DNA from: an uncultured delta proteobacterium
Lineage (GTDB): Bacteria; Myxococcota; UBA727; VGSZ01
Length of the DNA: 64,000 nt
Reading direction: 5' to 3'
Assembly (NCBI GenBank): GCA_963775425.1
Contig: CAVZJB010000004.1
Location: 160,001-224,000 of the forward strand
Position 1 is the stretch's first letter. Each line of letters begins with the position of its first letter. Under the pieces are notes generated by a model. It saw only the letters and a program-made list of their open reading frames with translations, did no database searches and was not told the origin of the DNA. Below are positions 1 through 64,000 of this stretch, piece by piece. Made by a program: the position numbers and the translations under genes.

Positions 1-429
1 CGTGGCGCGCACGACGTTATGGGGGTTCTTGGTGCCGAGGGACTTGGTGAGGATGTTGTGCACCCCCGCCGCCTCGAGCACGTGGCGCACGGTGCCGCCG
101 GCGATGACGCCGGTACCGTCGGAGGCCGGCCGCAGCACGACCCTGCCCGAGCCGTAGTGGCCGACGATCTCGTGCGGGATGGTGGTGCCGCGCAGCGAGA
201 CCTTGAACAGGTTCTTCTTCGCCTGATCGGTGCCTTTGCGGATGGCCTCGGGCACCTCGTTCGCCTTGCCGAGGCCCACGCCGACGTGGCCCTCGCCGTC
301 GCCGACGACAACCAGCGCCGAGAAGGAGAAGCGACGTCCGCCCTTCACCACCTTGGCGACGCGATTGATGTGGATGACGCGCTCGGAGAGCTCGCCGAGG
401 TTCTCGGGGTTGATGCGTTGCTCAGCCAT
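1..429 (-). CDS. rpsE: 30S ribosomal protein S5 (3' end runs off the window)
   Basis: Manual translation from the ATG at 429: [45 protein letters not shown]; spc-operon position after rplR. Confidence 0.97.
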
Positions 430-431
430 GG

Positions 432-824
432 TCACAGCTCCAGCCCGCCCTCGCGGGCTCCGTCGGCGACCGCGGCGATGCGCCCGTGGTACCGGTATCC
501 GTTGCGATCGAACACGACCTGCCCGATGCCCGCCTTCTTGGCGCGCTCGGCGACCGCCTTGCCGACCTCCTTCGAGGCGTCGGCCTTCTTCTTCCCCTTG
601 AGGCCGTCGCGGACGGCCTTGTCGAGGGTGGACGCCTGCACGAGGGTCTTGCCGGCGCTGTCGTCGATGATCTGCGCGTAGATGTGCCGCGCGGAGCGGA
701 ACACCGTCAGACGCGGACGCTCGCCGTCGCCGTGGGCCTTCTTGCGGACGCCAATCTTGCGCTTGACGCGCGTGGCTTCCTTGGGGTTGTGCTTGCGCAG
801 TGCGCTGAGGTTGGTCTTACGCAT
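432..824 (-). CDS. rplR: 50S ribosomal protein L18
   Basis: [20 protein letters not shown] and [13 protein letters not shown] motifs. Confidence 0.98.
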
Positions 825-1375
825 TACTTGGCTCCCGACTTGCCTTCCTTGCGGCGCACGCGCTCATCGGAGTAGCGAACTCCCTTGGCGCCGTACGGGT
901 CCTTGTTGACGGGGCGGAACGAACGAATCTTGGCGGCGGTGGCCCCGAGCGTCTCCTTGTCGGCCGCGGAGAGCACGATGTGCGTGCGCTTCTCGTCGGT
1001 GACCTGGGCGGTGACGCCCTCGGGGAGCTTGTAGACGATCGGGTGGCTGAACCCGAGCGTCATGTGCAGCTCCTTGCCCTTCACCTCGCAGCGATAGCCG
1101 ACGCCGTTGATGTCGAGCTCGCGCTTGAAACCGGTCTCCACGCCCGTCACCATGTTGGCGACGAGGGTGCGGGTGAGGCCGTGCAGGGACTTGGAGAGGC
1201 GCTCCTCATCCTTGCGCTCGACGTTGATGGCGCCGTCGCCGACGGTGACCTTCATCGCCGTGTGCGGACGGAACGAGAGCTTGCCCTTCGGTCCCTCGAC
1301 CTTGAGCTCACCGTTTTGGAAGGCGACCTTCACGGTCTTCGGGATCGCCACGGGTTTTCTGCCGATACGCGACAT
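824..1375 (-). CDS. rplF: 50S ribosomal protein L6
   Basis: MSRIGRKPV, GVGYR, LGFSHP, PYGAKGVRY. Confidence 0.98.
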   Translation of the reverse strand: MSRIGRKPVAIPKTVKVAFQNGELKVEGPKGKLSFRPHTAMKVTVGDGAINVERKDEERLSKSLHGLTRTLVANMVTGVETGFKRELDINGVGYRCEVKGKELHMTLGFSHPIVYKLPEGVTAQVTDEKRTHIVLSAADKETLGATAAKIRSFRPVNKDPYGAKGVRYSDERVRRKEGKSGAK

Positions 1376-1379
1376 GGGA

Positions 1380-1775
1380 TCACCAGATCTGGCAAAGGAC
1401 TTCGCCGCCGACGCGATCCTTACGCGCCTGCGAGTCGGTCATGACGCCCTTCGACGTCGAGATGATGGCCATGCCGAGCCCGCCCCGAACCTTCGGCAGC
1501 GTGTCGGCGTTGACGTATTGACGCAGGCCGGGGCGCGAGACGCGCTGGAGGCCTTCGATGACGGGGCTGTTCTTGTCGTCGTAGCGGAGCGTGACCGTGA
1601 GCGTGCGGCGCCCACCGTCTGCCTTCTCGTCCACGTCCTGCACGTAGCCTTCGTCCTTGAGGATGTTGGCGATGCGGACCTTGAGGTTCGACGAGGGGCA
1701 CACCACGCTCTTGTGGTGCGCCAGGAGCCCGTTGCGGAGCCGCGAGAGAAAGTCTGAGATCGGATCAGTCATCAT
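1380..1775 (-). CDS. rpsH: 30S ribosomal protein S8
   Basis: MMTDPISDFLSRLRN, VSRPGLRQY, STSKGVMTD, GGEVLC. Confidence 0.98.
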   Translation of the reverse strand: MMTDPISDFLSRLRNGLLAHHKSVVCPSSNLKVRIANILKDEGYVQDVDEKADGGRRTLTVTLRYDDKNSPVIEGLQRVSRPGLRQYVNADTLPKVRGGLGMAIISTSKGVMTDSQARKDRVGGEVLCQIW

Positions 1776-1785
1776 AGCGGTTGCC

Positions 1786-2493
<708 letters not shown>

Positions 2494-2495
2494 GG

Positions 2496-2840
2496 CTAGA
2501 CCTGCTCCGCCTTCACGTTTTTGCCGCGCGCCACGCGCTGCTTCTCGCCGTCCGAGGTGAACACCACGCCGGTGCGCACCGGGCGCTTGGCCTTCTCGGC
2601 CATGAGCATCACGTTGGAGAGCGGGATGGAACCTGCACCCTCGACGATGCCGCCCTCGGGGTGCTTGGGGTTGCGCTGGGGCTTGATGTGGCGCTTGATG
2701 ATGTTCACGCCGTCGATGCGCACGCGCCAGTGATCACCCGAGCGGATGACCTCGAGCACGCGGCCCGTCTGCCCCTTGTTCTCCTTGGAGCCGGAGATGA
2801 CCTTGACCAGGTCGCCCTTCTTGATGCGGGTCTTCATCAC
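2496..2840 (-). CDS. rplX: 50S ribosomal protein L24
   Basis: [15 protein letters not shown] motif, GVNIIKRH, position between rplN and rplE. Confidence 0.96.
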
Positions 2841-3205
2841 AGCACCTCCGGCGCGAGGGACACGATCTTCATGAACTTCTTGGCGCGCAGCTCGCGGGCG
2901 ACGGGCCCGAAGATGCGGGTGCCGACCGGCTCGTTGTCCTTGTTGATGAGGACGGCGCCGTTCTTGTCGAAGCGGATGTAGCTGCCGTCGGGCCGCGCAA
3001 TCTCCTTGGCGGTGCGGACGACGACGCAGCGAACCACGTCACCCTTCTTCACCTTGGAGTTCGGGCCGGCCTCTTTGACGGCGCACACGATGACGTCGCC
3101 GATGGAGGCGTAGCGGCGCTTGCTGCCACCGAGCACCTTGATGCACATGACACGACGGGCACCACTGTTGTCGGCGACATCGAGGACTGATTGGGTCTGA
3201 ATCAC
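2837..3205 (-). CDS. rplN: 50S ribosomal protein L14 (GTG start)
   Basis: [27 protein letters not shown]. Confidence 0.98.
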
Positions 3206-3219
3206 GGGGGAACATCTCC

Positions 3220-3294
3220 CCCTGGCCGCCCCGTCGTGAGGACGGGAACGCTTGCTCCGGACGCAAGGCCCTGAAGAATCAGGGCGGGCCAGGG
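3220..3294 (-). ncRNA. Putative cis-regulatory four-way-junction (cloverleaf) RNA between rpsQ and rplN
   Basis: Perfect stems: CCCUGGCC/GGCCAGGG (8 bp) closing GCCCUGA/UCAGGGC, CUUGC/GCAAG and CCCGUC/GACGGG. Confidence 0.55.
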
Positions 3295-3307
3295 TATCCG
3301 GATGAAA

Positions 3308-3568
3308 CTAGATGGAAGCCTTCTCGGCGACGGACTGCAGTCTCCACCTCTTGAGCTTGGACATCGGGCGGGTCTCGACGATGACGACGGTGTCGCCGAC
3401 GCCGGCCTCACCCTTCTCGTCGTGCGCGTAGTAGCGCGAGCGGTGCTTCAGGAACTTTGCGTACTTTGCATGACGAACCGTACGAAACACCTCGACGGTG
3501 ATCGTCTTGCCCATCTTGGTGCTCTTCACGATCCCACGCAGGGATCGTCCAAAACCGCGCTCGCTCAT
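3308..3568 (-). CDS. rpsQ: 30S ribosomal protein S17
   Basis: KMGKTITV, AHDE, GDTVVIVETRPMSKLKRW. Confidence 0.97.
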   Translation of the reverse strand: MSERGFGRSLRGIVKSTKMGKTITVEVFRTVRHAKYAKFLKHRSRYYAHDEKGEAGVGDTVVIVETRPMSKLKRWRLQSVAEKASI

Positions 3569-3783
3569 GCCGTCCTCGTCGCACCGGCATTTTGAGCCGT
3601 CAACTGGTTCTTGAGAGTCACCACGCGCGCGATGGCCCTCCGCGTGGTGCGGATCTCCATCGTGTTGGTGAGCTGCCGCGTGGAGTGCTTGAACTCGATG
3701 TCGAAGAGCTCCTTGCGCAGGCGCTCTTCTTCCTGCGCGAGCTCCGCGACGTTCTTCTCCTTGAGGTAGTCGTGCTTGCCCAT
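3565..3783 (-). CDS. rpmC: 50S ribosomal protein L29
   Basis: LRKELFDIEF...IRTTRRAIARVVT; position between rplP and rpsQ; ATG at 3783. Confidence 0.92.
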   Translation of the reverse strand: MGKHDYLKEKNVAELAQEEERLRKELFDIEFKHSTRQLTNTMEIRTTRRAIARVVTLKNQLTAQNAGATRTA

Positions 3784-3785
3784 GG

Positions 3786-4202
3786 TCAGATCTCCGCCGA
3801 CTTGTCGATGAACTTGCACGCGAGGGGCAGCTTGGACGCGGCGAGCGTCAGCGCCTCCTTGGCCGTCTTGTGGTCCACGCCCTCCATCTCGTAGAGGACG
3901 CGGCCGGGCAGCACCACCGCCACCCAACCTTCGACGTTGCCTTTGCCGTGGCCCTGGCGGGTCTCCGCCGGCTTCTTGGTGAAGGGCTTGTCGGGGAACA
4001 CGCGGATCCAGATCTTTCCGCCGCGCTTGACCTTGCGGGTCATCGCGATGCGGGCGGCCTCGATCTGGCGGGCGGTGAGCCAGCCGGGCTCGGTGGCGAT
4101 GAGGCCGTAGTCCCCGAAAGAGACCGTGCTCCCACGCGTGGCCTTGCCCTTGAGGTTGCCCTTCTGCTGCTTCCTGAACTTGACGCGACTGGGGGACATC
4201 AT
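3786..4202 (-). CDS. rplP: 50S ribosomal protein L16
   Basis: [28 protein letters not shown]. Confidence 0.98.
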
Positions 4203-4212
4203 GGCGGCGACC

Positions 4213-4860
4213 TCACGCGGACCGGCGAGCGCTGGTCGGCAGCACCTCGCCCTTGAAGATCCAGCACTTGCAACCGATCACGCCGTACGTGGTGTGCGCC
4301 TCGGCGAACCCGTACTCGATGTCGGCGCGCAGCGTATGCAGCGGCACGCGGCCCTCGCGGTACCACTCGTGGCGCGACATCTCGGCGCCGCCGAGGCGGC
4401 CGGAGACGGCGACGCGGATGCCCTTGGCGCCGAACTTGGTCGCGGTCTGAATGGCCTTCTTCATCGCGCGCCGGAACGCCACGCGGCGCTCGAGCTGCTG
4501 CGCGATGGACTCGGCGACGAGCTGCGCGTCGGTCTCGGCCTTGCGCACCTCGTGGATGTTCAAGAAGACCTCGCTCTGGGTGAGCTTCTGCAGGTCCTTC
4601 TTGAGCTGCTCCAGCGACGCGCCCTTCTTGCCGATGACGATGCCGGGCCGCGCGGTGTGCACGTTGATCTTGCACTTGTTGGCGGCGCGCTCGATGTCGA
4701 CGCGGGCGATGCCGGCGCTCTTGAGCTTCTCGTGGATGTACTCACGCAGGCGCATGTCCTCGTGGAGCCAGTCCGCGTAGCCCTTCTCGCGGAACCAGCG
4801 CGAGTCCCAGGAGCGAATGACGCCGAGGCGGAAGCCTGTCGGGTGTGTCTTCTGTCCCAT
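4213..4860 (-). CDS. rpsC: 30S ribosomal protein S3
   Basis: [35 protein letters not shown]. Confidence 0.98.
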
Positions 4861-4864
4861 GTGA

Positions 4865-5248
4865 TCAATCCTTCACGGCCAGCGACACGTGGACGTGCGC
4901 GAGCTGCTTCTTGAACGGGGTGGCCCGCCCGTGGGCACGCGGCAGAAAGCGGCGCATGACGCCGGCCTTGTCGATCTGCACGTCGCTGACGACGAGCTTG
5001 TCGAGGTCCATCTTGCGGAAGTCGGCGTTGGCGACGGCCGAGTCGATGACCTTCTTCAGGATGGGCGCGCCCGCGCGCGGCTGGAAGGCGAGCGTGGTGA
5101 GCGCCTGCTCCACCGACATCCCGCGCACGAGGTCCGCGAGCACCCGCAGCTTGCGCGAGCTGATGCGCGTGGCCATGAGGTGCGCCGTGGCCGGGCCCTC
5201 CGCCCGGGCCTGCTTGCGCGCTTCGGCTTTCTTGGCTTCACGACGCAT
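4865..5248 (-). CDS. rplV: 50S ribosomal protein L22
   Basis: [29 protein letters not shown]. Confidence 0.96.
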
Positions 5249-5251
5249 GGC

Positions 5252-5536
5252 TCAGCCCTTCTTGCCCGGCGCCGAGGGCGCCTTCTTGTCGGCGGGGTGC
5301 GCGACGAAGGTCCGCGTGGCCGCGAACTCGCCGAGCTTGTGCCCGACCATGTTGTCCGTGACGTAGACGGGGATGAACTTGCGGCCGTTGTGCACGGCGA
5401 AGGTGTGTCCGATGAACTCGGGCACGATCATCGAGCGTCGCGACCACGTCTTGATCACTTTGCGGTCCGCGTTCTCCCGCACCTTCTTCCAAAGGTGATG
5501 GTCGACGAACGGGCCCTTCTTCACGGAACGCGGCAT
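5252..5536 (-). CDS. rpsS: 30S ribosomal protein S19
   Basis: [28 protein letters not shown]. Confidence 0.98.
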
Positions 5537-5539
5537 GGC

Positions 5540-6364
5540 TCAACCTCTCCGCCGACGCACGATGAGGCGGTCGGTGCGCTTGTTCTGACGAGTCTTGTGT
5601 CCCTTGGTCGGCTTGCCCCACGGCGTGACCGGGTGGCGGCCGCCCGACGTCCGGCCTTCGCCGCCGCCATGCGGGTGATCGATGGGGTTCATGGAGACGC
5701 CGCGCTGGTGCGGGCGCTTGCCCAGCCAACGCTTGCGGCCCGCCTTGCCGAGCTGCACGAGCTCGTGCTCGGCGTTGCCGACCTGGCCGACGGTGGCGGT
5801 GCACTCGGCGAGGACCATGCGGGTCTCGCCCGACGGCAGACGAATCTGCGCGTAGGAGCCCTCGCGGGCCATGAGCTGCGCCGACGAGCCGGCGCTGCGG
5901 ACGAGCTGGCCGCCCTTGCCCGGCTTGATCTCCACGTTGTGGATCTGGGTGCCGACCGGGATGTTCTTGAGCTGCAGGTGGTTGCCCGGCTTGATGTCCG
6001 CCCCGGCGCCGGTGAGCACCGTGTCGCCGACGGAGAGGCCGACGGGCGCGAGGATGTAGCGCTTCTCGCCGTCGAGGTAGTGCAGCAGCGCGATGCGCGC
6101 GGTGCGGTTGGGATCGTACTCGACCGCCGCCACCTTGGCGGGCACGCCGACCTTCTCGCGGCGGAAGTCGAGCTCGCGGTACTTGCGCTTGTGGCCGCCG
6201 CCACGGAAGCGCACGGTGACGCGGCCGGTGTTGCCGTGGCCGCCGCTCTTGGAGATGCCCTTGGTGAGCTTCTTCTCCGGCTTGGACCGTGTGAGGTCGC
6301 CGAAGTCGTGGCCCGTCATGCCACGCTTCCCGGCGCTCGTCGGCTTGTAAACGCGGATACTCAT
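5540..6364 (-). CDS. rplB: 50S ribosomal protein L2
   Basis: [25 protein letters not shown]; ATG at 6364 with AAGGAG upstream. Confidence 0.98.
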
Positions 6365-6377
6365 CCCCACTCTCCTT

Positions 6378-6504
6378 CGGCCATGGGCGGTTCGTCTGGG
6401 GGGACGAGCCGTTCTCGGCCGTTTGAAGTCACGAGCCAACACCGAAGTGACGCCGTGAGCACTGATCCGATCGCGCGGGGGCGCGTCCGGAAGTGCGGCT
6501 CGTG
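6378..6504 (-). promoter_or_regulatory. Structured 5' leader of rplB
   Basis: Nested stems CACGAGCC/GGCTCGTG (6430-6437/6497-6504), GCACT/AGTGC, a cUUCGg hairpin, and CGGCC/GGCCG (6378-6382/6417-6421) next to the SD. Confidence 0.45.
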
Positions 6505-6602
6505 GCATGTCCACAAAGACTTGCCAAGGGGTTTCTCGCTACAGTCCCCGCCCCGTGTCTGCCAAGAGCCGCCTGCGCGCCCCCTATGAAGTCCTCTGCG
6601 CG

Positions 6603-7508
6603 GTGATCGGCAACCCGGTGCACAAGCCCCGGCCCGGCGAGCGCGTGGCCTGGGACGTCGACGTCGACGGCGCCCGCGCCCGCTTCCACGCCCACCCCGA
6701 CGACCGGCCCGTCGGCTGGGGCGGCCAGACCTCCATCTTCGAGACCGACGACGCCATCTGGCGCGTGGAGGCCGTCGACGACGAGCAGCTCGCGTGGGTC
6801 TGCACCCGCGTGGCCGAGCGCGTGATCGAGGCCGTCGCCAAAAAGAGCGGCCCGCGCACGCTGTCCGCCGAGGACAAGGCGGCGGTGAACGCCCTGCTGA
6901 AGCAGGGGGTGTCGTTGTCGGCGGCCATGAAGCAGGTGCAGGCGCAGCCCGACGACACGCGCGCCCGCCGGCGCTACGGCTGGCCCCCGGTCGAGGTCAC
7001 GCCGGCTTCACGGGGGCACGGCGACGGCGACGATGACGATGACGGCGACGGGGGCGGCGGCGGCGGCGACGACGGGGGCGGCGGCGGCCATGGCGCCGGT
7101 GGCGGGGTCGCGTCCCCGTCGGCGACGCCACCGGCTGCGGCGAAGCCGGCGTCGCCCTCGTCGAAGCCCGTGGCGACGGGTCCGCGCATCGCGCGCGACG
7201 TCCCGCGCGGGACCATCGAGGCGCCGTTCGAGAGGATGTGCGCCGCGCTCGGGGCGCCCGAGGATCGCCCGGTGCCGTTCGTGTCCACGCGCTGGCGCTT
7301 CGTCCTCGACGGCGACCGGATCGTTCGCTGGGAGGACGAGCCGAGCGACGATCCCCGCGACGTCGACGCCTCCGTGTTCGATCGCATGTCGCGCTTCGAC
7401 GCACCGTTCGCGGCGCGCGAGGCGCCGACGGCGACGTGGACGGTCACGTCGTCGACGCAGGATCACCTCGAGCGCGTGCTCGCGTGGCTCAAGGCGAAGG
7501 CGTCATGA
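6603..7508 (+). CDS. Hypothetical protein with a central Gly/Asp and Pro/Ala/Ser linker
   Basis: Long ORF with high GC3; stop overlaps the next ATG (ATGA); start uncertain (GTG 6603 chosen). Confidence 0.65.
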
Positions 7509-8314
7509 GCGACGCGCTGCGCGCCGACTGCGAGCGCTGCTTCGGCCTGTGCTGCGTGGCGCCGGCGTTTTCGGCGTCGGCGGACTTCGCCATCGACAAG
7601 CCCGCGGGCACCGCCTGCCCGAACCTCGGCGACGGCTTCCGCTGCGGCATCCATGACACGCTGCGCGCGCGGGGCTTCCCCGGCTGCGCGGTCTACGACT
7701 GCTTCGGCGCCGGGCAGAAGGTCTCGCAGCAGACCTTCGCGGGCAGGGACTGGCGGAGCGCGCCCGAGATCGCACCGGCGATGTTCGAGGTGCTCACGGT
7801 GATGCGGCACCTGCACGAGCTGTTGCGCTACCTCGGGGAGGCCCTGGGGCACGGCGTCCTCGTCGACGCGCTGCGCGCCGCCCGCGACGGCGTCGACGCG
7901 CTGACCCGCGGGACGCCCGACGAGCTGCGCGCGCTCGACGTGGCGCCTCGGCGAAGGGAGGTCGCCGACCTCCTGCTCCGCGTGAGCGAGCGCGTGCGCG
8001 TCCCCGCGGGGGTCGACAAGCGCGGCGCCGACCTCGCCGGCGCTTCCCTCGAGCGCGCCGACCTGCGCCGGGCCAACCTCCGCGGCGCCCTCCTCATCGG
8101 CGCCGACCTGCGTGGCGCCGACCTGCGCGGCGCCGACGTCATCGGCGCCGACCTCCGCGCCGCCGACCTCCGCGGCGCCGACCTCGACGGCGCCCTCTTC
8201 CTCACGCAAGCGCAGCTCGAGTCGGCCCGCGGCGACGACGCCACCAAGCTGCCCCCGACGCGAGCGCGCCCTTCGCACTGGTCGTCCCGCCCGCTCCGCA
8301 TCCGCCGCCGCTGA
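7505..8314 (+). CDS. Pentapeptide-repeat protein with a Cys-rich N-terminal domain
   Basis: [15 protein letters not shown]...CPNL...CGIH...[12 protein letters not shown] followed by ADLRG repeats. Confidence 0.9.
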
Positions 8315-8328
8315 CGTCGCGGCCTCGA

Positions 8329-10572
8329 TCACTGCGGCGGCGCGAGCACCGCCAGCGGGTCGCGCGTCCTGATGATCGCGCGGCGCGAGAGATCCTCGAC
8401 GACGGCGGCGACCAGGAGCGGCGCGTGCTTGCCGCTCGCTTCGAGCTCGCGCGGGGCGGCGCCGGCCTGCAAGGCGTTCGCGATGGCCACCGCCTGCGGC
8501 GACGCCAGCCGCGCCCACGCGTCTTTGCGCGCGGCGTCGAGGTCGAGCGACGCCGCCGCCCACATCTCAGCACGCTCGCGGGCGCGCCTGCCGTTGAGCT
8601 GTTCGATGAGGCCGGGCCCGACGTCGCGCCACGAGCGCGCGAGCGAGGGCTCCGGCGGCGCCTCGACCGGCTCGAACGAGAACGGCGCGTCGCGCACGCC
8701 GAGGAGGCCGAGCAGCGCGTCCTCGTCGGCGAGGATGACGTCCTGTACGGCGCAGTTGGCGGACATGATGCGGCCGTCGTCGAAGGTCACCTTCCAGCGC
8801 GCATCGACGTTGTCCACGCTCAGCACGCCGCGGCCGCCGCTGGTGCAGGCCGCGTCGAGCAGGCTCTGCACCCCGACGTCGGCGAGCGGCCCCCAGGCGC
8901 CGGTCGACAGGCTCTCGAGGAGGCCGTCGCGCCGCCCGAGCGCGTCGGAGACGGCCTCGATGACCGAGAAGGACTTCGGCAGGTAGAGGTCCGCGCCGGC
9001 GCCGAGCTCCTGCAGCTCGGCGAGCCAGTCGCGCTCTTCGCTCACGAGGACGGCCGTCACGTCGCTGAAGCGCGCGTCCGCCCGCACGGCGGCAAGGAAG
9101 CCCCAGCCGTCGACGTCGGGCAGCGCGAGGTCGATGACGAACGCCGCCGGCCGCAGGCGCAGCGCCGCCGCCCACGCGGCTCCGCTGTCATACGCCTCGA
9201 CGACACGGAAGCCCGCCCTCGAGAAGCGGCTGCCGAGCGCGCGCCGCGCGCAGACATCGCCGTCGACGAGGAGCACGACCGGGGGCCCGCGCTCGATCGC
9301 CCCATCGCCGAGATCGACGACGTCGACGACATCGACGACGTCGACGACGTCGACAGCGGCGCGGGCCTCGGCGGCGTGAGCATCAGCGTTGCCGGCCTCA
9401 GGGGCGTTGGCGTCAGCGTTGCCGGCGTCAGCGGCGGCGGCGTTGGCGTCAGCGGCGTTGGCGTCAGCGGCGTTTCCGTCGCGGGCGTTGGCGGCGGCGG
9501 CGGCGGCGGCGGCGGCGTCGCGGGCGTTGGCGTCAGCAGCGTTGGCGTCAGCGGCGTTGGCGTCAGCGGCGTTTCCGTCGCGGGCGTTGGCGGCGGCGGC
9601 GGCGGCGGCGCGGGCGTTGGCGTCAGCGGCGACGGCGTCAGCAGCGTTGGCGTCAGCGGCGTTGGCGTCAGCGTTGGCGTCGCGGGCGCTGGCGTCCACG
9701 GCGACGGCGGCGCCGACGGCGTTCACGGCATCCACGGCGTCAGCGGCGACGGCGTCAGCGACGGCGGCGGGCGGGGCGGCGGCGTTGACGGCGTTCACGG
9801 CATCCGCCGCGTCGACGCCGACGCGGTTCACCGCGTCGCCGGCAGCGCGGGCGACGGCGGGCGGGGCGGCGGCGTTGACGGCGTTCACGGCATCCGCCGC
9901 GTCGACGCCGACGGGGTTCACCGCGTCGCCGGCAGCGCGGGCGACGGCGGGCGCGGCGGCGCCGCTGACGGCGTTCACGGCACCCACCGCGTCGACGCCG
10001 ACGGGGTTCACCGCGTCGCCGGCAGCGAGGGCGACGGCGGGCGCGGCGGCGCCGCTGACGGCGTTCACGGCACCCACCGCGTCGACGCCGACGGGGTTCA
10101 CCGCGTCGCCGGCAGCGGCGACGGCGGGCGCGGCGGCGGCGTTGACGGCGTTGACGGTGGCGGCGACGTCCACGGCGGCGGCGGCGCCCACGGCGGCGGC
10201 GTCCACGTCGGCGGTGGCGTCCACGTCGGCGGCGGCGTTCACCGCGTTGCCGGCGGCGACCTCCACGTCCGCGGCGCCAGCGCTCGCGGCGTCAACGACG
10301 TCGACGCCACCGCCGCCCGCGTTGACGTCCACCGTGGCGCCGACGCCCGCGGCGGCGGCGGGCGCGGCGGACGCGCCGGTGAGATCGACATCGTCGGCGG
10401 CGCCCGCGGCCGGCGCGTCGGCGCCGCCCTCGATCGTTGCGGCGTCGGTCTCGGGGCGCCCCGACGTCGACGACGTGGGTGCGGCGATGTCGGTGGACGT
10501 CGTGCTCTTCACGGAGAGGTGCGCGGCGGTGTCGGCGTTTGCTTCCTGCATGGCGTCGACGCTGTGCAACAC
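8329..10572 (-). CDS. Response regulator receiver plus DUF4388/PatA-like domain, with a long Ala-rich repetitive N-terminus
   Basis: VVLLVDGD...VIDLALPDVDGW...GADLYLPK receiver; GPLADVGVQSLL..GVLSV..TFDDGRIMSA; GGAGG 5 nt before the GTG at 10572. Confidence 0.75.
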   Translation of the reverse strand: MLHSVDAMQEANADTAAHLSVKSTTSTDIAAPTSSTSGRPETDAATIEGGADAPAAGAADDVDLTGASAAPAAAAGVGATVDVNAGGGGVDVVDAASAGAADVEVAAGNAVNAAADVDATADVDAAAVGAAAAVDVAATVNAVNAAAAPAVAAAGDAVNPVGVDAVGAVNAVSGAAAPAVALAAGDAVNPVGVDAVGAVNAVSGAAAPAVARAAGDAVNPVGVDAADAVNAVNAAAPPAVARAAGDAVNRVGVDAADAVNAVNAAAPPAAVADAVAADAVDAVNAVGAAVAVDASARDANADANAADANAADAVAADANARAAAAAAANARDGNAADANAADANAADANARDAAAAAAAAANARDGNAADANAADANAAAADAGNADANAPEAGNADAHAAEARAAVDVVDVVDVVDVVDLGDGAIERGPPVVLLVDGDVCARRALGSRFSRAGFRVVEAYDSGAAWAAALRLRPAAFVIDLALPDVDGWGFLAAVRADARFSDVTAVLVSEERDWLAELQELGAGADLYLPKSFSVIEAVSDALGRRDGLLESLSTGAWGPLADVGVQSLLDAACTSGGRGVLSVDNVDARWKVTFDDGRIMSANCAVQDVILADEDALLGLLGVRDAPFSFEPVEAPPEPSLARSWRDVGPGLIEQLNGRRARERAEMWAAASLDLDAARKDAWARLASPQAVAIANALQAGAAPRELEASGKHAPLLVAAVVEDLSRRAIIRTRDPLAVLAPPQ
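9380..9680. repeat. 15-bp intragenic repeats (GCGGCGTTGGCGTCA) encoding ANAAD units
   Basis: Repeated gcgttggcgtca[gc] units visible directly. Confidence 0.85.
9770..10150. repeat. About 4 x 90-bp tandem repeat encoding 30-aa Ala/Val units
   Basis: gtcgacgccgacg(g/c)ggttcaccgcgtcgccggcagcg recurs at 9811, 9901, 9991 and 10081. Confidence 0.92.
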
Positions 10573-10713
10573 GCGCGCCTCCGTGTGACGCGCGTCGCAA
10601 CGGACAGGTCGATGCGCGGCGAACGACAGCGCCGGGCGCGCGCGCACAACGAACGCGTGTCGTGGCACGCAGCGCGGTGAACGAAGGCGCGGTCGCTGTC
10701 GCGACGCCGGTCG

Positions 10714-12441
10714 TCAACGAGCGGCGTCGAGCGCTCGTTCGGGCAATCCCGGAGCCACCATGTCGCCCGCGATGCGCGCGGCCATGGCCACGAGGGTCAT
10801 CGTAGGGTTGAAACCGGACGCCGTCGGGAAGACCGACGCGTCGGCCGCGTACAGGTTGCCGATGCCGTGAAAGCGGCCGTTCGCGTTGACGACGCTGTCG
10901 GCGGCGTCGAACCCCATGCGCAGCGTCCCCATGATGTGCGCCGACGCCGAGATCTCGTCGGCAGGGAGCACCACCACCCAGCGCGCCCCGGCGGTCTGCA
11001 GGACGTCGAGCATCCTGGGCCCGTAGACGTCGCGCGCGGACAGCTCGAACGGGTGGTTGTCGTACGTGATGCGCGGCGCGGGGACCCCGTCGACGTCGAC
11101 GATCTCCGGATCGAGATCGACGCGGTTTGTCGCCTGCGGCGCGTCCTCCGCCTGCAGCGCCAACACCACCACGCGGTCGCGCAACGGGCTCTGGCGCATC
11201 AGCTTCTTGAACAGCACGCCGTCGAACGCCGGGCCGCCGAGGCCGCGCAGCGTCTTCAGCACGCGCGCGTAGAACGACGCCTCCTCCACCGGGCCCTCGC
11301 TGCCCGAGATCTCGACGATGCCGCCCAGCGGGTGCTCCGGATCGTTCGGGCGCCCGCGGAAGTCCGAGAAGCCGTGCGAGACCGTGCGTCCGCGATGACC
11401 GTGCAGGCGCTCCTGATCCCAGATGCCGGCGGCCACCGTCTGGAAGTGGAACGTCAGGAAGCGCCCGACGAGGTTGTTGCCGACCGTAGACAGCTTGCAG
11501 AGGCGCGCGTCCTCGATGGCGCTCATGGCGAGCACGAAGCGGTCGCCGCTGACGGTGATGCGCTCGCCCCTGGGCCCGACGCACTCGACGCCCGTCACCT
11601 TCGTGCCCGCCCCGTTCGTCGCGATGCGCACCGCGCGCGTCTCGGAGCGCAACTGGCACCGCCCCGACAACAACGCCCGGCGCAGCGTGGTCACCGCCGG
11701 CGATCCCTTGGCGTTGTTGGCGCAGCCGAAGCCGCTGCAGAAGCCGCAGTCGACGCAGGCGGGCCTGCCGTCGTACGGCTGCGAGTTCACCGCCGTCGGA
11801 AACGGGAAGCGCGTGATCCCCTTCGACTCGAGCGCGGGGCCGATGCGCTCGGCGACGTACATGGGGACGCCGGGCTTCATCGGGAAGTCCGCGCTGCGCG
11901 GGCCCGCCCGGGGGTTGCTCGTCGCGTCTCCCTGGATGCCCATGCGCGCGTCCACCCACGCGTAGAACGGCTCGAGCATGTCGTAGTCGACGGGCCAGTC
12001 GGCGAACGACGCCCCCTGCCCGGTGGCAGCGTCGCCGAGGTCGGTGCCGAGGTGGAAGTCCTGCGGCTCGAAGCGGGGCATCTTGAGATCCGCGTGCACG
12101 CCGCCGCCGCCGACGGTCTTCGGCAGGCCGTTGACGTCGCCGACGAAGGTGCGGTCGCCGTCGCCGGCGCGCCTGCGGAACGTGCGCGGCTCTACGCGCT
12201 CGTCGGGGAAGATGAAGCCGCGGCGGTTCTTGAGCTCGTCGCACGCGTGCCGCGAGACCGGCGCGCGCGTGGGGTCGTCGAGGTGGTCGTATCGGTTCAT
12301 GCCCGCTTCGAGCACGAGCACGTTCTGGCCGTTGGCGGTGAGCACGTCGGCGACGGCGCCGCCGGCGCAGCCGCTGCCGACGATGACGACGTCGAAGTGC
12401 TCGAGCGCGGAGTTGCCGAAGACCGTCTGCCGAAACGCCAT
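10714..12441 (-). CDS. GMC-family oxidoreductase (gluconate 2-dehydrogenase flavoprotein-like)
   Basis: DVVIVGSGCAGG FAD motif, CVDCGFCSGFGC, HIMGTLRMG, NPTMT. Confidence 0.92.
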   Translation of the reverse strand: MAFRQTVFGNSALEHFDVVIVGSGCAGGAVADVLTANGQNVLVLEAGMNRYDHLDDPTRAPVSRHACDELKNRRGFIFPDERVEPRTFRRRAGDGDRTFVGDVNGLPKTVGGGGVHADLKMPRFEPQDFHLGTDLGDAATGQGASFADWPVDYDMLEPFYAWVDARMGIQGDATSNPRAGPRSADFPMKPGVPMYVAERIGPALESKGITRFPFPTAVNSQPYDGRPACVDCGFCSGFGCANNAKGSPAVTTLRRALLSGRCQLRSETRAVRIATNGAGTKVTGVECVGPRGERITVSGDRFVLAMSAIEDARLCKLSTVGNNLVGRFLTFHFQTVAAGIWDQERLHGHRGRTVSHGFSDFRGRPNDPEHPLGGIVEISGSEGPVEEASFYARVLKTLRGLGGPAFDGVLFKKLMRQSPLRDRVVVLALQAEDAPQATNRVDLDPEIVDVDGVPAPRITYDNHPFELSARDVYGPRMLDVLQTAGARWVVVLPADEISASAHIMGTLRMGFDAADSVVNANGRFHGIGNLYAADASVFPTASGFNPTMTLVAMAARIAGDMVAPGLPERALDAAR

Positions 12442-12443
12442 GT

Positions 12444-13178
12444 CTAGCCGGCCTTGGTGTCGCGACCGCCGAGGATCGCGACCGCGGTGGAGAGGAAGTC
12501 GTCGACGTCAGCGTCGATGGGGTCGGGGTCGAGCCGGTCGTCTGGCCGGCTCACGAGCGCGTCGGCGCGTTCGCGGTAGACGCCGGCGACCTCGTCGAAC
12601 GTCGAGAAGCCGAGGGGCATGAGGTCGCCCTCGTAGTGGACCATCTGCCAGCCGAGCATGTCGCGGTTGCCGCCGTACTCCGGTGCGGAGAACGCGCCTT
12701 CGAAGACGAGCTGCACGAGGGCGTCCAGGAACGTCTCGTCGAGATCTTCGAGCGTGGTCTTGTCCGTCACGCTCTTGAGGTTCTTGCGAAACAGCGGTCG
12801 CAGGCCGCCGTCGCCGAACAGCCGCGCGTAGACGGCGGCGCGCTGCACGCGGTCGAGCGGCTCGGCGTCGGCGAAGGCGTCGGGCGGGTACTCGCTGGTG
12901 GGGAGGCCGCGGGCGTCGGGGAAGGGGGTCCGGCCCGAGAACGGCCCGGACCCGAAGATGAGCCCGTCGCCGGACAGGAACAGGTCGATGTAGGCGACCA
13001 CGCCGAGCTCGCTGGCGCCCGGCGTCTCGTCGTCGGGCGGGAGCACGAGGTCCACCAGGCGGGTGAGCGCCGCGAGCTCGCCGTCGTCGAAGAACCGGCG
13101 CGACGAGCGCCCCACGCACGCCGGCAACGCGGGGGCGGCGGCGGCGAGCTTCAAGAGGCTGCGACGGCGGATGCGCAT
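12444..13178 (-). CDS. Gluconate 2-dehydrogenase subunit-3-like Tat lipoprotein
   Basis: RRRSLLK Tat motif and PAC lipobox-like Cys; PGASELGVVAYID, FSAPEYGGNRDMLGW. Confidence 0.88.
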   Translation of the reverse strand: MRIRRRSLLKLAAAAPALPACVGRSSRRFFDDGELAALTRLVDLVLPPDDETPGASELGVVAYIDLFLSGDGLIFGSGPFSGRTPFPDARGLPTSEYPPDAFADAEPLDRVQRAAVYARLFGDGGLRPLFRKNLKSVTDKTTLEDLDETFLDALVQLVFEGAFSAPEYGGNRDMLGWQMVHYEGDLMPLGFSTFDEVAGVYRERADALVSRPDDRLDPDPIDADVDDFLSTAVAILGGRDTKAG

Positions 13179-13474
13179 GCGAGGGCCGACGTTAGGGACG
13201 CCGACGACGACACCGTATCGGATGTTGAGGGGAAGCACACCCGAGGAGGCCGTCCATCGACGGCTGAAGCGCGACGCGCTCGGCGTCGAGCCCCTCGAGC
13301 GGCTCGGACGCGTTCGCGGCGGGGCCGAGAACGTCGTCGTCACGCCACCGAGAGCGCCGCGAGTGGCGACGAGGGCTGGCCCGATGGACCGTTGATCCGA
13401 GCCACCCGGAAGGGGACGGTGCTACGGCCACACGGCGGAGCGGAAAGGAGCTCCGGCGGTGGCGACGTTGTCTA

Positions 13475-13686
13475 GCCTTCGCTGATTCCGAGCGCCCAAG
13501 CACTCGCAACTCACCGAGATTTGCGCGCCAAAAGTGCGGGTCGAGCTGATCCACCTTTGGTGAAGCTCAAGCGCCGCGTGCGAATCCAGGAACCTGAACG
13601 GCGACAGGTTGAGCTGAAGACCCAGGCCGTGGACCTTGTGGGCGGCTTCGCCGAGTGCTGCTCCGAGCCTTATTTCTCGTCAGCCT
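13475..13686 (+). mobile_element. Possible insertion-sequence remnant
   Basis: Lower GC; short reading VKLKRRVRIQEPERRQVELK resembles an IS1182-type transposase N-terminus; ends in TTTCTCGTCAGCCT. Confidence 0.25.
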
Positions 13687-14877
<1,191 letters not shown>

Positions 14878-15007
14878 GCCGACATGCTACCGCACCGGCT
14901 GTCTCCGGCTCGGTGTGCGCCGATGGGCGCACGCCGACAAGCGGGCGTCGGCGTGCGTGCGGCGATAGCGCCGCTGGTAGGGCAGGCGCGAGCGGGCTCA
15001 TGCGTGA

Positions 15008-15040
15008 GCAACAGAATACCCCCGTCGGGTATTCGGTTGC
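15008..15040 (-). terminator. Hairpin just downstream of rplW (terminator or stabiliser)
   Basis: GCAAC-a-GAATACCC...GGGTATTC-g-GTTGC inverted repeat; no U-tract. Confidence 0.5.
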
Positions 15041-15060
15041 GCGCGCGGCCCGCCGGGCGG

Positions 15061-15372
15061 CTACGCGGGCGGGGGCTCGCCGGGGAGCACGCCGAACACG
15101 TCGAGGTCCGTGCCCTCAGCGAGGGTCACGATGGCCTTCTTCCAGTTCTGGCGGCGGCCGGCGAACTTGCCGACGCGCTTGTACTTCCCGCGAAACACCA
15201 TGGTCCGCACGTCGGTGACCTTGACGTCGAAGAGCTTCTCGACGGCGTTCTTCACGTCCGCCTTCTTCGCGCCGCGGTCAACGGCGAACACGATCTTGCC
15301 CGCCTCGGCCTTCAGGGCCGAGGCCTTCTCGGTGACGATGGGCTTGCGAATGACGTCGTACATGTCGTGCAT
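15061..15372 (-). CDS. rplW: 50S ribosomal protein L23
   Basis: PIVTEKA, AVEKLFDVKV, WKKAIVTL. Confidence 0.97.
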   Translation of the reverse strand: MHDMYDVIRKPIVTEKASALKAEAGKIVFAVDRGAKKADVKNAVEKLFDVKVTDVRTMVFRGKYKRVGKFAGRRQNWKKAIVTLAEGTDLDVFGVLPGEPPPA

Positions 15373-15388
15373 TACGATCTCCTTGCCG

Positions 15389-16024
15389 TCATTCGACGAC
15401 GTTGCCGTCGGGGTTGAGGCGCCCTTGGATGGCGCGCACGGCCGCTTCCGTCATCACCAGCGACGGGTACTTCAAGACGTCGAGGACGTTGAGCCCGTTG
15501 ACGTGAAGGAAGCGCGAGTCCGGCAGGTTCCGGGCCGAGCGCTCGAGCTTCTCGTTGTCGCTGTCGACGATGAGCGTGCTGCCGGTCTTGAGCGACTTGA
15601 TGGCGCCGGCGACGAGCTTGGTCTTGGTGTCCGAGAGGTCGAAGCTCTTGACGACCTTGAGGCCACCCTCCTTCAGCCGGAGCGACAGCGCGGTGGCGAT
15701 GGCCGCGCGGCGCTTGGCCTTGGGCATCGCGAACCCGTAGTCGCGCGGCTTGGGCGCGAACGCCACGCCGCCGCCGACGAAGTGCGGGCCCTTGGAGTCA
15801 CCCTGGCGGGCGTTGCCCGTGTGCTTCTGGCCGTAGGGCTTCTTGGTGGTGCCGTTCACCTCGGTGCGCGTCTTGGTGGACTGCGTGCCGCGGCGGGCCT
15901 TGGCGCGCTGCCACTGGACGACCTCGGTGAGGAGGTACTTCTTGATGGGGGCGGCGAAGACGGCGTCATCGAGGTCGATGGAGCCCACCGTCGCGCCGGT
16001 CAAATCGAGGAGATCGTGTTTCAT
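15389..16024 (-). CDS. rplD: 50S ribosomal protein L4
   Basis: [32 protein letters not shown]. Confidence 0.97.
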
Positions 16025-16034
16025 GGCGCGAACC

Positions 16035-16343
<309 letters not shown>

Positions 16344-16449
16344 AAAGAACCTCGCGCGGGCAGTACGGCCCGCTCGCTTGAAAAGAACCTGCTCGATGCG
16401 GTGGACGAGCCGCCGCGCCACGTTCCCGCGGCGCGGCGACCGGCCTGCG

Positions 16450-17640
<1,191 letters not shown>

Positions 17641-17711
17641 GGTCTCTCTCCTCGACTCTCTCGAATCTCAAATCTCGATGGGGGTGGAACTACTCGGCAC
17701 AAACGGGCGGA

Positions 17712-19814
17712 TCAACCACCGTTCGCCTTGGCGATGATCTGCTCGGCGATGTTGGCGGGGACGGCGTCGTAGTTGCCGAACTCCATGGTGTAGCTGGCGC
17801 GCCCCTGGGTGCGCGAGCGGATGGCGTTGGCGTAGCCGAACATCTCGGCCAGCGGCACGATGGCGTTCACGACCTTCATGCCCGCGCGCTCGTCCATGCC
17901 CTGGACCTGGCCGCGGCGGGAGTTGAGGTCGCCGATGACGTCGCCCATCCACTCGTCGGGCGTCACCACCTCCACCTTCATCATGGGCTCGAGGATGACG
18001 GGCTTGGCCTTCTGGGCCCCCTCCTTGAACGCCATGGAGCCGGCGATCTCGAACGCGTTCGCGTTGGAGTCGACGTCGTGGTAGCTGCCGTCGAACACCT
18101 CGACCTTGACGTCGACGACGGGGTAGCCCGCGCGGATGCCGCGCAGGAGCGCGCCCTCCACGCCCTTTTGGACGGCCGGGATGAACTCGCGGGGGATGGA
18201 ACCGCCCACGGTGCTGTTTTCGAACTCGAAGCCCTTGCCGGCCTCGTTGGGCGCGATGCGCAACCAGACGTGGCCGTACTGGCCGCGGCCGCCGGTCTGC
18301 TTGACGTACTTGCCTTCCTGCTCGACGGACGAGGTGATGGTCTCGCGGTAGGCCACCTGCGGCTTGCCGACGTTGGCCTCGACGCCGTACTCGCGCTTGA
18401 GGCGGTCGACGATGATCTCGAGGTGGAGCTCGCCCATGCCGGAGATGGTGGTCTGGTTGGTCTCCTCGTCGGTCTTCAGGCGCAGCGACGGGTCCTCCGC
18501 GGCCAGGCGGCCGAGGCCCACGCCCATCTTCTCCTGGTCCACCTTGGTGCGCGGCTCGATGGCCAGCGTGACGACGGCGGGAGGCACGGTGAGGCGCTCG
18601 AGCACCACGGGCTTGTCCTCGTCGCACAGGGTGTCGCCGGTGACGCACTCGACGCCGATGGCGGCGGCGATCTGTCCCGCGTAGACCTCCTCAATCTCCT
18701 CGCGCTTGTCGGCGAACATGCGCACGATGCGGCCGATGCGCAGCCGGCGCCCGGTGCGCGCGTTCAGCACGCTGGCGCCCTTCTTCAGCACGCCGGCGTA
18801 GACGCGCACGAAGGTGAGCTGGCCGAACTTGTCGTTGATGAGCTTGAACGCGAGCGCGGTGAGCGGCTCGTCGTCGTCGGCGTTGCGGACAATCTCTTTG
18901 GTCTCGTCCTTCAGGTCCTTGCCCTTGAGCGGCGGGATGTCGATGGGCGCGGGCAGGAAGTCGATGACGGAGTCGAGGAGGTACTGCACGCCCTTGTTCT
19001 TGAACGCGGAGCCGCAGAACGTGGGCACGAGCTTGAGGCCGATGCAGCCCTTGCGCAGGGCGCTCACGAGCTCCATCTCGGTGATCTCCTGGCCGTCCAG
19101 GAACTTGGCAGCGATGTCGTCGTCGACGTCGGCGCACTGCTCCACGAGCTTCTCGCGGTACTCGGCGGCCTGTGCCTTGAGGTTGTCCGGGATGTCGATG
19201 AGGTCGTAGGCCGCCCCCATCGTCTCGTCCTTCCAGGTGATGCCCTTCATGCGCACGAGGTCGACGAGGCCCTTGAAGCCCGCCTCGGCCCCGATGGGCA
19301 GCGTGAGCACCGCGGCGTTGGCCTTGAGGCGCTCCTTGATCATGTCGACGCAGCGGAAGAAGTTGGCGCCGGTGCGGTCGAGCTTGTTGACGAAGCACAT
19401 GCGCGGGACGCCGTAGCGGTCCGCCTGACGCCACACCGTCTCCGACTGCGGCTCCACGCCCGCGACACCGTCGAACACGACGCACGCGCCGTCGAGGACG
19501 CGCAAGGAGCGCTCCACCTCGATGGTGAAGTCCACGTGTCCGGGCGTGTCGATGATGTTGATCTGGAACTTGGGCGACTTGGGGTCCTGGCGGCGCTGCC
19601 AGTGGCAGGTGACGGCGGCGGAGGTGATGGTGATGCCGCGCTCGCGCTCCTGCTCCATGTAATCGGTCGTGGTCGCACCGTCGTGGACCTCGCCAATCTT
19701 GTGGGTCATTCCCGAGTAATAAAGGATGCGCTCCGTGGTGGTGGTCTTGCCGGCATCGATGTGCGCGATGATGCCGATGTTCCGGGTGCGCTCGAGGGGG
19801 TACTCGCGGGGCAT
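17712..19814 (-). CDS. fusA: Elongation factor G
   Basis: [24 protein letters not shown]. Confidence 0.99.
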
Positions 19815-19894
19815 GACTTCAACCTTCCATGTCTGTCAGAGAGCTCACGGCGCGCGCAGCAGCGGGCGCCGCCCCTAGAAAAGGGATGCTTGAT

Positions 19895-20365
19895 TCACCA
19901 GCGGTAGTGCGCGAACGCCTTGTTGGCCTCGGCCATGCGGTGCGTGTCCTCGCGCTTCTTCACGGCGCCCCCGCGGCCCTGGGCAGCGTCGAGGATCTCG
20001 TTGGCCAGGCGCTCCATCATGGTGCGCTCGCCACGCTCGCGGGCGGCGTCTCGCAGCCAGCGCAGGCCGAGCGCCACGCGACGCTCCGGACGCACCTCGA
20101 CGGGCACCTGGAAGTTGGCGCCGCCGACGCGGCGGCTCTTCACCTCGACGGCCGGCTTGATGGCGTCGAGGGCGCGCTTGAAGACCTTCAAGGGCTCTTC
20201 CTTGGAGCGGTCCTCCACGAGCGAAAACGCCTTGTAGACGACGCCTTCACCGGCGGACTTCTTTCCCTCGAACATCAGCACGTTCACGAACTTCGTGACG
20301 AGCCGGTCCTGGTACTTCGGGTCCGGGTTGACCTTGCGCTTGGGAACTTCACGACGACGAGGCAT
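19895..20365 (-). CDS. rpsG: 30S ribosomal protein S7
   Basis: [27 protein letters not shown]. Confidence 0.99.
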
Positions 20366-20417
20366 TTTTCATTCTCCGAGGTGGGGGACGCGGCCCCGAC
20401 CTACCACTGGGGACGCC

Positions 20418-20789
20418 CTACTTGGGACGCTTGGCGCCGTACTTGGAGCGGCTCTGGCGGCGGTTGTTGACGCCGACGGCATCGAGGGTGCCGCGGATGA
20501 TGTGGTAGCGGACGCCGGGGAGATCCTTGACGCGGCCGCCGCGGATGAGGACCACGGAGTGCTCCTGCAGGTTGTGGCCCTCTCCCGGGATGTACGTCGT
20601 GACTTCGAGGCCGTTGGTCAGACGGACGCGGGCGACCTTGCGCAGCGCCGAGTTCGGCTTCTTGGGCGTCGTGGTGTACACGCGGGTGCACACGCCGCGC
20701 TTCTGCGGGCACGCCTTCAGGTGCGGCGACTTGCTCTTCTCGACGAGCTGGGTGCGTCCGTGGCGAACCAGCTGGTTAATGGTCGGCAT
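20418..20789 (-). CDS. rpsL: 30S ribosomal protein S12
   Basis: [20 protein letters not shown]. Confidence 0.99.
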
Positions 20790-20945
20790 CCGTAATCCTC
20801 ACAGCCTCACAGCAGTCATTGCCCGCCACGCGAGCGACCCCCCGGAAAGGAAGGATCGCCCGTGTCGCCTCCCGTGCAGCCCTCGTCAAGATGGGTCGCT
20901 CGAGATCGGTCCCCTCGCCGTGGCGCGGGGACCGAAAGCGCGGCG

Positions 20946-20973
20946 ACTGTACAGACGGCCGGGGGCGTGTCAA
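20946..20973 (-). promoter_or_regulatory. Sigma70-type promoter of the str operon
   Basis: TTGACA-16 nt-TACAGT on the minus strand, about 155 nt upstream of rpsL. Confidence 0.8.
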
Positions 20974-20996
20974 GGGCGGCCGCCGTCGTCTCCGCG

Positions 20997-23246
20997 CTAG
21001 GGCACGAGCTCCACGGTCAGGTTGGTGGTGTTTGCCCCGTCCGCCGCCAGGGCGGCGAAGGTGTCGACGACGACGAAGTAGGTGGAGCCGTTCGCGACGT
21101 CGACGGTGAGGTCGGACGGGCCGACGGCGGCGCCGTCGTCGTTGCAGCCGACGTTGTCGCCGAACTGGCAGCTCCCCTCGCGGACGTACACGACCGTGTC
21201 GACGTCGCCGTCCGTGGTGAGGTGCAGCGTGGCGTCGGCGGTGGCCGCGAAGGTGAAGACGGTCTCCTGGCCGGCGCCGCCGCACGTGCCGCTGAGGCCG
21301 CTCGCGGCCGCCGGGTCGAGGGTCACCGCCTGGACGGTGGGCGTGCCCGCCGAGGGGAACGCGAGCGTGGCGGGGGCCGCGCACGCCGGCGCCGGCGGGA
21401 TGTCGGCGATGGTGGACACGTTGAGCGTGTAGCCGCCCGCCGTGAGCGAGTCCCCGCCGAACAGCGCGGCCAGGAAGTCGTAGGTGCCGTCGACGACGAC
21501 GAGGTAGTCGCCGGCGGGGACGTCGGGGATCTGCAGCGTGATGTCGTCGCCGGACTCGCAGGCGCCGTTGTCCTCGGCGTCGGCGCGATCGGTGGTCGCG
21601 GTGCCGTCGCGCTTGACCGCCTGCAGGTCACGCAGGTCCGCCGGGCACGCGCCGCCGGGCGCGAGGTACATCTGCACGGAGCCGTTGAAGTTGCCGGCGT
21701 TGGCGTCGGTGGGATCGAGCGGATCCCCCGTGAAGCGGATCTGGACGTTGGAGGTGTCGGCGAGGGTGACGGCGTAGAAGTCGTCGTTGAGCCACTGGTC
21801 CGGCGTCTGGTCGCGCTCGCCGTTGCACAGGCCGAGGTGGCCGACGCTGCCGCCGGCGGTGGATCCGGTCTGGTCCGCGGCGAGCGTCAACGACGCCGGC
21901 GACGTGCAGCCGGTGTTGGGCGGCGGCGCGTAGTCGATGGTGGGCGTGACATCGTAGGTGAACGTCGTCGCCGTGGGCGCCGTCTGCGAGACGTGCACGA
22001 GGTAGCGGTTGGCCGCGGTCATCCCGGGGACGGTGACGGTGAGCGTGGTGCCCACGAGCGCCGTGGTGGCCGCCGCAAACGCGGTGGCCGCGCCGCCGCC
22101 GTCGGGCTGCTCCTCGACGGTGACGGTGAGGTTGGTGCCGTCGTCGAGGGCGAGGGAGCCGTCCGCGTCTCCGCCGGTGGGATCGAGCACGATGACGTCC
22201 TCGTCGCCGGCGCACAGGTTGTGCTGCGACGGCGTGGCCGACGAAGCGGTGAACACCTGGGCGAGGTCGGTGGCGACGGCGTCGTCGAGGCCGCCGGGGA
22301 GGTCGTTGGCGTCGCCCTCGCAGCCGTGCGTGATGGCCAGCGTGTAGGGGATGCCGTCGAGGCCGGCGCCGGTCTCGGTGACCTTGGCGAGGTAGAAGCC
22401 CGCGGGCACGTCGCTGAGGTCGGTGATCTCGGCGCCCTCGGCGGTGACCACGACGCCGGCGGTGGCGTTCGGGTCCGTGAGGTTCGTGAGGGTGGCGGCC
22501 TCGTCGACGGTGGCGCCTTCGACGACGAGGTTGGCGCCCGTGCCGTCGGCGGTGACGCCGAGCGCGCCGCCGAGGTGGCCGATGAGGAAGTAGTCGACGT
22601 CGGCCGGGCAGAGGTTCAGCAGCGTGGGGTCGGTGGTGAGGTCGCCGGTGCCCGCGAAGGCGGCGGACGCGAAGTCGTCGTTGGGCTCGACGCCGTCGCC
22701 GGTGCACTGCGGCGGCCCGATGGTGACGGTGAGATCGAACGGGCCGTTCACGCCGTCGTTGCCGTCGACGACGAGGAAGTAGGTGCCGGGCTCGACGTTG
22801 TTGAGCGTCAGGGACTCGTCGCCGAAGGCGTTGTCGACGCACGCGCCCTCGACGAGGGACGCGTCGTCGCATGCCGGGGCGTTGTAGAGCGCGAACAGCA
22901 GGTCGCCCACGGTCTGATCGTCGTCGTTGACGTCGAGCGTGACGGCGACGGAGGAGGCCTCGGTGAGCGTGAAGGTGTACGCGAGGTCGCCGGCGGCGCC
23001 GGCGGTGGTGAAGTCGCAGGCGGTGACGACGTCGTCGGCGGCGGTGGTGGTGTCGCCGTGGACGGTCTGCCCGCTCGTGATCGGGGCCGCGGTGGCGCAG
23101 GTCTCGTTGCCGCCTTCGCCCTCCCCTTCCCCCTCGCCTTCCCCTTCGCCCTCGCCCTCGCCTTCGCCCTCGGCGGGCGGCGGGCAGGCGGTGAACAGCG
23201 ACAGGGCGCTCGACGCGATCGCGATCGACAGGACACGCTTCAGCAT
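20997..23246 (-). CDS. Large acidic lipoprotein with an (EG)10 linker and several PPC-like beta-domains
   Basis: MLKRVLSIAIASSALSLFTAC lipobox; GNETCATAAPI, PGTYFLVVDG, EPND, GDYLVVVDG, GSTYFVVVD. Confidence 0.88.
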   Translation of the reverse strand: MLKRVLSIAIASSALSLFTACPPPAEGEGEGEGEGEGEGEGEGEGGNETCATAAPITSGQTVHGDTTTAADDVVTACDFTTAGAAGDLAYTFTLTEASSVAVTLDVNDDDQTVGDLLFALYNAPACDDASLVEGACVDNAFGDESLTLNNVEPGTYFLVVDGNDGVNGPFDLTVTIGPPQCTGDGVEPNDDFASAAFAGTGDLTTDPTLLNLCPADVDYFLIGHLGGALGVTADGTGANLVVEGATVDEAATLTNLTDPNATAGVVVTAEGAEITDLSDVPAGFYLAKVTETGAGLDGIPYTLAITHGCEGDANDLPGGLDDAVATDLAQVFTASSATPSQHNLCAGDEDVIVLDPTGGDADGSLALDDGTNLTVTVEEQPDGGGAATAFAAATTALVGTTLTVTVPGMTAANRYLVHVSQTAPTATTFTYDVTPTIDYAPPPNTGCTSPASLTLAADQTGSTAGGSVGHLGLCNGERDQTPDQWLNDDFYAVTLADTSNVQIRFTGDPLDPTDANAGNFNGSVQMYLAPGGACPADLRDLQAVKRDGTATTDRADAEDNGACESGDDITLQIPDVPAGDYLVVVDGTYDFLAALFGGDSLTAGGYTLNVSTIADIPPAPACAAPATLAFPSAGTPTVQAVTLDPAAASGLSGTCGGAGQETVFTFAATADATLHLTTDGDVDTVVYVREGSCQFGDNVGCNDDGAAVGPSDLTVDVANGSTYFVVVDTFAALAADGANTTNLTVELVP

Positions 23247-23311
23247 GATGATGACCTCGCCATTTCCATGAGGCGGCGGTCGTAGGCGGAGCGGCCGGCG
23301 AGCGCAATCCG

Positions 23312-23560
23312 TCAGGGGCGCTTCGCCTCGAAGAACCCGCGCAGGGCCGCGGCGACGGCGTCGGGCGCCTCGAGGTCCGGCCCGTTGTGGCCCGCCCCCG
23401 GGATCACCACCCGGGCGGCGCCCGGGATGGCGGCGGCGACGGCGTCCGCGGCGTCGATGAGGAAGCGCGGGCCCTTGTCCCCCGACAAAAGGAGCGTCGG
23501 GCAGGCCACGGCGCCGAAGCGGGACGCGTCGGGCGCGTCGCGGCATTGGACGGCGCGGCG
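23312..23560 (-). pseudogene. C-terminal fragment of an alpha/beta hydrolase
   Basis: ACPTLLLSGD...VIPGAGH...APDAVAAALRGFF; no N-terminal nucleophile region before the divergent map gene. Confidence 0.6.
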
Positions 23561-23621
23561 CCGGCCGCATTGATGCGCCGCGGGGGGACGCTCGTCGACG
23601 GAGCGGCCCGCGGAGGATCAC

Positions 23622-24382
23622 GTGGCGCTGGTGGAGATCCTGGGACCGCGGGAGATCGAGGCGATGCGCCGCGCCGGCCGCGCCGCCGCCGCCACCCTCG
23701 ACGTCGTCGCCGCGGCGCTGTGCCCGGGCATGACCACCGCGGACATCGACGCCCTCGTGCGCGAGGACACCCGACAGCGCGGGGGCACGCCGAGCCAGCT
23801 CGGCTACCACGGCTTCCCCGCCGCCGTGTGACGAGCCGCAACGACGTCGTCTGCCACGGGATCCCCAGCCGGCGCGAGGCGCTCCGCGACGGCGACATCG
23901 TGAACGTCGACGTCACCACTTGCCTCGACGGCTTCCACGGCGACACCTCGCGCACCTTCATCGTCGGCCCGCCCTCCGCCGCCGCGCCCGCCGCCCGGCG
24001 GCTCGTCGACGTCGCCCGCCGCTGCCGGGACGCGGGGATCGCCGCCGTCCGCCCCGGCGCCCGCCTCGGCGACATCGGCGCTGCCATCGCGGCGCACGCG
24101 GCGGCGGAGGGCGTCAGCGTCGTCACCGACTACGGCGGCCACGGCATCGGCCGCGAGATGCACCTCGAGCCGCACGTGCCGCACACCGCGCGGCGCGGCG
24201 CGGGGCTCCGGCTCGTCGAGGGCATGGCGTTCACCATCGAGCCGATGGTGAACCTCGGCGGCCCCGACGTCCGCCTCTGCGCCGACGGCTGGCGCGTGGT
24301 CACCGCCGACGGTTCGCTGTCGGCGCAATTCGAGCACACCCTCGTCGTCACCGCGGGCGGCTGCGAGCTGCTCACCGGGTGA
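23622..24382 (+). pseudogene. map: Type I methionine aminopeptidase with a 1-bp frameshift at about 23830
   Basis: EIEAMRRAG...GYHGFPAAV* then in another frame TSRNDVVCHGIP, NVDVT, HGDTSRT, GHGIG, FTIEPM, SAQFEHT. Confidence 0.9.
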
Positions 24383-24510
24383 GCGTCGAGCGTCGAGCGT
24401 CGGCGCGGCGCTCGAGCGACGGCTCGCTCGTTGTTCGCGGCGCGCGCGCGCCGTCGGGGCGCCACCGGGATCTGCTTTGCGGCGCGGGGAGGAATGCGGT
24501 CGGATGCCGC

Positions 24511-25584
24511 ATGCGTGCGTCCTCGTGCCTCCTCCTGCTGTTCGTCGCCTCCTCCGCCGCCGCCGCCGACGAGCCACCCGTGTTGCGCGTCGGGGTCGCC
24601 GGCTCCGCGCCGTTCGTCATCCACCGCGACGGGCGGGTGGGCGACGCCGCGCTCTCCGGGCTGTCCGTCGACGTGTGGCGGGCGCTCGCCGAGCGGGCGG
24701 GCGTCCGCTTCGAGATGCACCGCCAGGGCACCGTCTCGGAGGCGCTCGACGCGGTGGCGCAAGGCGGGCTCGACGTCGCGGTGGGCCCGATCAGCATCAC
24801 GTCCGAGCGCCTCGAGCACGTGGACTTCACGCACCCCTACTACGAGTCGAGCCTGGCGATCCTCGCGCCGCGGGTGGCCACCGGTCCGCTCGCCTGGATC
24901 CGGCCGTTTTTCAGCAAGGCGTTCGTGTTCGGGCTCCTCGGACTGCTGACCGTGCTGTTCTTCGTCGGCGTGCTGTTGTGGCTCGCGGAGCGCAAGCAGA
25001 ACGCGTCCCACTTCCCGCACACCCCCGTGCGCGGGATCGGCAACGGCATCTGGGCGGCGCTCGTCACCATGACCACCGTGGGCTACGGCGATCGGGTCCC
25101 GGTGACCCCGGCGGGGCGGGTGATCACCGGAGCGTGGATGTTGGTCGCGATGATCACCGCGTCGTCGCTCACCGCCGGCATCGCGTCGGCCCTGACGCTC
25201 CAGCACCTCGAGCACACCGCCATCGAGAGTGCCGATCAGCTTCGTGCCCGGCGCGTGGCGACGGTGCGGGGCTCGACGGCGGAGGCGTTCGCGGACCAAA
25301 ACGGCGCGCGGGTGGTGAGCGCGACCGAGCTCGGCGGCGCGGTGGCGCGCCTGGCGCAGGGCGACGCCGATGCGGTGGTCTTCGACGAGCCGATGATCCA
25401 GTACTACCTCCGCGAGCACCCCACCGCGCCGTTCGACCGCGCCGAGCGCACCTACGAGCCGCAGGGCTACGGGTTCGCGGTCCCCGTCGGCAGCGGCCTC
25501 GGGCACCGGCTCGACGTCGCGCTCGAGCGCCTGCGCGAGTCGGGTCGGCTCCGGGCGATCGAGAGGCGCTGGCTCGGCGAGTGA
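24511..25584 (+). CDS. GluR0-like ligand-gated K+ channel (split SBP domain plus pore)
   Basis: Signal peptide, ISITSER S1 segment, TMTTVGYGD filter, S2 segment with YGFAV. Confidence 0.9.
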   Translation: MRASSCLLLLFVASSAAAADEPPVLRVGVAGSAPFVIHRDGRVGDAALSGLSVDVWRALAERAGVRFEMHRQGTVSEALDAVAQGGLDVAVGPISITSERLEHVDFTHPYYESSLAILAPRVATGPLAWIRPFFSKAFVFGLLGLLTVLFFVGVLLWLAERKQNASHFPHTPVRGIGNGIWAALVTMTTVGYGDRVPVTPAGRVITGAWMLVAMITASSLTAGIASALTLQHLEHTAIESADQLRARRVATVRGSTAEAFADQNGARVVSATELGGAVARLAQGDADAVVFDEPMIQYYLREHPTAPFDRAERTYEPQGYGFAVPVGSGLGHRLDVALERLRESGRLRAIERRWLGE

Positions 25585-25666
25585 CTCGGCGAGCGAGTCG
25601 GAGGGCGCGGCGCCATCGGACGCGCGTCGCTGCTCGACATCCCGCCGGTTCTGCTACGGTGCTCGC

Positions 25667-26908
25667 GTGGCAGAGAGGGTCGGCCCCTACGAGGTCACCG
25701 AGCTGCTCGCGGCGGGCGGGATGGCCGAGATCTTCCTTGGCAAGAAGCTCGGGCCCGGGGGCTTCGAGAAGCACCTCGTCATCAAGCGCATCACCAAGAA
25801 GCTCATCGGCGACCGCGAGATCGAGGCGATGTTCCTCGACGAGGCGCGCGTGCAGGCGCTCCTCGATCACCCGAACATCGTGCAGATCTACGACTTCGGC
25901 GAGGAGCGGGGCTCGTACTTCATCGCCATGGAGCTCATCCGCGGCGCCACGCTGCGCTGGGTGATCGACAACGCCAACGCCGTGCGCCGGCCCGTCCCGC
26001 TCCAGCACGCGCTGCGCATCGCGGGGGACGTGCTCTCCGGCCTGCACTACGCCCACGAGCGCGCCGAGGACGACGGCACGCCCCTTCGCCTCATCCACCG
26101 GGACATCTCTCCGGTGAACGTCCTCATCTCACGAAGCGGCATCGCCAAGCTGTGCGACTTCGGGGTCGCCAAGAGCGAGATGCAGCGGGTGATGACGCGC
26201 GCGGGCATCGTGAAGGGCAAGTTCCGCTACATGTCTCCCGAGCAGCTCAACGCCGAGCCCCTCGACCGCCGCGCCGACCTGTTCGCCGTGGGCACCGTGC
26301 TGTGGGAGATGCTGGCGGGCCGCCGGCTGTTCGATAGCCAGAGCGAGGACGACGTCGTCACCGCCATCCGCAGCGGCAACTACCCGCCGCCCTCGGACTA
26401 CCGCCCCGGCCTGCCCCGCCCCGTGGACCGCATCCTCCGGCGCGCGCTGCACCCCAACCGCGACCGCCGCTTCCGCAGCGCCCGCGAGTTCCAGCTCGCC
26501 TGTGAGGAGATCATGCGGCTGTTGCCGCAGGCGTCGAACTCGGTGCTCGTCGGCGAATACGTCTCGTCGGAGCTCGACGGCACCGCGGGCCTCGGCGTCC
26601 CCACGCGCAAGCGCCGCTACACCCCGGAGAACGACTCGCTCGTCGCGAGCGGCTTCGAGGCCCTGGACCCGCCCGTCCCGTCGGCGCCGACGTCAATCAG
26701 CGCGCCGCCGTCGGCGGAGATCGAGGACCCCATCGGCATGGTGGCGCCGCCGCCCACGATCCTCGGCCGCATGCTCGGGGCGGCCCTCGTCTTCCCCGCG
26801 GCCGTCTTCGGCGGGTTCGGCAAGGCCATCGAGGGCATCGGCGCGCTGGTGTCGCCGCGCAAGAAGCAGCCCGAGGTGCGCATCTCCCGCACCCAGATGC
26901 GCGATTGA
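25667..26908 (+). CDS. Ser/Thr protein kinase
   Basis: GGMAEIF, VIKRI, HRDISPVN, DFG, YMSPEQ. Confidence 0.95.
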   Translation: MAERVGPYEVTELLAAGGMAEIFLGKKLGPGGFEKHLVIKRITKKLIGDREIEAMFLDEARVQALLDHPNIVQIYDFGEERGSYFIAMELIRGATLRWVIDNANAVRRPVPLQHALRIAGDVLSGLHYAHERAEDDGTPLRLIHRDISPVNVLISRSGIAKLCDFGVAKSEMQRVMTRAGIVKGKFRYMSPEQLNAEPLDRRADLFAVGTVLWEMLAGRRLFDSQSEDDVVTAIRSGNYPPPSDYRPGLPRPVDRILRRALHPNRDRRFRSAREFQLACEEIMRLLPQASNSVLVGEYVSSELDGTAGLGVPTRKRRYTPENDSLVASGFEALDPPVPSAPTSISAPPSAEIEDPIGMVAPPPTILGRMLGAALVFPAAVFGGFGKAIEGIGALVSPRKKQPEVRISRTQMRD

Positions 26909-26952
26909 CCCGCGCGGCCGCACGTTCTTCTCGCCGTGCTACGCTGCGTTCG

Positions 26953-27375
26953 ATGAGCCAGCCCGTCGACGACGACGTCGCCACCGACCTCGTGTCCGAC
27001 TCCGTCACGCAGGGCATCCGCGTCCGCGTCCGGTCGAGCTTCCTGCCCGAGCACAGCGTTCCGCGCGAGCGCCGGTGGGCCTTCAGCTACACCGTCACCA
27101 TCACCAACGAGGGCAGCGAGTCCGCCACGCTGCTCGCGCGGCACTGGGTGATCACCGACGGCGGCGGCGGCGTCGAGCAGGTCAAGGGCCCGGGCGTCGT
27201 CGGCTACCAGCCGCAGCTCGCGGGCGGGCAGAGCTTCACGTACACGTCCGGCGCCATCCTCCGCACGCCGCACGGCATGATGCAGGGCTCGTATCTGATG
27301 GAGCGCGCCGACGGCGCCCGCTTCGACGCGGCCATCGCCCCGTTCGCCCTGGCCACGCCCGAATCCATCCATTGA
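26953..27375 (+). CDS. apaG: ApaG protein
   Basis: RHWVITDG, GPGVVGYQP, YTSG, GMMQGSY. Confidence 0.93.
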   Translation: MSQPVDDDVATDLVSDSVTQGIRVRVRSSFLPEHSVPRERRWAFSYTVTITNEGSESATLLARHWVITDGGGGVEQVKGPGVVGYQPQLAGGQSFTYTSGAILRTPHGMMQGSYLMERADGARFDAAIAPFALATPESIH

Positions 27376-27417
27376 CCGGCGCGGCCGCTTCCTGCGGTCA
27401 CTGAGGCCGCGCCGCGC

Positions 27418-28359
27418 TCACTCGGCGAGGCCGAAGAATTCGAGGGCGGCGCCGACGGCGCACAAGCCGTCGTCCTCGAGGAACGGGCCGGCCTCGCCGC
27501 AGCCGGCGGCGGCGTCGACGGGGAGGGCGTGGCCGACGCCGTCGAGCGTGACCCTGCGAACGGGCCCGAAGTCGTCGATGGTGACGGCGCCCTTGTCGCT
27601 CTCGGCACTCGTGGTGGCGGTGGGCTCGTCGTCGTCGCTCCACTGGAGCACCAGGGCGGCCGCGCTCTTCGGCGTGACGACGGGATCGTCCGTGCCCTGC
27701 ATGATGAGCACCGGGCGCTCGCCGGCGCCGACGTCGAGGCCCGCGGCGGGCGCGCCGGCGTCGTCGAGGAGGGCCCGCCACTGGGCGCGGGTGTGGTCCG
27801 GGGCGCCGGCCATGCACGAGGCGGCGTCGGCGAGGGAGGTGGCGCATCCGTAGGGGCCGCCGGCGAAGGACGCGACGCCGGTGACGACGTCGGGGTAGGC
27901 GGCGGCGAAGGCGACGGCCATGACGGCGCCGGCGGAGAGCCCGGCGACGACGACGGGCAATCCCTCGCGCACCGACGCGGCGGACACCATCTCGCGGATG
28001 GACTCGAGCTCGCCGCGGCCGCGCACGACGTCGTCGGCGAGGAACCAATCGAAGCAGAGCTGGGGGTTGTTCACCGCGGCCTGCTCGGGGGCGACGACGG
28101 CGAGGTCGTTTGGGTCGGCGAGCGCGAGGAGGCCGGAGCGGCGGGCGACGTCGTGGTCCTCGGTGCAGCCGTGGAGCATGACGACGAGGCCCTTGGCTTC
28201 GCCGCCGGGATCCTTCTCGAACATGCGCAGGCCGCCGGGGTTGTCGCCGAAGTCGTGGACCTCGTGCATCGGATCGGCCTGGCAGCCGAGCGCGGCCGTC
28301 GCCGCGGCCACAAGCGCGAGCGCGGCGCGGATCGTGCGCGGGGCGCCCGCGGCGCTCAT
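27418..28359 (-). CDS. PHB depolymerase/LpqC-family esterase (lipoprotein)
   Basis: FGDNPGGLRM, LHGC, CFDWF, GLSAGA nucleophile elbow; LGC lipobox. Confidence 0.88.
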   Translation of the reverse strand: MSAAGAPRTIRAALALVAAATAALGCQADPMHEVHDFGDNPGGLRMFEKDPGGEAKGLVVMLHGCTEDHDVARRSGLLALADPNDLAVVAPEQAAVNNPQLCFDWFLADDVVRGRGELESIREMVSAASVREGLPVVVAGLSAGAVMAVAFAAAYPDVVTGVASFAGGPYGCATSLADAASCMAGAPDHTRAQWRALLDDAGAPAAGLDVGAGERPVLIMQGTDDPVVTPKSAAALVLQWSDDDEPTATTSAESDKGAVTIDDFGPVRRVTLDGVGHALPVDAAAGCGEAGPFLEDDGLCAVGAALEFFGLAE

Positions 28360-29678
28360 GACGTGAACGGGTCCAGGCGCAGGCGCACACCCGCGCCGAA
28401 GAGGATGCCGAGCTCGGGCCACACGCGGGGGGTGCAGAAGAGGTCGACGTCGAAGTTCTCGACGCGGCCGTAGGTCATCGTGAGCGGGATGGTGACGGAC
28501 TGATCGCCGCCCTCGTCGCGCGCGAGGAGGTGGCTGATGCCGGGGGCGCCGGTCTCGACGAAGTTGATGGACAGCTCGCGGACGGGCGTGACGATGGTGC
28601 TGGCGACGCCGAGGCCGGCGGAGACGGCGAGGGAGTCGAGCAGGTCGTAGGTGACGTGGCCGTCGACGGCGACGGCGTGCTCGTCGTCGTTATTGAGGAA
28701 GGAGAGCCGGTAGCGGTAGTGGGCGAAGGCGCCGACGAGGACCTTGTCGCCGAAGGTCTTTTCGTAGCCGACGACGCCCTCGAAGTGAAAGCGCGTGCCG
28801 ACGGCGGACTCGCCGGTGTCGGGGACGATGCGGAAGCCGGCGTCCCAGTGGGCGAGGCCGGCGTCGAGGATGACGGCGCCGCCCGCGGTCTGCGGGGAGC
28901 CGAAGCGCGCGCGCACCATGAGCGATGACGGGTACGGCAGCAGGTCGGTGCGGAGCTCGATGCTGTCGGTGATGCCGAAGCGGATGTCGTCGACGAAGCG
29001 GGTGGGGCCGGTGCCGACGAGGCCGTAGCGCGCGCCGACCATGATTTCGTACGCCTTGAGCGTCGGCTCACGGCGCGTGAGCGGGATGGGATCGCCCACG
29101 CGGTGCTCGGGCTTCACCTCGGCCGTCGCCGTCGCCGCCGCGGCCTTGCCGGCCGCCGCGGCCTCGGCCGGATCATGCGCGGCCGGCGGCGGGGGCGTCG
29201 ACGGCGCGGTGTCCGCCGACGGCGGGGGCGTCGACGGCGCGGTGTCCGCCGACGGCGGGGGCGTCGACGGCGCGGTGTCCGCCGACGGCGGGGGCGGCGG
29301 GGGCGTCGACGGCGCGGCGTCCGCCGACGGCGGGGGCGTCGACGACGCGGTGTCTGTCGGCGGGGCGTTCGTCGACGGGGAGTCCGTCGACGGCGCGGCC
29401 CCTGTCGGCGGGGCGTTCGTCGGCGGGGAGTCCGTCGACGGCGCGGGCGGCTCTTTCGGGGGCGCCTTCGGGCATCCCGCGGGCGGCTGTGGGCACGGCT
29501 CCGTCGCGCACGGCGGCGGCGCGCACGGATCCTTCGGCGCCGCATCGGCAGCGGGGGCGTCGGCGGCGGGGGCGTCGGCGGCGGGCGCGTCGGCGGTGGG
29601 GGCAGGCGCGTCGTCCTGCGCCGACGCGGTCGCGGCCGCGAGGAGCGAGAGCGTCGCGAGGGCGAGGAACGGGCGCAT
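28356..29678 (-). CDS. Secreted protein with a Pro-rich repeat linker and a probable C-terminal beta-barrel
   Basis: Signal peptide, PSADTAPSTPP repeats, alternating aromatic strands, terminal FGAGVRLRL. Confidence 0.7.
   Translation of the reverse strand: MRPFLALATLSLLAAATASAQDDAPAPTADAPAADAPAADAPAADAAPKDPCAPPPCATEPCPQPPAGCPKAPPKEPPAPSTDSPPTNAPPTGAAPSTDSPSTNAPPTDTASSTPPPSADAAPSTPPPPPPSADTAPSTPPPSADTAPSTPPPSADTAPSTPPPPAAHDPAEAAAAGKAAAATATAEVKPEHRVGDPIPLTRREPTLKAYEIMVGARYGLVGTGPTRFVDDIRFGITDSIELRTDLLPYPSSLMVRARFGSPQTAGGAVILDAGLAHWDAGFRIVPDTGESAVGTRFHFEGVVGYEKTFGDKVLVGAFAHYRYRLSFLNNDDEHAVAVDGHVTYDLLDSLAVSAGLGVASTIVTPVRELSINFVETGAPGISHLLARDEGGDQSVTIPLTMTYGRVENFDVDLFCTPRVWPELGILFGAGVRLRLDPFTS
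29188..29445. repeat. 33-bp tandem repeats (Pro-rich linker)
   Basis: ggcgggggcgtcgacggcgcggtgtccgccgac at 29188, 29221 and 29254, plus degenerate copies. Confidence 0.9.
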
Positions 29679-29896
29679 GACGCTCCCTTAGCACGTCGGC
29701 GCAGGCGTCACATGGGCGTCGGGGCCCACCGGCGCGACGAGGCGCGGACCGCCGTGTCGACGGTGCGGCGACGACGGCGCCGGCCGAAGCGTCGACGCGA
29801 AAGAGGCGCCGACCAACAGAGGCGCCGGGATTCGCGGCGGGCGCGTCGTCGTCGTCTGCGACAACGTCGTGCCCGCCGCGAACGTCCCCGCACGAG

Positions 29897-30928
29897 TCAG
29901 CGGCGCGCGGGGGCGCGGGGCTCGCGGTTTTGGAAGTCGAGCATCCAGCCCGGGTACTCCGGCGGGAGCGCGCTCGCCTCGTCGAGGAGCTGGACCTGCT
30001 CCGGCGACAACGTCAGCTCGGTCGCCGCGAGGTTGTCGACGAGCTGCTCCTTGTTCTTGGCCCCGATGATGACGCTCGTGACGAACGGCCGCGTCAGCGT
30101 CCAGGCCAGCGCCACGCGCGCCGGCGACGCCCCCGTCGCCTCCGCGACCTTGCGCAGCGCGGGCAGCACCCTGGCCAGCCGATCCTTGTCGACGGGCGGG
30201 AAGTCGAACGACGCGCGGCGCGCCCCTTCGGGCCCGGCCTTGTCGGCGTCGAACTTGCCCGAGAGCAGCCCGCCCGCGAGCGGGCTCCACGGCAGGATCG
30301 CGAGCTTCTGGTCTTTGGCCAGCGGTGCCAGCTCGCGCTCGACGTCGCGGCCCACCAGCGAATAGTAGAGCTGCGCGCTCTCGAAGCGCGCGAAGCGGTT
30401 GTGCTCCGCATACGCCAGCGCCTTCATCGCGAGCCACGCCGGCAGGTTGCTGAAGCCGACGTAGCGCACCTTGCCGGCGCGCACGACGTCGTCGAGGGCG
30501 CGCACGGTCTCCTCGATGGGGACGTCCGGGTCCACGCCGTGGATCTGGTAGAGGTCGATATGGTCGAGGCCGAGCCGCGACAGGCTCTGATCCACCGCGT
30601 GGAGGATGTGCGCGCGCGACAGCCCGGTCTCGTTCGGCCCGGGGCCCATGCGCCCGCGCACCTTGGTGGCGACGACGACCTGCGCGCGCGGCCGCTTGAG
30701 CGCCTTGAGCGCCGCGCCCGTGAGCTTCTCGGACTCGCCCTCCGCGTAGACGTTGGCGGTGTCGATGAAGTTGACGCCCGCGTCGAGCGCGGTGCCGATG
30801 ACCGCCTCGACCTCCTTGTGGCCGAGGGTGCCCACGACCTGCCAGAAGCCCTTGCCGCCGAAGGTCATGGTGCCGAGGCAGATCTCCGAGACGAACAGAC
30901 CGGTGTTTCCGAGTGTGGAGTAGCGCAT
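29897..30928 (-). CDS. Aldo/keto reductase
   Basis: LGTMTFG, IDTANVY, VATK, IDLYQIH, WSPLAGGLL. Confidence 0.95.
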   Translation of the reverse strand: MRYSTLGNTGLFVSEICLGTMTFGGKGFWQVVGTLGHKEVEAVIGTALDAGVNFIDTANVYAEGESEKLTGAALKALKRPRAQVVVATKVRGRMGPGPNETGLSRAHILHAVDQSLSRLGLDHIDLYQIHGVDPDVPIEETVRALDDVVRAGKVRYVGFSNLPAWLAMKALAYAEHNRFARFESAQLYYSLVGRDVERELAPLAKDQKLAILPWSPLAGGLLSGKFDADKAGPEGARRASFDFPPVDKDRLARVLPALRKVAEATGASPARVALAWTLTRPFVTSVIIGAKNKEQLVDNLAATELTLSPEQVQLLDEASALPPEYPGWMLDFQNREPRAPARR

Positions 30929-31037
30929 GGCCCCTCAGATGCCTCCGGACCGGGCGCGTTGCAAGCGCGTCTTGCCCCGCGCGAACGAGCAGCCGGCAGG
31001 CGGTCTCCGCGCGCGTCGGGCGCTATGCTCGAGCCCG

Positions 31038-31676
31038 ATGAGCACGGCGATCGAGGTGCATGAGGGCAGCGTCACCGACGCCGACGTCGACGTCATCGTC
31101 AACGCGTCGAACACCATCGGCGCGCTCGGCTCCGGCGTCTCCGGGGCCATCCGGGTCGCGTGCGGCCCCGGGTTCCAGGAGGCCATCGAGCGCGCCCTGG
31201 CCGACGCGGGCGGCCCGATGGAGCCCGGCGGCGTCCTCGTCACCGACGCCGGCGCGCACCACCGCGCGCGCCACATGGTCCACGTCGCCGTCATGGACTA
31301 CCGCGACGACGCCCGCCGCGTGCGCCCCGACGCCGAGCGCATCCGCCGCGGCAGCGAGGAGCTGTGGCGCGCCGTCGAGACGCTCCCCGCAGGCGGCGGC
31401 GGCGAGCCCGGCGGCGCGTACTCCGTCGGCATGGTCGCCCTCGGCGCGGGCACGGGCGCCCTCGGCGAGCGCCTGCCCACCGAGATCGCCTGCGAGACGC
31501 TGAGGGAGCACCTGGCGCGGCACCCGTCGTCGCGCATCGGACGCGTGGTCTTCCACGGCTTCACGCTGCCCGAGTACATCAACATCCTCGACGTGGTCTC
31601 GCGCTGGTTCGACGTCGAGGTCCCCGCGGAGCTGCGCGATCACATCGAGCAGATGCGCGGTACCCTCGACGAATGA
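31038..31676 (+). CDS. Macro-domain protein
   Basis: DVIVNASN..LGSGVSGAI, ALGAGTG. Confidence 0.85.
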   Translation: MSTAIEVHEGSVTDADVDVIVNASNTIGALGSGVSGAIRVACGPGFQEAIERALADAGGPMEPGGVLVTDAGAHHRARHMVHVAVMDYRDDARRVRPDAERIRRGSEELWRAVETLPAGGGGEPGGAYSVGMVALGAGTGALGERLPTEIACETLREHLARHPSSRIGRVVFHGFTLPEYINILDVVSRWFDVEVPAELRDHIEQMRGTLDE

Positions 31677-32260
31677 ACGCGCGACTCCTCCTGGTCTGTG
31701 CCGCCGCCGCCCTCGCGACCGCCTGCGACCTCGGCGGCAGCGCCGTCGTCGACAGCGGCTTCGACGAAAACGCCGAGGGCTGGACCGTCATCGGCGACGC
31801 CGCGGCCGTCGAGCCCGAGTACCGCCACGAGGGCGGGAACCCCGGCGGCTTCATCTGCGCCAGCGACGACGCCACGAGCGGCGTGTGGTTCTACAACGCG
31901 CCCGATCGCTACCTCGGCGATCAGTCGGCCGCGCTCGGCACCACCCTGCGCTTCGACCTCACCATCACGTCGCTCGACCAACCCTTCGACGACGTCGACG
32001 TCGCGCTCGACAGCGGCGACGTCACGCTCGTGTTCGACACCGCCGACAACCCCGCCGACGACGGCAGCTTCACGAGCTACTCCGTGCCGCTGTCCGCCCA
32101 CGGCTGGACCGTCGGCGACCTCGAGGGCGACGCCGCCACGGACGACGACCTCCGCGCCGCCCTCGCCGCCGTCGACGCCCTCCGCATCCGCGGGGAGTTC
32201 GACACGGGCCCCGACACGGGCTGCATCGACAACGTCCGCCTCGGCGCCCCCACGAGCTGA
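31673..32260 (+). CDS. Laminin B (domain IV)-like lipoprotein
   Basis: ATAC lipobox; WFYNAPDRYLGDQ, LRIRGEF, IDNVRL. Confidence 0.75.
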   Translation: MNARLLLVCAAAALATACDLGGSAVVDSGFDENAEGWTVIGDAAAVEPEYRHEGGNPGGFICASDDATSGVWFYNAPDRYLGDQSAALGTTLRFDLTITSLDQPFDDVDVALDSGDVTLVFDTADNPADDGSFTSYSVPLSAHGWTVGDLEGDAATDDDLRAALAAVDALRIRGEFDTGPDTGCIDNVRLGAPTS

Positions 32261-32371
32261 GACGCACGGTTGTTCGGACGCTCGTCCGAGGACGCGCCCT
32301 CGGACGATGGGTCGAGTTGCGTTTGCGCCCGATGTCGGGAACAGTTGTGCCACCAAGGAGCACCCTTACTC

Positions 32372-34684
32372 ATGAAGCGCCTCGCATTGCTGTTCACGCT
32401 CGCCTCGTTCTTTATCGCCCTGCCGGTCAGCCTCGGATGCCCCGCTCCCTCCGAAGGAGAGGGAGAAGGAGAAGGCGAAGGTGAAGGTGAAGGTGAAGGT
32501 GAAGGTGAAGGTGAAGGCGAAGGCGAAGGCGAAGGAGAGGGTGAAGGAGAAGGAGAAGGTGAAGGAGAAGGAGAAGGTGAAGGTGAAGGCGAAGGAGAGG
32601 GCGAGCCCGGACAGGCCGAGACCTGCGACGTCGCCGTCGCGCTGACGGGCGACAGCGGCCGCCTGGACGCCGACCTGTCGGCGTCGCTCAACGATCTCAA
32701 CGCCGAGGACGTCGGCGACTGCACCAACTTCAGCAGCAACGGGCCGGACCAGTTCTACACGCTCGACGTGCCCGCGCAGTCCGTGCTCAGCCTCGACTAC
32801 GACCACACCGCCGGCGACGCGTCGCTGTACGTGCTGGAGTCGTGTGACGCCACCACCTGCGTGGGCGCGGACAAGTCGGTGAGCGGGCCCGAGCACGTCG
32901 ACGTGCTCAACACCTCCGCGGACACCAAGACGTTCATCATCGTGCTCGACTTCTTCTCGAACGCCGGCTCGTCCGTGACGCTGACGTGGGACATCCAGAC
33001 CATCAACGTGCTCGGCGACGGTGACGTGTGCGACCCCGCGAGCATCACCGAGGTCTGCGACACCGCCGGCGGCTCGGCCTGCCTGTCCAACGGCACGGAC
33101 ACCGTCTGCGCGATCCCCGAGGTCCTCGCCGAAGGCGACGCCTGCGCGGTCGGAGACGACACGCATCCGTGTGACGTGCCCGGAGGCTTCCTCTGCCTCG
33201 ACGACGGCTCCGGCGGCACGACCTGCCAGAACCCGAGCCAGGCCGCGTGCGACGTCGCCGTGGACTTCACCGAGCCGAACACCGAGCTCCTCATCGACAC
33301 CGACGCCGGCGGCACCGAGGGCAGTTGCGAGTTCACCAACCGGCCCGAGTCGGTGGTGCACTACGTGACGCAAGAGCGGTCGCGCGTCACCGTCCGCGGC
33401 TTCGGCGCGCGCGCGCTCTACGTGCGCTCGGAGTGCGTGCGCGCGGACAAGGAGCTCGGCTGCTCCACCTCCACCAACCCGAGCATCGTGCTCCCGGACG
33501 TGGAGGCGGGCACCGATCTGTTCATCTTCGGCGAGGCCGACCTCGGTGAAGAGCTGATCGTCGACGTCACCGAGCAACCTCTCACCGTGCTCGCCCCGGA
33601 CGACACGTGCAATCCCACCGACGTACTCCAGGTCTGCGACGCGGGCACCACGTGCCTCGGCGGCCCCGACCCCGAGCCCTTCACCTGCACCACCGAGCAG
33701 CTCCTCGGGCAGGGCGACTCGTGCATCTCCGGGAGCACCTCGGGCATCTGCGACCCCGACCAGAACGTCGAGTGCGACGGCTCCCTCTGCGTCGATGACG
33801 CCGGCGGCACCGCGGCCACGGCCACGCCGGAGACGCTGCCGCTCGACATCAACGTGATCCTCGGGCTCGGCGACACGGACTGCTACGGCTTCGACGCGCC
33901 GGTCGACGGCGACTACGCGTTTGCCACCGTCGACGACGACCCGTTCGACAACCACTGCGGCCCCGGCACCGGGTCCCAGAACGACGCCCGCCTCGCGCTC
34001 TTCCAGAGCGACGGCACGTCCATCACCACCAACGACGACGGCAGCGCCGACGGCTTCTGCCCGCTCATCACGGAGACCCTCACGGCGGGCAGCTACGCCA
34101 TCTGCGTCAACGAGTCGGGCGACAACGCCGCCATCCCGGCGGGCCTGCTGCGCCTCGTCGGCGGGCAGCCGGTGGAGTCGGCCGAGGGCGAGGCCTGCGA
34201 CGCCGGCAGCCCCCTCACACCGTGCGTGGCGGGCACCCAGTGCGTCGGCGGCACCTGCGTCGCGCCGACGGTGACGACGTTGTCGGGCTCCATCGACATC
34301 GCCACCGATCCCACGTGGACCCGCTTCTCGTCGACCTGCACCACCGGCAGCAGCAGCGTCGCGTTCGACCGCTATACGGCGACCAACAACAGCGGCGGCG
34401 ATGTGCTCGTCACCTTCGAGATCACGGCGCCGGGCGACGACACGGCGTGTGCGTTCGACAGCTTCATGCACGTGTTCACGAGCCCGGTGGATCCGCCGAA
34501 CGCCACGGTGGACCAGTGCATCGAGGGTGATGACGACGACGGCGTCGGCACCTGCGCGTCCATCACGCGCACGCTCGCCGACGGCGACGTCGTGGACGTG
34601 ATCGTGTCGCCGTTCTCGTCGGGCAGCGGAGCGTACAATCTGAAGGTCAGCGCGTTCGGCACCATCGACGTGCAGGCCGACTGA
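32372..34684 (+). CDS. Large Cys-rich acidic lipoprotein with an (EG)25 linker and PPC-like domains
   Basis: SLGC lipobox; 51-codon EG tract at 32453-32605; repeated GDxC..C..G..C modules; AAGGAG RBS. Confidence 0.88.
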   Translation: MKRLALLFTLASFFIALPVSLGCPAPSEGEGEGEGEGEGEGEGEGEGEGEGEGEGEGEGEGEGEGEGEGEGEGEGEGEPGQAETCDVAVALTGDSGRLDADLSASLNDLNAEDVGDCTNFSSNGPDQFYTLDVPAQSVLSLDYDHTAGDASLYVLESCDATTCVGADKSVSGPEHVDVLNTSADTKTFIIVLDFFSNAGSSVTLTWDIQTINVLGDGDVCDPASITEVCDTAGGSACLSNGTDTVCAIPEVLAEGDACAVGDDTHPCDVPGGFLCLDDGSGGTTCQNPSQAACDVAVDFTEPNTELLIDTDAGGTEGSCEFTNRPESVVHYVTQERSRVTVRGFGARALYVRSECVRADKELGCSTSTNPSIVLPDVEAGTDLFIFGEADLGEELIVDVTEQPLTVLAPDDTCNPTDVLQVCDAGTTCLGGPDPEPFTCTTEQLLGQGDSCISGSTSGICDPDQNVECDGSLCVDDAGGTAATATPETLPLDINVILGLGDTDCYGFDAPVDGDYAFATVDDDPFDNHCGPGTGSQNDARLALFQSDGTSITTNDDGSADGFCPLITETLTAGSYAICVNESGDNAAIPAGLLRLVGGQPVESAEGEACDAGSPLTPCVAGTQCVGGTCVAPTVTTLSGSIDIATDPTWTRFSSTCTTGSSSVAFDRYTATNNSGGDVLVTFEITAPGDDTACAFDSFMHVFTSPVDPPNATVDQCIEGDDDDGVGTCASITRTLADGDVVDVIVSPFSSGSGAYNLKVSAFGTIDVQAD

Positions 34685-34691
34685 CCGAGGG

Positions 34692-36260
34692 TCAATCGAA
34701 CCAGCCGCAGACCCACTCCTCGTCGAGCTCGTCGTCGACGAGGAGCAGGGCGCGGCGACCGTCGGCGAGGACCACGAGCTCGTAGGTGCGGGCGTAGGGC
34801 TGGTCCGCCTTGTCCTCGCCCTCGAGCACGCCGAGCAGCTCGCGGCGCGCGACGCCCGAGAACGACGGGCGCGCGGGCCGGGGCAACAGGCGCAGGGGCC
34901 AGGGCCAGGCGGCCAGGAAGCGTCCGCCGCGGGTGACGGCGCCCTCGGCGAGGGGCGGGACCTTGCGGGGCCGCCGCCTTTCGGGCGCGGCCGGCCGCGG
35001 GGGCGGCGGGGGCGGCGGCCAGGCCAGGCGGGTCATGCGCTCGGGCAGGGGATCGTCGGTGACGACGAGGCAGCCGACGCGATCGGCGCCGAGCTCCGCG
35101 GACATCTCGGCGAGCAACGAGACGAGGGCGTCGGCGGCCTTCTCCTCGGCGCCCTCGGCGCCGTGGACGTGGGGCAGCGCGAGCTGCCTCGGGCCCCGGC
35201 GGGCGAGCCGCAGGGCCTCGAGGGCCACGTGATCCACGGGGTCCTCGAGGGAGACCCGCTCCAGGCGCGTGGTCAGGGCCCGCAGGAGCGCCCGGGGATT
35301 GGCGAGGGGGTCCGGGAAGGCCACGTCGACCCCCCGCGGATCCCGCCGGCGCCCCCCCACCGGAGAGGCCCGCAGGGTGAGGCGGACCTCCGCTACGCGC
35401 TGCCGCTGGGCCCGGGCGCGAATACAAAGACGATTACATAGGTTGTTCAAGAGAAATGACAGGGGCGGGAGAGCCGTGAGCGGATGTTCGAGATCCAGCG
35501 CCTCGACGAGGCGCTCGGGCGGGGCGATGCCCCGCAAGGGAGTCCTGCGGGCGCCGACGGTGTCGAGGATCGCGCCGGCGTCGGCGCCGAGCCGCTCGAC
35601 GCCGCCCTTGGGCAAGAGGCGGACGAGGTCGGCGGCGGTGGCGGCCCCCAAGGCCTGAAGCTGCGCCGCCATCCCGGCGGACAGATCGAGGGCGCGCACG
35701 GGCAGCGCCGCCAGCACGCGCTCGACGCCGCCGGCCTCGACGACGAGGGACTGCCGGCGCGGCTGCCCCTCGACGGAGACGGCGCGCGCCAGGGCCAATG
35801 ACAGGCGGGTGCCGGGGCTGGCGACGACGACGGCGGCGTGGCCGAGGCGGGCGCAGGCGCGGCGCACGTCGGTGAGGATGCGCGCGACGGGGCGGACCAT
35901 GCCCTGGAGGTCGAGGGCCACGCAGGCCATGGGCAGGCCCGTCCAGGCCGCCGGGAGCACGGGCTCGACGACGGGGGAGCACGCGAGCAGCACCTCGGCG
36001 ACCACCGCGAGCTCCGCGGCCAGGCGCGCTCCCTCGACGACGTCGACGACGAGGGACGGCGCGTGGCGCTGGGCGTCGAGGACGCGCATGCCCGGCCGCA
36101 CCCCCAGGGCGCGCGCGCCGGCGGTGGCGTCGACGAGGACGGACACCGAGCGCAGGACGAAGGGCGCCTTGCCCTCGTCGACGACGACGGCGCGCACCTC
36201 TCCCTCGGGGAGCGCGAGCACCTCGCTGGGGAGCCGCGGGAGCCCGGCGACGGCGATCAG
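34692..36260 (-). CDS. imuB: ImuB-like inactive Y-family DNA polymerase (start uncertain)
   Basis: ARALGVRPGMRVLDAQ, SPVVE, LAALPVRALDL, EWVCGWFD C-terminus. Confidence 0.8.
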   Translation of the reverse strand: MIAVAGLPRLPSEVLALPEGEVRAVVVDEGKAPFVLRSVSVLVDATAGARALGVRPGMRVLDAQRHAPSLVVDVVEGARLAAELAVVAEVLLACSPVVEPVLPAAWTGLPMACVALDLQGMVRPVARILTDVRRACARLGHAAVVVASPGTRLSLALARAVSVEGQPRRQSLVVEAGGVERVLAALPVRALDLSAGMAAQLQALGAATAADLVRLLPKGGVERLGADAGAILDTVGARRTPLRGIAPPERLVEALDLEHPLTALPPLSFLLNNLCNRLCIRARAQRQRVAEVRLTLRASPVGGRRRDPRGVDVAFPDPLANPRALLRALTTRLERVSLEDPVDHVALEALRLARRGPRQLALPHVHGAEGAEEKAADALVSLLAEMSAELGADRVGCLVVTDDPLPERMTRLAWPPPPPPPRPAAPERRRPRKVPPLAEGAVTRGGRFLAAWPWPLRLLPRPARPSFSGVARRELLGVLEGEDKADQPYARTYELVVLADGRRALLLVDDELDEEWVCGWFD

Positions 36261-37235
36261 GGGCCCGTGCCCTCCTCGTCCTGGGCCGGCGTGCCGGCTT
36301 CGAGGGGAGCGACCGGGGCCGTGCCGACCTCCATGGGAGTGCAGGCTTCCAGGGGGACGACGGCGCCGAGGGCCGGCGTGCCGGCTTCGAAGGGGGCGTG
36401 GCCCGCGCCCGGCAGCGCGCCCCCCGAAGCCGGCACGCCGGCCGACACAGGCGACGCCCCCCCTGAAGCCGGCACGCCGCCCCACGACGACGACGTCCCC
36501 CCCGAAGCGGGCACGCCGCCCCACGACGACGACGACGTCCCCCCCGAAGTCGGCGCGCCGTCGACGCGCAGGCGCAGCGGGGGCCGCGGGCCGTGGCGGT
36601 GGCGCAGGAAGCGGACGTGGAGCTCGCCGTCGACGGTCTCCACAAGCGCGCGCGCGGCGACCGGCAGCGGCAGCCCGCGGCGGGCGCGCGACGAGGTCAA
36701 GAGCACCGCCAGCCCCCGGGACTCCTCGGCGGCGAGCGCCAGCCGGCGAACACCGGTGACGACGGTGGACAGGTCCCCCTGCCCGCCCGCGTCGACGAGG
36801 ACGCCGGCGAAGGCCCCGCTGCGAAAGGCGCGCACCGACGTCCGCAAGAGCCGGTCCGCGTCGGGCTGCAGCACCAGGAGCTTGTCGAGCCCGACCCCGT
36901 GGGGCTCGAGCAGCGTCGCCACCGCCGGCGCGTGCAGGGTGCGGCTCGGGTCCACCGCGCACAGGAAGCCCGGCCGCGCCGCCGCCAGCGCCCGGCGGCG
37001 GGCCTCGGCCAGCAGCAGCAGCCCGAGGGTCGAGCGCCCCTGCCCCCGGCAGCGCCGACAGCTCGACGACGGCCCCCTCCACCATGAGCCCCCCGAGGGG
37101 ATCATCCGCGCGCGCGGGAGCGGGAGACGGGCCGCCGAGCGCCAGCGCCAGGCTCCCCCGGCGGGCCTGCAGCGAGGCGAGCACGGTGGAGGCGCTGGGG
37201 CGCTCGAGGGGAGCCCGGTATGGGATCGCGGACAT
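36257..37235 (-). CDS. imuA: ImuA/RecA-like protein with an apparent +1 frameshift in G-runs at about 37037-37048
   Basis: GAVVELSALPG|GRSTLGL, CAVDP, GVGLDKLLVLQP, RSGAFAGVLVD, RRLALAAEE; AAGGAGG RBS. Confidence 0.78.
36283..36560. repeat. Array of direct and inverted copies of GAAGCCGGCACGCCG
   Basis: Copies at about 36426, 36465, 36504 and 36546; inverted copies at about 36287 and 36374, plus degenerate ones at about 36320-36350. Confidence 0.85.
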
Positions 37236-37247
37236 ACGACCTCCTTA

Positions 37248-37264
37248 CCTGAACATCTGTTTAG
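37248..37264 (-). promoter_or_regulatory. LexA (SOS) box, Myxococcus type
   Basis: CTAAACAGATGTTCAGG matches CTRHAMRYBYGTTCAGS at 15 of 17 positions, directly upstream of the imuA RBS. Confidence 0.85.
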
Positions 37265-37331
37265 CCTCTCGGAATTTGCGATCGCAAGGCGGGTCTCGAC
37301 GAATTCGAGATCAAGTGCTGTAAGTCCTTGA

Positions 37332-37793
37332 ATGCACATCAGAGATGGTCGGATCGAGGACGCGGAGACCCTGGTCGATTTCAACGCCCGCATGGCCCAG
37401 GAGACCGAGGGCAAGGCGCTCGAGCGCGCCGCCCTCGCCCGCGGCGTCGCGCGCCTGCTGCGGGAGCCCGGGCTCGGGCGCTACTTCGTCGCCGAGGACG
37501 CGAGCGGCGTCATCGGCTGCCTCATGATCACCAGCGAGTGGAGCGACTGGCGCGACGGTTGGTTCTGGTGGATCCAGAGCGTCTACGTCCGCGAGGACGC
37601 CCGCCGCCGCGGTGTCTACCGGGCACTGCACGAGCACGTGGTGGCCGAGGCGAAGAAGGCCGGCGACGTCGTCGGCATCCGGCTCTACGTCGAGCCCCAC
37701 AACACCCGCGCGCAAAAGACCTACGCGCGCATGGGCATGGCCAAGACCTACGACGTCATGGAGCAGCCCCTCCCGCCCGGAACCGGCGCATGA
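37332..37793 (+). CDS. GNAT N-acetyltransferase
   Basis: EWSDWRDG..WIQSVYV..RRRGVYRAL, RLYVE..N..AQKTY. Confidence 0.92.
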   Translation: MHIRDGRIEDAETLVDFNARMAQETEGKALERAALARGVARLLREPGLGRYFVAEDASGVIGCLMITSEWSDWRDGWFWWIQSVYVREDARRRGVYRALHEHVVAEAKKAGDVVGIRLYVEPHNTRAQKTYARMGMAKTYDVMEQPLPPGTGA

Positions 37794-37800
37794 TGCGCCC

Positions 37801-39429
37801 ATGAAGCCCTTCCCCACCGGCGCCGCGCTCCTGCACGATCCCGTCCTCAACAAGGGCACCGCGTTCACCGAGGCCGAGCGTGACGCCCTCGGCCTGCGCG
37901 GCCTGCTGCCGCCGCGGGTGCACACGCAGGACGAGCAGGTGGCGCGCGTCCTCGAAAACCTCCACGCGAAGGAAAACGACCTCGAGAAGTACATCCTGCT
38001 CATCGGCCTGCAGGACAGGAACGAGACGCTCTTCTACCGGGTCCTCGAGGACAACATCGAAGAGCTCATGCCAATCATCTACACGCCGACGGTGGGCCTC
38101 GCCTGCCAGCGCTACGGGCACATCTTCCGGCGCCCGCGCGGGCTCTACGTCACCGCCGACGACGCCGGCCGCGTCGACGAGATCCTCGCCAACTGGAAGG
38201 ACGACGTCGAGGTCGCCGTGGTCACCGACGGCGAGCGCATCCTCGGCCTCGGAGACCTCGCGGCCAACGGCATGGGCATCCCCGTCGGCAAGCTCTCCCT
38301 CTACACCGCCTGCGCCGGCATCGATCCGCAGCGCTGTCTGCCGATCACCCTCGACGTCGGCACCGAGAACCCCTCGCTGCGCGACGACCCGCTGTACATC
38401 GGCTTGCGGCGTCCGCGGCTGCGCGGCGAGGCGTACGACGCCCTCGTCGAGGAGCTCGTCGTCGCCGTGACCGCGCGCTGGCCGCGGCTGCTCTTTCAGT
38501 TCGAGGACTTCGGCAACAAGAACGCCTTTCGCCTCCTCGCGCGCTACAAAGACCGGCTCGCCACGTTCAACGACGACATCCAGGGCACCGCCGCCGTCGC
38601 CGTCGCCGGCCTCCTGGCCGCCCTGCGGATCACCGGCGCGCCGCTCGCGGAGCAGCGCCTGTTGTTCCTCGGCGCCGGCGAGGCCGGCACCGGCATCGCG
38701 CGCCTGTTCGCCGCCGCCCTCGCCGACCAGGGCATCTCCGAGGAGGACGCCCTCGGCTGCTCCTGGCTGTACGACTCGCGCGGGCTCGTCACCGCCGCGC
38801 GCGAAAACCTCGAGGCGCACAAAGCGCCGTTCGCGCACGCGCACGCGCCCGTCGACGACCTCGAGGCCGCCGTGAAGGCGCTTCGGCCCACGGCGCTCAT
38901 CGGCACCTCCACCAAGGGCGGCGCGTTCACCCCGGCGGTGCTCGCGGCGATGGCGGCGCACAACGACAGGCCGGTGGTGTTCGCGCTGTCGAACCCCACG
39001 TCGAGCTCCGAGTGCACCGCCGAGGCCGCCTACCGCCACACCGGCGGCCGCGCGGTGTTCGCCAGCGGCAGCCCCTTCGCGCCCGTCGAGCTCGACGGCA
39101 AGCGCTTCGTCCCCGGACAGGGAAACAACGTCTACGTCTTCCCCGGCGTCGGCCTGGGCGTGCTCGCGACCGGCGCCAGGCGCGTCACCGACGAGATGTT
39201 CCTCGCGGCCGCGCGCGCCCTCGCCGCCGAGGTCGCCGACGACGACCTCGCCGTCGGCCGCGTCTACCCCGCGCTGTCCCGGGTGCGTGACGTGTCGATC
39301 GCCGTCGCCACCGCCGTCGCCGAGGTCGCGTACGCGTCGGGGCTGGCGACCGCGCCGCGCCCCGCGGATCTCGCCGAGGCGATCGCTGAGCGGATGGTTG
39401 TCCCCCGCTATCGCGACTACGCGCGCTGA
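37801..39429 (+). CDS. maeA: NAD(P)-dependent malic enzyme (MaeA/SfcA type)
   Basis: VTDGERILGLGD, FEDF, FNDDIQGT, GAGEAG, LSNPT. Confidence 0.93.
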   Translation: MKPFPTGAALLHDPVLNKGTAFTEAERDALGLRGLLPPRVHTQDEQVARVLENLHAKENDLEKYILLIGLQDRNETLFYRVLEDNIEELMPIIYTPTVGLACQRYGHIFRRPRGLYVTADDAGRVDEILANWKDDVEVAVVTDGERILGLGDLAANGMGIPVGKLSLYTACAGIDPQRCLPITLDVGTENPSLRDDPLYIGLRRPRLRGEAYDALVEELVVAVTARWPRLLFQFEDFGNKNAFRLLARYKDRLATFNDDIQGTAAVAVAGLLAALRITGAPLAEQRLLFLGAGEAGTGIARLFAAALADQGISEEDALGCSWLYDSRGLVTAARENLEAHKAPFAHAHAPVDDLEAAVKALRPTALIGTSTKGGAFTPAVLAAMAAHNDRPVVFALSNPTSSSECTAEAAYRHTGGRAVFASGSPFAPVELDGKRFVPGQGNNVYVFPGVGLGVLATGARRVTDEMFLAAARALAAEVADDDLAVGRVYPALSRVRDVSIAVATAVAEVAYASGLATAPRPADLAEAIAERMVVPRYRDYAR

Positions 39430-39439
39430 GCGGCGAGGC

Positions 39440-41584
39440 TCAAGCCGAGGCGACCGGGAGCGTGAAGGAGATCTCGACCTCGCCGCCCTCGGAGGTGGCC
39501 TGGATGCGGCCGCCGTGCGCCTCCACCAGGCCCTTCGCGATGAACAGGCCAAGCCCGAGGCCCGCTTTCCGCCCCTCATGCGCCTCGGGCGTCCGATAGA
39601 AGCGGGTGAACAGGCTCGTGAGCGCGGCGGCCTCGATAAAACCGCGGTTCCTCACCGAGACGCGCACCATGCCGTCCACGGCGTCGACGGCCACGACAAT
39701 CTCGCCATCCGGCTCGCCGTACTTGGCGGCGTTCGACAACAGGTTCGCGAGCACGCGCTCGACGCGGGCGCGGTCCGCGTAGATGGGAGGCACGCCCTCT
39801 GCCACGCGGACCGTCACCGGCTGCCCGGTCCCGCTGAGCAGGTCGGCGAGCTGCTCCACGATCTCCTGGATCACCGCGGCTGCGTCGAGGCGCTCCCGCT
39901 TGAGCCGCAGTTGCCCCGCCTCGAGCAGCGAAGTGTCCACGAGCTCGTCGAGCATCGCCACCATGCGGTCGACGGCGATGCGGATGCGATCGACGGCCCG
40001 GCTCGCTTGGGCGCCGCCGGCGGGCGCCCGCGCCAGGAGATCGTCCGACATGCGGATGGCCGCGAGCGGCTGCCGCAGGTCGTGCGCGACCATCGCCGCC
40101 CACTCCTCGCGCAAGCGCTCGATCACCCGGAGGGCCGTGAGGTCGCGCCACACCGTCACGGCGCCGGTGATGGTGTCGTGGTCGAGGATCGGTGAGGAGC
40201 TCAACGCCATGGGCACGATCTCGCCGTCGCGCGTCACCACCTGGACGTCGACGCGCTCCGTCACCTCGCGGTACCGCAAGCTCCTGATCAGAGGACGCTC
40301 CTCCCACGGGATGGGCTCCCCCGACGGCCGGCGCAGGTCGAAGACAACGGCGTTCCCGAGCGGATCCCGCTCGCCCTCCTTCGCCACGTCGAGCTCGTGC
40401 GCGCGGCGGTTCACGAGCAGGTGGCCCTCGGCGTCGGAGATGACCATGGGCTCCGGGGTCTGATCGATGGCCGCCTGGAGCCAGGCCCGCTGCTTCTCCA
40501 CCCGCTCGGCGGCGACCGCGATCTCGATTGCCATGGCGGCGCGGGGCGCGAGCATCCTCATGAAGATCTCGTCGTCGGCGTCGAACTCGGGGGCGGCGCG
40601 CTTGTTCGCGAGGTACAGCCCGCCGACGACGCGGCCCGCGTGGGTGATCGGCACCGCGAGGAAGCTCGCCAGCTCGGGGTGGCTGCGCGGGATGCCCCGG
40701 AAGGCCGGGTGCCCCGCCGGCTCGCGTAAGCGCACCGCGGCGCCGTCGGCCAGGAGGGCGAGCACCCCCACCGGCCGCGGGATGGCCATCTGGCGCGCCG
40801 TCTCCGGGTCGACACCGCTCTGCACCCACTTGTCGAAGGGGCGCTGCGCCGATCCCCCCAACCCCACCGCCGACGCCTCGGCGTCGGCGAGGTGGCGCGC
40901 CTGCTCCGCGATGGTCTGGAGCACGCCGTCGAGCCCGATCCGGGGAAGCTCGGCGACGCTCTCGGTGATGACGAGGTGCGCCGCGGAGACCCGCTCCATC
41001 TGCGCGCGCAAGTGAAGCTCGCTTTCGTGCGCCGACCGCAGCTCGCGCGCGAGCTCCTCGTGCGCGCTCACATCGAAGAGCAGCGTGGGGTACTTCCTCT
41101 TGCCGGTGGCGGCACCGGCGTCGAGCGCGCTGATCATCTCGACGGCCACGGGCGCGCCCCTCGGTGCGATCTTGACGCCCGTGCGCACGACCTCCGCGGC
41201 CGCCGTGCAGCGCTGCATGTGCCGCCAGAACGGCGCGGAGTCGGACATCTCCGCGACCACGACAAAGGGCTTTCCGACGAGCGTCGCCCGCTCGCGGTCG
41301 AAGAGCTGCTGCGCCGCGAGGTTGGCCTCGACGACGAGGCCCTTGTCGTCGAGGAACACCGCGGCCACGGGGGCGACGTCGAAGAAACGCGCCCACAGCG
41401 TGGCCGTCGGCCGCGCCGGCTCCGCCCGGGCGCACGCCTCCTCGAGCTCCCGCACCTGGGCGTCGGTGCGCGCGCAGCGCTCGCGGAGTGCTTCCGTCGA
41501 CGCCTCGAGGCCCTCGACGAGCCGCGCGAGCTCCTCGCGTGACAGCTCGCTCAGCGGGCGGCGGCGCAGCTCGTCGAGGTTCAT
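39440..41584 (-). CDS. PAS-GAF-PAS sensor histidine kinase
   Basis: AHDLRQPL H-box, NLLSNAAKY, GLGLGL; GAF segment GGLYLANK. Confidence 0.92.
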   Translation of the reverse strand: MNLDELRRRPLSELSREELARLVEGLEASTEALRERCARTDAQVRELEEACARAEPARPTATLWARFFDVAPVAAVFLDDKGLVVEANLAAQQLFDRERATLVGKPFVVVAEMSDSAPFWRHMQRCTAAAEVVRTGVKIAPRGAPVAVEMISALDAGAATGKRKYPTLLFDVSAHEELARELRSAHESELHLRAQMERVSAAHLVITESVAELPRIGLDGVLQTIAEQARHLADAEASAVGLGGSAQRPFDKWVQSGVDPETARQMAIPRPVGVLALLADGAAVRLREPAGHPAFRGIPRSHPELASFLAVPITHAGRVVGGLYLANKRAAPEFDADDEIFMRMLAPRAAMAIEIAVAAERVEKQRAWLQAAIDQTPEPMVISDAEGHLLVNRRAHELDVAKEGERDPLGNAVVFDLRRPSGEPIPWEERPLIRSLRYREVTERVDVQVVTRDGEIVPMALSSSPILDHDTITGAVTVWRDLTALRVIERLREEWAAMVAHDLRQPLAAIRMSDDLLARAPAGGAQASRAVDRIRIAVDRMVAMLDELVDTSLLEAGQLRLKRERLDAAAVIQEIVEQLADLLSGTGQPVTVRVAEGVPPIYADRARVERVLANLLSNAAKYGEPDGEIVVAVDAVDGMVRVSVRNRGFIEAAALTSLFTRFYRTPEAHEGRKAGLGLGLFIAKGLVEAHGGRIQATSEGGEVEISFTLPVASA

Positions 41585-44469
41585 CCGCGCGCTCCTGCCG
41601 CGCGTGGCTCGATGACGACCAGCGTCAGTGCCCCGCTCCCGCCGGTGTCGTCGACGCGCCGCGCTGACATCTTGACGGGCGGAGCGTTCGGCGCCACGGC
41701 CTCGACGACGACGTCGGAGAACGGGCCGCCGCCGCGGGCGGTGTCCTCGAGCAGCGTCCACAGCTCGGCGTCTTTGCGGCCGCCCCACACGCGCTCGAGG
41801 GGCTGGCCGAACACGTCGCCCACGGGGAACAGGTCGAAGAACGCGCGGTTCGCCCACATGATCCGCAGCTTGTCGTCGAGCACGAGGAGCGCCTGCGGGA
41901 CGACGGCGAGCACGTCGGCGGCGACGTCCCCAATCTCCCCCGGACCAGCCGCCCGCTCGGTGGCGGGCGCACGCACCAGCTCGATGACCACGCCGCGCAC
42001 GCCGCCCTCGCCCGTGCGATAGGGCATCACGCGCATGGCGTACCAACGACCCTCGACGGAGCGCACCCGCAGCTCCTGGGGCGCGAGCGCCGCGATGACG
42101 GAGGCGATGACGCTCTCGAGGTCGCGCACCATCATCACGGTGCGCACGTAGGCGACCGGGCGGCCCACGTCCGACGGGATGAGGTTCAACAGCTTCTCGG
42201 CCGCGGCGGAGAAGCCGCGGATGCGCATGTCTTCGCCGACGAACAACAACGCCGCGGAGACCGTGGCGAGCGCGTTTTTGAGGTCGTCACCGGTGATCGA
42301 CAGCTGCGTCATGCGGCTCTGCAGCTCGTCGTTGACGGTGGTGAGCTCTTCGTTGGTGGACTGCAGCTCCTCCTTGGACGTCTCGAGCTCCTCGTTCGTC
42401 GACTGCAGCTCCTCGTTGGAGCTCTGCAACTCCTCGTTGGCGCTCTGCAGCTCTTCGTTGGCGACCTCGAGCTCCTCGATGGTGGTCTGCAACGACTCCT
42501 TCGACGCTGCCAGCTCACGCTGGAGCGCCTCCACCTCGGCCTCCACCGCGACGGGCGGCCCCGCCTCGACCGCGACGCCACCGGGCTCATCGCGGAACAG
42601 CACGAGGTAACACGGCGCCGCGCCACCGGTGTCGGCGACCGGCATGACGTCGATGACGACGCTGCGCGCGTCCGATCCCACGGCCATGCGGACCGGCCGC
42701 GAGCTGGCGCTGGTGCCGCTCTTGGCCGACGCGGCGACCGTGGCGCGGGCGACCGGCGCGAGCTCGGGCCGAAGGAGCTTGAGCAGTTGATTGCTGAGGA
42801 CGCCGGGCACGGGCTCGAGGAACGGCCCGGTACGGCCACGGAGCTGGACGACCTCGAGCGTGTCCGTCACCAGCATGCCCGGCGGCGCGTAGCGCTCGAG
42901 CAGCCGCCGGTCGGCGACCTGTTGCACGCTCAGCGGCGTGCGTTGGGCGGCGGGGCCCCCATGACGCTCACGGGGCAGCGCGGCGGCGCGGAGCGCGCCC
43001 GGGTCGAAGGCGCGCCCGAGGTGCGCGTTGTGCTTCGTGTAGATCTTCAACTTGCGGTCGGCGAGGCTGAAGAGGTCGTCCGCCTCGCTGACGGACTCGG
43101 ACAGCCCGAGCACCAGCGCGCCCCCGGGGTTGAGCGCATAGTGGAAGACGCGGAGCACGCGTCGCTGCGCGTGCGGCTGCAGGTAGATGAGGACATTTCG
43201 ACAACTGATGACGTCGAGGCGCGAAAACGGTGGATCCCGGACGAGGTCGTGGCGCGCGAACACCACCATGTCCCGGATGCGCCGGCTCACCCGGTAGCCG
43301 CGCTCGTCGACGACGAAGTAGCGCTGAAGGCGCTCCGTCGAGACCTCCGCCTCGATGCTCTTCGGGTAGACGGCGTGGCGCGCGCGATCGAGGGCCGCCT
43401 CGTCGATGTCGGTGGCGAAGATCTGCACCGGTTGGGCGGGCGCGTGCTCCCCGAGGAGCTCCAGCGCGCAGATGGCGATCGAGTACGCCTCCTCGCCGGT
43501 GGCGCAGCCGGGGACCCAGACGCGCAGCGGGACCTCGGCCGCCCGCCCCTCGAGGAGCGCCGGCAGCACCCGCTCCTCGAGCGCCTTGAACACGTCGGGG
43601 TCGCGGAAGAAGCTGCTGACCCCGATGAGGAGGTCGCCGAACAGGAGACCGAGCTCGGAGGGGTTCTTGTCGAGGTAACGGACGTAGCTCTCGAGCGTGT
43701 CGAGGCGCAGCAGCGCCAGGCGCCGATAGAGGCGCCGCTCGATGGTCCCGCGCTTGTATGCGGCGAAGTCGACGCCGATGGCGACGCGCAGCTTGTTGAA
43801 GACGGTGGCGAGCGCGTCGGCGGGGAGCGGCAGGTCGTGCTCGAGGGCCACATACGGGTGGATGCCGAGCCGCATGAGCTCGTCGCCAATCTCGGCGGGC
43901 GTCAGGCAGAAGTCGACGACGCCCGCGTTGAGCGCCGACTGCGGCATCGAGCGAGCGCCCGCCGTGGACGGCTCCTGCGCGAAGGTGATGCCGCCCTCCT
44001 CCTTGATGGCGCGCAGGCCGAGCGTCCCGTCGTTGGCGGCGCCGCTCAACACCACGCCGATCGCGCGGCGCCCGCGCTCCGCCGCGAGGGAGCGCAGGAA
44101 GACGTCGATGGTGTGCCGGGGGGGCGTGCGATCCACCGGCCTGTTGAGGCGCAGGTGACCGTTGCGGAGGAGCACATCGACGTTCGGCGGCGCCACGTAC
44201 ACGTGGCCGCGCTCGACGAGCACGCCGTCCTCGATCTCCACGACCTTCATCCCCGTGGCGCGCGCGAGGATCTCCGGCAGCGAGCTCACATGATCGGGCG
44301 AGAGGTGCTGGACGACGACGACCGCGAGCTCGCCGCGCGAGACCCGGCCGAGGAGGACCTCGAGCGCGTCGAGGCCTCCGGCGGACGCGCCGACGCCGAC
44401 GATGGTGACGTCGGCCGGACCTGTCTGTTCGGGGGCATCCCCGGAGGCGCCCTGCTTCCTCGCGGCCAT
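41581..44469 (-). CDS. CheB/CheR fusion protein with coiled coil and PAS domains
   Basis: GASAGG, VQHL, PGCATGEEAYS, CRNVLIY, EELQSTN heptads. Confidence 0.95.
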   Translation of the reverse strand: MAARKQGASGDAPEQTGPADVTIVGVGASAGGLDALEVLLGRVSRGELAVVVVQHLSPDHVSSLPEILARATGMKVVEIEDGVLVERGHVYVAPPNVDVLLRNGHLRLNRPVDRTPPRHTIDVFLRSLAAERGRRAIGVVLSGAANDGTLGLRAIKEEGGITFAQEPSTAGARSMPQSALNAGVVDFCLTPAEIGDELMRLGIHPYVALEHDLPLPADALATVFNKLRVAIGVDFAAYKRGTIERRLYRRLALLRLDTLESYVRYLDKNPSELGLLFGDLLIGVSSFFRDPDVFKALEERVLPALLEGRAAEVPLRVWVPGCATGEEAYSIAICALELLGEHAPAQPVQIFATDIDEAALDRARHAVYPKSIEAEVSTERLQRYFVVDERGYRVSRRIRDMVVFARHDLVRDPPFSRLDVISCRNVLIYLQPHAQRRVLRVFHYALNPGGALVLGLSESVSEADDLFSLADRKLKIYTKHNAHLGRAFDPGALRAAALPRERHGGPAAQRTPLSVQQVADRRLLERYAPPGMLVTDTLEVVQLRGRTGPFLEPVPGVLSNQLLKLLRPELAPVARATVAASAKSGTSASSRPVRMAVGSDARSVVIDVMPVADTGGAAPCYLVLFRDEPGGVAVEAGPPVAVEAEVEALQRELAASKESLQTTIEELEVANEELQSANEELQSSNEELQSTNEELETSKEELQSTNEELTTVNDELQSRMTQLSITGDDLKNALATVSAALLFVGEDMRIRGFSAAAEKLLNLIPSDVGRPVAYVRTVMMVRDLESVIASVIAALAPQELRVRSVEGRWYAMRVMPYRTGEGGVRGVVIELVRAPATERAAGPGEIGDVAADVLAVVPQALLVLDDKLRIMWANRAFFDLFPVGDVFGQPLERVWGGRKDAELWTLLEDTARGGGPFSDVVVEAVAPNAPPVKMSARRVDDTGGSGALTLVVIEPRAAGARG

Positions 44470-44729
44470 CCCGCCCCCAATTTCGCTGCGCGGCGCGTGT
44501 TGCTTGCGGCCGCGACCGTCCAGGCTGCCTATACCGTTCGCACCCGCGCGCTTCCGCAAGAATCGTCCGCGGCGGGCCTCCGGACGCCGATCACAAACGT
44601 CCGGCTCGCGACGTCGCTCGACGTGAGGAGGATCCCCGCGGCGCACGTCGCGCGCCGCGGGTCCGGGCCACGATGACGACGCGCGCCGCGGCGCCCGGCT
44701 CGCGCGCGCCGCGGTGGTATCGTCGACGC

Positions 44730-45911
<1,182 letters not shown>

Positions 45912-46011
45912 GCCCCACGATGACCAAGCTCGCCGCCGTCCTGCTCGTCGTCGAGGCCGCGGTCGTCACATGGGGCCACGTCGTCGCCGGCCCTGCGAAC
46001 GGGGGGACGCC

Positions 46012-47100
46012 GTGACGCTCCGCCCCCTCGTGCTCGGCGCGCGCGCAGCCGGGGCGCGGCTCGAGCGCATGCAGGCCTCGGAGCGCTTCCGCGAGGGGCG
46101 CTTCTGGAACATCGCGCCGGGCGTGATGGAGAAGGCGCCGGGCGTCGCCGTGCTCGGCGAGTACTTCTTCGGCGGCAACGAGCGCGTGCCCAGGAAGCCG
46201 CTGCCGGTCGTCGACGACACGCTCGCGCGCCTCGCGCGCCCCGCCGACGACGGCCTGCGGCTCACGTGGCTCGGGCACTCCACCGTGCTCGTGGAGCTCG
46301 ATGGCGTTCGCCTGCTCACCGACCCGGTGTTCGGCTCGCACGCGTCACCGTCGACGATGTTCGGTCCCAAGCGCTTCCACCCGCCGCCGGTGGCGCTCGA
46401 CGCGCTGCCGCCGCTCGACGCCGTGGTGATCTCGCACGACCACTACGACCACCTGTGCATGCCGTCCATCCGCGCGCTCGCCGCGGGGGCGTCGGGCTTC
46501 ACGGGACCCTTCATCATGCCGCTCGGCGTGGGCGCGCACCTCGAGGCCTGGGGGGTGCCACCGGAGCGCATCGTCGAGCGCGAGTGGGGCGAGCACGTCG
46601 ACGTCGCCGGCGCGCCCGGGAGCGCCGCCGGCGGGGGCCGCGCCGAGGCCCGCCTCGTCGCCACGCCCGCGCAGCACTTCTCCGGGCGCGGGCCGCGCGA
46701 CCGGTTCAGCACGCTGTGGTGCGGCTGGGCCATGCTCGGACGGCGACACCGCGTGTTCTTCTCCGGTGACACCGGCCTGTGCGACGACTTCGCTGCGGTC
46801 GGACGTGCTTACGGGCCGTTCGACGTCGCCATGTTCGAGATCGGCGCCTGGCACCCGGCGTGGGGCGACATCCACCTCGGCCCCGACAACGCCGCCGTCG
46901 CCTTCGGCATGCTCGGCGCCAAGGCGCTGCTCCCTGTGCACTGGGGCACGTTCAACCTCGCGCTCCACGACTGGAACGAGCCCATCGAGACCCTGTCGGC
47001 GCGCGCCGAGGCCGACGGTCTGCTCGTGCTCGCGCCCCGCCTGGGCCAACCCGCGGAGCCCTCCGTCGAGGAGCACTACGCGCCGTGGTGGCGTCTGTGA
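46012..47100 (+). CDS. MBL-fold metallohydrolase (RomA/NAPE-PLD-like)
   Basis: WLGHST, LTDPVF, SHDHYDH, PAQHFSGR, SGDTG, PVHWGTF. Confidence 0.92.
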   Translation: MTLRPLVLGARAAGARLERMQASERFREGRFWNIAPGVMEKAPGVAVLGEYFFGGNERVPRKPLPVVDDTLARLARPADDGLRLTWLGHSTVLVELDGVRLLTDPVFGSHASPSTMFGPKRFHPPPVALDALPPLDAVVISHDHYDHLCMPSIRALAAGASGFTGPFIMPLGVGAHLEAWGVPPERIVEREWGEHVDVAGAPGSAAGGGRAEARLVATPAQHFSGRGPRDRFSTLWCGWAMLGRRHRVFFSGDTGLCDDFAAVGRAYGPFDVAMFEIGAWHPAWGDIHLGPDNAAVAFGMLGAKALLPVHWGTFNLALHDWNEPIETLSARAEADGLLVLAPRLGQPAEPSVEEHYAPWWRL

Positions 47101-47174
47101 CGGTCGCGCGGTCGGCGACGAACGTGCCGGTCGACGCCCTTGACCGCGGGGGGCAGGAAAGGAACGTTCCCTCC

Positions 47175-47561
47175 ATGGCCCCGGACACCGAAGCCAGGCG
47201 CGTGCTCATCGTCGACGACAGCATCGAGATCGCCGAGCTGACGGCGGAGGCCCTGCGCGAGCTCGGACACGAGGTGCGCATCGCGCACGACGGCAACGCC
47301 GCCCTCGCCACCGCCGCCGACTTCAAGCCCGACGTCGCGCTCCTCGACCTCGGCCTGCCGTCGATGGACGGCTACTCGCTGTGTCGCAAGATGCGCTCGG
47401 CAGGGCTCGTTCCGCGCCTCATCGCGCTCACCGGCTACAGCCAGCCCGACGACAAGGAGCGCACGCGCAGCGCGGGCTTCGAGCTGCACCTCGTCAAGCC
47501 CGTCGACCTCGACGTGCTCCACCGCGCCGTCGTCGGGACCGAGGGCGCGCCCAGCCGGTGA
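47175..47561 (+). CDS. Single-domain response regulator
   Basis: VLIVDD, LLDLGLPSMDG, ALTG, HLVKP. Confidence 0.92.
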   Translation: MAPDTEARRVLIVDDSIEIAELTAEALRELGHEVRIAHDGNAALATAADFKPDVALLDLGLPSMDGYSLCRKMRSAGLVPRLIALTGYSQPDDKERTRSAGFELHLVKPVDLDVLHRAVVGTEGAPSR

Positions 47562-47568
47562 CGCCGGG

Positions 47569-48726
47569 TCACACGCGATCGGTGTCGATGGAAGGGTCGG
47601 TGACGGGCCCGGGGTCGAACGCGTCGGGCATGTCGTCGCGGTCGACCTCGCAGGCGAGCACGGCGCCGCGCGGCAACGACCCCGTGAGCTCCGCCAGCGC
47701 GTCGTTCACGCGGCGCAACAGCGCGCTCTTCTCCCGGTAGGGCAAAAACGCGCTCTTGAAGCCCTGCACGATGAGCACCTTCAGCTCCTCGAGGGTGAAG
47801 CCGAGCTTCTCGTGCGCGAGCCAGAGCTCCTGCGACACCGTGGTGTCGGTGATGAGGCGGTTGTCGGTGTTGAGCGACACGCGCACACCGACGTCGAAGA
47901 ACAGGCGCAGCGGGTGGTGGGCGAGGTCGTCGACGACGCTGGTCTGGAAGTTCGACGACAAGCAGACCTCGAGCGGGATGCGGCGGTCGGTGACGTAGGC
48001 GAGCAGATCGCCGTCTTCGCCGAGCCGGGTGCCGTGGCCGATGCGGTGGGCGCCGCAGTAGTGCAGCGCCTGCTTGATGCTCGCGGGGCCGTAGGCCTCG
48101 CCGGCGTGCACCGTGGTGTTCATGTTGTTGTCGAGGACGAGCGCGAAGCTCGCCTGGTGGTCCTTGGCGGGGTTCCCGGCCTCGCCGCCGGCAAGGTCGA
48201 AGGCCACCACGCCCTTGCGCTTGTACGCCACCGCGAGCTCCGCGAGCCGGAACGAGTCGCGCGGGTCCATGTTGCGGATGCCGCAGAGGATGACGCCGGT
48301 GGTGATGTCGTGTTGCCGCCCGGCCCGCTGCAGCCCGGCGAGCACCGCCTCGTTCACCCGGGCCAGCGACAGCCCACGCCGGGTGTGCAGGATGGGCGCG
48401 TAGCGCACCTCGAGGTGCCAGACGTTCTCGGCGGCGGCGTCGCAGGCGAGCTCGAAGGCGACGCGCTCGAGGGCCTCCTCGGTCTGCAGCACGCTGCAGG
48501 TGACGTCGAACGCCTTGAGGTACTCGACGAGATCCTTGCAGCGCTCACCCTTGTGGATGGCGCGCGCGAGCCCCTCCTCGTCGGACGCGGGCAGCTTCAC
48601 GCGCTGCTTCTCGGCGAGCTCCAGGATGGTCTTGAGCCGCATGCTGCCGTCGAGGTGGCAGTGCAGGTCGGTCTTGGGCACCTGCTGGAGGAGCTCGCGC
48701 GTGATGGTCGGGTGGCCGTTCTTCAT
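47569..48726 (-). CDS. add: Adenosine deaminase
   Basis: PKTDLHCHLDGS, HAGE, RIGHG, NTDN. Confidence 0.94.
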   Translation of the reverse strand: MKNGHPTITRELLQQVPKTDLHCHLDGSMRLKTILELAEKQRVKLPASDEEGLARAIHKGERCKDLVEYLKAFDVTCSVLQTEEALERVAFELACDAAAENVWHLEVRYAPILHTRRGLSLARVNEAVLAGLQRAGRQHDITTGVILCGIRNMDPRDSFRLAELAVAYKRKGVVAFDLAGGEAGNPAKDHQASFALVLDNNMNTTVHAGEAYGPASIKQALHYCGAHRIGHGTRLGEDGDLLAYVTDRRIPLEVCLSSNFQTSVVDDLAHHPLRLFFDVGVRVSLNTDNRLITDTTVSQELWLAHEKLGFTLEELKVLIVQGFKSAFLPYREKSALLRRVNDALAELTGSLPRGAVLACEVDRDDMPDAFDPGPVTDPSIDTDRV

Positions 48727-50123
48727 CTCTTCTCACTCCGGCGGCGCAGGAAGTCCGCTTCGATCCGCTCGAGGTCCTCCGCGGTGACGGCGTCGTCCTC
48801 GCCGGCGGCGAAGGCACGAAACCCCTCGTCGCTCTTGCGAAACGAGCTCGGGCGCAGGTCGAACGGAAGCAACTTGAGCATGATGGGAAGCAGAACAAAA
48901 CCACCCGGGAGCGCAAAGACCGCCAGGCTCGGGACGGCCCGCACGACATCGAAGAGCTGCTCGCGCATGCGCTTCTTCTCCTCGCGCGTCAGCCGGTTGC
49001 CCGCGGCGCGCTTGGCCAGCAGGAACGCGAGGTCGCCCGTCTCGCGCACCTCGTGCCAGAGCGCGTCGACGTTGTCGAAGACGGCGCGGGCGACGCGGGT
49101 GGCGGCGGGCGCGCCGGCGCCGGCGCCGGCGGCGGCGAAGCCGGCGGCATGGGCGAGCGGATCGACGGTCTCCGGGTGCCTGCGGACGAACGCGATCACC
49201 CGCCGCTCGACGCGCGTGCGCCGCGCGGGCGACATGCCGAGCGCCCCGCCGAGGCCAAGGAGCAGCTCGCGCTCCTCGGGAGACACGCGGCCGTCGACGC
49301 AGGCCGCGAGGGACGCGTGCAGGTAGACGCGCTCCTGGGCGCCGGCGGGCACGAGCGTGGCGAGCCGCGAAGGCTCGGCGGGCCGGGTGGTCTGCTCGAG
49401 GAGGGCCGCGGTCTCGACGCGGGAGAGGCCGAGCGAACGGACCTGCCACAGGGCCGCGGTCTTGACGTCGGCGGCGTCGGCGCCCTCGCGCCACTCCGAG
49501 AGGAGCGCGACGGCGGCGAGGGTGGCGAGGCGCTCGGCGGCCAGGCGCGTCTGGAGGGCGCTCGCCTCCTCCTTGAGCGGCACGCGGCCGTAGACGTCGA
49601 CGACGGCGTGCACGAGCGCCAGCGAATCAACCGCGGTGAAGGCGTGGTTGAGCAGCAGGCCAACGATGGGGTTGCCCTGCAGGTAGCGCCGCTTCTGGAG
49701 CTCCCGCGCGATCTGCTCGAGCGCCTTGTCGCAGCGGGCGGGGACGGCGCCGAGCGCGAGCGCCTGGGCGTCCTCGTCGCCGCCGTAGACGAGGGCGAGG
49801 GCGGCGCCGAGCGCGCGGGCGCGGCGGGCGGCGGCGTCGGCGGGCGAGGTGCCCGGGGCGTCGAGGACGTGGCCGACGAGGTCGACGTGGTCGGCCAACA
49901 CCGCGAGCCAGCGCACGAGGGCGATGAGGTCGCCGGCCCCCTTGCTGAGCTGCTGCTCCCGGCGCAGCAGGGGGGCCCCGAGCGCGAGCCCGCGGTGGTG
50001 CGCAGACGCCAGCACGAGGCGCCGCGCGTGCACTCGCGTACGAAACCGCTCGGGCGCGCGCGCCACGGGCCGCGCGAACGCCTCCTCGAGGAACTGCGCG
50101 AGCCAGTGCTTCGGCGCCGTCAC
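48723..50123 (-). CDS. TerB-like plus LETM1-like domain protein (start uncertain)
   Basis: ACVDGRVSPEERELL; LTREEKKRMREQLFDVVRAVPSLAVFALPGG..LLP..LRPSSF. Confidence 0.7.
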   Translation of the reverse strand: MTAPKHWLAQFLEEAFARPVARAPERFRTRVHARRLVLASAHHRGLALGAPLLRREQQLSKGAGDLIALVRWLAVLADHVDLVGHVLDAPGTSPADAAARRARALGAALALVYGGDEDAQALALGAVPARCDKALEQIARELQKRRYLQGNPIVGLLLNHAFTAVDSLALVHAVVDVYGRVPLKEEASALQTRLAAERLATLAAVALLSEWREGADAADVKTAALWQVRSLGLSRVETAALLEQTTRPAEPSRLATLVPAGAQERVYLHASLAACVDGRVSPEERELLLGLGGALGMSPARRTRVERRVIAFVRRHPETVDPLAHAAGFAAAGAGAGAPAATRVARAVFDNVDALWHEVRETGDLAFLLAKRAAGNRLTREEKKRMREQLFDVVRAVPSLAVFALPGGFVLLPIMLKLLPFDLRPSSFRKSDEGFRAFAAGEDDAVTAEDLERIEADFLRRRSEKR

Positions 50124-50214
50124 GACGTCACCCCGGCCGCGGTCCGGCCGCCGCGCCACGACGAACGCGCTCGCGCACGGCGCTCCCCTCCGGCGCCCGC
50201 GGCGGAGCGCGGGG

Positions 50215-51216
50215 TCATCGGAGCGCCTCGTCGAGGCGGAGGAGGTCGGCGGGCAACGGCGCCTCGAAGCGCAACTGTGTCCCGGTGCGCGGGTGCGCGA
50301 GCGCCAGCGTGGCCGCGTGGAGCGCCTGCCGCTTCAGCGCGGCGACGGCGTCGTGGACGGCGCCGGGCCGCAGGCGCTTCTCCGCGTGACCGCCGCCGTA
50401 GAGCGCGTCCTGCGCGAGCGGGTGCCCGATGTCCGCGAGGTGCGCGCGGATCTGGTGCGTGCGCCCGGTGAGGAGCTCCACGTCGAGGGCGCTCACGCCG
50501 TCAATCGACGCCGTAACGACGAAGCGCGAGCGCGCCAGGCGCCCGCCCGAAGCTTCGGTCGGCGGCGGCACCTTGGTGGTGAACCGCCGCCTGTCGCCCG
50601 TCGCGCGGCGGTGGCCCGTGACGAGCTCGAAGGCGTCCTCGCGCGGCCGGCCGAGGCAGTACGCGCGGTAGCGCTTGTCCACCCGCCGCTCGGCGAACGC
50701 GCGCGCCGTGGCCGCGAGCGACGCGTCGTTCTTGCAGACGACGAGGACGCCCGACGTGTCCTTGTCGAGCCGGTGCACGATGCCGGGGCGCCGCTCGCCG
50801 CCGACGGCGACGCCGGGGCAGCGAAACAGGACCGCGTTGGCCACCGTGCCGTCGGGGTTGCCGGCGCCCGGGTGCACCGGCATGCCCGCGGCCTTGTCGA
50901 CGACGAGCAGGTCGTCGTCCTCGTAGAGCACCGCCAGCGGCAGGTCCTGGGGCACGAGCTCGGCGGGCGCCGGCGCGGGCTCCACCACGCAGACGACCTC
51001 CCCGCCTCTGAGCTTGTCGCTCTTCTTGGCGGCGCGCCCGTCGACCGTCACCCGCGCGTCGCCGATGAGCGCGTCGAGCCGCGAGCGGGAGAGGGGCATG
51101 CGGGCGGCGAGGAACGCATCGAGGCGCGCGCCTGCCGCCTCGAGCGGGACGTCGACGGTGGTGGTGGTCGCGCGGTCGTCGTCGTCGAGGTCGTTGTCGA
51201 GGTGGGCGGCTACCAG
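50215..51216 (-). CDS. rluD: RluA/RluD-family pseudouridine synthase (in frame with the upstream small gene)
   Basis: S4-like RLDAFLA..SRS, VDKAAGMPVHP, HRLDKDTSG, TGRTHQIR, RQALHA. Confidence 0.9.
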   Translation of the reverse strand: MVAAHLDNDLDDDDRATTTTVDVPLEAAGARLDAFLAARMPLSRSRLDALIGDARVTVDGRAAKKSDKLRGGEVVCVVEPAPAPAELVPQDLPLAVLYEDDDLLVVDKAAGMPVHPGAGNPDGTVANAVLFRCPGVAVGGERRPGIVHRLDKDTSGVLVVCKNDASLAATARAFAERRVDKRYRAYCLGRPREDAFELVTGHRRATGDRRRFTTKVPPPTEASGGRLARSRFVVTASIDGVSALDVELLTGRTHQIRAHLADIGHPLAQDALYGGGHAEKRLRPGAVHDAVAALKRQALHAATLALAHPRTGTQLRFEAPLPADLLRLDEALR

Positions 51217-51480
51217 AATCTTGGATCGTACGTGGCCCTTGCTCTTGAGGATGATGTCGACGACGGCGCGGTCGAAGAAATTGGTGCGTTCGTACAGCTC
51301 CGGCGACACGCGCGCGCGGTAGAGCTCGCGGCCCTCTTCAATCTCGTCGGAGAGCTCGGTGAACAGCTTGTCCTCGGAGAGCCCGCGGATGATCTTCTCC
51401 TCGTTGTAGAGCGAGATGTCCGACGCGATGGTCCTGGCCAGGCGGATGGCGCGCTCGGGGGTGTCGATGGGTGCTGCCAT
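51210..51480 (-). CDS. Conserved small hypothetical protein (about 90 aa)
   Basis: ERAIRLARTIASDISLYNEEKI...EIEEGRELY...FFDRAVVD..KSKGH; GGAGA RBS. Confidence 0.75.
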
Positions 51481-51500
51481 TGTCTCTCCGGTCTCTCGAA

Positions 51501-52619
51501 TCAGGTGGGCGAGCTCATTCCGTGCTTCTCGACGCAAGCGACGTAGCCGTCGGCGAGGCGCGCGCGGTCGACCCGCAAGACGCGCCCGATCTGCGTGAGG
51601 AAGCCGCGCAGGTACACGCGCGCCGGCAGGTTTTGCAGGTCCTGCTCCTCGATGGCCTTCAGGTACGGCTTCCGGATCTTGGTGGCGTCGGCGAGCTGCT
51701 CGAGCGTGAGCCCGCGCGCCTCGCGGAGCGCGCGCACGGCGGCGCCGTCGATGTCGCCCTCGGGGAGGCCGCCCGTCGACGCCGGCGCCGCCCCGGACGG
51801 GCCCGGCATCGCGGCGTCCGGCGGCTGCGTCGCCGACGCCTCCATCGCCGACGCCTCCATGGACACAGGCCGCGGGGCGTCGCGTTGCGCTTGCATGGAG
51901 GGGACGGTGACGGCGTTGTGCGCGTCGTTCATCACCGGCGCGCTGTGCGCCTCCGCCCTTTCGGGCGCGGAGGGCTCGGGGACGGGGGGCCGGTCTTCGG
52001 TCTTTGGGTCCTCGAAGCGGATGGCAGGCGTGGTGGGCTTGGCCGCGAACGGGTCGGACTCGGCGGCGACCGGCGCGAGGAACTTGAGCCCCGGCGACGA
52101 CACGGTGCGCCTGGGCTCCGCGCTGGGCGGCGAGGAGGCCGTCCAATCCGCGACCGCGAGGATCTCGCGGGCCTCGCGGCTCTCCTGATCGTCGAGCGGC
52201 GCGCGCGCGTCCGCCGACGCGCCCGACGACGTCGACGCGGCCTTCGCCGGCTCCTGCTCGGGGCGCTCCGTGCCGGCGTCGGCGGTGCGCGCCGCCGGCG
52301 CGCGGCCCTGCTCGCGCAGCTTGTCGTCGTAGGCGGCGCGGCGCTCGGGATCGCCGAGGACCTGATACGCGGTCTCGACGTCGGCGCGCGCGCTCTCGGC
52401 GGCGACGGGATCGAGCATCAGATACCCGCCGATGTTCCTGCCCTCGACGAGCGCGATGGCGCGGTCGTAAGCGCGCTTCACCTCGGCGGCGGTGGCGTCG
52501 TGCGCGACCTCGAGGACGTCGTACCAGGTGGAGCCGCCGCGCGGACCGTCGGAGACCCGCTGCTCGAGCGTGTCGTCGTCGCGCTCGCCGTTTTCGGCGC
52601 GGTGAGCCGCTTCGGTCAT
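51501..52619 (-). CDS. J-domain-like plus RodZ-type helix-turn-helix protein
   Basis: WYDVLEV..ATAAEVKRAY..AYQVLGDPERRAAYD; LREARGLTLEQLADATKIR..LKAIEE..LPARVYLRGF. Confidence 0.85.
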   Translation of the reverse strand: MTEAAHRAENGERDDDTLEQRVSDGPRGGSTWYDVLEVAHDATAAEVKRAYDRAIALVEGRNIGGYLMLDPVAAESARADVETAYQVLGDPERRAAYDDKLREQGRAPAARTADAGTERPEQEPAKAASTSSGASADARAPLDDQESREAREILAVADWTASSPPSAEPRRTVSSPGLKFLAPVAAESDPFAAKPTTPAIRFEDPKTEDRPPVPEPSAPERAEAHSAPVMNDAHNAVTVPSMQAQRDAPRPVSMEASAMEASATQPPDAAMPGPSGAAPASTGGLPEGDIDGAAVRALREARGLTLEQLADATKIRKPYLKAIEEQDLQNLPARVYLRGFLTQIGRVLRVDRARLADGYVACVEKHGMSSPT

Positions 52620-53557
52620 GCCGCGCGCTCCGACACGTCGTTGAGGGCGAGCACGCGCGTGGCCAGCTCGTCGATGGCCTTCTTGATCCGCGAGTCCGGC
52701 GCGCACACGCGCAGCGGCTGGCGCATGCGCACCGCGCGGCGCACGGCGTCGTCGTCGGGGAGCGTGCCGAGGACCTCGAGCTGGATGCCGAGGAAGCGAC
52801 GGCACGCGCTGGCCATGTCGGCGGCCACGTGGGAGTCGTCGCCGCCGGCCTCGCCGCGCGCCTGGTTGACGACGAGGCGCGGCCGGAAGCGCGCCATCTG
52901 CTGCTGCACCTGCTTGCCGAGCTCGGGGTCTCGCTCGGAGACCGCGCGCAGCAGGTCGGCGGGGGTGTGGATGTTGAGCTTGTTGCGCTGGGCGCGCGCC
53001 TCGTCGACGAGGTCCTTGATGCCGAACGCCTTCTCCACCACCGCGAGGCGGCGGAAGAATGCGGCTTTCAGGAAGCGATAGGCGTTCTCCACGCTGGTGG
53101 GCTCCGGAAGAACGACGAGGATGCCGCAAGACGCGATGAGAAAGAAATCGAGCGTGTTGAAACCGGTGCCGGCGCCGAGGTCGAGGACGAGAAAGTCGGT
53201 GTCGAAAGTAGACAGGTTGCGCAGCAGGCGCATCTTGGACTGGTGCTGCGGGTTGGCCGCGCCGACGTCGTCGAGCGCACCGGAGATGAAGCGCAGGTTG
53301 GCGAAGGGCGTGGTGACGGCGAGCTGGTCGAGGTCCGCCTTGCGCTCGAGGAAATCCGACAAGGAGACCAGGGGTGCGGGAAGGCCGAGGACCGTATGGG
53401 CGTTGGCCCCACCGAGGTCGGCGTCGACGAGGAGCACCCGGTGCCCCGCGTCCGCCAGCGCGAGGGACAAGTTTGCAGAGAGCAGAGTCTTTCCGACCCC
53501 GCCCTTGCCGCCGCCCACAGCGACAATCTGGGGTGTCCCTTTCCGGCCGTCGGCCAT
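52616..53557 (-). CDS. MinD/FlhG/ParA-family ATPase
   Basis: GGKGGVGKT deviant Walker A, VDADLG, LDLGAG, PEPTS. Confidence 0.92.
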   Translation of the reverse strand: MADGRKGTPQIVAVGGGKGGVGKTLLSANLSLALADAGHRVLLVDADLGGANAHTVLGLPAPLVSLSDFLERKADLDQLAVTTPFANLRFISGALDDVGAANPQHQSKMRLLRNLSTFDTDFLVLDLGAGTGFNTLDFFLIASCGILVVLPEPTSVENAYRFLKAAFFRRLAVVEKAFGIKDLVDEARAQRNKLNIHTPADLLRAVSERDPELGKQVQQQMARFRPRLVVNQARGEAGGDDSHVAADMASACRRFLGIQLEVLGTLPDDDAVRRAVRMRQPLRVCAPDSRIKKAIDELATRVLALNDVSERAA

Positions 53558-53616
53558 GGGCGGAAGTCTAGCGGGTAGGGCCGTGTGAGATCACGAAAAC
53601 CGGTCGTCTTGGGGAC

Positions 53617-53647
53617 ACCCCTCGGCCGCCGTCAGGCAGCCGAGGGG
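53617..53647 (-). terminator. Hairpin after the HNH gene
   Basis: CCCCTCGGC...GCCGAGGGG inverted repeat. Confidence 0.4.
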
Positions 53648-53654
53648 GCCGTTG

Positions 53655-54296
53655 TCATTCCGTGTCGTCCACGAGCTCCGTGTTCCAGTACGCGGCGGTG
53701 GCCGGGTCCAGGAAGGGGAGCCACTCCTTGTAGGGCACGCGCCCGAAGGAGGGTGTGAGCGACGACCACGTGGGGCGCCGCGGCTCCTTGTGCAGCCGCA
53801 TGCCCGCCTGCTCCGGCGAGCGCCCGCCCTTGGTGAGGTTGCAGCGGACGCAGGAGCAGACCACGTTCTCCCACGAGGTCCTGCCGCCCTGGGAGCGGGG
53901 CACCACGTGGTCGAGGTTGAGCTGGCTGCGCGGCAGGTTGCGCCCGCAGTACTGGCACGTGAAGGAGTCCCGCAGGTAGATGTTCTGCCGCGAGAACCGG
54001 ACATGGGTCCGGGGCATGCGGTCATACACCTGAAGGACGATCACGCGCGGCACCTTGAGCACCATCCGCGGCGTGTGCACGACGTCGTCACCGAGCTCGT
54101 GCGACAGCTCCGCCCACGACTCGAAGTCGAACGAGCGGAACTCGCCGTCGAGCGCCCGCGCGGCCCCGGAGAAGAGCAGGCCGAACGCGCGCTGCGCGCG
54201 GGTGACCGCGACGGGCTGGAAGGTCTTGTTCAGCACGAGAACGCGCGCCTCGAGGCCCTTCGAGACACCCATCTTCGTCAGAGTCATCGAGGTCAT
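53655..54296 (-). CDS. HNH endonuclease
   Basis: VLVLN, RDSFTCQYCG, LDHVVPRSQGG, WENVVCSC..CN..KG. Confidence 0.93.
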   Translation of the reverse strand: MTSMTLTKMGVSKGLEARVLVLNKTFQPVAVTRAQRAFGLLFSGAARALDGEFRSFDFESWAELSHELGDDVVHTPRMVLKVPRVIVLQVYDRMPRTHVRFSRQNIYLRDSFTCQYCGRNLPRSQLNLDHVVPRSQGGRTSWENVVCSCVRCNLTKGGRSPEQAGMRLHKEPRRPTWSSLTPSFGRVPYKEWLPFLDPATAAYWNTELVDDTE

Positions 54297-54438
54297 GGCA
54301 TCACCCCATCCAATGCGAGAAACGATGTAGGTGCCACGCAGACGCTCCAGACTCCGGTCGTGTTCAAAGTAAGTCGGCTCGAAAGTAGCTACCATCCTAC
54401 CGTCCCCGGTCACGGCTTGCCATTCGGGCCCCGTTCAC

Positions 54439-56574
54439 ATGCTCGACACGCTCGCGTCACAATCCGCACTCGTCGCCGTCATCGTGGCGGTGGCCACGAC
54501 GATTGCGCTGCTTTTGCGCGCGTCCCGGCCGCTGACGGTTCGATTCGCCGCGTTCGCCTGGAGCACCGCGGCATATTACGCGGGCGTCCTCGGCACGGCG
54601 CTGTCCGGCGATCGCCTGGTGATGCTGTCGGCGCGGGTGATCTCCGCCGGCTTCATCGTCATCACCGCCACCATCTTCTTCGACGCCATCCTCGGCGAGG
54701 TGAGCGGCGTGGCGCGCCGTCGGCGGCGCCTGCCGTTCGCGCTCGGCGCGCTGGTGATCGTCGTCGGCGCCACGCCTGCCGTGAGGCTGCCGTGGGTGAG
54801 CTTCGCGTGCGCGGCCGTGGTGTTCGCGATGCTGGTGTTGCGCGTGCGCGGCGTCCTCGCCCGCGCGGCCGGCGTCGACTCGGCGGCGGAGCGCACGCGC
54901 CTGCGCTACCTCGGCGTCGGCGGGCTGATCGCGCTGTCGGGCACGCTGCTCGATCTCGGCGCGGTGCTCGGCGTGGGCACGCCGGCCGTCGGCGGCATCG
55001 TCGTCGCCGTCTACATCTACTTCATCTCGCAGGCGCTGCTCGTGAGCCGCCTGCTCGACCTGCACGAGCTGCTCGGCAAGGCGCTGGTGTTCGGCACGCT
55101 GGCGCTGCTCCTCGCCATCGTCTACGGCGCGCTCAACGTGTGGATCGGTGATCGGCGCGGCCTGTTCCTCTCGAACACGCTGGTGGCGTCGTCGTTGATC
55201 CTCATCCTCTTCGAGCCGGCCAAGGCCACGCTCGAGGAGGCGGCGGCGCGCATCTTCTTTCGCGAGCAGCTCACGTTCGCGCGCGGGCTGCGCCGCCTGG
55301 TCCGCGACCTGCAGACCGTCATCGAATTGCCCGCCGCCATCAGCCAGGCGCTCGACGAGATCTACGACAGCAAGCGCGCGACGCACGCGAGCGTCTACCT
55401 CCTCGAGCGCGACGGCATGGGCTTCGTGCTGAACGGCTACCGGGGCCCTGCCCCGATCAAGCTCCTCGACGCCAAGGCGCACCCGGGCGTGTTCGCACAC
55501 CTGCTGAAGCTGCAGACGCCCATCCTGCGCGAGGCGGTGGCGCGACGGGTGGGCGAGCCCGCGGCCCGGAAGGAGGCGCTGACGGCGGAGCAGAAGGCGA
55601 CGCCGACGTCGCAGGACGAGGCGCTCCTGCGCGGCCTCGACGTGTTGAAGGCCGATCTCGTGGTGCCGTTGCGCACGCAGGGCGGCGTCGTGGGCCTGTT
55701 GTGTCTGCGCGACGAGCGGCTCGCCGACGCGTTCGCCTCCGACGAGATCGCGGCGCTCATCGAGGTCGGCGACCAGCTCGCCATCACCATCGAGAACTCG
55801 CGCTTGTTCGGCCTGCTGCGCGAGCGCGATCGGCTGGCGGCGCTCGGCGAGATGTCGGCGGGCCTCGCGCACGAGATCCGGAATCCGCTCGCGGCCATCA
55901 AGGGCGCCGCGCAGGAGCTCGACCCGGCGCGCATCGGCGGCGACGACGGCGAGCTCATGCAGATCATCATCGACGAGGTGAACCGCCTGAACACCGTCGT
56001 CGTGGAATTCCTCGACTACGCCCGGCCCTTCCGGGGCACCTTCGTCTCGCTCTCGGTGAACGACGCGGTGAAGCGTACCGCGCAACTCATGCAACACGAC
56101 CTGCAGGACACCGAGATCGTCCTCGACCTCGCCGACGAGCTCCCCGACGTGAGCGGTGACGCCGAACGCCTGCAGCAGGTCATCATCAACCTCATCCTGA
56201 ACGCCGCCGACTCCATGGGGCGCAAGGGACGCATCACGCTGTCGACCAAGAAGAGCGCCGACCTCACCGACACCGCGTTGTGGACGCTCAAGGAGCCCAA
56301 GCAATTCGTCGAGGTGCGCGTGCGCGACGAGGGCCCGGGCATCTCCTCCACGCTCCTCGATCGAATCTTCATCCCGTTCTTCACCACCAAGGTGCGCGGC
56401 ACCGGCCTCGGCCTCGCCTTGTGCCAGCGCATCGTGCAGCACCACGGTGGCAGCCTCGAGGTGCGCTCCGTCGAGGGTCACGGCGCCACGTTCGTCATCC
56501 GCCTCCCCGCCCTGCCGCACAAAAAGCGTGAGAGCGACGCGCCGCCGGCCCAAAACGAAGCCGCGGCCCAGTGA
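54439..56574 (+). CDS. Multi-TM GAF sensor histidine kinase
   Basis: About 8 hydrophobic segments, GAF, AHEIRNPL, NLILNA, FFTTK, GTGLGL. Confidence 0.93.
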   Translation: MLDTLASQSALVAVIVAVATTIALLLRASRPLTVRFAAFAWSTAAYYAGVLGTALSGDRLVMLSARVISAGFIVITATIFFDAILGEVSGVARRRRRLPFALGALVIVVGATPAVRLPWVSFACAAVVFAMLVLRVRGVLARAAGVDSAAERTRLRYLGVGGLIALSGTLLDLGAVLGVGTPAVGGIVVAVYIYFISQALLVSRLLDLHELLGKALVFGTLALLLAIVYGALNVWIGDRRGLFLSNTLVASSLILILFEPAKATLEEAAARIFFREQLTFARGLRRLVRDLQTVIELPAAISQALDEIYDSKRATHASVYLLERDGMGFVLNGYRGPAPIKLLDAKAHPGVFAHLLKLQTPILREAVARRVGEPAARKEALTAEQKATPTSQDEALLRGLDVLKADLVVPLRTQGGVVGLLCLRDERLADAFASDEIAALIEVGDQLAITIENSRLFGLLRERDRLAALGEMSAGLAHEIRNPLAAIKGAAQELDPARIGGDDGELMQIIIDEVNRLNTVVVEFLDYARPFRGTFVSLSVNDAVKRTAQLMQHDLQDTEIVLDLADELPDVSGDAERLQQVIINLILNAADSMGRKGRITLSTKKSADLTDTALWTLKEPKQFVEVRVRDEGPGISSTLLDRIFIPFFTTKVRGTGLGLALCQRIVQHHGGSLEVRSVEGHGATFVIRLPALPHKKRESDAPPAQNEAAAQ

Positions 56575-56679
56575 GCCTCGACGACGCGGCGCGCGCGGCA
56601 AGCGCCGCCCGCACGTCGTCGATGCGCACGAAGCGGCGGGCGTGCCGGCACTGACCCTATTCCGCTATGCGGATCACTT

Positions 56680-57384
56680 CTAGGCTCCGAGGCGCGCGCG
56701 GACGGCACGTGCGACGGCGAGCGCGCCCGGCGTGTCGCCGTGGACGCACAGCGTGTCGATGCCGCCGCCCGCCACCACCGCCGCCGCCTGCGCCGCCGCC
56801 GCCGCCGGATCTTCGATGACGGCGCCCGGCATACCGCGCGGGATGAGCGAGCCGTCGTCGCGCATGCCTCGATCCGCGAAGCCCTCGGCGACGACGGGCA
56901 CGCCCGCGCGCTCGCAGCGCTCCCGCGTGGGCGCGCCCGCCGGCAGCACCAACGCGACGCCCGACGGCAGAGCGCCGCGCACGGCCGCGACGAGCGCGCC
57001 GGCGACGGCCGGGTCGCGCGCGGCGTCGTGGTAGAGCGCGCCGTGGGGCTTCACGTGTGTCAGCGCGACGCCGGCGGCGCCCGCGATCCGCGCAAGCGCG
57101 TCGATCTGCTCGCGCACGGCGCGCTCGAGCTCCCCCGCAGGCATCGCCATCGACACGCGACCGAAGCCGGCGCGATCGGGGTAGCTCGGGTGCGCGCCGA
57201 CGGCGACGCCGTGCCGCACGCACTGCGCCACCGTGGCGCGCATGGTCTCGTCGTCGCCGGCGTGGCCGCCGCAGGCGACGTTGGCCTCGTCGACCAGCGC
57301 GATGAGCGCCTCCTGCGTGCCGTCCACGACGGCGCGCGGGTCCTCGCCCAGATCGGCGTTCAGCCGCACGGCGCGCAACCTCAT
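56680..57384 (-). CDS. pxpA: 5-oxoprolinase subunit A (LamB/YcsF)
   Basis: LNADLGE, ANVACGGHAGD, GAHPSYPD, HVKPHGALY, CVHGD. Confidence 0.93.
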   Translation of the reverse strand: MRLRAVRLNADLGEDPRAVVDGTQEALIALVDEANVACGGHAGDDETMRATVAQCVRHGVAVGAHPSYPDRAGFGRVSMAMPAGELERAVREQIDALARIAGAAGVALTHVKPHGALYHDAARDPAVAGALVAAVRGALPSGVALVLPAGAPTRERCERAGVPVVAEGFADRGMRDDGSLIPRGMPGAVIEDPAAAAAQAAAVVAGGGIDTLCVHGDTPGALAVARAVRARLGA

Positions 57385-57442
57385 CGAGGGCACGGCGCGC
57401 TCGCGTCGCTGCAGTCGATCCGGCGCGCGGTGAACGCGCGCA

Positions 57443-58330
57443 TCACGGCCGCTCTTCCCCGGCGTGCTCCTGGAGGAACGCGGCGCGCGCCTCGTCGACG
57501 GTGACGCGGCAGAAGCGCACACGGGCGCCGGGGCGGAGCTGGCCGAGACGCCACTGGTCGGCGCTGATCACGTTCGCGATCTTCGCATACCCGCCGGTGG
57601 CGCACCGATCGACGCCGAGGACGATCGGCTGGCCCGAGGGCGGCACCTGCACCGCGCCGGCGTTGGCGCCCTCGGTGAGGATCTCGCGCCCGCCCTCGAC
57701 CGGCGCGCCCTCGAGGCGCGCGCCCCGCCGGTCGGAGTCGCGCCCGACGATGAAGGCGCCCTCGAGGAGCGCCGCCCACGCCGCCGCGGGGAACGGCTGG
57801 GGCCCCGCGACCACGCGCAGCACGGCGTCTTCGAGCGCGGCCCACGCGTCGACGCTGCCGTCGACGCCGCCGGCGGCCGCGTGCGTGCTCGCGCGCGAAC
57901 GGGACCCGACGCGCAGCACGTCCCCGACCCGCAGCGCGCTGCCGGCGGCCGCGTCGAGGCCGCCGGCGAAGGCGACGGCGGCGCGCAGCCCGCTCCTGCA
58001 GATGCCGAGGCGCAGCAGGTCGCCCGGCTGCAGCAGGAGCGGCCGGCCGAGCGCCACGGCCTCCGCGCCCGCCGCCGCGCGCTCGATCGACACGGGGAAC
58101 GGAGCGCCTGCGACGCAGAGCTCGACCGTGGCGCGCGCGCGCAGCACGGGACCACCGAGCACGCACTCGAGGCCCAGCGCGCCCGCGGCGTTTCCGAGCA
58201 CGCCGTTGGCGAGCGCGAGCGCGCGGGGGTCGGCCGCGCCGCCGACCGAGAAGCCGCGGTGCGCGCGCCCCCGCACCGGACCGCCCTGCACCGTCGTCGC
58301 CGGCCCGGGCTTCACCACCTCGAGGGTCAC
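57443..58330 (-). CDS. pxpC: 5-oxoprolinase subunit C
   Basis: TTVQ, SDRRGARL, GAVQVPPSGQPIV, TGGYAKI. Confidence 0.92.
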   Translation of the reverse strand: MTLEVVKPGPATTVQGGPVRGRAHRGFSVGGAADPRALALANGVLGNAAGALGLECVLGGPVLRARATVELCVAGAPFPVSIERAAAGAEAVALGRPLLLQPGDLLRLGICRSGLRAAVAFAGGLDAAAGSALRVGDVLRVGSRSRASTHAAAGGVDGSVDAWAALEDAVLRVVAGPQPFPAAAWAALLEGAFIVGRDSDRRGARLEGAPVEGGREILTEGANAGAVQVPPSGQPIVLGVDRCATGGYAKIANVISADQWRLGQLRPGARVRFCRVTVDEARAAFLQEHAGEERP

Positions 58331-59832
58331 GGCAGGCACACCGCGCTCGTGTCGCACAACTGCAAGGCCAGGCTCGCCCCGGACTCGTCGAGCGTGGAGT
58401 TGCTGCGGGCGACGACGTCGTGGTCGGTGTTCCCCGAGAAGGTGGAGGACGCGACGTTGGCGAAGGCGCCGCCCTCGACGTCGAGCCCGGTGGTGTTGCT
58501 CGTGAAGACGCACGTGGTGAGCTCGGCGACGGAGCTCTGGACCACGGCGACGCCCACCACGCTCCCGGTGACGACGCACGCCCCTGACTCGACGGTGCCG
58601 CCGCGGTCGACGATGAAGCCGTCGGCGCTGTTGCCGAGGGACTGTGCGTTCTGCGCCACGAGGCGGCTGGCGATGACGTTGTAGCCGACCCTGTTGTTCC
58701 GCGAGGTCATGCCGTCGGCGAACGCGAGGGAGCCGTCGATGACGACGACGCCGATGTTGAACCCCTGCACGACGACGTCGGCGGCGATGGAGGCGGTGGA
58801 ACGCGAGGCCACGGCGACGCCGATGCTCGCGGGCGCGTCGTTGCCTTCGATGGTGAGCGAGCTCAACAGGCCAAGCCGTGTGCCGTCGACGACGATGCCG
58901 CTGGTGCTCGTGAAGTGCAGCACGGCGCCGTCATCGCCGACGATGTGGATGTGCTGCGCGTCCTGACGCGTGATGCGCACCTCGGCAGGCTCGTTGTGCA
59001 CGCCCGCGGCGACGCGAACCGTGACGTCGGCGTCGAGCGATATCCCGTCGAGGGACGCGAGCGCCGCCGCCACCGTGGGGAAGTCGCCCGGAACGTTCAG
59101 GACGCTCGACGCGTCGATGTGCGTGGCCACCGGTCGCCCGCCGACGTCGAGCGCGGGCGCCGCCAGCGGTTGCGAAGCGGTGCACGTCCCGCTCGTACAG
59201 TCGAAGACCCCGTCGCCGCCGCACACGTCGCGGGTGTCCGTGACCTCGGCGGCGTCGAGCACCCCGTTGCCGTCGGCGTCGACACCGAACGCGAGGCCGA
59301 GCCCGCCGTTCGGGCAGCTCGTCGGGTCGCGCGGCTCGACCAGGGTGGCCGGCCCCGGCTCGCCCTGCAGCAGGAACACCTCGGCGGTGGCCGGGAACGC
59401 GGCGGCGAGCGTGAGGGTGAACAGCCCCGGCGCGATGCTCGAGGGAAGGGTGAGCCTCATGGTCTCTCCGTCGATGGCGGTGATTGCGAGCGGGACGCGC
59501 CGGTGGGCGGCGTCACTGAGGAATGCGCCGGTGACGACGTCGAGGTGCGCGCCGCGCACGATCATGGCGCCGCGCGTGCGGTGCGCCGCGGCCACGCCGG
59601 CGGGCGCGGCGGACGCGAGGGGCAGCGCGCTGCCGTCGCCGTCGATGCCGTCGATGCGCGGCCGCGGCGCCTCGACGCCCGGGCCCGCGTCGCGGGCCTC
59701 TTCGGGGACGCACGCGCCGTCGAAGCACGAAAAGCCCGCCGCGCATTCGGCGTCGCCGCACACGGGCGCCGGTGGACACCCGGCGGCGAGCGCGGCGAAG
59801 AGCGGTGCGACGAGAGCGGTCGGGCGGCGCAC
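58327..59832 (-). CDS. Lipoprotein with an Ig-like segment, a CPNGG...GVDADGNGVLD module and a C-terminal parallel beta-helix
   Basis: LAAGC lipobox; LNVPGDFPTVAAAL; repeated N..G..V...S beta-helix rungs. Confidence 0.75.
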   Translation of the reverse strand: MRRPTALVAPLFAALAAGCPPAPVCGDAECAAGFSCFDGACVPEEARDAGPGVEAPRPRIDGIDGDGSALPLASAAPAGVAAAHRTRGAMIVRGAHLDVVTGAFLSDAAHRRVPLAITAIDGETMRLTLPSSIAPGLFTLTLAAAFPATAEVFLLQGEPGPATLVEPRDPTSCPNGGLGLAFGVDADGNGVLDAAEVTDTRDVCGGDGVFDCTSGTCTASQPLAAPALDVGGRPVATHIDASSVLNVPGDFPTVAAALASLDGISLDADVTVRVAAGVHNEPAEVRITRQDAQHIHIVGDDGAVLHFTSTSGIVVDGTRLGLLSSLTIEGNDAPASIGVAVASRSTASIAADVVVQGFNIGVVVIDGSLAFADGMTSRNNRVGYNVIASRLVAQNAQSLGNSADGFIVDRGGTVESGACVVTGSVVGVAVVQSSVAELTTCVFTSNTTGLDVEGGAFANVASSTFSGNTDHDVVARSNSTLDESGASLALQLCDTSAVCLP

Positions 59833-59923
59833 CGCGCGATCCTCGCACAGCGCGGCGACCCCGTGAGCGCCGGGAGCGACGCGTCCCGTCGTGGGGCCCG
59901 CGCTGCCCCGTCGTGGCGGTGCC

Positions 59924-60568
59924 TCAGGAGGCGGCGGTGAACCGCACCGCGTCGCCCGGGTCGACCCAATCGGGCGTAAGCACACGCTCGGTGTGGCCGA
60001 GGATGCGCCAACCGCCCGGGGACGCCGCCGGGTACACCGCCGCCTGCGCGGCCGCGACGGCCACGGCGCCCGCGGGCACGCGCGGGCGCGGCACATCGAG
60101 GCGCGGCACCGCGAGGCGCGCGTCGAGCCCGAGCAGGTACGCGAAGCCGGGCATGAAGCCGAGGAACGCCACCGTGTAGGCGGCCGCCGTGTGGCGCGCG
60201 ACGACGTCGTCGATGGTGAGGCCCGTGTGCTCCGCGACGAAGGCGAGGTCGGCGCCGTCGTAGCGCACGGGGACGGTGACCGTCTTCCCGGGCGCGCGCC
60301 CCGGCGCCATGCGCAGCGACGGATCCGGGGCGACGGCGGCCGAGGAGGCGAGCGCGGCCACGTGGGCCTCGACCGCGGCGTGATCCACCGCGGCGAGGTC
60401 GAAGTCCACGAGCACCGACGCGTACGCCGGGTGCAGGTCGAGGAGCCACGGGGGCGGCGACGCCGACAACGCGCGAAACAGAGCGTGCACCCGCGCGCTC
60501 GCGTCCATCGACGCCTCGCCCGCGACGACGACGAGCAGCGACGTGTCCGAGGCGGCGACGAAGCGCAT
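59924..60568 (-). CDS. pxpB: 5-oxoprolinase subunit B
   Basis: PAYASV, VPVRYDGADL, GFMPGFAYL, YPAASPGGWRILG. Confidence 0.93.
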   Translation of the reverse strand: MRFVAASDTSLLVVVAGEASMDASARVHALFRALSASPPPWLLDLHPAYASVLVDFDLAAVDHAAVEAHVAALASSAAVAPDPSLRMAPGRAPGKTVTVPVRYDGADLAFVAEHTGLTIDDVVARHTAAAYTVAFLGFMPGFAYLLGLDARLAVPRLDVPRPRVPAGAVAVAAAQAAVYPAASPGGWRILGHTERVLTPDWVDPGDAVRFTAAS

Positions 60569-60629
60569 CGGCGAGAGCTTAGAGCGCCGGCGGGATCGGC
60601 GCGAGGGCGCCCGTGCGATACAAGGCCGC

Positions 60630-61376
60630 ATGCGCGTGTTCATCACCGGAGCGTCGAGCGGAATCGGCGAGGGCCTCGCCCGCCACTACGCGGTCCCCGG
60701 CGCCGACATCGGCGTCGTCGCGCGGCGTGCGGACGTGCTCGCCGCGCTGGCCAGGGACGTCGAGGCCCACGGCGCCAGGGCGCACGTCTACGCGGGCGAC
60801 GTCGCCGACACCGCGTTCATGGCCGGCGCGGCCGCCGGCTTCGTCGCCGCCGCCGGCGGCGTCGACCTCGTCGTCGCCAACGCCGGCGTCGGCATCCGCG
60901 ATCGCATCAAGCAGGGCGAGGCCGAGGAGATCGCCGCCCTCATTCGCATCAACGTCATCGGCGTCACCAACGCGCTGGTCCCGTTCGTGCCGCACATGAT
61001 CGCGCAGGGCTCCGGCGTGCTCTCCGCCGTCTCGAGCTTCGCGGGGCACCGCGCCATGCCCGGGCGCACCGCCTACTGCGCGTCGAAGGCGGCGGTGATC
61101 GCGTTCATGGACGGGCTGCGCATGGATCTCGACGGGACCGGCGTGCACGCGATGTGCTTCTGCCCCGGCTTCGTGAAGACGCCGCTCACCGAGAAGAACG
61201 AGGGCATGAAGTTCGTCATCGACGTCGACGAGGCGGTGCGCATCATGACCCGCGCCGTCCGTCACCGTGAGCGCACGGTGACGTTCCCCTGGCAGATGCG
61301 CGTCCTCAAGGTCGTGATGGCGGTGGCGCCCGAGGCGCTCATCAAGCGGGGGGCGCCGCCTGCCCGACCGGAATGA
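60630..61376 (+). CDS. SDR-family oxidoreductase
   Basis: TGASSGIG, ANAG, YCASK. Confidence 0.94.
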   Translation: MRVFITGASSGIGEGLARHYAVPGADIGVVARRADVLAALARDVEAHGARAHVYAGDVADTAFMAGAAAGFVAAAGGVDLVVANAGVGIRDRIKQGEAEEIAALIRINVIGVTNALVPFVPHMIAQGSGVLSAVSSFAGHRAMPGRTAYCASKAAVIAFMDGLRMDLDGTGVHAMCFCPGFVKTPLTEKNEGMKFVIDVDEAVRIMTRAVRHRERTVTFPWQMRVLKVVMAVAPEALIKRGAPPARPE

Positions 61377-61418
61377 GGCGACGTGCGCAGCCCGCGGCGA
61401 GCGTGTTAGACCGCCCTC

Positions 61419-62873
<1,455 letters not shown>

Positions 62874-62884
62874 CCGCGGCAAAC

Positions 62885-62914
62885 TTGACCGCCGACGAGC
62901 ACCCTCCGTAACGT
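62885..62914 (+). promoter_or_regulatory. Sigma70-type promoter, near-leaderless
   Basis: TTGACC-18 nt-TAACGT, 6 nt before the ATG at 62921. Confidence 0.6.
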
Positions 62915-62920
62915 CGAGGA

Positions 62921-64000
62921 ATGCGTGCTCCCCTGGTGTCCCTCGCGTTCTCGGCCTCGTTGGCGCTCCCGGCGTTGTGGGCAGGGACGGCGCGGGGGGC
63001 GCAGATCACCGATGTGGCCGACGCCGTCGACGGCGACGACCCCTTCGACGCCAACCTCGAGCTGAAGTTCGACGTCGACCGGCACTCGGGAATCATCACC
63101 CGCGAGAACTTCCAGCCGCCCGAGAACGATCCCGGCGGCAAGCCCCGCGTCGTCGACGTCAAGGAAGAGCAGTTCGAGCACGTGCGCTTCCGCATCCGGC
63201 CGCGGCTCGAGGTGGGCATCTTCCACGACCTCTCGCTGTTCGCCGAGTGGCCCATCGTCATCTGGGACCAGCAGGACTGGAAGTACGCGGCCGGCACGGA
63301 CCAATCCAACTCCACCTTCGGACGTGATCAGTCGCCGAACCCGTCTCCCCCCGTCGACAGTTGGAACGAGACCTCCGGCGCCGGCAACAATCGGCTGGCC
63401 ATCCAGAACGGGACCTTCGGCTTCCCCAAGAAGGCGTACAACGACTGGGCCTTCGACCACGCCCACAACGGGCAGTTCACCGGGTATCGCCAGGGCTTCG
63501 ACAACCCCACGTTCGGTGTGCGCTTCTCCCCGCTCAACAACGAGCGCGACGACACCAAGCCCACCATCACGCTCCAGGCGGACTACACGCCGCCGTTCTT
63601 CCAGTTCATGGACCCCACCACCGAGGACATCAGCGACGCCGCCAACCCCGGCACCGTCGCCGACGGCGCGCATCGCTTTCACTTCTCGGTGGCCATGTCC
63701 AAGCGCTTCCTGATCCTCGACCCGTACTTCATGGTCGAGTACGGGCTGCCGCTGGCGGCGTCGGGCTCGGGCTCGCTGCTCGGCTTCTTCCCACGCCAGA
63801 TGGGCAGCTTCATGGCGGGCACCGAGATCATCCCGTACGAAGATCAAAAGATGCAGCAGAAGTTCGCCATCGACGTCAACGCGTTCGCCACCTACTTCAG
63901 CGAAGGCCGCGACTACTCCGAGGTGAGCGACGTGCTGCGCGAGCAGACGTACACCGATCAGTGGGTGCGCACCGGCTTGAACCTCGGCATCTTCTTCAAG
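62921..64000 (+). CDS. Secreted, probable outer-membrane beta-barrel protein (partial)
   Basis: Manual translation MRAPLVSLAFSASLALPALWAGTARGAQITDVADAVDGDDPFD...; reading appears to stay open to the window end. Confidence 0.75.
   Translation, partial: MRAPLVSLAFSASLALPALWAGTARGAQITDVADAVDGDDPFDANLELKFDVDRHSGIITRENFQPPENDPGGKPRVVDVKEEQFEHVRFRIRPRLEVGIFHDLSLFAEWPIVIWDQQDWKYAAGTDQSNSTFGRDQSPNPSPPVDSWNETSGAGNNRLAIQNGTFGFPKKAYNDWAFDHAHNGQFTGYRQGFDNPTFGVRFSPLNNERDDTKPTITLQADYTPPFFQFMDPTTEDISDAANPGTVADGAHRFHFSVAMSKRFLILDPYFMVEYGLPLAASGSGSLLGFFPRQMGSFMAGTEIIPYEDQKMQQKFAIDVNAFATYFSEGRDYSEVSDVLREQTYTDQWVRTGLNLGIFFK

Follow-up and report, generated by a model that had tools for sequence, protein, structure and literature searches.

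The window, as we call the whole stretch of 64,000 nucleotides that was analysed, carries on its minus strand the boundary between two ribosomal protein gene clusters (Table 1). On one side of this boundary lies rpsQ, the last gene of an S10-type cluster, and on the other side, rplN, the first gene of an spc-type cluster, which begins with a GTG codon at 3205-3203; the start residue is the same in the relatives, there encoded as ATG. The genes that follow rplN are rplX, rplE, rpsH, rplF and rplR, in this order. The spacer between rpsQ and rplN is 102 nt long (3206-3307) and occurs once in the 8.26-Mb assembly.

Two peculiarities of the spc-type cluster lie outside this spacer. The gene for S14 (rpsN) is missing between rplE and rpsH (1775-1790), where the stop codon of L5 extends to 1786 and S8 begins at 1775, and the sole Ribosomal_S14 match of the assembly is located on another contig (G000:C9:151659-151817). 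The L5 protein consists of 235 amino acids, with the Pfam L5 domains from residue 81 onward and a lysine-rich N-terminal extension that includes KPKGES repeats (window 2254-2493, minus strand).

Table 1. Genes, RNA structures and sequence segments at the rpsQ-rplN boundary (window coordinates; SD, Shine-Dalgarno).
Feature	Positions	Strand	Basis or remark
rpsQ (ribosomal protein S17)	3308-3568	minus	ORF list; Pfam Ribosomal_S17, E 1.5e-26
rpsQ stop codon TAG	3310-3308	minus	closes the S10-type cluster
Conserved RNA element P1 / internal loop / P2, 54 nt	3252-3305	minus	covariance model R2
P1 5' strand UCCGGA	3297-3302	minus	alignment columns 4-9; starts 5 nt after the rpsQ stop
Internal loop, 5' side, UACCCU	3291-3296	minus	relatives: GACCCU 11/12, GACCUU 1/12
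P2 5' strand GGCC(C)	3286-3290	minus	columns 16-20; f3 and f4 show compensatory changes
Variable distal P2, GCCCUGA/UCAG.. with loop UUCU	3272-3285	minus	first arm of the four-way junction in another register
P2 3' strand (G)GGCC	3267-3271	minus	columns 95-99
Internal loop, 3' side, UUGCG	3262-3266	minus	consensus YYGNG; G3264 and G3262 invariant
P1 3' strand UCCGGA	3256-3261	minus	bases of the 7-nt middle-arm loop of the four-way junction
Four-way junction, 75 nt	3220-3294	minus	minimum-energy fold (RNAfold); this genome only
Junction, acceptor-like stem, 8 bp	CCCUGGCC (3294-3287) with GGCCAGGG (3227-3220)	minus	
Junction, first arm	GCCCUGA (3285-3279), loop UUCU, UCAGGGC (3274-3268)	minus	
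Junction, middle arm	CUUGC (3267-3263), 7-nt loop GUCCGGA, GCAAG (3255-3251)	minus	followed by the 4-nt linker CGUU
Junction, third arm, hairpin CCCGUC(CUCAC)GACGGG	3230-3246	minus	CCCGUC 3246-3241, GACGGG 3235-3230
Switching segment GGCCAGGG	3220-3227	minus	pairs with CCCUGGCC or, via its last GGG, within the SD hairpin
SD / start-codon hairpin GGGGGA(GAUGU)UCCCCC	3203-3224	minus	constrained fold
rplN (L14), GTG start	2837-3205	minus	Pfam Ribosomal_L14, E 2.4e-56
rpsH (S8)	1380-1775	minus	Pfam Ribosomal_S8, E 1.5e-47

An earlier note on this DNA had singled out a cloverleaf in the spacer, described as a perfectly paired four-way junction of tRNA length, with a 5-bp arm, a 7-nt loop and a 4-nt linker but no D-loop or T-loop consensus, next to a competing hairpin that shares a GGG with the 3' end of the cloverleaf and covers the SD sequence. 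All the helices and all these dimensions can be read off the minus strand, and so can the competing hairpin (GGGGGA at 3222-3217, loop GAUGU, UCCCCC at 3211-3206), which abuts the GTG of rplN. RNAfold, applied to the segment 3190-3310, predicts the junction as the fold of lowest energy (-53.8 kcal/mol; energy z-score -3.14), and 0 of 200 dinucleotide shuffles are as stable. As a predicted fold, the cloverleaf is confirmed in silico, with an energy better than chance. The note had further proposed a new riboregulator, and what stands of this proposal is that the rpsQ-rplN spacer harbors a structured, conserved candidate; the conserved unit, however, is not the tRNA-shaped junction.

The conserved unit consists of two stems, P1 and P2, that flank an internal loop. 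In the window, it takes a compact form, UCCGGA-UACCCU-GGCC...GGCC-UUGCG-UCCGGA (3302-3256), and the block common to the 12 relatives reads roughly YUUCGGA-GACCCU-GGCC...GGCC-YYGNG-UCCGAAR. Across the family, P1 comprises 6-8 bp, the asymmetric internal loop 11 nt, and P2 is topped by a variable hairpin cap, the distal part of the stem ranging from 4 to about 75 nt among the relatives. The unpaired bases A11, C12, C13, U15, G102 and G104 are invariant in the 13 sequences, and G10 and C14 are the same in 12 of the 13. Between the 3' end of P1 (3256) and the start codon (3205) there are at least 50 nt, and in the relatives, the element is 76-148 nt away from the start on its upstream side.

Covariation among the relatives, which the note had named among the checks to be made, is detected in the 13-sequence alignment, by RNAalifold and with a leave-one-out model. 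In the alignment (the sequence from the window and 12 relatives; P1, columns 2-9/105-112; P2, columns 16-20/95-99), 91.1% of the 168 cells are paired and 8 of the 13 pairs show changes on both sides; in the shuffle control, 0 of 500 reach any of the five measures, and when the 3' partners are slid by 1-3 columns, pairing falls to 25-53%. The same P1 and P2 are returned by RNAalifold with no structure supplied, 7 of the 11 pairs having changes on both sides. Six of the alignment cells are G-U, which become A-C mismatches on the opposite strand, and therefore, the folded strand is the mRNA-sense strand only. The covariance model R2, for which the 12 relatives were used and the sequence from the window was left out (63 positions), matches 3252-3305 on the minus strand with a score of 40.9 bits (E 9.2e-8) and all 63 positions covered; this is the only significant match in the 64-kb window, the next best one scoring 11.6 bits, and another model, R1, has a single match in the whole genome. 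The family evidence comes from 13 sequences, all from related genomes of one order. The element, its conservation, covariation, fixed position and strand are established, and there is very little doubt that the conserved RNA is real.

Relatives were sought at the DNA level in 61 genomes and then by tblastn (S17 and L14 as queries), and both genes were located in 28 genomes. The element is present in 12 of the 28, always between rpsQ and rplN, and these spacers measure 159-358 nt; the remaining 16 have spacers of 0-103 nt, with no match to the element. The carriers belong to the family of the genome analysed here (genera g3 and g4), to family f3 (two genomes) and to family f4 (one genome), that is, the members come from three families of one order, and 13 of 13 lie between rpsQ and rplN on the coding strand. 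In a whole-genome search of the order (equivalent to the class) with R1, 12 of the 38 genomes match, each at one site and always in the rpsQ-rplN spacer (by family: f1, 9/10; f3, 2/2; f6, 0/21; f2, 0/2; f5, 0/1). In the lone negative genome of f1 (G001, 85% complete), the contig with rplN breaks off 120 nt upstream of this gene, and no rpsQ turned up. The f4 genome (G013) was overlooked in this search, and its site reaches 43.9 bits in a direct search of the locus. Because the first-look filter of the whole-genome RNA-model search is lossy (G013 was overlooked even among five genomes), the whole-genome negatives, obtained on large GC-rich genomes, are soft, and the absences are mainly taken from spacers that were read directly. 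Among 151 genomes of the phylum, R1 matches only the same f1 and f3 genomes. The element is found in none of the 80 metagenome loci listed by an L14 search (67-82% identity), and in a loose sequence-pattern scan of genome contigs, the highest score with the model is 23 bits for the 80 loci listed; the true members score 44-68 bits, and the loose-pattern matches are GC-rich and chance-like.

The comparison with Rfam, likewise foreseen in the note, reveals no known family at the spacer: over 2000-4500, Rfam 15 (E<=10) gives five weak matches, none inside the spacer and none to tRNA or tRNA-like models, and no family matches the loci of the 12 relatives (E<=1; one unrelated weak match). Rfam 15 does not cover the S8 operator of E. 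coli either. A described leader in front of rplN was not found in a search of the main texts of papers, and the supplementary alignments of PMC3616713 and PMC7247131 may contain unlisted motifs; PMC7247131 mentions no L14, rplN, S17 or Myxococc, and PMC11109978 no rplN, rpsQ or Myxococc. The element meets the general description of a leader in its constant position, its coding-strand orientation and its conserved structure with covariation. Like the element, the ribosomal-protein leaders (L10, L20, S15, S6:S18, and the 20 candidates of Eckert and Weinberg 2020, PMC7247131) are lineage-restricted and located directly upstream of ribosomal-protein genes, and both have conserved loop bases, covarying stems and a possible imitation of rRNA. 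Most likely, the element represents an undescribed family and a narrowly distributed candidate ribosomal-protein leader.

Judging by sequence, there is about an even chance that the spacer element is an undescribed autoregulatory leader at the head of the spc cluster. Under this scheme, a protein of the cluster that is in excess over rRNA would bind the P1/loop/P2 element, and the bound element would lower the expression of rplN and of the genes behind it. A new leader in front of rplN would show the solution of another lineage to the same dosage problem; to our knowledge, the feedback control of the large S10/spc clusters is largely unknown outside Gammaproteobacteria. The E. coli leaders are narrowly distributed, according to PMC3616713. 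A practical gain is that the 54-nt RNA is small, well defined and directly testable with recombinant proteins.

The element could also act in cis and sense no ribosomal protein, either as a determinant of RNase III/E processing or stability or as a part of an attenuator or antiterminator. This would agree with its position exactly at the S10/spc junction, with the situation in E. coli, where the terminator of S10 and the promoter of spc lie in the rpsQ-rplN spacer, and with the relatives, in which long spacers contain a hairpin directly after rpsQ as well as further hairpins and U-rich runs after the element (e.g. L012 956-973). The eight invariant or near-invariant unpaired loop bases, however, are typical of a specific ligand site and not of a nuclease stem, neither terminator-like nor promoter-like sites were called around the spacer when the coding strand of the window was scanned, and the two f3 genomes do not share the terminator-like hairpin. 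A cis-acting role of this kind is rather unlikely.

If the element is an autoregulatory leader, S8 is the best candidate for the regulator because the invariant GANAC/GUC core copies the S8 site of rRNA. In this core, which adjoins P1, G-A-N-A-C on the 5' strand (G3298-A3297-U3296-A3295-C3294, with A3295 and C3294 invariant across the family) is opposite G-U-C on the 3' strand (G3262-U3261-C3260). The same letters in the same pairing context are found in helix 21 of the genome's own 16S rRNA (..AAGUCGGG.. with ..CUCGAUACUG..), and the E. coli rplE operator has the same core in the same 5'-to-3' order (GANAC at +6, GUC at +82). In PMC4176348, the S8 determinants of 16S rRNA are given as an invariant A642, the contacted A640 and U598, and a triple of G597-C643 with position 641 that tolerates isosteric changes. 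The positions thus singled out (U598-A640, N641, A642 and G597-C643) have their equivalents in A9-U105, G/U10, A11 and C12-G104 of the element; A9-U105, A11 and C12-G104 are invariant in 13/13, and the variation at position 10 is of the tolerated kind. The candidate trans-acting ligand S8 would be supplied by rpsH, four genes downstream in the same cluster.

The likeness to the S8 site is incomplete. The base triple 595-(596-644), which PMC4176348 gives as A-(A-U), or G-(C-G) in Thermus, is not reproduced because G102, the variable N103 and the invariant C13 cannot form the 596-644 Watson-Crick pair in register; at the position of the triple, the element has the invariant C, C and U (C14 in 12/13) opposite G and a variable base. 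In addition, the two-strand GANAC/GUC pattern with flanking helices occurs at 1604 sites in the 16.5 Mb of strand of this genome, or about 1 per 10.3 kb, and the chance to encounter it in a 100-nt spacer is roughly 1%, before allowing for the post-hoc search. The weight of the core is modest since it was noticed only after other rRNA similarities had been examined. When the genome's own rRNA is scanned for the two-strand pattern at any distance, many non-helical chance combinations appear. Further likenesses, to 5S rRNA and to helices of 16S rRNA besides helix 21, were judged to be due to chance. Because the triple is missing and the pattern is frequent by chance, S8 is put forward as the leading candidate and not as a conclusion; from the sequence, S8 as the ligand is possible rather than probable.

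The E. coli S8 operator belongs to the same gene cluster, with S8 encoded downstream, as is the case for the element. According to PMC4176348 and PMC3616713, it is a mimic of 16S helix 21 with the same GANAC/GUC core and strand order, and PMC3616713 adds two bulged adenosines, A8 and A9, and a variable distal stem. In contrast to the element, which sits before rplN, the operator overlaps the rplE start and ribosome-binding site; being at least 50 nt away from the rplN start, the element cannot block initiation directly in the manner of the E. coli operator. The operator has the triple A595-(A596-U644) / A+80-(A+81-U+11), whereas the element has CCU opposite YYGN, and there is no sequence homology between the two outside the eight core bases. 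If the S8 reading is true, the element would provide a second, independently evolved mRNA mimic of a protein site in rRNA for structural comparison.

Another ribosomal protein (L14, L24, L5 or S17, encoded upstream) could be the regulator instead, or another rRNA site could be mimicked. The S8 site does not account for the bases C13, C14, U15 and G102, and the element shares 10 consecutive bases, GAUACCCUGG (window 3298-3289), and then, after the P2 insert, GUCC with the genome's own 16S rRNA at ~789-805. The 790-loop region of 16S is universally conserved, and the match covers nearly all the invariant bases of the element. The match, however, exists in the primary sequence only and the base-pairing context differs, an estimated ~0.2 such 10-mers are expected by chance, and we know of no spc-encoded protein that binds the 16S region ~789-805. 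A regulator other than S8, or a mimic of another rRNA site, is regarded as unlikely.

The conserved fold and the cloverleaf are mutually exclusive. The strand CCCUGGCC, which is the 5' strand of the cloverleaf acceptor, makes up the conserved loop and the 5' strand of P2 in the conserved fold; the middle arm contributes its 7-nt loop as the 3' strand of P1 and the 5' half of its stem as the 3' side of the internal loop. Only 2 of the 4 cloverleaf arms have counterparts in relatives. The sequence 3' of P1 differs between genera and is not alignable, with the exception of the third-arm hairpin CCCGUC/GACGGG, which is shared with genus g3 (CCCGUCGU ... ACGACGGG) in the alignment with this genus. 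The complementarity that forms the acceptor-like stem is conspicuous in this genome (z -2.2, with 1% of the shuffled downstream sequences as good), the best duplex of the conserved 13-nt segment reaching -20.3 kcal/mol with GGCGGCCAGGGG, 13 nt before the start codon; such a complement stands out in 0 of the 12 relatives, where 18-91% of the shuffles do as well. Because the regions downstream of P1 differ and the acceptor-like complement is unique, the cloverleaf as a whole is confined to this genome. At best, it is a lineage-specific alternative state of the conserved element, and folding predictions suggest that it may be the ligand-free alternative fold in this genome.

Enforcing the motif fold in this genome costs 4.4 kcal/mol over the free ensemble; among the relatives, the cost is 0.1-1.1 kcal/mol in three g4 genomes, where the motif is already within the minimum-energy fold of the genus, and up to 7.8 kcal/mol elsewhere. 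In the motif-forced fold, GGCCAGGG is released and the SD hairpin grows from 3 to 8 pairs, extended by A3223-U3204 and C3224-G3203 and thus taking in U3204 and G3203. It is this release and this enlargement on which a switch model can be based. The free RNA would prefer the cloverleaf, in which CCCUGGCC would hold GGCCAGGG and leave only a 3-bp hairpin on the SD sequence. Binding of the protein to the motif fold would release GGCCAGGG, which would then complete an 8-pair hairpin (six consecutive pairs and two past a one-base bulge) over the SD sequence and would also cover two bases of the GTG start. The mean predicted accessibility of the SD sequence is equal in the free and the motif-forced ensembles (0.36 in both), and the 13 sequences show no consistent difference between the two. 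In genus g3, a long-range alternative pairs the 5' strand of P1 with the SD region, so that the formation of P1 would free the SD sequence, a logic opposite to that of the switch in the genome analysed here.

The two-state switch envisaged in the note is plausible for this genome only and is deduced solely from folding energies, and it is doubtful that the cloverleaf is a working second state. Binding of a protein, the identity of this protein and the switch between the folds are what we infer from the combined data. In its most complete version, the leader reading holds that the order has its own riboregulator for an spc protein, S8 or another, at the very head of the spc cluster, that it arose independently of the one in E. 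coli with the same GANAC/GUC mimic, and that in this genome it was compacted to 102 nt and has the cloverleaf as its ligand-free, translation-permissive state, to be dismantled when the protein captures the P1/loop/P2 fold; taken as a whole, this combination is rather improbable.

The tRNA-shaped junction could be functional in itself, as a tRNA or rRNA mimic, an RNase P-like processing site between the S10 and spc transcripts, or a mimic that attracts a tRNA-binding factor. Besides its energy (the minimum-energy fold at z -3.14) and an acceptor-like complementarity that beats 99% of the shuffles, it resembles a tRNA in its length of 75 nt, in the four perfect helices of the junction and in the 5-bp arm with a 7-nt loop and a 4-nt linker. 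It differs in the 8-bp closing stem (the tRNA acceptor has 7 bp), in the absence of the D-loop and T-loop consensus bases and in the lack of a CCA-type 3' end. The tRNA-like reading is not supported by the comparisons: ARAGORN finds 0 tRNA genes in 2500-4000, the Rfam tRNA and tRNA-like models find nothing, the 12 relatives have no comparable long-range helix to the CCCUGGCC segment, the stem CUUGC/GCAAG has no counterpart in their alignment, and the cloverleaf pairs away family-invariant bases that fit the other fold. A function of the junction as such is very unlikely. Even less credible is a DNA-level signal (operator or promoter) or slow divergence of a GC-rich spacer with incidental RNA folds, to which the origin of all members from one order and the ease with which GC-rich sequences form stable folds might point, given that the flanking spacer is not alignable between genera and the element is, that the stems carry compensatory substitutions with G-U pairs on the sense strand only, and that the length of the distal P2 varies freely.

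In public sequence data, no sequencing run contains half of the query words. A DNA contig (sequencing run X1) is identical over 3207-3379, and a contig from a soil metatranscriptome (X3), which comes from a relative, takes in the start of rplN and the greater part of the spacer (3129-3303; 23 differences, 10 gap letters). The RNA-library contigs of relatives cover the spacer thinly and carry no information on strand or ends.

The spacers of the relatives have several features of their own. In family f3, a terminator-like hairpin directly follows P1 in one genome (L012 956-973), and in the other, a terminator-like hairpin is found just after rpsQ (L013 1939-1952); both long spacers of this family have, by eye, TTGAC-type -35-like hexamers upstream of the element, and the scan called no promoters there. 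In genus g3 (L002-L004), ACGACGG, CCCGUCGU and ACGACGGG are mutually complementary and could form attenuator-like alternative hairpins downstream of the element; the 5' strand of P1 in these spacers is complementary to the SD region CCGAGGG. In genus g4 (L005, L006, L008), the helix that sequesters the SD sequence (..UCCGAAGC.. with ..UUCGGAAGGA..) is almost a second copy of P1 (CUUCGGA/UCCGAAG), and therefore, P1 and the SD helix could exchange strands.
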